A DNA stretch of 64,000 nt, taken from Diplonema japonicum (lineage: Eukaryota; Protista; Euglenozoa: Diplonemea). The notes beneath the pieces are model-generated. The model was not told where the DNA came from, did not search any database, and worked only from the letters and a program-made list of their open reading frames with translations. Numbering within the stretch: position 1 is the stretch's first letter; every line of letters starts with the position of its first letter. Shown here one piece after another: positions 1-64,000 of this stretch. Where the stretch lies: positions 744,001 through 808,000 of the forward strand of contig OZ025652.1 in NCBI GenBank assembly GCA_964019335.1, in the 5' to 3' direction. A program made the position numbers and the translations under genes.

Positions 1-1560
1 AGTGATTAAGGACACGATGCAGAATGCAGAAGAAGCTACAACCCAGCTGCAGTGCACCCCCTGTAATCAAGTAGACAGTTCTTGTGCAGGGCACTGCCAA
101 CACCGGCCTCCTTTAACTCTTGTATATTATTCCAAAGGTGGTGGGGATAGCATGAAAAAACATCAGATGTGTTGTTCACTGTTGACCTCCTCATTGGTCA
201 TCACCAGTAGCTCCCGAGTGGAAGAACATAATGCAGATGCTTAGGGTGACAAACAGGCAGCAAACTACACCACACACATTAAAGACATGACACAGAATGC
301 AGAAGAAGCTACAACTCAGTTGTGGTGCACCCCTGTAATCAAGCAGACAGTTCTTGTGCAGGGCACCACCAACACTGGCCTCTTTTAACTCATATATATA
401 TCATTCAGGTGGTGGGGATAACATGGAAATATAAGAAGTACATCAGATGTGTTGTTTGCTGTTGACCTCCATGTTGGTCATCACCAGTAGTGCCCAAGTG
501 GAGAACATAATGCAGATGCTCAGGGTGATGAATTGGCAGCAAACTGCATGAGTGCAGAATCTTGGTTACCCCAGGTTGCTATGGCTGGGGTTAAGCTGCA
601 CACTGCACACATTAAGAACACAACACAGAACACAGAAGAAGCTACAACTCAGCTGCAGTGCCCCCCTGTATCAAGTTAACAGTTCTTGTGCAGGCACCAC
701 CAACACAATGAACAGGCATTTCCTCCATCCACTTGGCCGGTCATCACCTGTAGCACCCTGAGTGGAAGAACAAATTGCAGATGCTCAGGGTGAGTAAACT
801 ACTTAGGGCACCAGCTGGGGTTGAGCTGCACACTGCATGCATTAAGGACATGACACGGAATGCAGCAGCAGCCAAGGTGCACCCCCTGTCACTGGTCTCC
901 TTTACCTCTTTCATGTTATTTGGTGGTGGGGATCACAGAAATATGGAAATATAAGAAGTACATCAGATGTGTTGTTTGCTGTTGACCTCCATGTTGGTCA
1001 TCACCAATTGTGCCCGAGTGGAGGAACATATTGCAGATGCTCAGGGTGATGAACTGGCAGCAAACTACACAGGCCCAGAATCTTGGTTACCAGGGCCATG
1101 GCTGGTGTTGAGCTGCACACTGCACACATTAAGGACACAACACAGAATATTGTGCTGTCAGTGTTGTGGTGATATAGTCACCACTTTCAACCTTGATGAT
1201 GCAAAGAGGAAAAAAAAGGGGGGGGGGGGAAACTACTTTGACACTCCATTTGTTTGTGTGCATGAGCAGAATTTTACCTAATAAAATAGCTCATTATGCT
1301 GCCATCAACTAGTTTTTAGTCTTGACAATAATATTGTTAAAACAAAAAAAAAAGTAAGGAATTCCCTGTTCCACCAAGTTCCGGTTTTGCCATTCTGCCA
1401 AGTTCCGACTTTCAGTTTGGCAGAAGGGAATGGAACAACCCAATCCTGCACAAGCAGAATCTTGGTTACCCAGGACACCCCGGCTGGGGTTGAGCTGAAC
1501 ACCACACACATTAAGGACACAACACAGAATGCAGAAGAAGCTACAACTCAGCTGTGGTGT
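1..1560. repeat. Degenerate tandem repeat of about 250-330 bp units (at least 4 near-complete copies plus partial copies near 1130, 1500 and 2660-2820)
   Basis: Recurring blocks: cacattaaggacac..cagaatgcagaagaagctacaac(c/t)cagctg, gacagttcttgtgcagggcac, ggtggtggggata, catcagatgtgttgtt..ctgttgacctcc, gcagatgctcagggtga. Copies are TG/CA-rich and share no credible ORF. Confidence 0.85.
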
Positions 1561-1569
1561 ACCCCCTGT

Positions 1570-1944
1570 GTCCTTTAACTCATATATCTCTCACCACAGC
1601 CAGGTTGTAGCTTCTTCTGTGTTCCACATTGATCACCACAGCTGGGTTGTATTACATCCAAATACAACATTTCCAGACATTTGTACATACCTGCAGCTGC
1701 AGTGCACCAGAGTAGATAGGTGCAAATGGCTTGATGGAGCTGTGCATGTCTGTGGTATGAAGAAGAAGAAAAAGAAAAAAAAAAAAAAAAATCATTGTCC
1801 AAAAATATTTGAAAAAAAAGTGTTTGCAGGTGTGTCAAAAATTGCAGAAAATTTTTGAGTCTGGTCAGTCTGGCTGATCTGGTCAGTCTGGTCAGTCTGG
1901 TAAAATGGGTACACCAGACTGGACCGGATTCACCCATCACTGCC
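1570..1944. repeat. About 370-bp dispersed repeat, copy A (copy B at 3585-3956)
   Basis: Alignable by eye from gtcctttaactcatat to cacccatcactgcc. Contains an A-rich tract and (ctggtcagt)n subterminal-type repeats. Confidence 0.9.
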
Positions 1945-3182
1945 ACTGGCTCCTTTTTTTCTGCTGCTTCAGTATTTTGAAGTCTTTTGGGGTGCTTGGG
2001 TAAGCTGACTAAGTTACCCTTACCCACAGAAGAGTTACCCACAGAAACTGGGAACAAGGCCTAGCCAAAAGTGGGCAAATTGGGAGGAAAAAGTAGTCCA
2101 ACTTGGAACTGAGCTGAGGCAAAAGTTGGCCAATTGAGCTGAACCTGGGGGGAAATAGCAAACTGAGAGGAAAAAGTAGCCCCACTGGGAACCGAACCGA
2201 GGCAAAAATTGGCCCACCAAGGCATATTATTTAACAGAAACCCCCTATTACTTCACGGAAAACAGGCCATTATTTCACCATGAAGTAATGAGATTTAGCA
2301 TGAAGCAATGGGCCCCCCAGTGCGTGAAGTAATTTCTGAAGAGTGAAATAAAAAAAAAAAGAAAAGAAAGAAAAAAAAAAGAAAAATGTAACCCAAGGCA
2401 AAACTTGTAGATAAAGACCCCACAAATGTGCAGTATGAGTTGCTCACCCCCTACCCAAAAGTGAGCAAAGCATCCATTAAAGAAAAGCAAGCCAGGATAG
2501 ACTTGTGTACCCTTTTTTCACTCCTCTTCACTTTCACCCACCCAGGCCCCACCCACCCCTACCCCTACCCAACTTCCATCCCAGAGTACAAAATTTGGCA
2601 AATTTGGGTTGGTCCTGTTAATGGGTTTACTCAGCACTGAACTACTGGACAACAAATTCTAATTTAGGTGGTGGGGATAACATGAAAATATAAGAAAAAC
2701 ATCAGATGTGTTGTTCACTGTTGACCTCCTCATCAGTCATCATAGCAGTGTGCCCCCCTGTAATCAAGTAGACAGTTCTTGTGCAGGGTGCTGCCAACAC
2801 TGGCCTCCTTTAACTCATATATAATTTAACCATCCCAGCTTTTGAGAAAATGAGGAAACTGATTTGTTGACATACAGCACTACCTCACCTTTGACAACCT
2901 GGAAACATCAGTAAGGCCTGAAACTGCACCTCATGCATAGGTTTCTTGACATCATTGTCAACCAGTGTAGGACTGTGTGGATCCCTGGCAGTGGTTGTCT
3001 GTTGATGACAGTGCTATCCCAACAAGTGTTCTCATCTGAATCTGGCACCTGGAATTGAAAATTTAAGTACCGTTTACCCTTTCCTTCCTATGGTTGCATG
3101 CTGCCCTTTTTTTAAGTATTCAAAGCAACAAGGAAAATGGGGGGGGTACCACAGATAGGCTCTGGGCGTTTAGGGGATAAAG

Positions 3183-3218
<36 letters not shown>

Positions 3219-3956
3219 AACAGTCAGCACCCCCATGCACACTGAAATTTTATCGAGTTTTTCTCTTTTTTTTTTCTTTTTTTTTCTGTATGTGTGCATT
3301 GTGACACCCGCTTTTCCGTGCAGCATAGTGGTACATGTTATAAAACACGTGCTGTGTTGTGCACCCTGTGTTGCATACATCGTGTGGAACGTCAGGTATG
3401 CGAAATATGGTGTAAAATATGTCACAACACACCATGTGGTGTGGTCGAAAATTCGTGGTATTGGGGTGGTTTGTGGGCCAGACCGGCCGGACCCCTCAGA
3501 CCCCTCAGACCGGTCGTTTTTTTTACCGGGTTCCAGACCGGTCTGGTCCAGACTACCGGTCTGGCCCAACACTGTCTTGTGCAGGTCCTTTAACTCATAT
3601 ATCTCTCACCACAGCCAGGTTGTAGCTTCTTCTGCGTTCCGCGTCGATCACCACAGCCGGGTTGTATTACATCCAAATACAACATTTCCGGACATATGTA
3701 CATACCTGCAGCTGCAGTGCACCGGAGTAGATAGGTGCAAATGGCTTGATGGAGCTGTGCATGTCTGTGGTATGAAGAAGAAGAAAAAGAAAAAAAAAAA
3801 AAAAGCAGAAAAAAAAAAAATTCATTGTCCAAAAATATTCGAAAAAAAAGTGTTTGCAGGTGTGTCAAAAATTGCAGAAAATTTTCGAGTCCGGTCAGTC
3901 CAGTCAGTCCAGTAAAATGGGTACACCAGACCGGACCGGATTCACCCATCACTGCC
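1850..3956. mobile_element. Probable remnants of non-autonomous DNA transposons (hAT-like ends)
   Basis: Three or four segments end in related termini: cccatcactg (1933-1942, 3945-3954), cccaacactg (3565-3574), ctcagcactg (about 2630-2639), i.e. reverse-complement CAGTG(A/T/C)TG(G/A)G. Short subterminal repeats lie inside them (ccagaccgg, ggtcagt, gaggaaaaagtag). No transposase, paired TIR or TSD found. Confidence 0.4.
3585..3956. repeat. About 370-bp dispersed repeat, copy B (CpG-retaining copy)
   Basis: Matches 1570-1944 except for CpG transitions, one other substitution and tract-length differences. Confidence 0.9.
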
Positions 3957-4681
3957 CTCAGCTGAAAAATGAGACAAGAGGGGAATGGTCAGTCAAAAAA
4001 AGAAGAACACAAGCAAATCATAGCTTGCTAGTTTTTAACAGGTGCTTCCTCACCTTTTGGGGAGGGGGTGAGTACTCATACCACAAAATTGTGAGTCCTT
4101 TATCTACAAGTATTTGCCAAAAAATAGAAGTGGGTTTTTTACCTCTTCTCCTTTCCTTTTTTTTTCTTTCCCCTTTTCCTCATAAAACACAAATGATAGA
4201 GGGAGGTAGGTGGGAGGGAGATGTTCCTGCCTTTGGCAGTGCCTAAGTGTTGATGTTGGGTGGTACTCGAGCTTGGATCTGCAGTGTAGGGTTATTCCAT
4301 GCTTTGGGATCGGCTCGGAGGGCTTGTTCCCTACCCCTGTGTCTCGCTTGCATGTTTCTTTTCCCTTTCATCTGCTTCTCCTCCCTTTTTCCCCCCTTGT
4401 CAATTCACTTTTTCACTACTGCTCTCTTTGGCTTCCTTCTGTTAACTCTACCCTCTCACCCTTGTGTATCTTTGTTTTTTGTTTACCATAGCTCACATTG
4501 GTTTCAGCCAAAGCTTACTTACAGGAGGTGCCATGTGAAGGCTGTGAGTTGGGCTTTAACCTCCCTTATATCCTTCTTTGTTTATTTATTCTGTTATATT
4601 TCTCATGCTTCTTCGAGTATTTTTCATTTCTGCTGTTTACTTGCACAGTTTTCCAATGATATCCTAGGAACAGAGCGGATC

Positions 4682-6577
4682 ATGCCGCCAAAAATGATGA
4701 AAGTGAAAAAAAGGTTGAAGTCTAAGAAAGAATGGTCTGCAGCACTTGGTGAGTCCCACCGTGAGGCACTGTCTGAGTATCAAGTAAAGTGTGATGCAGT
4801 GTGCTCTTTGAGCCTGCGTGAAGTAAAGTTAATTGGTGGACACCGTCGTTGCAAAGGATCACCTGAATCGGACTTTATTTCAACAGTGTTGACTTTTGTA
4901 TGCCAGGCGACAGGGCTGATTAAGGGAAAGGGTGACCAGTGGATGAACACTTCGACTCTACTGAGTACCAAAACAGAGAGCGTGGTGTCTGCAGTAGTCA
5001 ACTTACCTCCATCAAAAGTACCACCCAAGATGCGAGCTGTATTGAACATCCCTACACCACCAATAGCACTCCCCCATACAAGCAAGGTCCTTGTTTTCTA
5101 CGACTGGCTCAAATCCTTGAAGGTAGTTGCAAGTCTCATTCCAGAAGAATCACGAACTGAGCCTAAAGAGTCTAAAAAGGTCTCCATCACAACAGAGCAT
5201 GCAACCGCAAATGGCATCACTCGCTGTGCAGTCGACACGAGACCACTAGTGTCAGCCGAAGAACAGCAAAGAACCAAACTGGCTGTTGAAGAGCAGGAGA
5301 CCTGGGGAACAATGATACTAATCTTGCAAGGTGAATATGTTACTTACTTACAAAGCATGCGATTGTTACAGCAAACATGGGATCAACCTCAACCCCAGCC
5401 TAGCGTGCACCCTGTCGCTCCGAATTACGAACTTGAACCTAAGCCAGAACCAAAACCAAAACCACATAGACCCGAACCTGAGCTCAAGCCCATACTGAGG
5501 CCTGAACAAAAGCACACACATGTAGAACTGCAACCGGAACATGAAAAACAAGCGGAGGAACACCAACGGCTGCTGGAGCTGCAAATAAAAAGAAAACAAA
5601 TTGAAGATGAATTCCAAGAGGAAGAAGAGCTGGCCAAGGAGCGGCGGAGACGGCAGGCAGAGCTCGAAGCGGAGATACAAAAACGGGAAGCAGATCTGGC
5701 CGAAAAGGCACTTCAACTAGCTCGAAAGGAGGAGCAGCTTAGCGGGCAACTAGCCTTGGTATCAACAAAGTTGTCTCCTGTTGATGAGCAGTACTTTAGC
5801 CTTACTGAAGAAGTTTTGCGGGACAAGAGCGAGGCACAGGAATACGAATCACAGCAGATGGTTGCTGAAGTTATATCAGCAAGAAGGAGGAGAGAGGAAA
5901 GGTGGGCATTAGAAGAACACCTTTACTCTCAGCAACCGGAAACACATCTAAACGCTCAACCGAAGTACAGAGAAGTAAGTCGAGAAACAGCACGTGACTT
6001 CTCGCCCTCCCCTGTCCCAATTGCCCCCTATATGGAGGAGCGCACTATGGCAACGCATGCTGCTGCGTACTCACCCCCCGCTCACGAAATGCCCCCTGAC
6101 TCCGAAGCGACTTCTTGCTTTGGTGAAGAAGACATTCTTTTGCAGGCGTTGTGTACCTTAGCCTGGCAGCAAGACAGGTGCATTGCTGAGTGTTGCACAC
6201 TTCTGCGGATCTCCAAGCCCCCAGTGCCGTATATCCTGCAACAAGCTCTGCAAGTAGCAGAAACCTTTGATGACGATGTGTCTGAGATACCCAACAGCAA
6301 GCTCAGCCACGCACCAACCCCCGCTCCAGATGGCTCTTTATTAGTTCCTCGCTTGCAAGGTTGCTCAACTTCAAGTATAATTGTTTCAAAGCCACAGAGT
6401 AGATGGCGTCCATCGGTAGAAGAAGAAAGTGAACTCAAGCAAGCAATACGTGCCCAGCACTCGCAGCTCATAGATTACTCCCGGCGTTGCGAGGAGTCCC
6501 GCCTCATCGCGTCGCCCGACACTATTATTAACTCCGTACTCGAGAATGGCGCTCTGTCGGTCAGTGATGCTTGGTGA
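4682..6577 (+). CDS. Hypothetical coiled-coil protein (about 631 aa); N-terminus weakly resembles a dynein microtubule-binding stalk segment
   Basis: The track ORF 4247-6577 starts in a U-rich UTR. Likely start is the ATG at 4682 (MPPKMMK), just after the U-rich tract and AG. E/Q/R-rich heptad region and a PKPEP-rich linker. Confidence 0.7.
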   Translation: MPPKMMKVKKRLKSKKEWSAALGESHREALSEYQVKCDAVCSLSLREVKLIGGHRRCKGSPESDFISTVLTFVCQATGLIKGKGDQWMNTSTLLSTKTESVVSAVVNLPPSKVPPKMRAVLNIPTPPIALPHTSKVLVFYDWLKSLKVVASLIPEESRTEPKESKKVSITTEHATANGITRCAVDTRPLVSAEEQQRTKLAVEEQETWGTMILILQGEYVTYLQSMRLLQQTWDQPQPQPSVHPVAPNYELEPKPEPKPKPHRPEPELKPILRPEQKHTHVELQPEHEKQAEEHQRLLELQIKRKQIEDEFQEEEELAKERRRRQAELEAEIQKREADLAEKALQLARKEEQLSGQLALVSTKLSPVDEQYFSLTEEVLRDKSEAQEYESQQMVAEVISARRRREERWALEEHLYSQQPETHLNAQPKYREVSRETARDFSPSPVPIAPYMEERTMATHAAAYSPPAHEMPPDSEATSCFGEEDILLQALCTLAWQQDRCIAECCTLLRISKPPVPYILQQALQVAETFDDDVSEIPNSKLSHAPTPAPDGSLLVPRLQGCSTSSIIVSKPQSRWRPSVEEESELKQAIRAQHSQLIDYSRRCEESRLIASPDTIINSVLENGALSVSDAW

Positions 6578-6693
6578 CCTTTTGTTTTTTTCCTTGTTGT
6601 TTTGTATATCCCTCAACTTACCTGTTTATTCCACTGAGCTGACTCTGTTTTTTTGTTTGTTCAACCTTATCTCGCCAGGACACACATAAAAAG

Positions 6694-8886
6694 ATGGTAC
6701 AAGACACGCAAGACGGGCGCAAAGTTGAAGAAGAGAAAGAAGATGATGAATCGGAGCATCTGATGCGGTTCTGGACTTTGGCTCTCATCTTCATGGTGGC
6801 GGTGGCTGTGAGATTATTTTCGGTGCTGCGATACGAGGCTATTATCCACGAATTCGACCCATGGTTCAACTACAGGACAACTGCAAAACTAGTTGACGAT
6901 GGGATTTATGAGTTCTATTCGTGGTTCGATGTGGATGTGTGGTACCCCCTCGGAAGGATAGTGGGTGGCACTATCTACCCCGGTCTGATGGTTACGTCTA
7001 TGATCCTCTCAAAGTTGCTGCATTTAGTTAACTTCACGGTCTCGACAAGAGTTGTCTGCGTGTTCCTCGCACCTCTCTTTGCAGGTAACACGACTCTGAT
7101 CACTTACTGGTTTGCCAAGGAGGTTTGGAACAAACGAGCTGGTCTTCTTGCCGCTTTTTTCATTGCCATTGTCCCGTCGTACATCTCCAGGTCAGTTGCA
7201 GGGTCGTATGACAACGAAGGCGTTGCCATCTTCGCACTTGTTTCAGTGTTTGCCACTTTCGTGAAGGCTGTAAAGACTGGCTCCATGGCATGGGTCTTCA
7301 CTAGTGTGTTGACGTACTATTACATGGTGAACGCATGGGGTGGCTACATTTTCATCATCAACTTGCTGCCTTTGTACGTCATCGTCATGGTGCTTACAGG
7401 GAGATACAGCCTGAGGCTGCACGTTGCTTACTCCTCATTTTATGCACTCGCAACTTTGATGTGCATGCAGATCCACTTTGTTGGCTTCCAGGCCGTTCAG
7501 ACTGGTGAACATATGGCCGCTGCAGGAGTCTTCTTCGCGTTGCAGCTGTACGGATTCTCGGAGTTCTTGAGGGGGCATCTCTCCTCAGAGATGTTCACAC
7601 AGCTTATCACTATCCTAGCAGCCCTAGCAGGCAGTGTCGGGTTGGGTGCCGTCACTGTTGGTGTTGCAACAGGCTACATTGCCCCCTGGACTGGTAGGTT
7701 CTGGACACTGCTGGACCCTACATACGCAAAGATTCACATTCCGATCATTGCTTCCGTCTCGGAGCACCAGCCCACCACCTGGTCCACATACTTCTTCGAC
7801 CTCCACGTTCTTGCGTATCTCATTCCTGTCGGTGTTTACTTCTGCATGAAGCGCTTGACAGATGCCACGCTCTTCATCATTGTGTACGTCATGTCCACTG
7901 TCTATTTCAGCGGTGTCATGGTTAGGCTTATGCTCGTGTTGGCCCCCGCTGCTTGCATCACAGGTTCGATTGCCGCGTCTGAGATCCTTGACTCTTTCCT
8001 GGAGGCTTGCATATATCCTAAGAAGGAAGCCACGAAACAGAAGAAGCAAAAGAAGCAAGACGGCGAGGAAACTTACGAGATGATCGGCACCGGCTTCAGA
8101 TGGGCGTTCCTCGTGGGTTTGATCTGGACAATTCTGACCTACGTGATGCACAGCACATGGGCGGCCTCCGAAGCCTACTCGTCACCCAGTATCATCCTGC
8201 AGATGAGGGGGCACAACGGGGAAAGGATTATCTTTGATGACTTCAGGGAGGCCTACCAGTGGCTCAGGACCAATACAGACAGAGATGCTAAGATTATGTC
8301 GTGGTGGGACTACGGGTATCAGATTACAGGAATGTCCAACAGAACAGTGTTGGTGGACAACAACACTTGGAACAACACGCACATTGCGACAGTAGGGAAG
8401 GCTATGGCATCACGTGAGGATGTATCTTACCAGATTATGAAGAAGATGGATGTTGAGTTTGCGCTAGTTATCTTCGGTGGGATGGCAGGCTACTCATCTG
8501 ACGACATCAACAAGTTCCTTTGGATGGTGCGCATTGGTGGGACTCTTGACAACGACATCAACGAAGCTGACTACCTGTCGCAGAATGGCGAGTACACCAT
8601 GGCTGCAGGCGGTGGGCAGGCAATGCTCAACTCCCTGATGTATAAGATGTGCTACTACAGGTTTGGCGAGGACAAGATCAGCCCGCAAGCACCTACAGGC
8701 TACGACAGGGTGCGCAACTACGAAATTGGCAACAAAGACATCAAACTAACTCATATTGAGGAGGCATTTACCACAGAGCACTGGATCATACGTATCTACA
8801 GGGTCAAGAAGGAGCAGAACCGAAAGCCCACCCCACCTCCTGAAACACCGCTCATCCCCTCCTTCGCGACAGTCCCCAAACAGTAG
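6694..8886 (+). CDS. STT3: Oligosaccharyltransferase catalytic subunit STT3
   Basis: IIHEFDPWFNYR, AGSYDNE, SVSEHQPT, WWDYG, DNNTWNN and DINKF motifs; multi-TM; intronless. Confidence 0.98.
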   Translation: MVQDTQDGRKVEEEKEDDESEHLMRFWTLALIFMVAVAVRLFSVLRYEAIIHEFDPWFNYRTTAKLVDDGIYEFYSWFDVDVWYPLGRIVGGTIYPGLMVTSMILSKLLHLVNFTVSTRVVCVFLAPLFAGNTTLITYWFAKEVWNKRAGLLAAFFIAIVPSYISRSVAGSYDNEGVAIFALVSVFATFVKAVKTGSMAWVFTSVLTYYYMVNAWGGYIFIINLLPLYVIVMVLTGRYSLRLHVAYSSFYALATLMCMQIHFVGFQAVQTGEHMAAAGVFFALQLYGFSEFLRGHLSSEMFTQLITILAALAGSVGLGAVTVGVATGYIAPWTGRFWTLLDPTYAKIHIPIIASVSEHQPTTWSTYFFDLHVLAYLIPVGVYFCMKRLTDATLFIIVYVMSTVYFSGVMVRLMLVLAPAACITGSIAASEILDSFLEACIYPKKEATKQKKQKKQDGEETYEMIGTGFRWAFLVGLIWTILTYVMHSTWAASEAYSSPSIILQMRGHNGERIIFDDFREAYQWLRTNTDRDAKIMSWWDYGYQITGMSNRTVLVDNNTWNNTHIATVGKAMASREDVSYQIMKKMDVEFALVIFGGMAGYSSDDINKFLWMVRIGGTLDNDINEADYLSQNGEYTMAAGGGQAMLNSLMYKMCYYRFGEDKISPQAPTGYDRVRNYEIGNKDIKLTHIEEAFTTEHWIIRIYRVKKEQNRKPTPPPETPLIPSFATVPKQ

Positions 8887-9129
8887 GCGGCAGCCTATTC
8901 GAGGCAAGCTACACATAGCGTAACGTATACTACCTTTTTTTTGTTTTCTTTTATTATTTCTTTCCAGTGTAGAAAATTGTCTTGAGCCCACAACCCCCCC
9001 CCCCCCCCCCCCCCAGTGTGCTTCCACTATTTATCCCCACCCCTTTTTCTTGTTTAACCAGCTTTTGCAATTCTGCAGTGTGATTTTCTTTTCTTGTGTC
9101 CGTTTGCCCTGCTGTATCTTATTTGTAGG

Positions 9130-9645
9130 ATGAAGATATGCACAAGTAACGATGAATTCGTACAAGCCCAAATCAATATGATGCTGGTGGTGGAGAGTAT
9201 TTTTGGGTACTACGTGAACGGAGGGTTGCTAGTGCTGTTGACACGGCTCATGTATGTGTCTGTTGTAGGGGGGTGGCCCGTGGTAGGTGACGAGGCGAAG
9301 GGGTTTGTGGCATTTTCAAATATGTTGCTGGGGTTTGTGACATTTCTGAACTTAGGGTCGTTGTACTGGTGCTGGCGGGGGTTTGAGCCCGCACATCTAA
9401 TCACCTCATTCCACCGTCTCAGTGACACGATTACTTTCTCCCGTCTCCTCATCCTTGACCTCCTCATCTTCGCCCTTCAGTATCTCCTGATTGTTGCAAA
9501 GACAAAATACCCTGCACAGCGATCCCTACCTGACATCCCTGACGCTGGCCCTCTTCTCGATAGCATCACCCACCAACCCACCCCGCGCCTCTTCTTCCAC
9601 TCTGCTCTCCGACGTGTTCCCCCGTCGGACACAACTGCCTACTAA
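9130..9645 (+). CDS. Small multi-TM protein, DUF1746 (Dsc4/Vld1/Gld1)-like
   Basis: ATG after tttgtag. Hydrophobic segments with YYVNGGLLVLLTRL and LLILDLLIFALQ resemble the DUF1746 pattern (YY.D.S..l.lR ... ll..Dl.i..lQ). Confidence 0.5.
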   Translation: MKICTSNDEFVQAQINMMLVVESIFGYYVNGGLLVLLTRLMYVSVVGGWPVVGDEAKGFVAFSNMLLGFVTFLNLGSLYWCWRGFEPAHLITSFHRLSDTITFSRLLILDLLIFALQYLLIVAKTKYPAQRSLPDIPDAGPLLDSITHQPTPRLFFHSALRRVPPSDTTAY

Positions 9646-9734
9646 GCTTATGATTTTGTTCCACGTTATCCCCTTTTCTTTGTTATTCCTTTCTGCAAAA
9701 TTAAATACATAGTAGGGATCAGACTTTATATAAA

Positions 9735-10099
9735 ATGACCAAGGGTACTACATCCAGGGGTGAAAGGGGTCACCACTCCCACACACTGTGCCGCAGGTGC
9801 GGTAAGAGGTCGTTCCACACCCGTTTGTTGAGGTGTGCCTCATGCTCGTTCCCCAACCCCCGCATGAGGAGGTACCACTGGAGCGTCCAGGCTATCCGCA
9901 GGAGGTATGCTCACAACCCTACTTACCATTAACAACCTTTAACAGGACCACTGGTGCTGGTCGTATGAGGTACCTGAAGACTGTTGAGCGCAAGGCCAGC
10001 AACGGGTTCAGGGTATGCTACCAATGTTTATTTATGTTTATTTCACAACACCAACTGCAGGAGGGCACTGTCGCCAAGCGCCAGGTCAAGAAGAACTAG
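9735..10099 (+). CDS. RPL37: 60S ribosomal protein L37 (eL37), 3 exons; introns 9905-9945 and 10013-10060
   Basis: MTKGT..HTLCRRCG..CASC zinc finger. Splicing restores RRRTTGAGRMRYLK...GFREGT. Confidence 0.97.
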
Positions 10100-10178
10100 G
10101 TGAAGTAGTCCCCTTCTCCATCCCTTGCATCACCCCACCTTGTTTTCTTTATTCATATTTGTTGCAAACATCACAGGG

Positions 10179-13100
10179 ATGCTCATATTACTTACGGCTG
10201 TGCTAAGTGCATGGCGGGATGGTGTCAAGAACATCACATATGACGGCGTGAATGGCTTCGACCATGGAAGAAGCCCTGAAGTGCCTCATTTGGAACTGTC
10301 GGGTTACAACGGAGCTCCTTGGGGGCGGTTGGTAGTGGAAGGGGGAACGTGTAAGGACAAGGAAAATATACTGCTGAGCTACCAGGCTGGGACTGTTGAC
10401 ATTTGTGCTCAGCTGTGCTTCAACATGCTTAGTTGCACGTACTTCGAGTACAACACAGCCAACCATACTTGCCACTACGTCGTGATGACAACCTACCCTA
10501 AGAGGTGTGTAAGCTACGAGTTCAACGAAACAAATACATACGCAATGGTACTGCCTGGCACACCTGTGGTTTACAACACCGAATCCATTGCATTCCTGTG
10601 CGAATGTCACTTCACAGAATCGAAGATCTACAGCAGTTATGAGTACAATGCCTTTCCGCAGGTCACAGCAGAGGCTTCTGGTGACTGGGGCCTTACGGAC
10701 TACTTCTCAATACAACTTTCAACAAGAGACACTACCACCACTACGGTCACGTCTGCTGAATCGCGCTATGCCACATTGGTTTCCCGGAAGCCCCATGTAT
10801 CAGCATTAGTACTCTCTGACGGCAGCATTCAATTCGAAGCATCCAGACTGCTGGGCGACGCATGCCTGTGCCCTGCAGGTACTATCTCGTGGGCTTCACC
10901 GTATGACTTTTCCTTCTCGCGAGTAGGCTCCCTTCTTACTATAAAAGTCAATGGCAAAGCCACAGTGTGCACGCACATCCTGCACCACTTGTTCAAATTG
11001 ACGCCTTTATTCTCGTCCATGTCGTTTGCTTCCATACCGTCGGCTTGGCGTGCTATTGAAAACCAGTATGTGCGATGCAAGGATAGTTATACACTCCTTG
11101 TTTCGCAGGGTGAAGACCAGACCAGAGACGATTGTGGTGCTCGGTGCAGCATCACACCTTCCTGTAGTTACTTCCTTTGGGAAGAAGCACGTGACAGGAG
11201 GTACGTGAGTAATGCAAACTCGCATGTAGCAACATGCACTCTGTACAGCAGCTGTGCGTTGTTGAATGCGACCCTCATGGCTGACGGGACGTTGACCGAG
11301 AATGCAACATACAATGGAACAGGAACCCTGTATGCAATGCAGCCAAGGTATCAAGGAAATGTGATGGGTTGGGCTGTAATGTCGGTGCAGACAACTGATG
11401 CTGTGTGTCTTCGAACAGTGTCCCAATCAAACATCCCCGCTGTGGGTGACAAGTTGTTTGGGTCAGTGTGTCATGAGGGAGCAAGCTCTCTCCCTCTCAC
11501 TTCTCAGATGTTCAAGTACGACAATGGCACACTGCGTGTGTTCTTGTCGGATGACCTGTGCGTGTCGCATGACGCCGCCAATTCCTTGGTGCTAGTTCCT
11601 TGTTCTAACAGGGCGTACTTTGTAAAGTTCTCTGATAGCACATACCGCTTGGCTAGTGATCCTACCTTGTGCATTGAAATAGCGTTGCATGCTTATGCAA
11701 CTCTCAAGCCTTGCAGTGGCAATTATCAAAACCAGACCTTGATTCTCACCACACATGCTGCACACACAACAACCTATCACTTCACCGACACCAGCGGTTT
11801 GAACAACTGGATAGTTACCGGCGGGACTGCCACACATTCTTATGAAGCCACGGCCAGAGGTATCGCACCGTATCCACTCAATGATGTTAGCTCCCATGAC
11901 CCTATCACAGTGAGGTCCCCTGTATTCTGCAGTCCTACCTCCGTGAGTTTCACTGTGAGCGGTGGTAGAGGACTTACTTCTTCTATCATGCCATACGAAA
12001 GTGGCTACTTGGGTATTGTGCTCAGAGACATTGCCACCAATCAAATAACAAAGTACCACACCCAAGATCACTTTTATTTCTCAACCCAGTCCGTAACGTG
12101 GACCGATACTGTGATACCCAGCGATCACTGCTACTCACTGGAGTTGTATGACGATGCCACCAGCTACCTTGTGCTGCAAGATGTAGTTGTCACAAGCAAG
12201 GGCACTCCGTACTGTAATGAGATCTCGGCCGTGCGCGTGAGGAATCCAAGAGGAGGGGCAACACTGCACTTAAAAGAAGTAAAACTATTCACTCCTGCTG
12301 GTGAGAATATTGCTTCAGCTGGCTCCACTGTAGTGACTGCGTCCTCCTCCTTGTATCATGACACACTACGGTACGTGAACGATGGGGATGCAACGTCGGA
12401 GGTTAACTATCATGAGAACCTCAACGCGACTGTTGCCGAATGGGTGATGCTGGCCTTCGACAAAACTGTATTGTCGGAGGTAGTCATTGTGGCATCCATC
12501 CATGGAAGGACTTGTATGAACGAGGCGGAATGCTTGCGAGAGTCCTCAAGCTTGCTGGTTGAACTGCTCTCAGAAGGCAAGGTCGTGCAGCAGTATACTT
12601 CTTTGGACGCAAGCGATGGGAACGTTACGCAGGAAGTGTGCGGCTTCGGACGGCACAATGGGTCCTTCGTTGCCACGTCACCGGAGAAGTGTGTCGATGG
12701 TCTTTACGACACGAACCACCCGTGCAGCATCACCTCCACCGACCAGACGACAACCTCCCCCTACTTTAAGCTTGATCTTGGGGCAACCCAGGCCGTGGCA
12801 AGAGTAACTTTCTACGTAAAGGTAGAGAACACCACCGACCCCCTTTATGAGGTGTGGATAGGAGCAAACGGTGATGGTCCGTATGCCGCAGATCCCTCTA
12901 ATACACAATGCTTCCCTGCCGCCTATACCATAGGCAACACAACCTATGCAGTTGAGTACCAAGCCAACATATCTTCAGCCACGTCCTTCGAAGTCAGCTG
13001 CCAGCATATGGGCAGGTACGTTTATGTTGTGTACCCGGAAGCCTTTTCTTTTGAGGTTTACGAAGTGCAAGCCTACGCTGAGCCTTCCGCATTAGTCCCT

Positions 13101-16100
13101 GTCGAGTCGCCAGCTTTAGAAGTCTCTGCTTTTAGCAGCCTCCCCGTCCTCAGGAGAACGGATTCTCTCCAAGACTGGTCTCAAGCAGCATGCACAATTG
13201 TGCCTGTGAAGTCCATTTCTGTCAATGTTGAATCGTGCAATGTCGACACGAGGGTGGCGCTGAGCACTGTGCCCAACCCGTCAAACGAGACGCAGTACCA
13301 TCATCGAAACTCAACCGCATTGCCGCCTGAGTTCAGTTTCATCGTTTCCCTGTCGACGAAGTATGGCACGTTGCTAGTGGACAACGTTGATGAAGAAGTG
13401 ACTCTAGGTGGCAGGACGTGCTCGGGGGTAGGCATACCGTGGGTGTTGTCAAGAGACGGTGATGCCATCACCGTGTCGCATGATGGGACTAACATCACAT
13501 TGTCGAGGAAGTACAGTGGTGAGCTCTATGGCTGTGTGCTTCCCTACGAAGAGCAAGCAGTGTGGTACGCGACAGAGACTTGCAGTGACAATGACCTACT
13601 TACGTGCGGCGGCACTAGCAAGTACATAACTCCCATATCGATTGGAGGGGATAGTGAGCTTAACAGGACGGAAGGCAGCATGACGGCCACCATCCAGGAT
13701 GTCAACATCGAAACAAAGTACGGTGTAGAGAGCCGTCTGTCCCTTTCGCAGACACTCAACAGGCATGCTGGGGGGAATGTCACATCTTGGAACACCTGCT
13801 TCAACGACTACGTGTTCACCTTCGCAAGGGATGATGCTGCTTATTCTGCGACGAAGGTGCTGCTGGAGTTTAACACAACATTAACTGTTTGGGTGAAGAT
13901 TTACGTGCAAAGCGAAGTGGTGCCGGGTTGGCTGACTCTACATGGGTGGTCTGCAGTGCCACGGTCTAGTATGAGAAAATACTCGCTTGCAATAGACGAT
14001 CGACTCACGACACGGGCTATTTATGTCAAGAAGTTCGAAGCCAACGAACTTGTGGAGGTGTCAGGTCTGGGGACAGCAACCACTGATGTGCTGGCGTCAC
14101 CTTATATCGTGTGTGTGAGTACGTCACTTGATGTTGAACTCGACAGCGGCAGGTATCTCACAATGTATGAATCCTTTGATGGTGCCCTTGGTAAGTGTTC
14201 ACGTCCGTCACTGCGCAACGTGGCCGATGCATACAGATCAGCATCTTCTGTGGTGCACGGCACGCCTGGCAAAGGATTGCACAGAGGGAGGCTGGATTCC
14301 TTGCGAGCTTGGAAGGCTCAGAACGGTGGTATCCTCGGCGATTGGTACCAAATTGATATAGAAGGCACAGTTTCGCTCGTACAGGCTATCGTAACACAAG
14401 GTCATGAGGAACAATATCTGGCTCACTCAGAGTGGGTGACCCTGTACACCCTTAACTACTCGGTAGATGGTGTCGTGTGGGATGTGGTTGACGCTGGCAG
14501 GACGTGGGATGCGAACTACGACTATAAAACACATGTGACACACACCTTCGCAGCGCCACTGTGGGCACGATACATTCGCATCATCCCTTTGAAGTGGTAC
14601 AGGGCAATGGCTCTGCGTGCGGCGGTGATAACATGCGATGCCGATGTCACAACACACACAGGTCTTTTCTTGAACACCACAGGTAGCTGCATTGCAGAGC
14701 AGGACAGTTCTAACAAGGTAGAAGGCAACGCATCGCTGCTGCTGCGGTCTGGTTACGCAAGCTATGCATGTGAAGAAGCTGTTGTGTCTAAAATAATCAC
14801 CACCACCATCACTCCCACCGAAATAGTAATCTGGGGCAGGGTCAGCGATGCGAGGAGGAGCGGTGCCTGGGTCTTCACGCTTGAAGCGACAGCTTACAGC
14901 GGAGCATCATATGTTGAGTTCTCGACAGGTAGTGGGGGATCGTTCTTCGCAGGAACACCCTTGCACAGTGCTGGTGGTGTGGAAAGCAATGTGTGGTTTT
15001 GTCTAACCATCAGGTTCGTCCAAAAGAATGGGAGAGTGATTGCATTAAAATGGGCGCTCACAGGAACAGCACCTGCAGGAACAAAAGTTCAACGAGGACA
15101 AGCAAGGGGACTGATTGTGGTTGACTGGCAACAGGCAATTACAGGACTGAAGATGTCAAAGAAAGTACCCGAAGCAGATTCCTGGTTCGATGCGCTGCAA
15201 GTGTTCACCGACAGCACCACCCCGGGCGCTCTCTCTTATTCTTTCGACAGCGAGGACGACATCGACCCGAGCTCCAAGTGTGACCGCTACGTGGGGTACA
15301 ACGTCACCCGGACAGGCGACTTCTCGCTTCACCGGCTCACCGCCCTCGACCTTCCGTACCTATCACACCGACATTGTGTGGAACACTGCTGTTCTCTTCA
15401 CTGGTGTACAGGTGTTGCTTTAAAGTACTCAAATGACACCCTGTTCAACAATAGGGGCTGCCGCTTAATGCGACAAGCCTTTTTTTCCACGGAACCAGAC
15501 CATTACCAAGAGTTATACTTCAACAACTGGCAGTGGCAGTTCCTGCTGAAATATGCTGTCGTGTCCTTGGCTAGCACCTCCAGTCCGGTGCTCGAAGTGA
15601 ACGAACACGAGATGCGTGCTTTGGACCTTTCGCCATCACTGGTGCTGAACTATACCTTGCACTTCAGAGGAGCTCTGCTGGACCTCACTGCCTCTGTTGT
15701 CAGAGATGCCTTTACATCGTCTGTGTCGAGTAGTCAGGAACTGCGGGGTTTCACAAGTTTGAAAGACACTGTACTTCCCCTTAGTGCTGTGGATGTTACT
15801 TCCTACCCCCCTTATGTGACTGTCTCGCTGTATTCGGCTGCTAATTATCACATCACCGGCGACGAGGTGTTGTCGTGGTCCTACTTCAACGAGGCTTTGA
15901 AGGGGGCCAACGTGACCTTGTCTAAAGGAGGCGGTGTTGTCGGTGCAGTGGATCTTCCCGTGGTGAAGTTGAGAGGCTCTGGGAGATGCGATGGAAGCAC
16001 AGCTTGCAACAAGCGGCCATGTGTGTGTTCATCTCTCGAATGTCAGCGTGCGTATATTTGCGGGTGTCGCTCGCCTAGCATGCCCATTCCACAGGTGGCC

Positions 16101-16397
16101 TTCACCAGCTTCACCGAGGGAAGTGTGGTGTATCTTGTAAACGACGCACAATACGTGCGGTACCAGCAGAAGCAACATGCAGCGTGGGACCCGTCCATGC
16201 TTGACTACATAGGCACGCAAGGCACTGTAACATCTGTCCCCAGCTCTGAAACCTTGGTTGTAAGGTTCCCTTCAACAGCCAGCTTCACATTCCATACGTC
16301 CACAGTGCTTAAGACTTCTGGAGTGGAGATTTGCATATTCCACAGAAGACCCACCGATTGGCCTTTTGACTACCCCGCTCCACCCACTTATACTTAG
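10179..16397 (+). CDS. About 2070-aa secreted/surface multidomain lectin-like protein (PAN/apple, ricin-B-like, F5/8 type C/fucolectin-like) with a C-terminal Mind-bomb SH3-like repeat
   Basis: ATG after acag with short hydrophobic N-terminus. CAQLC..C.YFEY PAN motifs; discoidin segment GRL..AW.A...WYQID..IVTQG..EWVT.Y.LNYS.DG..W..ARYIRIIP..W...ALR; many NxS/T sequons. Confidence 0.8.
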   Translation: MLILLTAVLSAWRDGVKNITYDGVNGFDHGRSPEVPHLELSGYNGAPWGRLVVEGGTCKDKENILLSYQAGTVDICAQLCFNMLSCTYFEYNTANHTCHYVVMTTYPKRCVSYEFNETNTYAMVLPGTPVVYNTESIAFLCECHFTESKIYSSYEYNAFPQVTAEASGDWGLTDYFSIQLSTRDTTTTTVTSAESRYATLVSRKPHVSALVLSDGSIQFEASRLLGDACLCPAGTISWASPYDFSFSRVGSLLTIKVNGKATVCTHILHHLFKLTPLFSSMSFASIPSAWRAIENQYVRCKDSYTLLVSQGEDQTRDDCGARCSITPSCSYFLWEEARDRRYVSNANSHVATCTLYSSCALLNATLMADGTLTENATYNGTGTLYAMQPRYQGNVMGWAVMSVQTTDAVCLRTVSQSNIPAVGDKLFGSVCHEGASSLPLTSQMFKYDNGTLRVFLSDDLCVSHDAANSLVLVPCSNRAYFVKFSDSTYRLASDPTLCIEIALHAYATLKPCSGNYQNQTLILTTHAAHTTTYHFTDTSGLNNWIVTGGTATHSYEATARGIAPYPLNDVSSHDPITVRSPVFCSPTSVSFTVSGGRGLTSSIMPYESGYLGIVLRDIATNQITKYHTQDHFYFSTQSVTWTDTVIPSDHCYSLELYDDATSYLVLQDVVVTSKGTPYCNEISAVRVRNPRGGATLHLKEVKLFTPAGENIASAGSTVVTASSSLYHDTLRYVNDGDATSEVNYHENLNATVAEWVMLAFDKTVLSEVVIVASIHGRTCMNEAECLRESSSLLVELLSEGKVVQQYTSLDASDGNVTQEVCGFGRHNGSFVATSPEKCVDGLYDTNHPCSITSTDQTTTSPYFKLDLGATQAVARVTFYVKVENTTDPLYEVWIGANGDGPYAADPSNTQCFPAAYTIGNTTYAVEYQANISSATSFEVSCQHMGRYVYVVYPEAFSFEVYEVQAYAEPSALVPVESPALEVSAFSSLPVLRRTDSLQDWSQAACTIVPVKSISVNVESCNVDTRVALSTVPNPSNETQYHHRNSTALPPEFSFIVSLSTKYGTLLVDNVDEEVTLGGRTCSGVGIPWVLSRDGDAITVSHDGTNITLSRKYSGELYGCVLPYEEQAVWYATETCSDNDLLTCGGTSKYITPISIGGDSELNRTEGSMTATIQDVNIETKYGVESRLSLSQTLNRHAGGNVTSWNTCFNDYVFTFARDDAAYSATKVLLEFNTTLTVWVKIYVQSEVVPGWLTLHGWSAVPRSSMRKYSLAIDDRLTTRAIYVKKFEANELVEVSGLGTATTDVLASPYIVCVSTSLDVELDSGRYLTMYESFDGALGKCSRPSLRNVADAYRSASSVVHGTPGKGLHRGRLDSLRAWKAQNGGILGDWYQIDIEGTVSLVQAIVTQGHEEQYLAHSEWVTLYTLNYSVDGVVWDVVDAGRTWDANYDYKTHVTHTFAAPLWARYIRIIPLKWYRAMALRAAVITCDADVTTHTGLFLNTTGSCIAEQDSSNKVEGNASLLLRSGYASYACEEAVVSKIITTTITPTEIVIWGRVSDARRSGAWVFTLEATAYSGASYVEFSTGSGGSFFAGTPLHSAGGVESNVWFCLTIRFVQKNGRVIALKWALTGTAPAGTKVQRGQARGLIVVDWQQAITGLKMSKKVPEADSWFDALQVFTDSTTPGALSYSFDSEDDIDPSSKCDRYVGYNVTRTGDFSLHRLTALDLPYLSHRHCVEHCCSLHWCTGVALKYSNDTLFNNRGCRLMRQAFFSTEPDHYQELYFNNWQWQFLLKYAVVSLASTSSPVLEVNEHEMRALDLSPSLVLNYTLHFRGALLDLTASVVRDAFTSSVSSSQELRGFTSLKDTVLPLSAVDVTSYPPYVTVSLYSAANYHITGDEVLSWSYFNEALKGANVTLSKGGGVVGAVDLPVVKLRGSGRCDGSTACNKRPCVCSSLECQRAYICGCRSPSMPIPQVAFTSFTEGSVVYLVNDAQYVRYQQKQHAAWDPSMLDYIGTQGTVTSVPSSETLVVRFPSTASFTFHTSTVLKTSGVEICIFHRRPTDWPFDYPAPPTYT

Positions 16398-16487
16398 CAT
16401 TTACACCTAAGGAAGTCATAGTAGTTATTATCCACTTCATTCACTTTGTATTTTATTGCAGTCACACCGAAGGAACTAGAACGGAAA

Positions 16488-18230
16488 ATGAGAATCATAT
16501 GGGTTGTGTTACTTGTGAGTGCAGCGTTTCTTTCGCTGTACGGCGTGTCAAACGGGAGGTTGCAAGGTGACGTGAAAATGAGGATGGTGAGACTACAGTC
16601 GAAGACCAGGCAAGTGCAGCAGACGGATGAAAACAACGACAGCAAGCAGGAAACAGCAGAGCCGATTCCGATTGAGCACGAGAAAGGCGGGGCGGTTTGT
16701 GCTTCTAACATGATCGGTCATTGGTGTTGGAAGAGGGGAACTGATCTCAAGAATGCTTCGGCATTGGTGATCCTTGGCAAGCACGGGGGTTATGAAGATC
16801 CTGTGGCAGCTCTGACTGATGCAGGGTATGCTGTCTGGAAGAGGAACACAGGGTGTTCTGACGACGCATGCAAGGTCTATGACAACGCAGGAGTCGAGAT
16901 TACAAGGAGAAACAAGGCGAGCTTGCGAGCCTTCGGCGACGCTTGGGGGTACCTTGGCTACTTGGCCGATGCTTCCCCGGCTCGCCCTGTTTTCAACGAT
17001 CTTATCTTCCTTTCCTCACCTGCTTTTAGTAGTCTGGGTGCGGAGCTACCTGAAATCGAGAAGAAGCTCAAGGAGTTCAGGAGAACAGGCCGCTTGACGC
17101 CCATCGATGCTGACGCGACAGCGTCGCCAGTTTCCGTGGACTTCCTTGAAAAGTACAACGAGCTCTTTGGTGTGTCACTGCCACCGGACTCCTCAACGCT
17201 CACCATACGCCAGTTCATCCTCCCAGGGAGCTGCCTTTCAAAGTTTAAACCCGAATACTTCCGTAAAGTATTCACCATGCACGTGGCAAGCGGTAATCAA
17301 GACGCTGCTTTTTTGCACCGTTTGTGGGGCCTGCTGTTTAAGGGCGTCGTCAGAGCCCACACAGCACCCCTCCATCCGTCCTCCTCAGAAAACGTCTTCA
17401 TGATGTCTTGGAACGCAGTCGGGTTCTGGGCGTGGGATCCTTCGGCGCCGCACGTGCAGCACACATTGGCAGTCATTGGAGGCTCAACAGTGCACCCCAC
17501 AACCGAGTTGGTGAGAAGGGGCATGAAGGTGTGGAAGGTGCGCAAAAACTGTCGAGAACACCACCTGGCCTTGTGGGGCCAGCAGTATATCGGGGACCTT
17601 TCGAACGTGTGCACGGAGAGTTGGGGTTACTTACAGTATCTTGCAGACCCTGACGTAGCTAAGGCAACGGCAGATTACGTGGTATTCATACACGGTCACC
17701 ACGAGGCGTGGCATCAGCCTGGGGACATCGGCGTTGTGATACAGGAAGCTGTGCAGTGCGCAGAAGTGCGCAAGGCATATACACCGTTGGTGATTTACGA
17801 TATAACAAAATACTGGGTCAGGGGGTGGGGCAACGATGGCACAGCGTCGAAATGGATTTCAATGTGGAACTCGGCACTCGGTAAAGCACCAACTTCTCAG
17901 ATGGTGCCAAACAATGTCAAGAACCTTCACGCCTGGGCAGCAGCAAGCTTCGTAGTACCGCAATCAGCGATCACGAAACACCCCCCTTCTTTTTATCAAC
18001 TCGCTTTGAAAGAAAAAGCGACTAAAGGCCGTCAAGGCCTCACTGGTTTCTTCTTTGAATACACGTGGCACCTTTTCTTTGGGATGGCCCCTGTGATATC
18101 GCCTGAGGATCTGAAGATCCCTCAATGCCCTAACATGCTCTATGCGATCAATCATCCCAAGTTTATTAGGCAGAAGGCTGCCAAAATAGCACGGATGGAG
18201 AAAAGTCTTGCAGATCTGACATCTCTTTAA
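16488..18230 (+). CDS. Type II membrane/secreted protein with two DUF3431-like (putative glycosyltransferase-related) domains
   Basis: N-terminal TM. Duplicated WGYL.YLAD motif; second copy has VVFIHGHHEAWHQ, ASFVV...I..HP.SFY and FFEYTWHLFFG. Confidence 0.7.
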   Translation: MRIIWVVLLVSAAFLSLYGVSNGRLQGDVKMRMVRLQSKTRQVQQTDENNDSKQETAEPIPIEHEKGGAVCASNMIGHWCWKRGTDLKNASALVILGKHGGYEDPVAALTDAGYAVWKRNTGCSDDACKVYDNAGVEITRRNKASLRAFGDAWGYLGYLADASPARPVFNDLIFLSSPAFSSLGAELPEIEKKLKEFRRTGRLTPIDADATASPVSVDFLEKYNELFGVSLPPDSSTLTIRQFILPGSCLSKFKPEYFRKVFTMHVASGNQDAAFLHRLWGLLFKGVVRAHTAPLHPSSSENVFMMSWNAVGFWAWDPSAPHVQHTLAVIGGSTVHPTTELVRRGMKVWKVRKNCREHHLALWGQQYIGDLSNVCTESWGYLQYLADPDVAKATADYVVFIHGHHEAWHQPGDIGVVIQEAVQCAEVRKAYTPLVIYDITKYWVRGWGNDGTASKWISMWNSALGKAPTSQMVPNNVKNLHAWAAASFVVPQSAITKHPPSFYQLALKEKATKGRQGLTGFFFEYTWHLFFGMAPVISPEDLKIPQCPNMLYAINHPKFIRQKAAKIARMEKSLADLTSL

Positions 18231-18384
18231 GTGACTTGTCTTTTTTTTTTCCAGCGCGGCCGGTGAGCGCAAAAACGCATACCTTAAAAGAATAGTTTTC
18301 CTTTTTTTCTTCCCTTTTTTGAGAATAGTTTGTATGCATTGTTATTAATATTTGTTCCCACGCACAGCAGCATGGATAGGTAGC

Positions 18385-20468
18385 ATGGAAGACGATGAAA
18401 TGATGTGGCCGGAGACAGCGAGCGAGGTAGAAGAGAGGGTACGGCAGATAAGAACTGCCACGCAGAAGACGTGGGATACAATCGGCAACATGCGTGAAGG
18501 TGAGGAGCTGACCTACGATAAAGTCATCAGCCCTCTTGTGACCGTAGCGAATTACAAGACGAACCCATTGGTTTGCGAAGCGAAGTTCCTGCAACACTGC
18601 AGCCCTAAACCCTTGCTGAGGGAAGCAGCCGGTAAGGCAGGCGAAACGTTTAAGAAACTACGCCGGCAAGGAAGAATGCGCGAGGACGTCTTCCGCACTG
18701 TAAGACGGTACGCTGCAGGCCGCACGGAACAGCTTGACAGCAGGAAGTTGCATTTCCTAAACAGTATCCTGCGCGACTTCAGGCGATCTGGTCTGAGTCT
18801 CTCCCCTGAAGACAGGAACAAGCTGGAGCGGTTGCTTGTTGAAGAGACGAAGCTCTGCAAACGGTACAACGCAAACGTAGGAGAGGACAAAACAGTGTTG
18901 CACTTCAAACCCGAAGAGCTGCAAGGTGTCAGCGAGAGGTACATCCAAGACCACCTTGTTGACGGCAATGTGTGCGTCACTCTCAAGTACCCCGACGTCT
19001 TCCCTATCATGACACGATGCGCTGTGTCAGAGACACGCAAACAGGTGGCAGCAGGTAGGGAGCTGCGCTTTGGTGACAACCTGGAACTCATGGTGAAGGT
19101 AACGTCAATCAGGAAAGAGATAGCCAATTTACTAGGGTACTCCAGCTATGCTGACTATACGTGCGAGAAGGCCATGGCGGGGACAGCATCAGAGGTCAAG
19201 AAATTCTTGAATGAACTAAAAGACAAGCTTGCAGCATCAGGGAAAAAGGAATACCAGCAGCTCCTGAGATACAAAGCACGACACATGGAGGAGATGGGCA
19301 AACCTTTTGACGGCCTGTTACAACCGTGGGACATACAGTACTACTCAGAGGTGATGACACAGGCAGAGTACGGCATCGACCAGGCAGTTGTCGCCTACCA
19401 CTTTCCTTTGGAACATGTGGTCACAACGACTCTCCAGCTGTATGAGGGACTTCTAGGTTTACGTTTTGTGGAAAAGGAAAAGGGCACCTTCCGCTCATGG
19501 CACCCGTCAGTAAGGTTCTTCAGCGCATATGACGGTGACACGAAAAAGCGCATGGGAAGCTTCTACCTTGATGTATGTGCACATGTATTGCAAAAAAAAA
19601 AAAAAAACTTTCCCTAACAGCTGCACCATCGCCATGGCAAGTACCCACACGCTGCAATTTTTTATATTAGGAAGCGACGCGGGACCAGAGGGGCTGTGTC
19701 CTGCATGCTCGCCGACCTCCCTGAAGGATCCCCGGATAGGCCATCATGCATCGGGCACAGACAAATGAGCACTTTCTTCCATGAGTATGTTTATCAGGCT
19801 TGTACCATAGTCACCACAGGTTTGGCCACATAATGCACGGTATATGCGCAGAGGGCGACGGCAACATGACACGGCTTGCGAAGTGCCCTCGTGACTTCAT
19901 GGAGGCCCCAAGCCAGATGTTGGAGAATTGGTGCTGGGACAAGAAAATTCTGAAATTAATGAGCAAACACGTCACGACAGGCAAGCCCCTCTCTGACGAG
20001 CTCATTGATAAGCTGGTGAAGAGCCGCTTTGTGAATGCTTCCATAACAACACTAAATAATATTTTTTTGAGCTCGGTGGACCTGGCGCTGCACATGACGC
20101 CTCCAAACACCGTTGAAGAGGCGCAGGCTCTCGTCGATAACCTTAGGCCAGAGATCACGATGCTCGCAAACCCACCCGGTTGGAACATGCTGCGCAACTT
20201 CTGCCATGTAGTTGAGCACTATCCTGCTGCGTACTATTCATATCTTTGGTCGGAAGTTATCTCGGCTGATATGTTTTGTTCCAAATTTGCAGACGGTATT
20301 TCCAATTCGGCAGTGGGCCGCAGCTACCGTGACCTTATCCTGGCCCCAGGGGGCGTGGGAAACAGTGCAGATCTTGTCCATTCATTTCTTGGAAGAGAGC
20401 ACTCGCAGTACCATTTCCTGAAGCAGCGTGGTGCCATCATTGACGAGCCAGATCCCAATGCTAAGTAA
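18385..20468 (+). CDS. Thimet oligopeptidase/neurolysin-like M3A metallopeptidase, 3 exons; introns 19573-19620 and 19785-19819
   Basis: Splicing builds FYLDLHHRHGKYPHAA and the zinc motif FFHEFGHIMH, which intron 2 interrupts. Also DFMEAPSQMLENW and YYSYLWSEV. Confidence 0.95.
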
Positions 20469-21075
20469 ACCTTTTGGCCACACAGCTGCCCTGGTGCAAT
20501 GCCTGACACAGGAACAAGGGATTCATGCATCCCGCATAAAAGGCCGGAGAGAAGGAACGTTCTTCGTCTTATGCTCCGTCAGGCGCCTTCCCCTGTCCAG
20601 AACATTGCGGCACTGGCAGTTGTGTGGCCCCACAGGTAGATACAAGTTAGTCGGGGCTTGGTACAATGCTGGACTTACACTGCCTCCATTGCAATCCCAT
20701 GTCATTGGAGACGAAAATTTTCACTCCATGCCATGTTCAATGGTGTCTATCTACGGACCTTTATTTTATTGTTTTTTTTATTTATTTGCATTATTTTCTT
20801 CTTTTTTTTTCACTTATTGTTTTCCTGCTTATTATTTTTTTTACTGTGGCTTTATTTTCTTCCTTCTCCCCCCCTTTTATTTTCCTTTTACAATTCTTCA
20901 TTTCTCCCCTCCTTTTTTTTTCGGAGTGGCAATTTAGACCGTGTGTCACATGCTTACACTGGCTGTGTTTCTTACCTGGTTTCTTTGCACACCGACCGTG
21001 CCTCCTTACTTCCTTACTTGCAGCTCTTTCTATTCTTTCCAGCAAAGCACCTTCGACAGCATTAGAAGACATTAC

Positions 21076-22629
21076 ATGTATCACGCTATTGTAGCAGCAA
21101 CGCTTTTGGGAGTGGCGGCAGGTGCACCTGTTGTGGACATCCCCGGACTGGGTAGTCTGGAGGGTAGACAGAGGACTGCAGGTGTTGAAGTCGACGAGTT
21201 CCTTGGTGTGCAATACGCCACAGCGGATCGATGGGAAAGCCCTGTAGAAGTGAAGCCTTGGAACAACACAAAGCGCGCCACAGCCTACGGCAACACGTGC
21301 CCCGGTTCACGTTGCATCAGGGACGGCGAAAGGGATGCAGAGGAGTGTCTGTACCTCAACATCTACAGGCCCAGCAACGTGGCAAAGGGTGATAATATCC
21401 CTGTCATGATCTGGGTGCACGGTGGGTCCTATACCTTCGGTTGCTCCGACCAGTACGAAGGCCAGCAGATGATCGCTCCTTCCAACTCGTCTGTGATCGT
21501 CATCACCATGAACTACCGCCTCAACGTTATGGGCTTCCTAGGAAGCGACAAGATGAGGGTGTCTGACGGGAGCACCGGGAACTTCGGTCTCCAGGACCAG
21601 AGAGCAGCCATGCTGTGGGCAAAGAAACACATATCCAACTTCGGCGGAAACCCCAACGACATGACGATCTTCGGCGAGTCTGCAGGTGCTGGGGCCATGA
21701 CCGTTCACCTCACTTCAAAGAAGTCTGCCGGCATCTTCACTAAGGTGATAGCGCAGTCGGGTCTTGGCTCCTCTTGGTCGGCTAACAGCCTTTCAAAGGC
21801 TGAGGCGACATTCGCCACAGTGCTGAAGCACACCAACTGCTCTGACGTTGCCTGCCTCAAGTCCTTGTCCTCTTTGAAGCTGCAGGAGGCAATCATCTCT
21901 CTCGATGTGGAGCACTTCAAGCACTTCTACTTCGCACCTGTCGTTGACGGTGTCGAGCTGACGGCCCTCCCCATCGACAGCCTCAGGAGTGGTGACTTCA
22001 ACAAGGGCATCCCCGTCATGGCAGGCGTCAACAGGGACGAAGGTGCTGCCTTCGTGGGACCTATCTCCCAGGCTGATGAGCTCCTATTTGACAGCATGAT
22101 GCTCGAACTGGACCTCGTCAAGTCGCCATTGGATCTGATTGAGTTGAAGCGGCTCTATGCCAATGGGACATACGAGTACCCGAAGGTGTTGGGGAAGCAT
22201 GACTTCTGGTGGTGGGTTTTGGTCAGGGCTCTTAGTGACCAGATGATCACATGCCCCACGAGGATGGCACTGCGGGCACTCGTCCAGCACAACGCTGCTT
22301 CTGTCAACATGTATGCGAACATGCTGTCATACACAGCACCTGGTACTGTTGCCGTGGGACACGGGGCAGACTTGAAGTACGTGTTCAACTGCCAGGGGAA
22401 GCCTCTGCAGTCCTCTTGTGCCTTCGATAACGCCACAGAAACTGCCTTTGCATCCACTATGTCCTCCTACTGGTCGGCCTATGCTGTGAAGGGTGTTCCG
22501 GCTACCGCTTGGCCGATGTACGATGTTGCTAAGGACAACCACTTCAACCTTGATGTGGGCCCCACGGGTATGAAGACCATGGAGCATGTTAGAACAGAAC
22601 CCTGCAACTTCTGGGATAGACAACTCTAG
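21076..22629 (+). CDS. Secreted type-B carboxylesterase (cholinesterase/pNB-esterase family)
   Basis: Signal peptide; EECLYLNIY, WVHGGS, NYRL..GF, FGGNP, GESAG nucleophile elbow, HGADL catalytic His. Confidence 0.95.
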   Translation: MYHAIVAATLLGVAAGAPVVDIPGLGSLEGRQRTAGVEVDEFLGVQYATADRWESPVEVKPWNNTKRATAYGNTCPGSRCIRDGERDAEECLYLNIYRPSNVAKGDNIPVMIWVHGGSYTFGCSDQYEGQQMIAPSNSSVIVITMNYRLNVMGFLGSDKMRVSDGSTGNFGLQDQRAAMLWAKKHISNFGGNPNDMTIFGESAGAGAMTVHLTSKKSAGIFTKVIAQSGLGSSWSANSLSKAEATFATVLKHTNCSDVACLKSLSSLKLQEAIISLDVEHFKHFYFAPVVDGVELTALPIDSLRSGDFNKGIPVMAGVNRDEGAAFVGPISQADELLFDSMMLELDLVKSPLDLIELKRLYANGTYEYPKVLGKHDFWWWVLVRALSDQMITCPTRMALRALVQHNAASVNMYANMLSYTAPGTVAVGHGADLKYVFNCQGKPLQSSCAFDNATETAFASTMSSYWSAYAVKGVPATAWPMYDVAKDNHFNLDVGPTGMKTMEHVRTEPCNFWDRQL

Positions 22630-22900
22630 TTGCAGTTTGCGTAACACTTTAATTTCGTGAGCCGCGTGCACCTAACTTCGATCATTCTTGTTGATAAACA
22701 CGCACACCAGATAGAAACAGCGGACCCCGTCCGTTGGTCATCTGGGCTCTCAGAATGTACGGGACATCGCTCTCATGTTTCTCTTTTGATGCACACCGCT
22801 CCCCATTAATCGAGAGCCAACAACGTGCGATGATTGTTTCCCTTTTTTTTTTCTTCTCACCCTAGTGCCTTACCCTTACACCTTGCAGGCTCCAAGAAAT

Positions 22901-24069
22901 ATGTCTGCACGTAGTGCGTCTCCCAATAAACCGGAAACGGTTTCAGTTATCGTGAAAGAAGAGGATGTCCCTGCGAAGCCTAATGTAGAGACCCCCCCCA
23001 TGCTGATGGGCATTGAGATACGATACTTGGTGCTCCCACTGCTGACTGCTCAGAACGCAAGTGCAGTGTTGTTGATGAGGGCTGTGAGAAGTCTTCCTGG
23101 GCAGACAGAATTCAGCACACAAACGGCAGTTATCATGCAGGAAATCTTCAAAGGGCTCGCGTGCATGTGTATCCTGCTTGCGAGTGAGAAGACCCTAAGC
23201 TCTGCTTGGAACAAGCCGGCGGAAGCGCTGAAGACAGTATGAAGAAACCCGTTTTTCCCTTCCATGGGACGTTAACAAATAATATAATAACACACAGTCC
23301 ATCCCTGCGCTGCTATACCTCTTCCAAAACAACATCCAGTTCCTTGCTGTGACCATCCTTGACGCTGCCACTTATACAGTGTCGTACCAAAGCAAAACAC
23401 TGTGGACAGGTGTCATGACTGTGGTATGAAGGGGGACATCGTTTTGAATGACAACCACAGCTGTTGTTGGGGAGGCAGTTGACATGCAGCAAATGGACCG
23501 CCATCGGGATGCTGAGTGTGGGTGTGGTGTTGGTGAATCTTGGCGGGTCGAGCAAGTCGGAGGCGAAGGCTGAAAGGCCGATGTCGCCTGCTGAGAGGTT
23601 CATGGGACTGATACTGATCAACATGGCGGCGGTGGCCTCGTCGTTGGCAGGGGTGTACTTCGAGAAGATTTTGAAGGAAGTGAAGGTCTCGCTATGGACG
23701 AGGAACTTGCAGCTGGCCTTCTACAGTGTGATCTGTGGCTACTTCACCCTGTGGATGTCGCCGAATGACAAGCTGAAGATCGAGGAAAACGGGTTTTTCC
23801 ATGGCTACACCCCCGCAACATGGGTCTGCATCACCGTCAACGCATTCGGCGGCCTGCTGTGCGGTGCTGTCATCAAGTATGCTGACGCTGTGTCAAAGGA
23901 CGTCTCTATTGGTGCCAGCATCGTGTTGTCCACCACTGCATCTATCTTCTTCTTTGACTATGCTGTGAACCTCCAGATCATCATGGGTATAATAGTTGTC
24001 ATCTATTCAGTATTCATTTACTCCGGCAATGCCAGGAATCCTATTGAGGCTGTTTGCTCTGTGTCGTAG
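22901..24069 (+). CDS. Nucleotide-sugar transporter (SLC35A, UDP-Gal/CMP-Sia type), 3 exons; introns 23237-23297 and 23424-23460
   Basis: Spliced product has IPALLYLFQNN, YQSK.LWT, AGVYFEKILK, W.RNLQL, GFFHGY and GGLL...VIKYAD. Confidence 0.93.
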
Positions 24070-24564
24070 GCCGGGAGGGGAGAAATCAAACAACCATTTC
24101 CAGTGTTTTTTTATTATTTTTTTTTTTTTTATTATTCATCTTTTCTTGGAAGCGAGGAAGGGGGTACCTCCATATACACTTAAGAGAAAAAAAAACAAAA
24201 AAAAAAGGAAGAAAGAACGCTAGTTGCATTTTCAAAAAAAAGAGAAAAAACAAAAGAAAAAAAAAGGAGGTTTTTGTATTCAATCCCCATCTCGCTCCCT
24301 TTCCATTCTCCCTCCTTTTTTTGCAACCCCCCCCCTCCCTTTTTTGTGTGGAATTTTAAAATATCTGGCAAAACCTCTTTACGTTCGTGGCATTAGGAGT
24401 GCTTTGTCATCCCCCCCAAGGGTATTTAAAGCTTTTAAGCTGCGCAACGTGAGTAAGAAAAAGGGTTTTCTTGCCTGATTCGTGATCAAAGTTTGATGGA
24501 GATAAGAAGACGGGGAGAAGAATGTTTTATTTACGATCGTTGGTAATGGAAGAGAAAAAAGAAT

Positions 24565-24600
<36 letters not shown>

Positions 24601-25884
24601 TATAAAATGTCACGCTCCACTATCCATCATGTTGTTCATGAATGGAGAAAACCGTGAGAGCAAAACAAAAAGAAGGGGGATGGAGAGAACAACGAAGGAA
24701 GTCCATAAATTGATTCCACTGTTGCACAAAAAAAAAAAAAGAAAAATGGAGAGTGGAGGGAGGGGAGAAGGGACAGAATAGTGTTTGTTGTTTGTTCTTT
24801 TTTTTTTCCATCATCACCCCCCACTACATTTGTTTTAAAGAACGGGGCGTTTAGTTTATCCCTCACCCCCTTCTATCCCTTTCAAGATTTGAGACCCCAT
24901 TTCTTTGAAGTGAAACGTGGCACAATCTTGGATTCTTTCCAAAAAGAAAAAGAGAGAGAAAAAAAAAAAGAAAAAAGAAAAAAAAAAAAAAACGATTTAA
25001 TAAAAAACTTCTATTATGAAAACGTGAGTGTTTTTTTTTTTTTTTTTTTTACTTTATTTTACTCCATCCTGAAATAGTCATACCTGACACTGGTGACGCT
25101 CTTTTACTACAGGTCTCCACTCGGGTGTGGTTCGTTGGCCGGGGCTAAATTAAAGAAGTATTGTTTCCTCTTTTTCTCCTCCCTTTGCTATCCCCACCCA
25201 CCAGACCAAATACTTGATGTGTACCTTCTTTATTTCTGAGGGGGGAAAGGGGTAGATAAGTAGAGACAAGGGGCCGTTCCAAAAAAAGAAAAAAAAGAAC
25301 CTTCTTTATCTCATCTCTCTTTTTTTTTCCCCCCTTCATTTTTTTTTCTGCTTTGGATTATCTTAGCTTTGTAAAAAAAGAAGAAAACAAAGGCGCCACC
25401 CCCCCCCCCCCCCCCCCTTGATGCTTTTAAACAAAGCGAAGAAGAAAAAAGTAAGGGCGGGGGTTGTTCTTTTATTTTGAATATAATTCTCTTGCGGCGA
25501 GAAATGAAGAAAAGAAAGTTCTGCAAAAAAAAAATCCCCCTCTCGCCAGTTCCCCACTTTCTCTGCTTTTTTATTTTAATTTTTATGTTCATTCACACAA
25601 ACCCCCTCCCCCTTTATTATTATTTTGTCGCTCCCTCCTTCACACTCCCATTCTTCCCTTTGTTTATGTACACTGCAGGAAAAAAAAAAAAAAAAAAAAA
25701 AGAGAACGAACAAGAAAATAATGATTCAAAAAAAAAAAGGAATGTTTTTTTGCTTTAACACACCCTAATTTATATTTTTTTTTCTTCTGTGCCTGCTTAA
25801 AAGAATAACCATCGACTCAAGGGGGGGTGGGGGGCGAACGAAACAAAAATTTACACACACACATACAACCCGTACGCCGCCCCC
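24070..25884. other. Long AT-rich, homopolymer-rich intergenic region
   Basis: About 1.8 kb of poly(A), poly(T) and poly(C) tracts with no credible ORF. Confidence 0.75.
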
Positions 25885-26909
25885 ATGTTGGCGATGAAGA
25901 AGGCGGTGCGAGACGATGAGCTAGCGGTCGAAGGGAGTAAAAGAAAATACCTCAGCACACGGGAGAGGATGATGGCGGCGAGTGTGGGGAGCGTCTTGGT
26001 AGCTTTGACAATGACACCGCTCGATGTTGTGAAGGTAAAGGTACAGGCGGGCATGACAGGCAGCAGCACGTTGGACTGCGTCCGGAACCCGTATTGCAGA
26101 GAATTCTACGTCTCCAATGGCATGATGGAGTTGAAGCAACTGAAGTCAAAATGGCCATGCTTCAAAGAACCATCACCATGCATCCACAGCCCCACCCTCA
26201 CCCTCTTACGCAGCACGCTTAGATACGAAGGTGTACGGGGTCTTTACGCAGGCTTCGTGCCCACTATCATGATGTCAGCTCCCAACAACGTTATGTACTT
26301 CGCTGCCTACGAGACGGGTAAAGACGCAGGTGTCCCACCCGTTGTAGCGGGTAGCACAGCACGGGTCTTGTCGACGTCGTTGGTCGCACCACTGGAGTTC
26401 ATTCGAACACGGATTCAAGCTGGGAACAACATCGCCTCTGTACGGAGCACAATCCGAGCGGAAGGGTACACAGTGTTGTGGAGAGGCATTGTCCCCACAT
26501 TGTGGCGTGACGTGCCGTTCAGCGGTTTGTACTGGGGGAGCTACGAGACGGTGATGGGGATACTTAACGTGCAGTTCCCTTCGACATACTCGTTCTACAA
26601 GGCGTTCATTGCTGGTGGCCTTTCAGGATCCATCAGTGCTTTGTTCACAATGCCTTTCGATGTTGTAAAAACACGGCACCAAGTGCAGAACCAGACAGTG
26701 CCGGAGCCAACGCAACGTGTCTCGCTGTGGACATCAATCGTCACAATTTCCAGAACAGAAGGCATCTCATCGCTGTTTGCGGGATTGGGACCCAGGATCG
26801 CACGTGCTGGGCCTTCATGTGCAATCATGATCAGCGCTTACGAGGTATGCTCGGTGAAAACATAAACACACCGTACACCAAACAGGCCATGAAGCTTTAT
26901 TTGTTATAA
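25885..26909 (+). CDS. Mitochondrial carrier, SLC25A39/40 (Mtm1)-like; terminal intron 26845-26885
   Basis: Three P-x-D/E-x-x-K/R signatures (PLDVVK, PLEFIR, PFDVVK), RDVPFSGLYW, PSCAIMISAYE and a Cys-containing first loop. Splicing gives ..YEAMKLYLL*. Confidence 0.9.
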
Positions 26910-27647
26910 AGACATTCCGTGCTTCTCGTTCCCTTTCCTTTTTTCTTTTCTTTTCCTGTTCTAATATTATTTCTTGCATCCTTAGATATCCCTGCGGGAC
27001 ATATCGGTGTGTCTTATTTATTTTTTTATGCTGCCTGTTTTCCTAAATCCATCCCCCTTCGACTCTGAGGCCTTGGCAAACGGCCGTACAGATTTCGTAT
27101 TTTTATCAAAAGTCCCTCTCACCGCATCATCGGGCAATGCTAAGCCTTCTTGCCTTCCATTGCATTGCTTATCAGAATCAAGGCCATACGCACAAAGGGT
27201 GCCTTTTCTCCTAAACAATGGAAGATGACAACGAGAGATAAAAGAATATGTGGTGCAGGAGAATAGTCATTAACAGCGTCTGTATTGCAGAGCAACGATT
27301 TGCCACTCTTTAGAGATCCCCCTCCTCCCACCATCAAGCACCGTGCTTAGCCACGCAGCAGTTTAATTTTTTCTTTCTTTTTTGGTATTTGTTTCTGTTA
27401 GGATGAACAAAAAGTCTTGCTCAAGTTCTTGGGGTACTCGAATGCTCCTCTGAGAGGTGTGCGCGAGCAATACAACGTAGTTTAATTCACCCTCACCCCT
27501 CTGCGTTACGTATCGTGCATGTGCATGTGTTGCACCCCTCTTAGCATTGGAGTCTTGCTTCCCTTTTTTTCCGACTCGCGTATGCTGTTAGTGCTTATTT
27601 CCCCCTTTTTTTCCCTTCTTGGTGGCACCGTCTTCAGAGCTAACAAC

Positions 27648-28505
27648 ATGCCGTTCACAAAACTACTGAGGTCCCAGTCTGGTGTGATGGCCGGGAAGCC
27701 AAACATCGACCGTGGTGGGAAGATCCACCTCCCGCACAGTGCCATGGGTGAACTAGCAAGGATGGAAATCACCTTCCCCATGATGTTCAAGATCAGCAAC
27801 CCTGCGACTGGTAAGAGCACCCACTGCGGCGTGCTTGAATTCACCGCAGACGAAGGAGGCGCCGTAGTCCCGTACTGGATGATGCAGCTCCTCGGTGTTG
27901 GTGAAACAGGGTCTGTTAAGATCGAGAGTGTCGGGCTCCCGAGGGGCACCTTCATTAAGATCCAACCCGCCGAAGAGGCGTTCATTAAGCTTTCAAACCC
28001 GAAGGTTGTGTTGGAGAGCCGGTTGAACAACTTTTCGTGCCTCACAAAGGGCGACACGATCCTCATTAACTACAACGAAAAGAACTACGAAATCATCGTC
28101 CTTGAGACGAAGGTTGGCGACAAGGAAGTAAATGCCATTTCCATCGTTGAAACAGATGTGAAGGTGGAGTTCGCAAGGCCGCTAGACATGCCGCCCTCAC
28201 CACAGCATAAGCCTGTCGCCCCTGCTCCTGCAAAATCCGCATCGAGTGGTCTGAATTTCGGGAACACGCTTCTTGATAGGCAGAACTCCGACCAGCAAGC
28301 CGCAACTCCTGCCCCTGCTCCCGCAGCAACTGGTTTCCAAGCATTCTCGGGCTCCGGTCGTACCCTTGGCGGTGGCACCGCAGCATCTTCATCTGCCGCC
28401 CCCATCGCATCTCGACCTACCGACAGTTATGGGAGACCTCTAAAAGTGGAGGAGAAGCCAAAGGAATTCGCAGCGTTCGGTGGGAAGGGAAGGTCGTTGA
28501 AGTAG
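27648..28505 (+). CDS. UFD1: Ubiquitin fusion degradation protein 1
   Basis: GGKI.LP.SA, THCGVLEFTA.EG, VPYWMM, NPK.VLE..L.NF.CLTKGD and C-terminal F.G.GR.L SHP boxes. Confidence 0.96.
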   Translation: MPFTKLLRSQSGVMAGKPNIDRGGKIHLPHSAMGELARMEITFPMMFKISNPATGKSTHCGVLEFTADEGGAVVPYWMMQLLGVGETGSVKIESVGLPRGTFIKIQPAEEAFIKLSNPKVVLESRLNNFSCLTKGDTILINYNEKNYEIIVLETKVGDKEVNAISIVETDVKVEFARPLDMPPSPQHKPVAPAPAKSASSGLNFGNTLLDRQNSDQQAATPAPAPAATGFQAFSGSGRTLGGGTAASSSAAPIASRPTDSYGRPLKVEEKPKEFAAFGGKGRSLK

Positions 28506-28648
28506 GCATGACCAGTGTTATTAGAGTATTAAGGTGCGTTTCTTGCCGGTGCCTAGACTTTGTTTATTTATGGGGGGGGAAAAAAAAAGCACGCATCCTT
28601 TTCTTTGAAAAAGTGCTGTGACACCACACCACAGCATAGCACAGCACG

Positions 28649-30205
28649 ATGGATGGCCTCCTTGACGACCTCGAAAGGCACCTTCCTGTGTGTGAGTATG
28701 GGAAGCTGGAGGAGATACGTGAGAAGCTTGGGATTCTGAGGGATGAGTACGACGTAGAGTACCCTGGGTCGGATGTGGCGCTGAAAGGATGTGGACTGTC
28801 AATACTAGAGCTGTCTGTTCAAAATGAGTTGAATGATGTGGTGAACATGATACTGAACGAGAAGTGGGGGCGGGTTGACAGGTGTGTGGGGTTCCCTTGC
28901 ACTGTGCTGTGCAAGACGTGCTACAAGAACCCCGACAACGTGGGGCTCGTCAAGATACTGCTTTACTTCGGGTCCGATCCCAACGCCACCATCTCAAACG
29001 ATGGGCATTCCGCGTCATGTTTGATTTCTGCCGTGATCAACGGGAGAGTAGAGATCGTGGCCCTGCTGCTGCAGCATGACGTGAACATCTACTACGAGTG
29101 GCGCGGGCAGAATGCCCTCTCGATGGCGATGGACTTCAAGCGGACCGACGTCGTGAATATGATCGAAGAACACGCGATGAAGAAGGCACACTCCGCAAGG
29201 CGGCATCGCTTACAAAAACCAAAACCCACCCCCGAACCCACAGAAACCCTAACCACAACCCACCACCCGTTGACCGACCAGCCCATTGACTTCACCAAAA
29301 CACTTGAAAAGCAGTCCATCCTTACCTCGTCATTCATGTCAAAACTCTCTACTGTGGACTGGGTGTACAAAATGAGCGACCTCGACATCAAGGCCCACAT
29401 TGGCACAGGAGGCTTCGGGACGGTTAACAAAGCTGTGCTCCTTGAAACGGGGGACCTGGTAGCGTGCAAGTGCATCACGTGCCGTGGCGACGACATGCTC
29501 TCCGTTTTCAAGGAAGAGGTGGCGTTGATGGCGAAGCTGCGACATAAGAATGTAGTGTTGTTCTTAGGTGCTGTTCTTGACCTACCATCCCTGTGCATCA
29601 TAACAGAGCTTATGAAGTGCAATCTTTCAGACCGCCTGCAAGACAGGGCATCTATCACATGGCCAGAGAGGCTGCGGTGGAGCAGAGACATAAGCAGGGG
29701 GATGACGTACCTGCACACAAGGAACCCTTACGTGCTGCATCGGGACCTGAAGTCCTTGAATGTACTGTTGGGCGACTCCGGTGAAGCAAAGCTTTGTGAC
29801 TTCGGGATGGCTAAGGCAAAGAAGTCTACCATGCAGGACTCCATGTTGTGCGGCTCGCCAAGCTGGATGGCCCCTGAGGTGCTGCGGGGTGAGTCTTTCG
29901 CGCGAGCCTCTGATGTTTACTCTTTCAGTGTCGTTCTCTGGGAAATCCTCACCAGGCAAACACCTTGGCCCAATCAAACACTTCCCCAATTGGTGGGACT
30001 CGTAGGGTTCTCCTGTCGCTTACTCCCCCTGCCTACCCCCCTCCCTGAAGGCACACCGCCATCCTTCATCTCCATCCTCGAGAATTGCCGGGCAAAACCC
30101 GATGCCCGGCCACCCTTTAAAAACATAACCAGTGCTATTGACGATGTCATTTCTGAAGAAGAAACGAAGAGTAAAAAGCCTAGAACAACGGGCATACCTT
30201 GCTAG
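28649..30205 (+). CDS. Ankyrin-repeat TKL (Raf/MLK-like) protein kinase
   Basis: N-terminal ankyrin repeats; GTGGFG, VACK, HRDLKSLN, DFG, GSPSWMAPE, SDVYSF.VVLWE. Confidence 0.92.
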   Translation: MDGLLDDLERHLPVCEYGKLEEIREKLGILRDEYDVEYPGSDVALKGCGLSILELSVQNELNDVVNMILNEKWGRVDRCVGFPCTVLCKTCYKNPDNVGLVKILLYFGSDPNATISNDGHSASCLISAVINGRVEIVALLLQHDVNIYYEWRGQNALSMAMDFKRTDVVNMIEEHAMKKAHSARRHRLQKPKPTPEPTETLTTTHHPLTDQPIDFTKTLEKQSILTSSFMSKLSTVDWVYKMSDLDIKAHIGTGGFGTVNKAVLLETGDLVACKCITCRGDDMLSVFKEEVALMAKLRHKNVVLFLGAVLDLPSLCIITELMKCNLSDRLQDRASITWPERLRWSRDISRGMTYLHTRNPYVLHRDLKSLNVLLGDSGEAKLCDFGMAKAKKSTMQDSMLCGSPSWMAPEVLRGESFARASDVYSFSVVLWEILTRQTPWPNQTLPQLVGLVGFSCRLLPLPTPLPEGTPPSFISILENCRAKPDARPPFKNITSAIDDVISEEETKSKKPRTTGIPC

Positions 30206-30472
30206 CTCTAAGTTGAGTATTTCCATACCGCTGTTTCTTCGTGAAGGTTGCATTCACGCTCCTTTAAGTCAGCCAAGAGGTTTCAATTTCTTCTGTATGT
30301 GAGCACCACTGCAAAATAGGTCTAGTTCTTTCTTTTCTTGTTCTATTTTTCTTTTTTCTGGCCATTTTCTGTGGCATTCTTAGTTTTAATTTAGTCTTGT
30401 TTAATTTGAAATACGTTGCTTCTCCTTGTCCCTTTTCTCCTACTCATTACAGACCTCAAACATCTTCTCAAT

Positions 30473-30983
30473 ATGTCTGACGAAGAGTTCCAGACCGGTG
30501 ACGCTGGTTCGTCCACCACCTACCCCATTCAGGTATGATGCAACCTTGAGAGCAAAACTATGATTCATAACACAGGCTGGTGCTCTGAAGAAGGGTATGC
30601 ACTGCGTGATCAAGGACAGGCCATGCAAGATTATCGAGTACACCACCTCGAAGACCGGAAAGCACGGTCACGCAAAGGCTCACATTGTTGCCATTGACAT
30701 CTTCACCAGCAAGAAGCTTGAGGAAATCTGCCCCACCTCGCACAACATGTTCGCCCCCAACGTGACCCGTGCGGAGTACTCCCTCATCGACGTTGACGCC
30801 GATGGTGTTGTCTCCCTTCAGGATGACACTGGTGACATCCGTGAGGACCTTTCCCTCCCCAAGGATGACGAACTCGCCAAGCAGATCAAGGCCGGGTTCG
30901 AGGCCGGCAAGGACCTCGTGCTCAGCGTTGTGGGTGCCATGAACGAGGAGGCCGTTATGACGTGCAAGGAGGCCACCAAGTAA
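30473..30983 (+). CDS. eIF5A: Translation factor eIF5A, copy 1; intron 30533-30575
   Basis: MSDEEFQTGDAGSSTTYPIQ|AGALKKG...TSKTGKHGHAK (hypusine site). Confidence 0.98.
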
Positions 30984-31221
30984 ACAACTTAAGTCAGACT
31001 ATGGAGAGCAGTGTTTTCTTCTTTCTTTTTTTCGGTTTTTTTCTTTGATGAAAAATAGTTCAATTCCATTGCGTTATTCTATCCAAGAGGTGTAGTGCTT
31101 GAGGTATCTTTCATCACCCACTCATCCCACCCAACCCAACCCCACTTTTTGATTCTAGCACCCCATTATCTACCACCGTAATCCTTGCAGCCTTTGAAAA
31201 AAAAGAAGAAAAAAAACTAAT

Positions 31222-31737
31222 ATGTCTGACGAAGAGTTCCAGACCGGTGACGCTGGTTCGTCCACCACCTACCCCATTCAGGTATGATGCAACCACTTCC
31301 GTTGTGCAAAACTATGATTCATAACACAGGCTGGTGCTCTGAAGAAGGGTATGCACTGCGTGATCAAGGACAGGCCATGCAAGATTATCGAGTACACCAC
31401 CTCGAAGACCGGAAAGCACGGTCACGCAAAGGCTCACATTGTTGCCATTGACATCTTCACCAGCAAGAAGCTTGAGGAAATCTGCCCCACCTCGCACAAC
31501 ATGTTCGCCCCCAACGTGACCCGTGCGGAGTACTCCCTCATCGACGTTGACGCCGATGGTGTTGTCTCCCTTCAGGATGACACTGGTGACATCCGTGAGG
31601 ACCTTTCCCTCCCCAAGGATGACGAACTCGCCAAGCAGATCAAGGCCGGGTTCGAGGCCGGCAAGGACCTCGTGCTCAGCGTTGTGGGTGCCATGAACGA
31701 GGAGGCCGTTATGACGTGCAAGGAGGCCACCAAGTAG
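31222..31737 (+). CDS. eIF5A: Translation factor eIF5A, copy 2; intron 31282-31329
   Basis: Same protein as copy 1; TAG stop; intron 5 nt longer. Confidence 0.98.
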
Positions 31738-31981
31738 AGAGGTTGTGCTAAACAGTGTAGCATCGTCAGTCCATCAAGTTGAGCGAGAACTCAAATGTAT
31801 TATCAGCGATTTACTTTCTATTACCTTTTACTGGTTTGAGGTTCTCCTGTGTGTTGGTGAAGCAACAATAGGTAAATCGACGGAGTGAGTGGTTCTAGTT
31901 TTTCTCCCTTTCGGTTTCCAGCATATCTTAAGTACACTTCATACCACACACTATTACAGAAGAAAACAAGACTCAGTTAAT

Positions 31982-32492
31982 ATGTCTGACGAAGAGTTCC
32001 AGACCGGTGACGCTGGTTCGTCCACCACCTACCCCATTCAGGTATGATGCAACCTTGAGAGCAAAACTATGATTCATAACACAGGCTGGTGCTCTGAAGA
32101 AGGGTATGCACTGCGTGATCAAGGACAGGCCATGCAAGATTATCGAGTACACCACCTCGAAGACCGGAAAGCACGGTCACGCAAAGGCTCACATTGTTGC
32201 CATTGACATCTTCACCAGCAAGAAGCTTGAGGAAATCTGCCCCACCTCGCACAACATGTTCGCCCCCAACGTGACCCGTGCGGAGTACTCCCTCATCGAC
32301 GTTGACGCAGATGGTGTTGTCTCCCTTCAGGATGACACTGGTGACATCCGTGAGGACCTTTCCCTCCCCAAGGATGACGAACTCGCCAAGCAGATCAAGG
32401 CCGGGTTCGAGGCCGGCAAGGACCTCGTGCTCAGCGTTGTGGGTGCCATGAACGAGGAGGCCGTTATGACGTGCAAGGAGGCCACCAAGTAG
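31982..32492 (+). CDS. eIF5A: Translation factor eIF5A, copy 3; intron 32042-32084
   Basis: Same protein; one synonymous change seen (GCC>GCA); intron identical to copy 1. Confidence 0.98.
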
Positions 32493-32962
32493 ATCGTTAC
32501 TTGAACAGAGAGAAAAAAGAATGAAAGAAAAACGCTCTTTTTTCTTTTTCTTTACCCCTTTTTTTTTCTCTCTCTGTTTTTCACCTTCATACCATTATCT
32601 TCACATCACTTCTAACCCTCAATGCCAGCAGCTGTTGCATAGTTATGGACGGCCTGGGCAACCCAACCTGCCCACGCTGCATCTTTGCAGCTGTTTTAGT
32701 ACGTTTGGCGTCTTCTTTAACTCCCACCTCTGTGTACAAACACAACCAGATATTATATGGCATTCACTTTGTTCGTTTTTTTTTTTTTTTGCCCCTTCCC
32801 GTCATGTGTCCAACCCAATCCCAGTGCAGCGTTCTGTTCTTTTGTCATACCACCACCCCCACACCACTTCCCTTTTATTCAAAGAACAAAAAAAAGCATT
32901 TTGTCTAGCAATAGTTTCATCTAAAAGGGTAAGAGAGAAAGGAGGAGATTAAAAAAAAGAAA

Positions 32963-33406
32963 ATGTTGGGAACACGGAAAGGGAAGTTGTTCCAATTCAT
33001 GAACCACAAAGTGCGGTGCGGTATTGGGAACAACAGGGTCCTTATGGGGCAATTTGTAGCCTTTGACAGTCACCTGAACCTGGTGCTGAGCGGTGCGGAT
33101 GAGTACAAAAGACTTACACATATCGATGAAGATGGAGATGAGTGTGAACTAGAGCAAACACGGCCCTTGGGACTGGTGTTTGTAAGGGGTGAAGCGGTGC
33201 ATTCTATCATAGCAGACAAGCCGAAGAAAAAGAAGAAAAAGAAGAAGAAGGTTGAGGACTTGCCGAAGTCAGCAGACACTGACTCTGCGTTGCAGAAAAA
33301 TCCGAAGAAACGGCCGCGTGAATCGGACCAGATGGACGAGGCGGAGATCATGGCCCGCAGAGCGGCCTTGGAACTAGAGATGAAAAACAGAAAACTAACC
33401 AGCTAG
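32963..33406 (+). CDS. Sm protein, SmB-like, with a poly-Lys tail
   Basis: Sm1 motif G.FVAFDSHLNLVL..ADEY and Sm2 motif R.LGLVFVRGE, with a long loop as in SmB. Confidence 0.85.
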   Translation: MLGTRKGKLFQFMNHKVRCGIGNNRVLMGQFVAFDSHLNLVLSGADEYKRLTHIDEDGDECELEQTRPLGLVFVRGEAVHSIIADKPKKKKKKKKKVEDLPKSADTDSALQKNPKKRPRESDQMDEAEIMARRAALELEMKNRKLTS

Positions 33407-33491
33407 TGTATCATCGCTGGCGGCAACAACTGGATTTCAGTTGCATTTTTTTTCTTTCACTTGTTGATACCCATCACCACCACCACAGGAG

Positions 33492-35075
33492 ATGGACAGT
33501 GCTTCTGAGTCCTCGGAGGATGAGCAGCCGGTGCCGTGTGATGTACAGCTGCTATCAGGCAACCAATTCCGCAAGATGTTAGAAAAAGAGATCAAGAAAC
33601 CCCCCGCCCCCCCGCAAGGGCAAGGGCAAGGCCCCAGAAAATCTACATGCCCCACATGCAAACAAGAACTCAAGAAAGCCCCGCCAAAGCGTAAGGGCCC
33701 CGCAGGGCAGGCCCTGCAAGCTGTCCGCCATATCCCACTGCCCGGAAATTTACAGGAAGAAGGCAAAGCTGAGGAGTTCTACGTCAAGATGCTGGAAGAA
33801 AAAGAGAAAGTAAAAAAGCTCACAGAAGAAGTTAGGGTTTGGAAGAAGAAAGTGATGACAATTGAGAAGGCAACCAAGACAGAGAAGAAGCAGGAGGGCA
33901 CACTGGAGCGCATCATGAATTCAGACAGCAATACACAAAAAGTGAACGCTCTCCTTAAAGAGATTGCGTTGCTGACTGGTACGGTCAAATCACTAAAGGA
34001 TGACAATAAGAACAAGGCCAAGGAGCTGACCGATCTACAGTCAAGCAGTCCGTCGACCGCTAAGGGGCGGTCCAGGAAGATTCTCTCAGACTTGAAGAAA
34101 TCCGATGACACAGTTAACATGCTGCGCACGCAGCTCACGACCATAAGCACCATGAACGCAACATCTCCCTCGGAAGGGGCAGTGTCCTTCTCTCGTGTAG
34201 AGGACCTCAAGCAGCGCAACCTGGACTTGAAGAGCAAACTGAAAGCTTCGAACGAAGAGCTCACGAGGACAAAGGAGACTGCCGCAGATAGACACGTCCA
34301 CGTTTTGATGGCGGAGTGGGCCCTCAGTGCTACACTAAAAAAGAGGCACTTCCTTGACAAACAAGCCGTCGATTTGAACGAGATGCTTGAAGGTGAGCGG
34401 GGTCGACTGGAACGTGCTAAGGAAGAATCACAGAACACCATAAAGCACTTAGAAGACGCAGTGAAGAGGGAACACGACAGGGTGGTGTCTCTGTCAGGAC
34501 AGCTCCAGCAGCTACAGTACCATGCAAAGGGTAAGGGCACTGAAGAGTGGGCGCAGATGGTGAAGTCGTACGAGGACGGCCTTGTGAAGAAAGATGAAGC
34601 CATCACTAGCTTGGAAGGCAAGCTCCTTGAAGAAGAAAGACGTTATCGGGACCACGAGGCACGTGTCAAGGACTCTGACGCGCAAGTGCGGAAGAAGACA
34701 TCTGCGCTCTTCAAAGAAGACATTGTTACTAGAGATGCAACAATCTCGAGGCTAGAAAAAGAGTTGGAAAACCTGACGAAGCAGCTCAAAGGCACCAATT
34801 CGCAGAAAGAGGCCACCATGCGTGCGGCATCTGCGGCCATGTCTGAGCAGGACCACGCATCGAAGAAGCAGGAGGCTACATTCGGAAAGCAAACAGAAAA
34901 GTACAAGAACAAGGTGAACACATTGAAAGAAGACTTGCAGAAGGAAAGACAAGAAACTCAACGGCTAAAAGCACTCCAAGCTAGCCAAGACGCAAAGATA
35001 GAAAAACTGCGTACGGAACGAGAGAAGACCAGACTGAGCACAGGACGCATGATACAAGAAGAAGACGAGATGTGA
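33492..35075 (+). CDS. Long coiled-coil protein (527 aa) with an N-terminal CPTC motif
   Basis: Uninterrupted K/E-rich heptad ORF; ATG after acag. Confidence 0.8.
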   Translation: MDSASESSEDEQPVPCDVQLLSGNQFRKMLEKEIKKPPAPPQGQGQGPRKSTCPTCKQELKKAPPKRKGPAGQALQAVRHIPLPGNLQEEGKAEEFYVKMLEEKEKVKKLTEEVRVWKKKVMTIEKATKTEKKQEGTLERIMNSDSNTQKVNALLKEIALLTGTVKSLKDDNKNKAKELTDLQSSSPSTAKGRSRKILSDLKKSDDTVNMLRTQLTTISTMNATSPSEGAVSFSRVEDLKQRNLDLKSKLKASNEELTRTKETAADRHVHVLMAEWALSATLKKRHFLDKQAVDLNEMLEGERGRLERAKEESQNTIKHLEDAVKREHDRVVSLSGQLQQLQYHAKGKGTEEWAQMVKSYEDGLVKKDEAITSLEGKLLEEERRYRDHEARVKDSDAQVRKKTSALFKEDIVTRDATISRLEKELENLTKQLKGTNSQKEATMRAASAAMSEQDHASKKQEATFGKQTEKYKNKVNTLKEDLQKERQETQRLKALQASQDAKIEKLRTEREKTRLSTGRMIQEEDEM

Positions 35076-35165
35076 CCCTATCCTCATCCTTATCCTTATC
35101 CTTATCCTTATCCTTATCCTTATCCTTATCCTTATCCTTATCCTTATCCTTATCCTTATCCTTAT
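35076..35165. repeat. Hexanucleotide microsatellite (CCTTAT)13 plus two variant units
   Basis: ccctat cctcat (ccttat)x13 directly after the TGA at 35075. Confidence 0.97.
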
Positions 35166-35236
35166 ACAGTTGTAGATGTGATTGTAATTGTTTCATTTTG
35201 GTGTTCTCAATCCATTATCTATAAAGCACTACAGGA

Positions 35237-36046
35237 ATGCCTGGGAGGGTATCCATATCAGAGGCCTGGGTTGCCGATGATGAGGGTATCAGCAAGTCGG
35301 TGTCTGCTTGGAGGGAGCGCCGGTTAGCGTCACCTGAAAGAGAGCTCCCAACACCTGCACCAGTGCCGCCCATGATGCACACGGATGCTGGAACACCAAA
35401 GATACGGAGAGATAACTTGCACGAATTGGGAAAGGTGTTGTCAGATCAGCTCATTGTGCCCTCGCAGCACAAGAGGGGTGATTCAAGTGAGTCGGACCAT
35501 GAGGACGAGAGGTATAACGTGGAGATTTTAAACATAAAGAAGGAGAAGTACAAGTTGATGTGGCGGCGTGCGGAGGACGAGCTACGGAGTTACCGCATCT
35601 CACGGTCTGTGCAAAGATCACGGTCAGGACGCAGCGAGGACCCCGTGTGGGTGAACATCCACCACATTGTATTGGCAGCACTCCTATCGTTGGTGACATG
35701 CTGTGTTGCGGAGACGGGGCTGAACAGAAAGGAGATGGGACGCGTCATTGAGAGGCAGCTCGGCAGACTACGGCTTGTCGAGATGCAACGCAACGCACTT
35801 CAGAGAGAACGAGACAGTATGCAGACAGAGCTCGTCCACCTTAAAGCCACACATGAGAAGCTTCTGGAGCACATCTCGGAGGGAAAATTCGTAAAAACAA
35901 AAAAGAAACAACCCCCACCAGTCCAGTCCCCCTCTGTCTACCCCTACTCTATCTCGTCCCCGCAGCCTGTTATACGACCTTCCGCAGTCACTGTCATCAG
36001 CAGAAGACCCAGGAGCATCACCCCCAAAACCCTGTCGTACAGGTAG
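35237..36046 (+). CDS. Hypothetical coiled-coil protein (269 aa)
   Basis: ATG after acag; coding-like composition; no family recognised. Confidence 0.7.
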   Translation: MPGRVSISEAWVADDEGISKSVSAWRERRLASPERELPTPAPVPPMMHTDAGTPKIRRDNLHELGKVLSDQLIVPSQHKRGDSSESDHEDERYNVEILNIKKEKYKLMWRRAEDELRSYRISRSVQRSRSGRSEDPVWVNIHHIVLAALLSLVTCCVAETGLNRKEMGRVIERQLGRLRLVEMQRNALQRERDSMQTELVHLKATHEKLLEHISEGKFVKTKKKQPPPVQSPSVYPYSISSPQPVIRPSAVTVISRRPRSITPKTLSYR

Positions 36047-36355
36047 CCTTTCTTAGATTATTAGACTCTTACTCTTTCTTCAACATGGCGCAGCTTCTGG
36101 CCGCCACGATCGGACGAGCCCGTGGCCCTCCCACAGGCAAGCATCTGAAGTCTCGCAGCACTCTCCGAGGATGCATATGTGCTTTTATATTTTTATCTTT
36201 TCCTCATGCTGTATAAGTTTCTTTTTTGTTTTGTTTTTTTCTTGTGTTTCTCCTTTCTTTTTTTTTTTCTTGTTCTCTTTGAAAAAAAATTAGATATTCC
36301 GTTAAACTAGCGGCACATTGTCTTACTTTCCAACCCCTACAGACCCTACAGACGG

Positions 36356-37138
36356 ATGGAGGATGAGGTTATCCATGTCGCCAAGATCTCGCAGCAGGAG
36401 CAGCTGATGATTGACAGACTGAAACAGAGTGCGGAGCAGAAAGAGAAAGATGTTGCTGATGAAGAGGTGGTACACGTTACAAAGATAAGTATGGGAGAGA
36501 GGGCAATGCTGGAGAGGATGGCCGCAGAACAGGAGGATGAACCGACTACGCCAACGGTGGAAGTTGATACTGTTTCTAAACCGATCACACAATCACCACA
36601 AGTTGTGCAAACACAAGAAACTAAAATCACACAACTCAAGTCTTGGGAACTCGAACGTGAGCTGGTCCGCGACCCTCGCCTGTTGCACACTTTTGTTGAA
36701 GCACTTTACTACTATCATGATTCCGACATCCACAAGCTGCTCCAAGGTGTCGCTGACACTGTCGACAAGAGCTTTCCGGAGCACAAAGTCACTAAAAAGG
36801 TGAAGGTTACAAAAATAGGCGGTGTTGTCAAAACAGGTCCTTCACAATGTCTCCGGCCACACAGGCAGCACCTCCAGGACCAGCAGGCGTCCTCACAGCT
36901 CACCCGCCTCACTACCGCCTTCACACGCATGGACGACACCAACAAAGGCTTCATCACCCCTAAACAGCTTGTATACTGTCTGGACAGCGACCCCACTATA
37001 CGCCGTCTTATAGCACATAGCTGCTTTGCTTCCCCTCAACTTGTACTTGATCTCAAACAGCTGGTCAAGACACTGCCCTCGCAGACTCGTGTTTATCCCA
37101 AAGACTTGAACAGCTACATCACCTCCCTTAACCGCTAG
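36356..37138 (+). CDS. Hypothetical protein with an N-terminal duplicated motif and an EF-hand-like loop
   Basis: EDEVIHVAKISQQE / DEEVVHVTKISMGE repeat; AF.RMDDTNKGFITPKQL. Confidence 0.7.
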   Translation: MEDEVIHVAKISQQEQLMIDRLKQSAEQKEKDVADEEVVHVTKISMGERAMLERMAAEQEDEPTTPTVEVDTVSKPITQSPQVVQTQETKITQLKSWELERELVRDPRLLHTFVEALYYYHDSDIHKLLQGVADTVDKSFPEHKVTKKVKVTKIGGVVKTGPSQCLRPHRQHLQDQQASSQLTRLTTAFTRMDDTNKGFITPKQLVYCLDSDPTIRRLIAHSCFASPQLVLDLKQLVKTLPSQTRVYPKDLNSYITSLNR

Positions 37139-37219
37139 AGTTAGATATATAGATGGAAGTAAGTAGTTATTAATTTCCGTGTTAGACCCTCAACCTGATT
37201 TGCGACAGGAACAAACAAC

Positions 37220-38017
37220 ATGGTGTTCTGTTCGTGCCATGTCGAGGGGTACCGTAAGGAAGGCGAAGGCCACGGGGACAACCCGCACATCGAACACGGC
37301 TACCGGTTGGGAATGAACAACTATTGGCGTGCTATGTCGTCTGTCTTTATGTGGCACAATGAAACCTTGAATATATGGTCGCATCTCATACCTGCGGCAT
37401 ATTGCTTGTGGATGCTGGTGTGGGAGAAGCAGGAAAACACTGCGGTATTCCTGACCTTGGCAAGCGGGATGATATGTCTCCTTATTAGTAGTTTGTATCA
37501 CACGTTCAAGTGCGTCTCGCAGAAGTCTTACGACTTGTGGCTGCGCTTTGATATCAGTTGTATCTTCCTCTCGCTCATCTCACAGATCTGCTGTGCCATC
37601 TTCCTGGGTTTCAAGTGCGACAAGTACGAACAGGCCTTTTACATTGCGAGCTTTGGGATCTCCGGTCTCACGATATTTGCAAAATTTATCTCAGATCCGA
37701 ACTTCGTGCCCGACGTGCAGCTTGTCATTCTAGTGGCCCTCACCTCTTTCTCCCTCGTGCACTGGGTGATGCTCAAAGGTGGCTTTTCGGACCCTTATAC
37801 ATGGCATTTCTTCACTCGTATCATAATACTCTACACCATTTACGCCTCGGGGATGTTCTTCTTTGTCACGAGACTCCCGGAGTCCCGATATCCTGGTAAA
37901 TTCGACATCGTCTGTTCCTCTCATCAGATTTGGCACTGCTTCATGGCGTGCGGCATGATCTGGGCTTACAATCTGGTTTTAGATTTTTCTACATTACGCG
38001 ACCCGCACTGTCGTTGA
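37220..38017 (+). CDS. PAQR/adiponectin-receptor (hemolysin III) family 7-TM protein
   Basis: HNETLNIWSH, SSLYHTF, D..CI and PE..YPGKFD..SSHQIWH zinc-site motifs. Confidence 0.93.
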   Translation: MVFCSCHVEGYRKEGEGHGDNPHIEHGYRLGMNNYWRAMSSVFMWHNETLNIWSHLIPAAYCLWMLVWEKQENTAVFLTLASGMICLLISSLYHTFKCVSQKSYDLWLRFDISCIFLSLISQICCAIFLGFKCDKYEQAFYIASFGISGLTIFAKFISDPNFVPDVQLVILVALTSFSLVHWVMLKGGFSDPYTWHFFTRIIILYTIYASGMFFFVTRLPESRYPGKFDIVCSSHQIWHCFMACGMIWAYNLVLDFSTLRDPHCR

Positions 38018-38127
38018 GGACTAACTTGTTCCCCCCATCAGTGATTTCTTCAACCCCCTTTAATGCAAAAAAAAAAAAAGAAAAAAAAAACTACTTACTT
38101 TTACAGCTTTTAGCACACTAAGAAACA

Positions 38128-38593
38128 ATGGGTAAGCCCCGTGGTATCAACACCGCTCGTAAGCTTAAGACGAGGAGGAGGACCCAGAAGTGGGCAGACA
38201 AGGACTGGAAGAAGGCGCACTTGTCGGTGTCGATCAAGGCTAACGTCTTCGGTGGATCTTCCCACGTGAAGGGAATTGTGCTGGAGAAGATCGGTGTTGA
38301 GGCCAAGCAGCCTAACTCCGCCATCCGTAAGTGCGTCCGTGTGCAGCTCATCAAGAACGGTAAGAAAATCCTTGCCTTCGTCCCCAACGACGGTTGCCTT
38401 CACTTCGTGGAGGAGAACGATGAAGTCCTTGTCGCTGGTCTCGGTAGGTCTGGGCACGCCGTCGGTGATATTCCGGGGGTCCGTTTCAAGATCAGCAAGG
38501 TATACCCCCAAACTATCAAAACACCACCTACAGGTCTCGGGTGTTGGTCTCTTCGCCTTGTACCGTGAGAAGAAGGAGAAGCCCCGTTCTTAG
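38128..38593 (+). CDS. RPS23: 40S ribosomal protein S23 (uS12); intron 38500-38533
   Basis: [26 protein letters not shown] and GDIPGVRFK. Splicing gives [20 protein letters not shown]. Confidence 0.98.
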
Positions 38594-38672
38594 ATAGGCT
38601 TTTTACCGATCACATTCTCTCTTAACACTTTTCAAACATCACCCCCTCCACAGGTTGTATGAACATGTTACA

Positions 38673-41600
38673 ATGCTGTCAACTCGATCACTTTTGATAT
38701 CCCTACTCGTACATGCTGTCTGTGTATTAGGTGTGTGCTATTTAATTGAGGGTGGAACATTTACAAAACCATTTCGCCTACATAGCCACAGTTTCTGTTC
38801 TCTTGAAAAAATATTTTGCTTGAAAAAACAATCGAACCAGTGTTCTGATGTTGGCAGGATGGGTTACTTGATAATGTCACGTACCTGCTTCTGGGCCACA
38901 CAGATCAACTAAACCAGCCCCGAGCCCGCAGACTGCTACAGTTCTTAATTCATCTTACTTTAGAGCCCGGCATTAGTACCAAATAATGTTTTTACCTCAA
39001 TATCTCACCGACACACCCACAGGCGCCCCACCTACTGCTCAACCGACATTCGCCCCGACACTAGTTCCAACCACCACCCCGTCAGCTGTACCAACAGCCA
39101 CTCCCACTGCTGTACCCACAAGTGCTCCAGCGACAGTGACTCCAACCACACCACCAACAGCTGTTCCCACACTTGTTCCTGGATCATCTGCCGTTCCAAC
39201 AGTCACACCAACTGATGTACCGACGGCACTGCCAACAGCAACACCTACAGCCACCCCCACTGCTGTACCCACAAGTGCTCCAGCGACAGTGACTCCAACA
39301 GGTGTCCCAACCACACCACCAACAGCTGTTCCCACACTCGTTCCTGGGTCATCAGCTGTTCCCACAGTCACACCAACCGATGTACCGACAGCTGTACCAA
39401 CCGCATCCCCCACCACTATGCCTACGGCTGCTCCTACAGCCACCCCAACTGACGTCCCCACCCTCACACCCGGGACTACGGCGACACCAACGAACGTTCC
39501 CACGTTGGCCCCGGGGACGACAGTAACCCCAACTGTATCTCCGACAGCAACACCTACAGCCACTCCCACAGCAGAGCCAACAGGTGCTCCAGTGACAACA
39601 CCTCCAACGGCTGTTCCCACATTTGTTCCAGGGAGCACTGCCATACCAACAACCACTCCCACTGCTGTACCCACAAGTGCTCCAGCGACAGTGACTCCAA
39701 CAGGTGTTCCAACCACACCACCAACAGCTGTTCCCACACTCGTTCCTGGGTCATCTGCCGTTCCAACAGTCACACCAACTGATGTACCGACGGCACTGCC
39801 AACAACAACACCAACAGCCACTCCCACAGCAGAGCCAACAGGCGCGCCACTGACAACATCTCCAACGGCTGTTCCCACACTTGTTCCTGGGAGCACTGCC
39901 ATGCCAACAGCCACTCCAACAGCTGAACCCACAAGTGCTCCAGCGACAGTGACTCCAACTGATGCTCCAACAGCATCTCCAACAGCTGTTCCCACACTTG
40001 TTCCAGGGAGCACTGCCATGCCAACAGCCATCCCCACTGCTGAACCAACAGCTGTTCCAACAGTCGCACCAACTGATGTACCGACAGCATTGCCAACAGC
40101 AACACCTACAGCAGAGCCAACAGACGCGCCACTGACAACATCTCCAACAGCTGTTCCCACACTCGTTCCTGGGTCATCAGCTGTTCCAACAGTCACACCA
40201 ACTGATGTACCAACGGCACTGCCAACAGCAACACCTACAGCCACTCCCACAGCAGAACCAACTGGGGCTCCACAGACAACAACTCCAACCGATGCTCCCA
40301 CGCTTGTTCCAGGGAGCACTGCCATACCAACAACCACTCCCACTGCTGTACCCACAAGTGCTCCAGCGACAGTGACTCCAACAGGTGTTCCAACTACACC
40401 ACCAACAGCTGTTCCCACACTTGTTCCTGGGTCATCAGCTGTTCCAACAGTCACACCAACCGATGTACCGACGGCACTGCCTACTACATCACCTACAGCC
40501 ACTCCCACAGCAGAGCCAACAGGTGCTCCACTGACAACACCTCCAACGGCTGTTCCCACACTTGTTCCAGGGAGCACTGCCATACCGACAATCACCCCCA
40601 CTGCTGAACCCACAAGTGCTCCAGCGACAGTGACTCCAACAGGTATCCCAACTGTTCCCACACTTGTTCCTGGGTCAACAGCTGTTCCAACAGTCGCACC
40701 AACTGATGTACCGACAGCATTGCCAACAGCAACACCTACAGCAGAGCCAACAGACGCGCCACTGACAACATCTCCAACAGCTGTTCCCACACTCGTTCCT
40801 GGGTCATCAGCCGTTCCAACAGTCACACCAACTGATGTACCGACGGCACTGCCAACAGCAACACCTACAGCCACTCCCACAGCAGAGCCAACAGACGCGC
40901 CACTGACAACATCTCCAACGGCTGTTCCCACATTTGTTCCAGGGAGCACTGCCATACCAACAACCACTCCCACTGCTGTACCCACAAGTGCTCCAGCGAC
41001 AGTGACTCCAACAGGTGTTCCAACAGCATCCCCAACAGCTGTTCCCACACTTGTTCCTGGGTCAACAGCTGTTCCAACAGTCGCACCAACTGATGTACCG
41101 ACAGCACTGCCAACAGCAACACCTACAGCCACTCCCACAGCAGAGCCAACCGATGCTCCAACGGCTGTTCCCACACTTGTTCCAGGGAGCACAGCTGTAC
41201 CGACAACCACTCCCACTGCTGTACCCACAAGTGCTCCGTCGACTGTAACTCCGACAGCTTTTCCTACTCTTGTTCCTGGCGCAACTGTAGTACCTACGGT
41301 TACACCAACCGATGCACCTACTGCTGTGCCAATTACACCTTCGGCTATTCCTACAGCCATTCCCACAGCAGAGCCGACAGGTGCTCCAACGACAACATCT
41401 CCAACAGCTGTTCCCACACTTGTTCCTGGGTCAACAGCTATCCCAACGATTGTACCAACTGATGTACCGACGGCACTGCCAACTACGGCACCTACAGCCA
41501 CTCCCACAGCGGAGCCAACCGATGCTCCAGCGACAACATCTCCAACGGCCATTTCCACACTCGTTCCAGGGAATACTGCTATGCCAACAATTACTCCCAC

Positions 41601-44600
41601 TGCTGTACCCACAGGTGCTCCGTCGACGGTGACTCCAACAGCTATTCCAACCACACCACCAACGGCTGTTCCCACACTTGTTCCAGGGAGCACTGCCATG
41701 CCGACAGCTACTCCCACTGCTGAACCCACAAGTGCTCCAGCAACAGTGACTCCAACAACCACACCACCAACAGGTGTTCCCACACTCGTTCCTGGATTAT
41801 CTACTGTTCCAACAGTCACACCAACTGATGTACCGACGGCACTGCCAACAGCAACACCTACAGCCACTCCCACAGCAGAGCCAACAGACGCGCCACTGAC
41901 AACATCTCCAACGGCTGTTCCCACATTTGTTCCAGGGAGCACTGCCATACCAACAACCACTCCCACTGCTGTACCCACAAGTGCTCCAGCGACAGTGACT
42001 CCAACAGGTGTTCCAACAGCATCCCCAACAGCTGTTCCCACACTTGTTCCTGGGTCAACAGCTGTTCCAACAGTCACACCAACTGATGTACCGACAGCAC
42101 TTCCGACAGCAACACCTACAGCCACTCCCACAGCAGAGCCAACAGGCACGCCACTGACAACATCTCCAACGGCTGTTCCCACACTTGTTCCAGGGAATAC
42201 TGCTTTGCCAACAACCACCCCGTCAGCTATGCCAACAACCACTCCCACTGTGGAACCCACAAGTGCTCCAGCGACAGTGACTCCAACCACACCACCAACA
42301 GCTGTTCCCACACTTGTTCCTGGGTCAACAGCTATTCCAACGATTGTACCAACCGATGTACCGACGGCACTGCCAACAGCATCACCTACAGCCACTCCCA
42401 CAGCAGAACCAACGGGTGTTCCGACATCCATGCCCATCGCTCCTACGACGGCTATTCCCACACTTATCCCCGGGAGTACTGCTGTACCAACAGCCACTCC
42501 CACCGCAGTGCCCACGAGTGCTCCAACAACAGTGTCTCCAACCACACTACCAACGGCTATCCCTACGGTTGCACCAACTGATGTACCGACGGCACTACCA
42601 ACAGTTGTTCCGACAAATCCACCAACGTTGACTCCAGGCACCACTGCAGTGCCTACAGCGCAGCCTACTTCTATCCCAACAGGTAAGGTCGAAGAGTGAA
42701 GAGAGAAAAAAAAAAAAAAAAAAAAAAACAGGATCAACAGCCACACCGACTTCGGTCCCTGCGAACAGCCCCACTAGTGTCCCGACATTGTCCCCTGGGA
42801 TAACAGCGACACCAACAGAAGTACCTACAGCCGTTCCAACTCTGACACCAGGTGTGCTTTTGGGAAATATACTAAATTGTTATCAAAATTAAAAGGTACA
42901 ACGGCCACACCGACAGCTGTACCAACCGCATCACCGACACACGTACCAGGCACCACTGCATCCCCCACCACTATACCTACGGCTGCTCCTACAGCCACCC
43001 CAACTGACGTCCCCACCCTCACACCCGGGACTACGGCGACACCAACGAACGTTCCCACGTTGGCCCCGGGGACGACAGTAACCCCAACTGTATCTCCGAC
43101 AGCAACACCTTCCTCAATACCAACAGCGAGCCCCACTGCTGGTCCTACACCGGTTCCTGGAACAGCAGTTCCGACCATCACTCCAACAGCGTCTCCAACA
43201 CAGATCCCCACGGATGCCCCCACTGCTGTTCCAACTAGCGTGCCGACGTTAGCACCTGGGTCAACTGCTGTTCCAACAGCGACCCCCACAGTGTCACCAA
43301 CAAGCATGCCAACCGCAACCCCTACTTCTGCACCTACTGGAATACCGACAACAGTACCCACTGCTGTCCCAACAACAGTACCCACTGCTGCTCCAACAAC
43401 AGCACCCACAACGACAGTGCCCACTGCTGTCCCAACGACAGTACCCACCGCTGTCCCGACTTTCACCCCAACGGCTATGCCGACTTTAAGTCCGAGGTCC
43501 ACTGCAGTACCAACCGTACCGACACTCAGCCCAGGAACAACATCAACACCTACAGCACTTCCTACAACCACACCGACGACTCTTAACCCCACTGCAACGG
43601 CAATACCTACGAGTCCACCGACAGCTATTCCCACCTCAGTGCCCACAGCCATGCCATCTGTTGCTCCTTCAACAGTAATTCCAACTAGTGCCCCAGTGAC
43701 ACCAACCTTTGCGCCCATCCAAAGCTGCGACTACAACGCATTTGATGCCCCTCGATTATCAAACTCAAACTGCAGCAACAATGTTGCAAATGGTATCGTT
43801 TGCAGCGTCAGCCATAGCAGTTTAGTGTGTGGGAACACAGAGTGTATTAATGGGAGGTGGTTGCCATCCAAAGTGACGTGTGACTGCTCATACAACTCGT
43901 TGTCGTCTGTAGCAGGTGCCGATGTCCATGGCAACGGTTGCATCGCAGGAGGTGTTGTGGTGGACAAGGGTGGGTGTGCTTATGTAAGAAATGGCTGGTC
44001 GTGCGGCAGTGTTGTGTGTGATTCGGGAGTATGGAACACTTCGCAATGGAGTGGCTACCCGACGTGCACACCCAACTCGTGCGCGTATGACGATCTAGTG
44101 CTGTCGGTGGGAGCAGGCAACGGCCTGAATGGGTGTGTGGCAGGCGGAACCGTTATTAGTGGTGGTGCTTGCGGTATCTCTCAGAAAGGCTACAGTTGCG
44201 AAGTTGTGACGTGCATCGAAGGGAGGTGGAATACAACAGCACCCTCGTGCACTCCCAAAAGTTGTGCATTTAATGCTCTAGCTGTGGTTGCTGGCATCAC
44301 TGCAGCAGGGAACGGTTGCAATAATGGAGGGGGTGTCACGAGCGGGAACTGGTGCTCATTCAGCCGCACGGGTTACACTTGCAGCAGTGTGGCGTGCTTT
44401 GCAGGCGCGTGGAACACTACAGGCCCGTCGTGCACAGCCAACGACTGCTTATTTACCGAAAGCCGACTGCCCATTCCAACTTCTGTGTCTCAGGATTGCA
44501 GGTTTGGCGACCAGGTCCGCAGCGGGGCTACATGTTCGTTCAGTGCTCACGGCCATGTGTGCAACGAGACTCAGTGCACTGCCGGTGAATGGGCGCTGCC

Positions 44601-45354
44601 TTCAGTGTGCACACCTTTAGGGTGTAGCACAGGTGACTTAAACCTTACGAGTGGGCAAGACACCAATTGCGAAAGGAGTGTCTTTAGTGGTGCCACATGT
44701 GACGTGTTCAGAACAGGGTACACGTGCATCCCTATCGAGTGCACGCAGGGCACATGGTCAACAGCAACGCCAACCTGCCTGCCGGACGGGTGCCTTTTCA
44801 GCGCACTAACAGCAGACCCCGACGCTGTGGCAGAGGGTAGTGGGTGCACTGCCAACAGGACGGTGGTGCACGGTGGGTCATGTGCATTCATCAAGCACGG
44901 CTTCAAGTGCAATCTTGCTGAATGTGTCACGGGGTCATGGGTGAAGACTTCCATCACATGCGCTGTAGACCCCGCAGCACCTAGCGGAGATGATGGGAAC
45001 AGCCTTGTACCAATCATTATCGTGCTGGTTATTCTGGCTGTTTGTCTAGCGTTGGTTTTGTGGGCGTTGTGGAGGGTGAACAAGCAACGGGAGGGGATGT
45101 CTGGGTTGGGGAATGCAGTGGCATCACCCAACTCGTACCCCGACGGGCACCCTGCAAAGGACATACAGGTGTACCACTCGCTGGAGAACGAGTCACAGCC
45201 ACCGTTGAGGGCGAGCGAGCAGGAGTTCAGCTCTTCTTCTTTTAAAACGGAGAGAGTGAACACCCCTCCGAAGCGGGAGGTGGTGCAGACCCCCTTAGCT
45301 TTGCAGCCCGAGACAGCTATGACTGTGCCTCCCGAGCTAGCATCACCGGTATGA
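38673..45354 (+). CDS. Giant type I membrane mucin-like protein (about 2150 aa): signal peptide, about 1500-aa PT/PTAV repeat region, seven 6-Cys sushi-like modules, TM, cytoplasmic tail
   Basis: ORFs 38986-42699 and 42877-45354 join in frame via introns 42683-42731 and 42852-42895. Intron 38976-39022 adds an exon containing ARRLLQ. Signal-peptide exon from ATG 38673; first donor uncertain, acceptor 38857. Confidence 0.8.
39100..42420 (+). repeat. Coding minisatellite of roughly 85-aa T/P/A/V units within the mucin
   Basis: Near-identical recurring units PTAVPTLVPGS..VPTVTPTDVPTALPTATPTATPTAEPT. Confidence 0.92.
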
Positions 45355-45358
45355 AGGG

Positions 45359-45378
45359 ACACACACACACACACACAC
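45359..45378. repeat. (AC)10 microsatellite just after the mucin stop codon
   Basis: Read directly from the sequence. Confidence 0.9.
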
Positions 45379-45399
45379 AATACAGAAATGGCGTGACGA

Positions 45400-46820
45400 A
45401 CCTCCTAACCCTCCCCCGCAGCCGTTCCCAAGCACAAGTAAATATGTCAGGCGACTCCCAACATCTGGTTCCAGTGTTTCGCGCCAATCGAGTGGGGCAC
45501 CTCCCCTTCCCATACAAGCAAGCCACTATGAGGGGAAACTGTCTTCACAACAGCACATCGAAATATGAGACAATACTTTCTCTCTTTTTCTTCTTCTTTT
45601 CTCTTTCTGTTTTCAAGTAACGCAATTTTGAGTACAAACGTTCTTTTTCTTTTTAAACCCCCCTTTCGTTTTGTACACTATGTTTGAACACAAGTACGGC
45701 TAAGGCAGTCCGATAGAGTTGTGGTGGTCATTAAAATCCGAGGGGGAAGGGGGGAAACGCCACTTGTTATTAGCCGCATTATCAGTTCCTTGAGGTTGTC
45801 TCTCATTTGACCCCTTTCATTAGGTGCAGGTTGCTTTGCTTGAAATTTAAACTTTTTTAAAAAAAAAAGAAGAAGAAACAAAAATCGGTGCAACTGGACG
45901 AGCGATGCACGAGCCCGTTAACGTGTCTATTCTTTTAAATCCCCCCCCCCCCCCGTCCTCGTTCCTCCTTGTTTCCTATTTAAAGTTATGGCGTCCGTAA
46001 GTAGTAATACCTTCTCTTCGCTACACGACCGCATTACACAATTTTTTTTTTTTTTTATGAATTATAAACCGAGATAAGGGGCACTACAAATTGGGTTGAT
46101 TTTTCTTGCTTTATCGCTTCCTTACCCAGATTCCGAGGCTTTTATATTTTACAATGTAGAAAGAAAAGAAAAGAAAAGAAAAAATAAAGTAAGTACCCCT
46201 CGCTCTTGGCGCTTAGACCATTTTTTAGGTTTCGGTCAGCCCCTCCATGTCCCAACAGATTCCTTTTTTCTTCTTCCTCTGTTGAAAGAGTGCGTGCTAT
46301 TCTTGTTTTTTTTGTTTTCTTTGAGGACCCTGATGGAGGGGAAAAGGGGTTCTTTTTTTTTCTTGTATTGTTAAAAAATTAATCTTTGACGACGAGGAAG
46401 GTTTTTTTCTGGTGCTCCCCCCTTCCTGCAAGCGTTGTCGGAGGGAATAAAAACAATCGTCACCTGAACTTAGTGTCGGAAACGGGAAAAAAAAAGAATG
46501 GTTATTTTATTTCCCCCCGTTTACACATTAAGTCCAAGTCTACCGGTTAGTCCATTCTTTTGCAAAAAAAAAAAAAAAAAAAAAAAAAGAAAAAGAATGG
46601 GGGGAAATGGATGAATTGATATGGAAAGAAGGAAGAAGAGATACTTGTGTATCTACCCTACACCCTATGTCCCCTTCTCCCGAAACTCTTTCTTTTTCTT
46701 TGTACTTCTGTCTTCCTCGTTTGAGCCGCCTCTGGCCTCCGTTATTGATTGTTCCTGTTTCCTTTTTCCAAACCCACACAACAGGATGTCTGTTGCCTGA
46801 CATGCTAAGCAAGGAGTAAG
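45400..46820. other. Long AT-rich, homopolymer-rich intergenic region
   Basis: About 1.4 kb, same character as 24070-25884. Confidence 0.7.
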
Positions 46821-48779
46821 ATGAAACGCCTCTTCTCCTTGTGTTTCGGTGATAAGGTGGAGAATGAGCCATATGAGTACGAGGATCCGTTGCTGTCGGA
46901 CAGTGAGGAGCAGGACACGGAGGTACCGCTATTCTTTGACAGTGATGAAGTGGACATCATGTGTGTCCTTGTGTGCACGGTGGCGGCGGGGATCGCAATG
47001 TGCCAAGGGGAAGGCAGAGACCAGCGCCTCGTCGAACTTGAGCTGGCACACAAGCAGCTCAAAGACTCGCAAGAGCAGCGCATACACGAGCTCTCCAGCA
47101 TCAAGCAGGAGCTGACCGCTGCCGTGACCACCAACAACGTTGTCCTCAATTACGTGGTAAGCAAGGTGGAGGAAGAGGAAGGCATCGAAGCGAACCCCTC
47201 CCAAAGCCTGAAAGAACGTACCTCGCGTGTGGAGCGTGCGCTCTCCCTCTCTGCCAACAAGGAGGCACACTCGCGTTTCGGATTGCAGAAGAAGAAGAAA
47301 ACCCATTCCTCCCTCCGCGGATGGAACACCACACGGTACATACGAGACGAGGCCTCGCACACCGACCACGATATTTTGAAACATACCAAAGCTTTCCCGA
47401 ACTTCGAGGAGCTCCCCATCCAGGACACCGACAGGCCACAAGCCCAGCCCATGCTGCTGCCCTTTTACTCCGTCCCGAGGCTTGGCCCTGTCGGCGTCCG
47501 CCCATCTCATGTATCGAAGACTGCAGCTGAGGTCATCCCCGCCAGTCCTGAGCACAGCTTGAGTGTAGTTGTGCAGCACCCTTCATGGACTGGGTTTGGA
47601 AGGACGACGAACTTTGAGTCGTTGAAAGCCAACGCTTTTCTGCAATTGGTGGGGACAGCCAAAGACGTGCAGGGCAAATGGCTGCCTTCAAGCAGGCTGC
47701 TTGTTGAGGTGAACATCGACCTCACCCAGCTCCTGATGAATGCCAGTAACACAGGGTACTTGGTGTGGGACACGAATGGCCTGCTGCTGAGCATTGACAA
47801 CTTAGAAAACTCAGAAAGCGATGCGTCTGACACGACTACAGACGTCGATGTGGCTGTCGACCCGAATTCCCTTAAGCGCTCCTACTTGGTCATGTCCTAT
47901 AGCGAGGACTTTAAAGCCATTGCAAAGAGGCTCCGCGCCTCTGCCTATCCCGTGTCCCTCGTCATCCCCGTCGCTCCTTATAAATATGATGTTACTTTTC
48001 GAAGGCCTATCCCCACCACCCAGCAGGTAGTAGCTCTTTGCAAAGAATTTGGGTGGAAATTGCTGGGGCCCAGTATAAATGGTGAGATGTACTAGTAGTA
48101 AGAATAGATGTTGTTCTATATTGCTTGTTGCCCTACACCGGAATCATGACACACAGGGTTACACGTATGGGTAGGGATGCTCTACACTTCAAACATGGGT
48201 GGGAGAAGCCTCAGTTTTTGACAAAGAACAAAATGACAATGCCGACGGAAACTTACGAGCACTCGTTCAGTCTGAGTGCGATGGGAGGTCTGGCTGCCTC
48301 GCTGTTCGGCGCCCCCTTCCGGCTGCTGAACCGTCCGATAACAACGGGGCTGGTATGCTAACTACTGCACAACACTGCAACACAGGGTACGATACAAGAG
48401 CACGGCGCACGGCCGGCGGTCGTACGACCGATTCATAACCATCGAGGACATACACGCAAGAGTCTTAATATTAGTACAGTAGTGCTGTAGTCGTGTAGCT
48501 ATTCGGTTATTTTACCACGCGGCTGGAAATGGTTCTCAAAGCCCTTTACACAAAATGCCCTTCTCGGTATTGGGAGTTAACCACTCGTTGTGCTACCAGA
48601 TGAGCGCTTGTCCTGATGCGGGGACCACAAGAGGACACAAGTTCGACACGTTTACCTGCAAACCAATTTCATGCACACAGAGGTCCGGTGCACGAGGTGT
48701 GACAAGAGTGACGACTGCTTACAAGACGTGCTACTCTGGCGACCCATCGTGCAAGGGTGATGCTAAGTTTATTAGGTGA
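46821..48779 (+). CDS. Hypothetical protein; the 424-aa ORF probably extends through short introns (48082-48107?, 48353-48385, 48462-48498?) into a Cys-rich C-terminus
   Basis: ORF 46821-48095 is solid. A consensus gtatgc...cacag intron at 48353-48385 shows that coding continues downstream. The other two junctions were chosen only because they keep frame. Confidence 0.5.
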
Positions 48780-48841
48780 TTATAAGTTACAAAGTTAGTT
48801 ACTATTTTAAACTCCAAACACCACTAAGCACGCAGGCGAAC

Positions 48842-50209
48842 ATGGCGAAGGTGTCACTGGATGACAATGCACGCATCCTGCACTCGCAGATCCTAGATAT
48901 AAAGAGCAAGCTCCTGTACAGGACGCAACACCCTTCCACCCATATCCCATGGGAGAGACCAGTGAGCATCGAGCCGCCAAGGTCCTCGTGTGATGCACGT
49001 AGTTTCAGTGAACGAGAAAGCTACATGAATAAAAGGGAGAGAGAGCTCCAGCAGCGTAAGGCGTCACTTTTCAAGGACCTCTCCACTCACGAGGAGCACG
49101 TTAGCAAGCAGGAGACCCGAACACCTGAAAGACAACAGCCGATACAAAAAAGACTTCAGGAGCGCAGCATACCCCGTAGTACACCCATCGTCTCTCATTC
49201 AGAGCAAGACGAGCCTACACTTGGTAGCAAACGTCAGGAGCGTCCTGAAGTACAGTTATTTGAAACGCAGCGAACGTTGGTAACAAAGGCCATCGCACCC
49301 CCACTGCCTCCCAAACCGCGTGTCATAGTCACCAGCAGTGTCGGCAGCATGGCAGTGTCGGCTGTGGAGCTTTTTGTAGCAGAGGCACCCCTTTTGGCGG
49401 TGTTCCCACAAGCACCTCGTAAGAGTGTCCAAACTGCAGCAGTTCAATGCACCATGCAAGAGGCCCCGAGCAAGCCTGAACAGTCCGATCGAAGCGAGTT
49501 CATGTTACCCAAGTTTTCACCTGATATACAGCAAGAGCCTGTCCAATCTGTGGCGCGAGCGGAATCAACCAAAGTAGACGCACCTCTTACACAGCCACCT
49601 GCCCTGGAGCAGGACGCACCTCTCAAAGTGCCTGAAGTTACTCCTTACCCAACACCTGATTCACATCCGGTGCAGACAGCTTCACAAGCACAAGCACAAG
49701 CCACTCCCCCACCTGCTTCTGTGGAAGAGGAAGAGACATGGGCAGCAATGGAAAAAGAAGCACTCCTCTCGGGCGAATGGCAGCAGCGAAAAGACAAAGC
49801 ATCGAACCGGAACTATTACTTACACAAAATCACCAAGCAGACCATATGGAACCTCAGGAAGCATTTCAAGGAAACTCGTAAACCAACTCTAGCTGCCGTC
49901 CCAGCACTGCCAGTTCCTTCTAACCCGCCCCCTAGCACGCCTGCTACTGAAAGTGACTTCTTCCCCACCAACTCAGCAGCCTCCATCCCTTCAGATGTCC
50001 AGAAAGAGCCATCGTCACCCCTGTTGCCCATCGAACCCACCAAAGAGCAAGTGGAAGACGAGATTGCACGCGTGATATCAAAAGGGATCTGGATCGAAAA
50101 GGCCAGCACCAAAGGAAAGTCTTACTATCTCAACAAGAAAGACAAACGGGTTTCGGATAAAACCGTCTGGGACCTCAGGGCCACCTTGAAGAAGGCCCTC
50201 ATGGCGTGA
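48842..50209 (+). CDS. Low-complexity Pro/Ser-rich protein with two WW-like domains
   Basis: W..RKDKASNRNYYLHKITKQTIW and W.EKASTKGKSYYLNK....KTVW, each followed by [N/D]LR. Confidence 0.75.
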   Translation: MAKVSLDDNARILHSQILDIKSKLLYRTQHPSTHIPWERPVSIEPPRSSCDARSFSERESYMNKRERELQQRKASLFKDLSTHEEHVSKQETRTPERQQPIQKRLQERSIPRSTPIVSHSEQDEPTLGSKRQERPEVQLFETQRTLVTKAIAPPLPPKPRVIVTSSVGSMAVSAVELFVAEAPLLAVFPQAPRKSVQTAAVQCTMQEAPSKPEQSDRSEFMLPKFSPDIQQEPVQSVARAESTKVDAPLTQPPALEQDAPLKVPEVTPYPTPDSHPVQTASQAQAQATPPPASVEEEETWAAMEKEALLSGEWQQRKDKASNRNYYLHKITKQTIWNLRKHFKETRKPTLAAVPALPVPSNPPPSTPATESDFFPTNSAASIPSDVQKEPSSPLLPIEPTKEQVEDEIARVISKGIWIEKASTKGKSYYLNKKDKRVSDKTVWDLRATLKKALMA

Positions 50210-50295
50210 CATTTCCATTTTTCTTTTCTCGTTTTAGATTACTTTGTTATTCAAATTATATGCTTCCCGAGTATTGTACTGCCCAACCAGACGAG

Positions 50296-50782
50296 ATGGG
50301 GAAGAGAAGGTCAAGAAAGGTTGCACCAAAGAAGGCAGCGGCGAAGCTCCCTACTTCGTTCGATTGTCCTTTCTGCAACCATATGAGTACTGTGACAGTG
50401 AAGCTGGTACAGAGCGCGAAAATTGGGAAACTGGAGTGCAGGGTGTGCGGAGTGAAGACGGAGACAACCATTACTCATTTGTCAAAAGAAGTGGATGTGT
50501 ATTGTGAATGGATGGACAGCTGTGTGGAACTCAACAGACAGGGCGACACAGCCGACCCTGCCCTTGATGACGAGGAGCTAGGGATAACACAAAGCAAAAG
50601 ACAACGAGGGGTAAGCACATCACCACACACACCACCACACTTCAGGACGACGATGTTGCAGCACTTCTCGAGCCTGACGGCAGCGACGGATCGCTTTATG
50701 ATAATTACCAAGACGGGCTACTCCCTTCAGATGTATGCACAAAAGCCACCTCACCATGTACTCACAGGAAGAAGTTGCATAG
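50296..50782 (+). CDS. ELF1: Transcription elongation factor Elf1, 3 exons; introns 50611-50645 and 50733-50767
   Basis: MGKRR...F.CPFCNH...C.VC...L...VDVY.EW.D.C zinc ribbon. Splicing gives an acidic tail ending EEVA*. Confidence 0.93.
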
Positions 50783-50882
50783 TTTTGCTTTTTGTTCAGT
50801 TGTTTCCCTGTCCTCAAATATTCAGTTCTTGCCCTTGTTGCCGCATAGGATCACCACAGCTGTATTTCGTTAAACTTTTAAA

Positions 50883-52285
50883 ATGTCTGACGCGAAGCAG
50901 GTTGAGAAGAAGGAGGGTGCCGAGAGGGCCGATGACAGAATCAACATCTCCAGCAACAAGGATGTTTTCTTCTACGTGGACCTTGCCAAGAAGCTCCTTG
51001 CTGACGCTGAAAGGCCTGATGTGCTTGAGCTGACCGGCCTTGGCTCCTCCATCTCCGTATGTTAAACAGAAACTGGGACCACCTTCACACAGACTGTTGT
51101 GTCCGTCGCTGACATCCTCCGTGAGCAGGACCTCGCCACCGTGAGCAAGCTCGAGACTGGCATGTCTGGCCGTACCAACCGCACTGCCAAGATCCAGGTA
51201 TGCATCATAGCGACAATAAGCAAACACGCCACAGTGCTGGGTCAAGAAGAACGCCGGCTTCGAGGAGGCTTACAAGAAGCAGCTCGAGGAGAAGGCCGCC
51301 AAGTTGAAGACCAGGGTTGAGTCCGCCAAGAACCAGGCCTTCGTCTTCATCAAGCCCCACGCCGTCACCGCCGACGTGAAGAAGCTCGTGAAGGAGACCC
51401 TTACCGCCAAGGGCGTCACCATCACCGGTGAGGGTTCCATCAAGGCCGAGACCATCGACAAGAAGAAGCTCATCGACCAGCACTACTACGCCATTGCCAG
51501 CAAGGCCACCATCCTTCAGCCGAAGGACCTGAACGTCCCCGCTGACAAGTTCAAGGGCCAGTTCGGTCTTGGTTGGGACGAGGCCCTCGAGAAGGGCTGC
51601 GTCTACAATGCCATGGATGCCTGCAAGAAGCTCGACCTTGACGCCGACGGTCTTGACACTGAGTGGGCCAAGGCTAAGAAGGCCGGCAAGCTTGTCAAAT
51701 TCGGTGGTGGCTTCTACTGCGGCCTGATCGAGATCGAGGGTAAGGAGCCTGCGTATGCAAAATTGAAATCCAATATTCACCTATGACAGTTACGTGTTCA
51801 ACGGCTTCTTCATGTCGATGAGGACCAAGTTCACCAAGCCCGGTCTGACCATCTACTACTACACTGTGGAGTGGGATGCCGCTGACTTGAAGTGGGCTGA
51901 CTTCCGTGGTAAGGTGCTCGGGCCCACTGACCCCGCTGAGGCCCCTGCTGACTCTCTCCGTGGTAAGGTGTTCTCCGACTGGGAGAAGCTTGGCCTCAGC
52001 GAAGTGCCCAACGTGGGTGACAACGGTGTGCACGCGTCTGCCTCGCCTTTCGAGGGTCTTGCTGAGAGGATGAACTGGCTCAGCGAGTCCGTGGACAGGA
52101 ACGCCTTCGGCAAGATCCTGACCGCCTCCAGCATCCCCAGGAAGGTCATCAAGGAGTGGAGCGTGGACCCCCAGGTGAACCTCGGTGACAAGAAGGGCTC
52201 CCTCTTCGACTCTGTCGAGGACCTTGACGCTGCTGAATGTGTTGACAAGCTTGTGAAGCTCGCCAACCTCAACAAGGAGGAGTAG
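50883..52285 (+). CDS. Alba-domain / nucleoside diphosphate kinase fusion protein (430 aa), 4 exons; introns 51057-51092, 51198-51234, 51753-51789
   Basis: Alba part: RINISSNKDVFFYVDLAKK..LELTGLGSSISTVVSVADIL..KLET..AKIQCWVKK. NDPK part: AFVFIKPH, LIDQHY, W.DFRGKVLG.TDP..AP..SLRG, NGVHAS. All three introns are GTATG..ACAG and keep frame. Confidence 0.9.
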
Positions 52286-52723
52286 ACCGTGCCTTTCATT
52301 GCGTTCCATTACAATTTTATAACATTTTTTAAGGATTTTTTCCGGGGTTTTTTTTATCTCTTTGCCTCTGATGAAAGTGTGATTTTTTTACTCCCCCCCC
52401 CTTTTTCTTGTTGCTCAAAAAATACTGGGAAAAAAAATGTCCCCCTTTTTTTTTTGCTCCCTCTGCTTTGTTTTCTTTTCTTTTTCTTTTTACCGACGGT
52501 AACGATCCCAATCCCCCTCAGGTCACTCAAAGGTTTTCTCCATTAGTAAGGGAGGAGGCATGAAGCAGCAGAAGAAAAGTACGATAGTGGATGGCCTTTC
52601 GCACCCCCCCCTTTTTTTTCTTTCTTCCCACCACCATGCTTTTAAATTTTTCACCCACTCCCTACTTTTCTTTGCTTTTCGTTAATATTTCCTAAGAAAT
52701 TTTAAGAAGGTTCAGGGTGCAAG

Positions 52724-55461
52724 ATGAAGGTAAGTTTGTTGGCCTTGCTTGCCGTGGCTGTGGTGTTATTGGCCGTTCAGATATGCTGTTGTGTGTTAGC
52801 ACTAGCAAACGAGGCAGAATCATATGTGGTGGCTGGCTTGCTGTGTGGATGTGTGATGGGGGCCATGCTGATCAGCAGTCTGGGAGGGTTGTTGCGGTTC
52901 TTTTCTGATCTGTCTAATGATTTGAAGAACTTGTGCAGCATGAAGACAAGCGAGCTACACGTGGAGGCACGCCCACCCCCCAAGATCAGCGAGTTGCGCA
53001 ACCTGAATGAACAGTTACTGAAGCTTGTTGTCAGTCTCCGCGAGACACGTCCCTTCATCCCTGCTTATGTGTTGGATGCCATGACCGAAGGTGATGAAGT
53101 TCCATCCCCACGTTCTTGCGACGGAGATAAAGGTGTTGACTCGCCAATCAGCCTTGAGGGCGTCCCTATGATCTCCATCACCCCCGTACCCAGTCCAGCC
53201 GCTGCCAAAAGCAACTCCAAAGGCCGCTTTGGTCTCAGCCTTAGCACCGCAGATATCGACACGCACAGCATCGACTTCGATGTGTCTGTTGCCTCCATGG
53301 AATCGGCTGCTGTCCCGAAGTCTGTCCGTGTACAGTCACCCCTGTCTAAGCAACTGCTCGAGAACCAGTTTCCACCCGGTGCTGCCCACAAGTCATTCTC
53401 AGGTTTTGTTGCCACCAACAATGACACCTCCTGCACATTCAGGCGGAGCAGCACATCCAATGCCCTCAATCAGCTAAGAAGGACCTCGCAGCCACTGGTG
53501 AATGCTAACATCGGAAACGATGTAAAAGCCAAGAAAGGCCATGCCTTGATGGCATGCATGAAGCGCCGAAAGGGCACGCTGCTTTCGGTGGAGTATGGCA
53601 TCATGGAGCTCGCCAATGACAACACTGCTGACACCTATGAGTTGGCCGCATCGCTGGTGTCGTCGGCGCTGGACATCATTCACGCAGAGGGTGGCAACGT
53701 CGTGCAGCTGACAGCAAACTATATTTTAGCTGCGTGGAATACCCACCACCCTTGCACAAGACATTCTTGGAATGCTTGCAAAGTTGCGGTAGAGCTGAAG
53801 AACTTCATGGAGTCCATGACCGATGACGGTGAGACGAGCATCGCGTGGTCAGTGGCTGTGACAACAGGCTTTTTGTACTATGGCAGCATTGGGAATGAAA
53901 AACACAAATCAGCTTTCGTGTTAGGTTCCATCACCGACCATGTGAAGCAGCTGAACAACCTGTCGAGACACCTGCGGGTGCCCGTTATAATCACAGAAGC
54001 AGTGCAGGAGGTACGAGTGTGAATAATACCAAACATCACAACAGGTGGTGCACAACCTGCTGGCCTGCCGTCCTGTCGACGTGGTGCTGTGGTTCGATGA
54101 TATCATGAGCAAATCAGTGAGAGAGATCATCTACGAGGTATGATGCACACTGCACTGCACACATGAAGGTTGTCGATAACATGCCAGTGGACCCAACGCT
54201 GTGGAAGGAGGCCTTCACAGGGTTTGTGAGCGGCGCTTTTAATGATTCTGATGCCAAGATATCTACATTGATGCAAAAGACGAGTAGCGACAGGCAGCTC
54301 AGCAGGTTGGCTTCTCTTGTCGCAAATGCAAAGGCGAAAACACTGAATATTCCAGAGCCGTATGTCAGAAGAATGGTTGGGTGGGAGAGTTGGGAAGTGG
54401 AACAGAGCTTCGAGAAGAAATTCCTCTCTGGCAGTCTTGAGAAGTACAAGACACGGTCAACTAGGAGGAGCACATCGTATTCTGCAAACTCAACGCATTC
54501 AGAAGACCTCAAATTGGCGATAGAGCTGACGCAGCGTGACAAGTCTGACAACTCTGATAGTGACACATGCTCCACAGCACACAGCGAAGACGAAGATACA
54601 CCACCTGAGAGATTCAAAGACACAGACGGCTCGGAGTGGAGACGGAGCGCAAAGCAGCTGGGAAATGGAGCCTTTGGTGATGTGTGGTTGGGAATGTCAG
54701 AAGATGGATCTCTAGTAGCGCTGAAATGCATGAAGGTTCCACCCCCTGTTGCTGCAGCCAGGAGACTCAGCCGTGTTTCCTCGCCCCTGCACGACACAGT
54801 GTCATCGGCAGTGAAGGAAGTAGAAATCCTGTCAAAGTACAAAGACGAGTCTATCGTGTGCTTTATCTCGTGTGGTGTGTTCGGGAAGAACATTATTGTG
54901 GTCATGGAATATGTAAGCGGTGGATCCCTTGCATCTATCCTAGATCAATTCGGGTCTGTGCCTTCTGCAACAGCGAGAAGATACACCAAAGACATCCTGA
55001 GGGGTTTGCTGTACTTGCACTCTAACGACATTATACACGTCGACCTTAAGCCTGCCAATGTGCTGCTGCACACTGACGGGCAGTGCAAGTTAAGCGACTT
55101 CGGGACGTGCAAGGTACTGACAGCAATTGGGAAACAAGCCGCTGAGAGCAAGGGGACACCCATGTATATGGCGCCAGAAGCTTGCAGGGGACAGGTATCT
55201 AAGGCTAGCGACGTATGGTCGTTGGGGCACACAGTGATAGCAATGTTGGCAGGTGTGTCGCCGTTTGAGTGGACGGAAGAGGTGCCCAAAGGCCCTCACC
55301 TCTTTATGAGGTGGCTTTGCAGAATGGAAGGAGATGTGCCCCTCCCACCTGCATCACTCATTGGTGAGCAGGGGCTGGGCTTTGTCGTCAAGTTACTCCG
55401 TCGCAACCCTGCACACCGCCCGTCCGTCGACCAGCTTGTCTATGACTCCTTTGTCTTGTAG
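52724..55461 (+). CDS. Membrane protein with HAMP-like linker, degenerate class III cyclase domain and STE11/MAP3K-like kinase, 3 exons; introns 54011-54044 and 54138-54168
   Basis: Two N-terminal hydrophobic helices. Cyclase-like segment IIHAEGGNVVQL....ILAAWN..H...AC..A...VTTG..YYGSIG....VLG. Kinase motifs GNGAFG, VALK, MEYVSGGSL, HVDLKPAN, DFG, GTPMYMAPE. Confidence 0.85.
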
Positions 55462-56008
55462 CTCTGTACATATTACGCGTTGAAGTGTTTGCAGGCCTTC
55501 CGGTCACGCATTGCGTTCAATTCTCGTAAATCGCAAGCTGCGCCGTCTAATAAGCATTCGGTGCGTGATTTGTTATGACTTTTTCTTCTTTGTTGCTGTT
55601 CCAGATATTAATGAACAATGAATTGTATGTCACTCGTGTGAAATTCATTGGGCGTACATTATGGTTTTTGTATCTCAATTTTACTTCTGTACCCTATAAA
55701 ACATCATTCGAGAATCAAAAAGAATCGGGCCGATTGTTTGTGCAAGCCGCTCGCATGCAACGGCAGCACATCCACTCCCTCGAACCAAAATTTTTCAGGA
55801 AGTGGGTTGCCTTCTTGTACGCTTGCTTGCTCATGCAGGCCTCATTCCCGAGTCTCTTCCCGAGGAGACCTCCGGGCAGGACTTAATATTTTGATTTTTC
55901 TGGAGTAAAATAAAATTTGGGGGGTAGTGAGAATAGTGAAATTGAAGGGATTAGAATAAAATCGAGAACAGTAAATAAAATCGTTTGCTACTTGTTATCT
56001 CCAGGCCC

Positions 56009-57061
56009 ATGGACCTTGTCGTGCAAGGCATCGGGCAGGTGATCCCGGTTGAGATAGAGGCAGAACACACATGCCACGATATGTATGAGATGGTCAGTGG
56101 AGTGACTGGGATTGCTAGCAACAGATTTGAGCTGGAAGGGATACCTAGGGATAAAACCAGGATGTGCGAATTGGGTTTTAGTAAATCTGATGTAGTGCGC
56201 ATGACCCCCAGCAAGGAGGGGCGTTCCCCTTGGGAGGGCACTGTGGCGTGGAGCGAGTCAAGGGACACGAAGATTACAACAGTGGTGGAACGCGATGGTG
56301 CGGTCTGGTACACAACGGGCGACAAAGTATTGATGCGAAGTGGAAGTGGTGAGAAGCTCGGGAGCCTCCCTGCACAGACGGGGACCACGTTCACGGCGGC
56401 TGTGCTTCCAGACGGCAGATACCTGGCAGGTGGTAGGAACGGGAAACTGGTCATCGGAGGCGCGGCAAAAGATGTATTTGATGATTGGGTGTGCTGCTTG
56501 GCAGTTGTAAACAATAACGAAGTGGCTGTGTCTACAAGGAAAGCCCCTTATGACGTGTTAGTTGTTGATACCTCCACAAGGTGTGTGGTAGAGGTACTGG
56601 CGGGGCACACAGACGCAGTCTGGGGGCTAGCAGCACTGCCTGGCATACTTTACAGCAGTTCAAATGACACGACCATTCGGAAGTGGGATATGGTCCTTGG
56701 CACCTCGTGTGTGCTGCGATCGCATACATCAGGTGTTGTGAGTGTTGCAACGGCTGAATGGCTGCCTGATGCACTTGTATCAACCTCTCGTGACCAAACA
56801 GCCATTATCTGGCGCAGCGACGAAGTGCAGCACGTACTGCAGGGCCACACGGCAAGCGTCTACTGTGTCAGCATCACCTCGTATCTCGGTGAGTCCTATG
56901 TAATCACGGGTAGCGGCGACCATACCATTCGCGTGTGGGATTTCTTCGAAGGTACTCAGCTGTCGTGTTTCCACGACGACAGCTCAGTCATCGCCGTCGT
57001 GACCTTCAACGGGAAGGTGTTGACGGGGAACAGTGGTGGTTGGCTTAAGTGTTGGGTGTAG
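56009..57061 (+). CDS. WD40-repeat protein with an N-terminal ubiquitin-like segment
   Basis: GHTDAVW..SSSNDTTIRKWD, HTSGV..S.SRDQT..IW and GHTASV..TGSGDHTIRVWD repeats. First ~70 aa have UBL-like spacing. Confidence 0.85.
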   Translation: MDLVVQGIGQVIPVEIEAEHTCHDMYEMVSGVTGIASNRFELEGIPRDKTRMCELGFSKSDVVRMTPSKEGRSPWEGTVAWSESRDTKITTVVERDGAVWYTTGDKVLMRSGSGEKLGSLPAQTGTTFTAAVLPDGRYLAGGRNGKLVIGGAAKDVFDDWVCCLAVVNNNEVAVSTRKAPYDVLVVDTSTRCVVEVLAGHTDAVWGLAALPGILYSSSNDTTIRKWDMVLGTSCVLRSHTSGVVSVATAEWLPDALVSTSRDQTAIIWRSDEVQHVLQGHTASVYCVSITSYLGESYVITGSGDHTIRVWDFFEGTQLSCFHDDSSVIAVVTFNGKVLTGNSGGWLKCWV

Positions 57062-57117
57062 TTATCGCCTTTTGTTCGTGCTTTGCTCTTTTAACATTAC
57101 TCTCGAAAGGTAAGAAG

Positions 57118-60100
57118 ATGCCCGACGAACAACTGCAAGCTTCAATTTATAACAATGATGTTGCCATGTCACAATCCAGGGGCAACAGCAGCAAGCGGCG
57201 GGCCAAAACCCAGGAAGAGAAGATATATGAGATGCTGCACCACCCTGCTGGTGTGAACATGGAGCCGTTGCTGTTAAAAATGTTTACCTTTTTTAAGAAC
57301 TTGGAGTATGCAGTGCCGAGACAGCTAACATGGATGGGTGTAATTATCGATATCATCCAAGTGACTGCTTTCGCTTTCAACCCCCATATGAACTGGGGCA
57401 GAATCTCTAAGTTTCTCAGTTACTTCGCCTACTTCACACATGTCCCGCTGTGGGATAGCAAGGAACTAGGTGTTTCATATATGGGGTGTACTGTAATCTT
57501 GTGGGTGCTAACTGCCATATTGTTTGTCATTGTATTTACGTCATTCGTCTTTGGCACGAACACCGACACCAAAAAAGAACTCTTCTCACGCTTCCGATTA
57601 CTTTTCTCCTTTGTTGGCAGTGTATGTTACATCCCTATGCTACAGTTCTGTCTCTCGTTCATGGTTTGCCACAAAGGGAATTTGTGGGCATTCTCGGGCG
57701 AGAGCTGTACAAGCATTAACGTAATTCACACAGCAGGTGCAGGTGTGTCGTTAGTGGTGCTGATTGGTGTTGCTGTCGTAGTCAATGCGTTTCTATACGA
57801 TCTGAACCCCAGGTCGCTTCATAAGCTGGCACGGGCTGATTCGAAACTGGACATTCTCTCATTAGGACACAAGCTGTGCACTTGTGTGCTGATGCACCAC
57901 TTCCTTGCAAGGGACGAGGTCCGATGGTACTGTTTGTATGTTGCATGCTCCTGCTTCATGATGGGCTGGGTGTGGGCCATACGCTTCCCGTACTACAATG
58001 AATACGCCACGTTCTTCCGTGTTCTGGGGATGTGGTTGGCATCGTACTTCGCGCTGCTCGGGCTCATCATGGAAGGCTATGACAAAGCTGATACAGATCT
58101 TGTGTTCGTGTTAGTAGGCTTCGTTGTGGTAACATGCGCTGCATGGTGCTGCTATGGAATCAGAGTCAGCAAGAATTTCAGACGCTCCATGCACAACTTC
58201 CGCTACGACTGTGAACTATCGCTCCCGAACTACAACCTCCCTCGTGGGCTTGTGGAGACTGCGCTTATTGATTTTTGTGACGAAGAGGAACCAGAGGCAA
58301 CCGTGCGCATCACATTCTGCGTCCCTGTGCTCGAGACCGTGGTGTTCGCCAGCGACTGCGAGATCTCGTGCAGGTTCCTCCGTTACTTCCATCGATCAAC
58401 CTCCCTGGTGCCCACGCACACAATGCATCATTACGTGAACAGGATTTACCTAAAAGGGCTGAAAACCTTCACTCATAATGGCCCTCTCCTCCTCTCGTAC
58501 GCGGCTTTCTTAATATACTACAGAAAAGCATTTCCCGAGGCACGATTCATCCTGTCGCAGCTTGACATAACTGATGCGTGTGTATTCTCGCGATACCAGG
58601 CTTTCAAGCTTGCAAAGAAGCTAAAGGTTGACTCAACGCAGCTCGAGCGTTATAATAAAGCGAAACGGCTCCATAGAAATTGCTTGAAGAAGAAGATCGA
58701 GTTTTGGCGACTTTTGCAACCCAAGGAACTCGACAGAGAGGTGTTGGACTCTTGTGCATCGCAGATTTGCAACGAAACTGATCAGGGGTTGACTGAGTAC
58801 TTGTTGGCGCTGCGTCTCGAAGATAAAGACAAGCAGATTCACAAAAGCGACATCCGTATGATCGCTCACTACGGGTTGTTCTTTGAGCAAGTGATCCAGA
58901 ACCAAGACTTAGCTGACAGGTGCTTTTGCGTTGGCTCAGAACTTATCAAAGTGAGGGAGCTGAAGGCGACACGTGGTGCGAAGAGGGCCGCCGGTTTCGA
59001 CACCGGACTAGGCCAGCTCCCGTCTCATGAAGAGGCACGTTCGGTTGATGAGAACACACGAGACTCGGGGAGCTCTGGCAAAGATGCTATCGTGCAAGCG
59101 GGCAGGATGCTAAACATAGTTTTTGCCGCGCTTGCAACGCTGCTATCTGGGTTCCTAATTCTCGCCATTGTGATATCGAACGTATTGAAACTGCTGGTGA
59201 GGTCAATCGAGGCTGCAGGCAAGGCACACTCGTATGCACTACAGGCCGTGGTGATGGTATCACAGCAGACGGAGCATGACCATGCCAATCACGTCTGCCA
59301 CTCGTGCACGATGTTCACTGTGGAATACCAAGCCAGCTTCCTCGCTGACACCGTTGATGCTTTGCACACGAACATGAACACTTTCTTGTGGGGGTCGTGG
59401 AGGCCACAGATGCAGAAGCTTGTCACACTCCTGACGACGGCTTACTTTCACAACGAGTACGGTCAAAAAGACGATATGGCTCTCAAAAAAGGATCCACGT
59501 TTACCGGCTATGAGTCCCTTTGGACAATGACATATAGGTACATCGAGATCTTGCTCACTTTTAGCGGCACGACAAATACAGTACACAAGGACGACGCGGA
59601 CTATCACTTCATCACACATATCATACCTGATACATTTAGCGTATCGCTCAACAGGACAACCATTGCCTTTCTCGATTGGAACAAGGCCACAAATGACACC
59701 ACGAAGCAGGTGCTTTTGTTTATTTACTGCATCAGTGTGGCTCTTGTGGTGGCTGTGTTCGTGGCGCTAATGATCAAGTTCCTCGATGTTGAGAAAATCA
59801 AACAAAACATCCGGAACGTGGTCACAGTCATTCCCAAAAACCTGGTGGTCGAGTTAGTACAGCAAGCAAAAGAAGATTTGAAGCGCTACGACAAGCACAT
59901 GGTGAAACCTGAGTCCCTCCTGTCTCGGGATATTATGCAAGAAAACATGGCCAACAACTCCGGCAACTCCAGAGAGGAGGGGTTCCAATACGAGACTGGT
60001 TCTGAGGATGATGTCTATAACAAACAGGTGGAGAACAACATGGCCATCACGGACACGGCGCAAATAGATAACACGCAGGGAAAGAAGGACCTCGTCACAA

Positions 60101-63100
60101 TGAAACTGAAAATTATCCTCATAGCCGTGCTACTGCTAGTGCTGTCATCTGTAGGGTGTTCCGGGTACATGTTGGGCATAGCGGATATCCGGCCTACGGT
60201 GTCTTCGATATTAGACACGAGCATGGTTGTTACGGAAGAAATTGGCCTCGTAAAGGGAATGCAGGAAGCATCATTTGAGTTTCTTGAAAATCCTGATCAC
60301 AAGCACTACCTGCATTATGAGAAGAATCGGGCGAAGCTCTTGTTGAACCGGCACATTGCGCAGGAACTGATGTTCACCACTGCGCCAGACACAAACGAGG
60401 GGGTGGTGCAGGGGGTCCAGAGTATACTTCATAACACGCAGGTGCTTTCCGGCATCTACCAAACTGGCATGAAAATTGCCGTCTCCAATCTTGACGTTCC
60501 ATTAACAGAGTTCCCCAATCTTGTGAACCACAAATGGTACGGTTCATATGTAAACTTTATCGGTCTTGAATTGGAGACGTCGCTGCCTTTCCACGAGCGA
60601 CTTCTGGTTAATCACAGCTACGACACGACGGATCCGACAGTGGACCACATGAAGCTGGCTAGATCCTATTTGTTTTCCGACTATGCCAGCGCTTCCACAC
60701 AAGCCGTGTATGAAAGTTGTTTCAAGACAGTGACGAATGTGATACAATACAAAACCAACCTGATCGAAGATGATGTCACGATCATGCGCATTCTTGTCGG
60801 GTACGAGACTGGCGCTGCAGTTCTCGTCTCAGTGCTGCTGCTCATGGCGGTCTCTATGTCTAGGAAGTGCCCTTGGCGAATGGTCATCCTGGCAACTGGG
60901 TTACTTTTTGACATTGTCGCCTTGGTTCAAACCCAAGAATCGTTGAAAGCGCTTTCGGGTATCATAGACCATATTCATACGGTGGAACACATTGACTCGA
61001 TCTCTGCGCTGTCTGGTGAGATGCAAAAATTAGAAACCATTGTTGCTAACTTTGTCAATCACGGAGATCTGCTGTTCCACACGCAGTACTATGAGCACCT
61101 CAAAATACTAGAGAATATCAGAGACGAAGTAGAACGTCTTCTAGCCACGGAACATCTTGATACTGGTGCTCTGAAAGTTGGGATGGACGAGCTGCTTGGG
61201 TTGTGGGAAACTGCACACAAAATAAAAATAGTAGAGACCGGTCTTGACCCACGTATCACACACCACCCGGTCAATTACCAGTGGGACGAGACTTCTTACA
61301 AACACGTCCCCGCTGACCTCTACCACTACTTCATTGAAGGTGTCGTGTTCACGAACTACACACATGATACGACTGTGCGGAAGGACGAATTGAACGCAAT
61401 GGCAAAACACCTCGTATCGAGCCATTTCGTCTTCATGTTAGGAAACGAGCTGCATCATGAACTGATGAGAATCTTGAGGGACGAGAGCACTAATGTACGT
61501 ACCACCTTTGATGCTTATTATTATGATCTCAGGAAATCTACCATAATAAGAATTGTGTGCGACACAAGCATGTGTCTCATGATGGTCCTTTGCATGATCA
61601 GCTTCCTGCGATCTGCGGTGTCCAACTCGCAGTCGAAAACAGTCACCTCGAAGTCGAAGTCCTCACCGCAAATGATCGACGTCCAACTGAAGAAGATGGT
61701 GTATGCGCTCCTTATTGTGCTTGCACTGGTCACGGCGCTGTTTGCACTGTGTCTCTTCACCATCACGTACTCGTCGGATGTAGTCACCAGACTCCATGCT
61801 GCGTCGTCAAGAGAGTGGCTTACCGCAAGGTCGATGCTCTACGCCGACAAAATGATCACGGATAAGTACGAACACCACCTGCACCGCGAAGAGCTGTTGG
61901 AAACAATACTTCAACTCACTGTAACTAATCACGAGCTGTACTTCTCTGCGAACAGCTACAATGGCGTGGGGATAGACAGCGCTCAAGACAGCCTACTTTT
62001 TGGGACAAACGCTACTCTGCCGAATCCTTTAAGCGGCCAGTGCCCGCAGGCAAAGTATGATGACGTGCTCACAGAGCTCAAATATGGACTTCACAGCGCC
62101 ACAGAAAAGTGGAGCACGTTGACATATTCGCTTACAAAGCTTGACCCTAACGACACGCATGTACTCATCGACACAGTTTCCAAGATGCGCACCATGTACC
62201 GGCCCCTCATGACAGGGCTGGCGCGCAGCACAGAACTGTACCACTCTGACGTGATCAGCACGATCGACACCAACGTCCTCACTGTCATTATGGCTGTATT
62301 TGTAGCTGTCATAGCCATGTTGTTTGATTTCTTCGCCATCTTCCGACCCATCATGGAAGAGCTAAGGAGTGATGAGCGCACCACAAAGCTCATCCTACGC
62401 TTGCTGCCTACATCTGTCACAGACATGCCTGAGGTTGCGGCGATGCTGGAGAATGGTCAATCAAGTAAGTCTGACAAGGACCTGGAAGTAAGTGACACTG
62501 TGGTGCAGATGTCGCCCATTCCCCTCATTGCCATCGACCACAACGGCATCATCATGAAGTTCTCCTCCGACGCCGTGAAGAAGTACTTCGGATATTCCAC
62601 TATAGAACTAACTGGATCGAACGTTAGAGTATGAGAAGTAAAAACCCCACAACCTCTACAGGTGTTGATGCCTAGTGAGCACGCAGACAAGCACGATCAA
62701 TATCTTGCAAACTACAGACGCACGGGAATCAAGCACGTGATCAACTCCACACGACAAGTGAGTGCAAGGAAGAAAGTATGCTTGCAATATATGAAACGAG
62801 TGCCCACACAGAATGGCGACACGTTCCCAGCGGAGATACTTGTGAGGCAGTTCAAGTGTTCTGGAGAGAATATGTTCATCGGTGTTATCAAGCCACTGAT
62901 GAAGGCGCTGCACTTCCAGGCTATAGCAGCGAGGAATAAAAACATCCAAGAGATGAACATTGACGGCATGCTGTCTATTGACCTGCAAGGCACAATACAG
63001 ACAGCCAACGATGCTGTGTGTAAAATGTTCGAGTTCTCAATGGAAGAGCTGATCGGCGAGAATGTAAAGCTACTTATGCCTATCGAGATCTCTCAAAACC

Positions 63101-64000
63101 ACGACGACTACCTTTCTAGATATTTGGAGACACGTAAAAGGGCGATGATCGGAACGATCAGGAGGTCCAGGGGGCAGCGCAAGTCAGGGAAGATTTTCCA
63201 GCTTGAGGCTAAAGTGGAAGAAGTTAACACTGACCCTCCTGTCTACATTGGATACCTGAGAGACGTGTCTCTCCTGGCACAGCTGGAAAACCAGCACAAA
63301 ATGTCTGACGCCATCACTAAACTCTCCATCACCCCTGTGATTATTCTGGACAGCAAAGGCATCATACTGACATTCTCACAAGCAGCCGAGAAGCTCTTCG
63401 GGTATACACGCGAGCAGGTTGTGAGCAAGAACGTCAAAATCTTGATGCCTCCTCAAATAGCAAGCCAGCATGATGACTATCTCTCAACCTACATGGAAAC
63501 GGGCGTGAAACATGTGATAGGGTCGAGCAGAAACGTCGAGGGCAAGGCCAAGGATGGGACCCCTCTTCCTTTGAACTTATTTGTGGAGGAGGTGATACAT
63601 GTGAACAGGGGCACCACCTTTGTGGCCTTTGTTACGGATCTAGCGCTCATTAAGAAGTCGGAGGCTGACACGTTCTTATACTCGGAAATCGACCGCCAGT
63701 CTCCCAACGGCACGATCACAGCAACACCTGACGGGACCATCATCTCCGCGAACCCCAAGACACTCTCCATGTTTGCTTACGACTCTCTAGACCAGCTCAA
63801 AGGGAAAAACCTTACTATGTTGATGCCTAAACAGTACGCTGACCATCACCCGGAGACCCTGGCAACTTACGCACGGACAAGGATCAAGAAGGCTATCGAC
63901 TCAACGCGGTGTGTGACAGGCTTGCGCTCCGACCGCATGACATTCCCTATCGAGCTGCGTGTTTGTGAGATCGAAAATGGCGATGACACATTCTTCTTGG
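57118..64000 (+). CDS. Very large multi-TM sensor (TmcB/TmcC-like N-terminus) with at least 4 tandem FixL-type PAS domains; introns 62629-62661 and 62776-62811; runs off the window
   Basis: N-terminal multi-TM block, helical TPR-like region (FWRLL, YGLFFEQV) and further TM pairs. After splicing the frame is open to 64000 with four NV..LMP-x6-H..Y..T....I...R...G.RK.G..FP-like repeats. Confidence 0.88.

Follow-up and report, generated by a model that had tools for sequence, protein, structure and literature searches.

Gene structure and neighborhood

The window, that is, the whole stretch of DNA analyzed here, comprises 64,000 nucleotides of the Diplonema japonicum genome (contig OZ025652.1, positions 744,001 to 808,000), and positions below are counted from its first letter. 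A gene of four exons lies at 50883-52285 on the forward (+) strand, together with all the features described for it. Its predicted product has 430 aa, a mass of 47 kDa and two domains. The N-terminal part is an Alba domain (50928-51255, residues 16-100), broken by introns 1 and 2. The C-terminal part is a long-form nucleoside diphosphate kinase (NDK)-like domain (51328-52090, residues 125-366), broken by intron 3.

Exon 1 (50883-51056) encodes residues 1-58, which comprise a disordered N-terminus and the first half of the Alba domain. Exon 2 (51093-51197) encodes residues 59-93, the second half of the Alba domain with helix 2 and the β-hairpin. Exon 3 (51235-51752, residues 94-265 plus 2 nt) carries the last Alba strand, a linker helix (residues 102-122, 51259-51321), the first NDK strand with Lys133, the HY motif, and most of an insertion of ~90 aa. 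Exon 4 (51790-52285) encodes residues 266-430 and the TAG stop codon; it contains the remaining NDK core, an extended Kpn-type loop, the putative catalytic His347 (codon 52031-52033), and a C-terminal extension of 64 aa (residues 367-430, 52091-52282). Intron 1 (51057-51092) is 36 nt long, and intron 2 (51198-51234) and intron 3 (51753-51789, phase 2) are 37 nt long; all three begin with GTATG and end with CAG. Published introns of D. japonicum have a median length of 41 nt, the 5' splice site (G)/GTATG and the 3' end CAG (PMC12621601), and the three predicted introns are typical of this pattern.

The junction between the Alba and NDK-like domains falls within exon 3. This exon contains no stop codon, and no Met upstream of the NAMDAC segment (residue 218), so a product consisting of the NDK-like domain alone would miss Lys133. 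The GC3 of the gene was 0.81; most of the remaining long ORFs of the window had values of 0.53-0.68. This agrees with the C/G-ending codon use described in the original prediction. The high GC3 suggests that the gene may be strongly expressed, and the term "abundant", which had been applied to its product, is a reading of this codon bias.

The upstream neighbor (50296-50810, +) encodes an Elf1/ELOF1 zinc-ribbon transcription elongation factor (Pfam, 96.9 bits). An intron of 35-36 nt near 50732-50767 is spliced out of this gene in transcript contigs of runs X1 and X3, and there is probably a second intron at ~50609-50645. The flanking ORFs encode a 455-aa protein with a WW domain (48842-50206, +) and a 432-aa protein that has a hydrophobic segment at its N-terminus and matches no Pfam family (52724-54022, +). 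Nearly all long ORFs of the window share the + strand, an arrangement known from the unidirectional gene clusters of Euglenozoa. The region 38001-44000 has a strong negative GC skew (-0.26 to -0.37) and ORFs of >1100 aa on both strands with a GC3 of only 0.29; it resembles a repeat or low-complexity region of biased composition.

Transcript evidence

Logan contigs from four sequencing runs were aligned to 50700-52500, two of which (X1 and X3) belong to different studies. The cDNA-type contigs of X1 and X3 skipped all three introns exactly, with joints at 51056>51093, 51194>51232 (shiftable by 3 nt and thus the same as 51197>51235), and 51752>51790. A contig from X4, a more divergent relative, also skipped intron 2. 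The contig of the DNA run X17 was collinear with the genome and had no joints. A single X1 contig of 1693 nt covers 50859-52457, including both domains; the joining of the two domains in one transcript had been proposed as a check on the fusion.

The X1 and X3 contigs begin with letters that do not match the genome and that end, directly before 50859, in …CAGTTTCTGTACTTTATT; we take these letters to be a spliced leader (SL) of the diplonemid/kinetoplastid type. The mRNA is therefore trans-spliced at the AG at 50858-50859. The acceptor and 5'UTR occupy 50858-50882, the 5'UTR is 23 nt long, and 50883 is the start of the first ATG. The contigs showed no SL joined at an internal site, although minor isoforms could escape this type of data. 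At the other end, the cDNA-type contigs of X1 and X3 stop at 52454-52457, at a repeat, and the 3'UTR (52286-52457) reaches at least 52457. The RNA-type contigs of X1 and X3 have a 4-nt insertion (ATTT) inside the stop codon at 52283-52285, which changes TAG to TAA, and several homopolymer-length differences from the genome in the T/C-rich 3'UTR (52286-52460). These differences look like strain or allelic variation and leave the protein unchanged.

The protein P0176 (EukProt EP01064, D. japonicum transcriptome, 430 aa) is the spliced product, exon by exon. The exon translations are exact substrings of P0176 at residues 1-58, 59-93, 94-265, and 267-430, and the codon split by intron 3 (GC|T) gives Ala266. 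P0176 was used as the query in whole-protein analyses, and the exons were also searched singly. The contigs and P0176 confirm the assembly of four fragments through three introns into 430 aa, as well as the earlier statement that the junction is not a splicing artefact. The data demonstrate that 50883-52285 (+) is a genuine, transcribed, SL-trans-spliced four-exon gene of D. japonicum.

Alba domain

The Alba identity was borne out by the Pfam profile PF01918, which matched residues 20-77 of P0176 with 39.2 bits (gathering cut-off 25, E 5.9e-10); exon 1 alone reached 24.2 bits (E 3e-5). The top PDB sequence matches of this part were T. brucei ALBA1 (7dl8), rice Alba1 (9mcd), and At2g34160 (1vm0), with E-values of ~1e-7 to 1e-8 for the single protein and down to 8e-12 for a profile of eight orthologues.

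AF2 models were built from 8 sequences (pLDDT 82.5) and from 40 sequences (pLDDT 89.4, pTM 0.80). The Alba core (residues 21-80) had a pLDDT of 84-95, and the modeled chain follows the IF3-C-like β-α-β-α-β-β fold of Alba proteins. Model residues 14-128 superposed on 7dl8 with a VIA-align Z of 16.1 and an rmsd of 2.4 Å over 112 residues. This superposition takes in the post-core helix, which is the linker helix in the fusion. The Z values were 14.8 against 1vm0 and 12.3 against archaeal Mja10b, and Foldseek gave TM values of 0.76-0.83 for the Alba part. Since the best PDB matches are T. brucei ALBA1 and the plant short Albas, and RPP20/Pop7 reach only Z ~10, the N-terminal part is assigned, from its sequence and predicted fold, to the ALBA1/2 type (short, Rpp20-like) rather than the RGG-tailed ALBA3/4 type. 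It has no RGG tail. The domain has a net charge of 0 and a pI of 6.4, and its Rhynchopus counterpart is acidic, which makes strong direct binding of nucleic acids by this domain doubtful.

Other Alba genes are present in the same genome. Two tandem short ALBA1/2-like genes (G000:C26:350125-354548, L013/L014) show 37-39% identity, and two tandem RGG-tailed ALBA3/4-like genes lie at G000:C64:34943-39418 (L001/L002). Both pairs are bordered by long A/T homopolymer tracts.

NDK-like domain and its family

The Pfam profile PF00334 scored 25.8 bits for P0176 against a cut-off of 27, and the match was split in two by the insertion. The orthologues P0009, P0174, and P0182 scored 30.9, 29.2, and 28.4 bits, respectively. 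The model of residues 125-366 superposed on S. aureus NDK (3q83) with Z 12.0 and an rmsd of 2.1 Å over 134 of 149 residues, on Pyrobaculum NDK (1xqi) with Z 11.8, and on mimivirus NDK with Z 10.7. Over these residues the model has the α/β-sandwich fold of NDKs. The sequence of the domain has diverged strongly from canonical NDKs, and its PDB E-values were only 1e-4 to 0.02.

The NGVHAS motif around His347 is intact, as the original prediction stated, and the domain is extended, as it also stated. The NDK core measures 242 aa, including a helical/β insertion of ~90 aa after the HY helix (~residues 178-265), and is followed by the 64-aa extension; the Kpn-type loop is ~11 residues longer than in canonical NDKs. 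Because of the insertion and the extension, we assign the domain to a long-form subfamily and not to the canonical group I NDKs, which are compact (~150 aa). The fusion protein does not have the compact single-domain form of these group I enzymes (hexamer/tetramer).

Ten residues (K133, H176, Y177, R305, T312, R323, N344, H347, S349, and E358) were invariant in 40 sequences. Alignments to 1xqi and 3vvt cover the His, Thr, and Arg motifs and the K-P strand. The domain thus appears to keep a putative whole canonical catalytic set, namely Lys133, Tyr177, Arg305, Thr312, Arg323, Asn344, His347, Ser349, and Glu358, in which Tyr177, Arg305, and Glu358 are assigned by motif reading. This residue pattern fits a potentially active phosphotransferase.

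D. japonicum also has a stand-alone long NDK on another contig (C90), with 62% identity. An exhaustive HMMER search with exon 3 found at least 1,280 cluster representatives of the long-NDK family at E ≤ 1e-3. The labeled members are from marine protists, including dinoflagellates, a euglenid and, by Atlas taxon labels, diatoms. The module often occurs as 2-7 tandem copies in one polypeptide. In P0002 and P0003, seven stretches matched it, and the diplonemid Lacrimia has a two-module long NDK of 737 aa. P0002, P0003, P0031, and P0113 are giant members with lengths of up to 2,595 aa, and in some of them six or seven modules were matched. Elsewhere the long NDK is fused to an EF-hand, a PH domain, or an Ssb-like OB fold, the last in approximately nine protein clusters. 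In the literature searched, we found no paper on the long-form NDK and no published activity for any member.

Distant bacterial relatives with 30% identity were found in Margulisbacteria MAGs (L015-L017). They have 302 aa, as at L017:3022-3930, and align over their full length. These relatives keep N-G-V-H-A-S-A-S-P-F-E and do not have the T-D-P…L-R-G segment; one of them adjoins a ychF-like GTPase gene on a 323-kb contig.

Distribution of the fusion

The Alba-NDK fusion was found with the same junction in the transcriptomes of six named diplonemid species. Four belong to Diplonemidae (Flectonema neradi, Rhynchopus euleeides, D. ambulator, and D. japonicum) and two to Hemistasiidae (Namystynia karyoxenos and Artemidia motanka). 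Two further diplonemid-like ENA assemblies carry the fusion under broken gene calls. The call P0182 in one of them does not include exon 1, and in the other the calls P0198/P0267 and P0266 break near intron 3. Since automatic calls truncate or split the orthologue, genome-based annotation would overlook the fusion.

Among the best 150 of at least 1,280 exon-3 HMMER matches, the Alba end was covered only by the diplonemid representative. An Alba HMM run against 268 retrieved proteins matched only the diplonemid fusions. When residues 1-125 were used in a word-based search, all matches were from Diplonemidae; even the known hemistasiid orthologues escaped it, which makes its negative result outside diplonemids weak. 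In the ESM Atlas, the kinase part matched only clusters of "hypothetical protein", and the Alba part matched nothing. These results show that the fusion is conserved across Diplonemea, and none was found in other lineages within the limited sensitivity of the searches. In a tree of NDK modules, the diplonemid sequences were placed together near one side. The fusions were not recovered as one clade (three changes, on weak branches), but the starred branches permit a single origin.

The original prediction regarded the architecture as undescribed. This holds for the literature searched, where no description of an Alba-NDK fusion was found; however, the fusion proteins are already public in EukProt transcriptomes with the automatic Pfam labels PF01918 and PF00334. 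Text matches to "Alba" in diplonemid papers were due to the author name Albanaz and not to the protein. The fusion is apparently a new architecture of known domains, shared by diplonemids.

Possible function of the fusion

ALBA proteins are central to the regulation of mRNA fate in trypanosomatids, apicomplexans, and plants, by mechanisms that are still vague, and there are repeated reports of NDKs close to ribosomes and nucleic acids for reasons that are not clear. We believe, with slightly better than even confidence, that the Alba domain places an NDP kinase on cytoplasmic mRNPs or ribosomes. In such a mechanism, the kinase would transfer the γ-phosphate of ATP to NDPs through phospho-His347. 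The Alba domain would bind RNA, form dimers (with a second copy of itself or with the RGG-tailed ALBA3/4-like proteins that D. japonicum also encodes), or do both, and these contacts would put kinase activity on cytoplasmic mRNPs or translating ribosomes. The outcome may be local regeneration of GTP/NTP, or a coupling of mRNP behavior to nucleotide status. The genome offers possible Alba partners in the RGG-tailed genes on C64 and the short Alba genes on C26.

Several observations lead us to propose recruitment to mRNPs: the role of kinetoplastid ALBAs, a co-purification in Leishmania, the fusion of the long NDK to an OB fold, and the GC3 of 0.81. Kinetoplastid ALBAs are reported as cytoplasmic, translation-associated, and RNA-binding (Mani et al. 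2011 and Dupé et al. 2015, cited in PMC13067578). In Leishmania, ALBA1, ALBA3, and the canonical NDPKb co-precipitate with eIF4G3/eIF4G4 (PMC13067578), a result that concerns a canonical NDK, which is an abundant protein. The long NDK behaves as a mobile module that is joined elsewhere to localizing or sensing domains (EF-hand, PH, and OB). Overall, an mRNP-tethered NTP supply appears plausible. The neutral charge of Alba weakens the case for it.

That same neutral to acidic Alba domain would suit a simpler arrangement, in which Alba is a mere dimerization or oligomerization scaffold for the kinase and has no role related to RNA. Tight dimers are typical of Alba domains, and multiple modules seem to benefit the long NDK, as the 2-7 tandem modules of other lineages and the two-module form of Lacrimia suggest. 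The ~90-aa insertion and the extended loop also change regions that we take to be the oligomer contacts of canonical NDKs. However, the stand-alone long NDK in the same genome has no such scaffold, the separate fusion of a long NDK to an Ssb-like OB fold suggests nucleic acids, and this Alba type has its nearest relatives among the mRNP proteins of kinetoplastids. We consider the scaffold reading unlikely, at about one chance in five. Somewhat less probable still is that the NDK-like domain acts on Alba-mRNPs as a regulatory module (a protein histidine kinase, a nucleotide sensor, or another phosphotransferase) and not as a bulk NDP kinase. The strong divergence of the domain (PDB E-values of 1e-4 to 0.02) and its large insertion and C-terminal extension would favor such a role, and several multidomain NDK proteins, such as flagellar NDK5, behave non-canonically (PMC5662260). 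Yet the candidate nucleotide-binding and catalytic residues are invariant over the 40 sequences, as expected under selection for canonical chemistry.

A nuclear kinase carried by an Alba domain of the RNase P/MRP (Rpp20/Pop7-like) or chromatin-associated kind is very improbable. The Alba part can be superposed on RPP20 of humans (Z 10.8), Pop7 of yeast (Z 10.3), and archaeal chromatin Albas (Z ~12), but T. brucei ALBA1 (Z 16.1) and At2g34160 (Z 14.8) fit it distinctly better, in superpositions that also take in the C-terminal helix, and inspection of the N-terminus by eye revealed no obvious nuclear localization signal. As for an annotation or assembly artefact, or read-through of neighboring genes, the truncated and split gene calls on two other assemblies could be taken to favor it. 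We reject it as next to impossible, because the junction lies in one exon, an SL-bearing contig spans both domains, and six species agree.

Placement of the kinase on cytoplasmic mRNPs by the Alba domain remains our preferred reading. A broader and much more speculative idea, which we hold to be improbable, treats the fusion as a "Rosetta stone". ALBA mRNPs and NDP kinase would then form one functional unit across Euglenozoa, present as separate proteins in kinetoplastids, and local GTP/NTP regeneration or phospho-His signaling would be integral to translational control by ALBA, with the long-NDK family as a nucleic-acid-associated kinase module. If this is true, GTP/NTP regeneration or phospho-His signaling is an unrecognized component of ALBA-mediated translational control, and the long-NDK family of marine protists is a kinase module associated with nucleic acids. 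The conserved covalent fusion offers a testable link between nucleotide supply and mRNP function. Diplonemids are abundant marine protists and include a genetically tractable relative, and the fusion points to a large unstudied family of long-form NDKs that are often tandem or fused to EF-hand, PH, or OB domains.

Comparison with known systems

The Alba part resembles T. brucei ALBA1/ALBA2 (7dl8) and the plant short Albas (1vm0 and 9mcd), with 28-35% identity and Z values of 14.8-16.1. The fusion and the short Albas have in common the GLGxxI…V…A(D/E)IL helix, a post-core C-terminal F..Y..Q helix, and the absence of an RGG tail. The short Albas stop after the C-terminal helix, whereas in the fusion this helix runs on into a kinase domain of 300 aa.

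The kinase part has the same fold as the canonical NDKs of ~150 aa (NME1-4, T. brucei NDPK 4fkx, and S. aureus 3q83) and keeps their K-P, H-Y, T-x-P, R-G, and N-x-x-H-x-S…E motifs. Unlike them, it has the ~90-aa insertion, a longer Kpn-type loop, and the 64-aa extension, and its Pfam scores are at or below the cut-off. Across the extended loop and the His motif, the NDK of Pyrobaculum aerophilum (1xqi), which has insertions too, matched the fusion best in sequence. However, 1xqi is an archaeal single-domain protein of 195 aa, and its insertions are not homologous in extent to those of the fusion.

The NDK-fold chains of cilia (7jrj_K of the Chlamydomonas radial spoke, and 9e78, 9e2g, and 6u42 of the microtubule doublet) superposed with Z 11-13. 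The multidomain ciliary NDKs (NME5/7/8/9) share with the fusion the principle of an NDK fold tethered to a cellular structure. They are tethered via DM10, Dpy-30, or thioredoxin domains, and some are catalytically inactive. In contrast to the fusion, the ciliary NDK-fold proteins are axonemal and none has an Alba domain. A further parallel is provided by the long-NDK proteins with an Ssb-like OB fold from metatranscriptomes of marine protists (P0160-P0167 and P0172), which contain the same module with 51-58% identity. These proteins have two kinase modules and a C-terminal OB fold, whereas the fusion has an N-terminal Alba domain, and the joining of the long NDK to the OB fold is independent of its joining to Alba.
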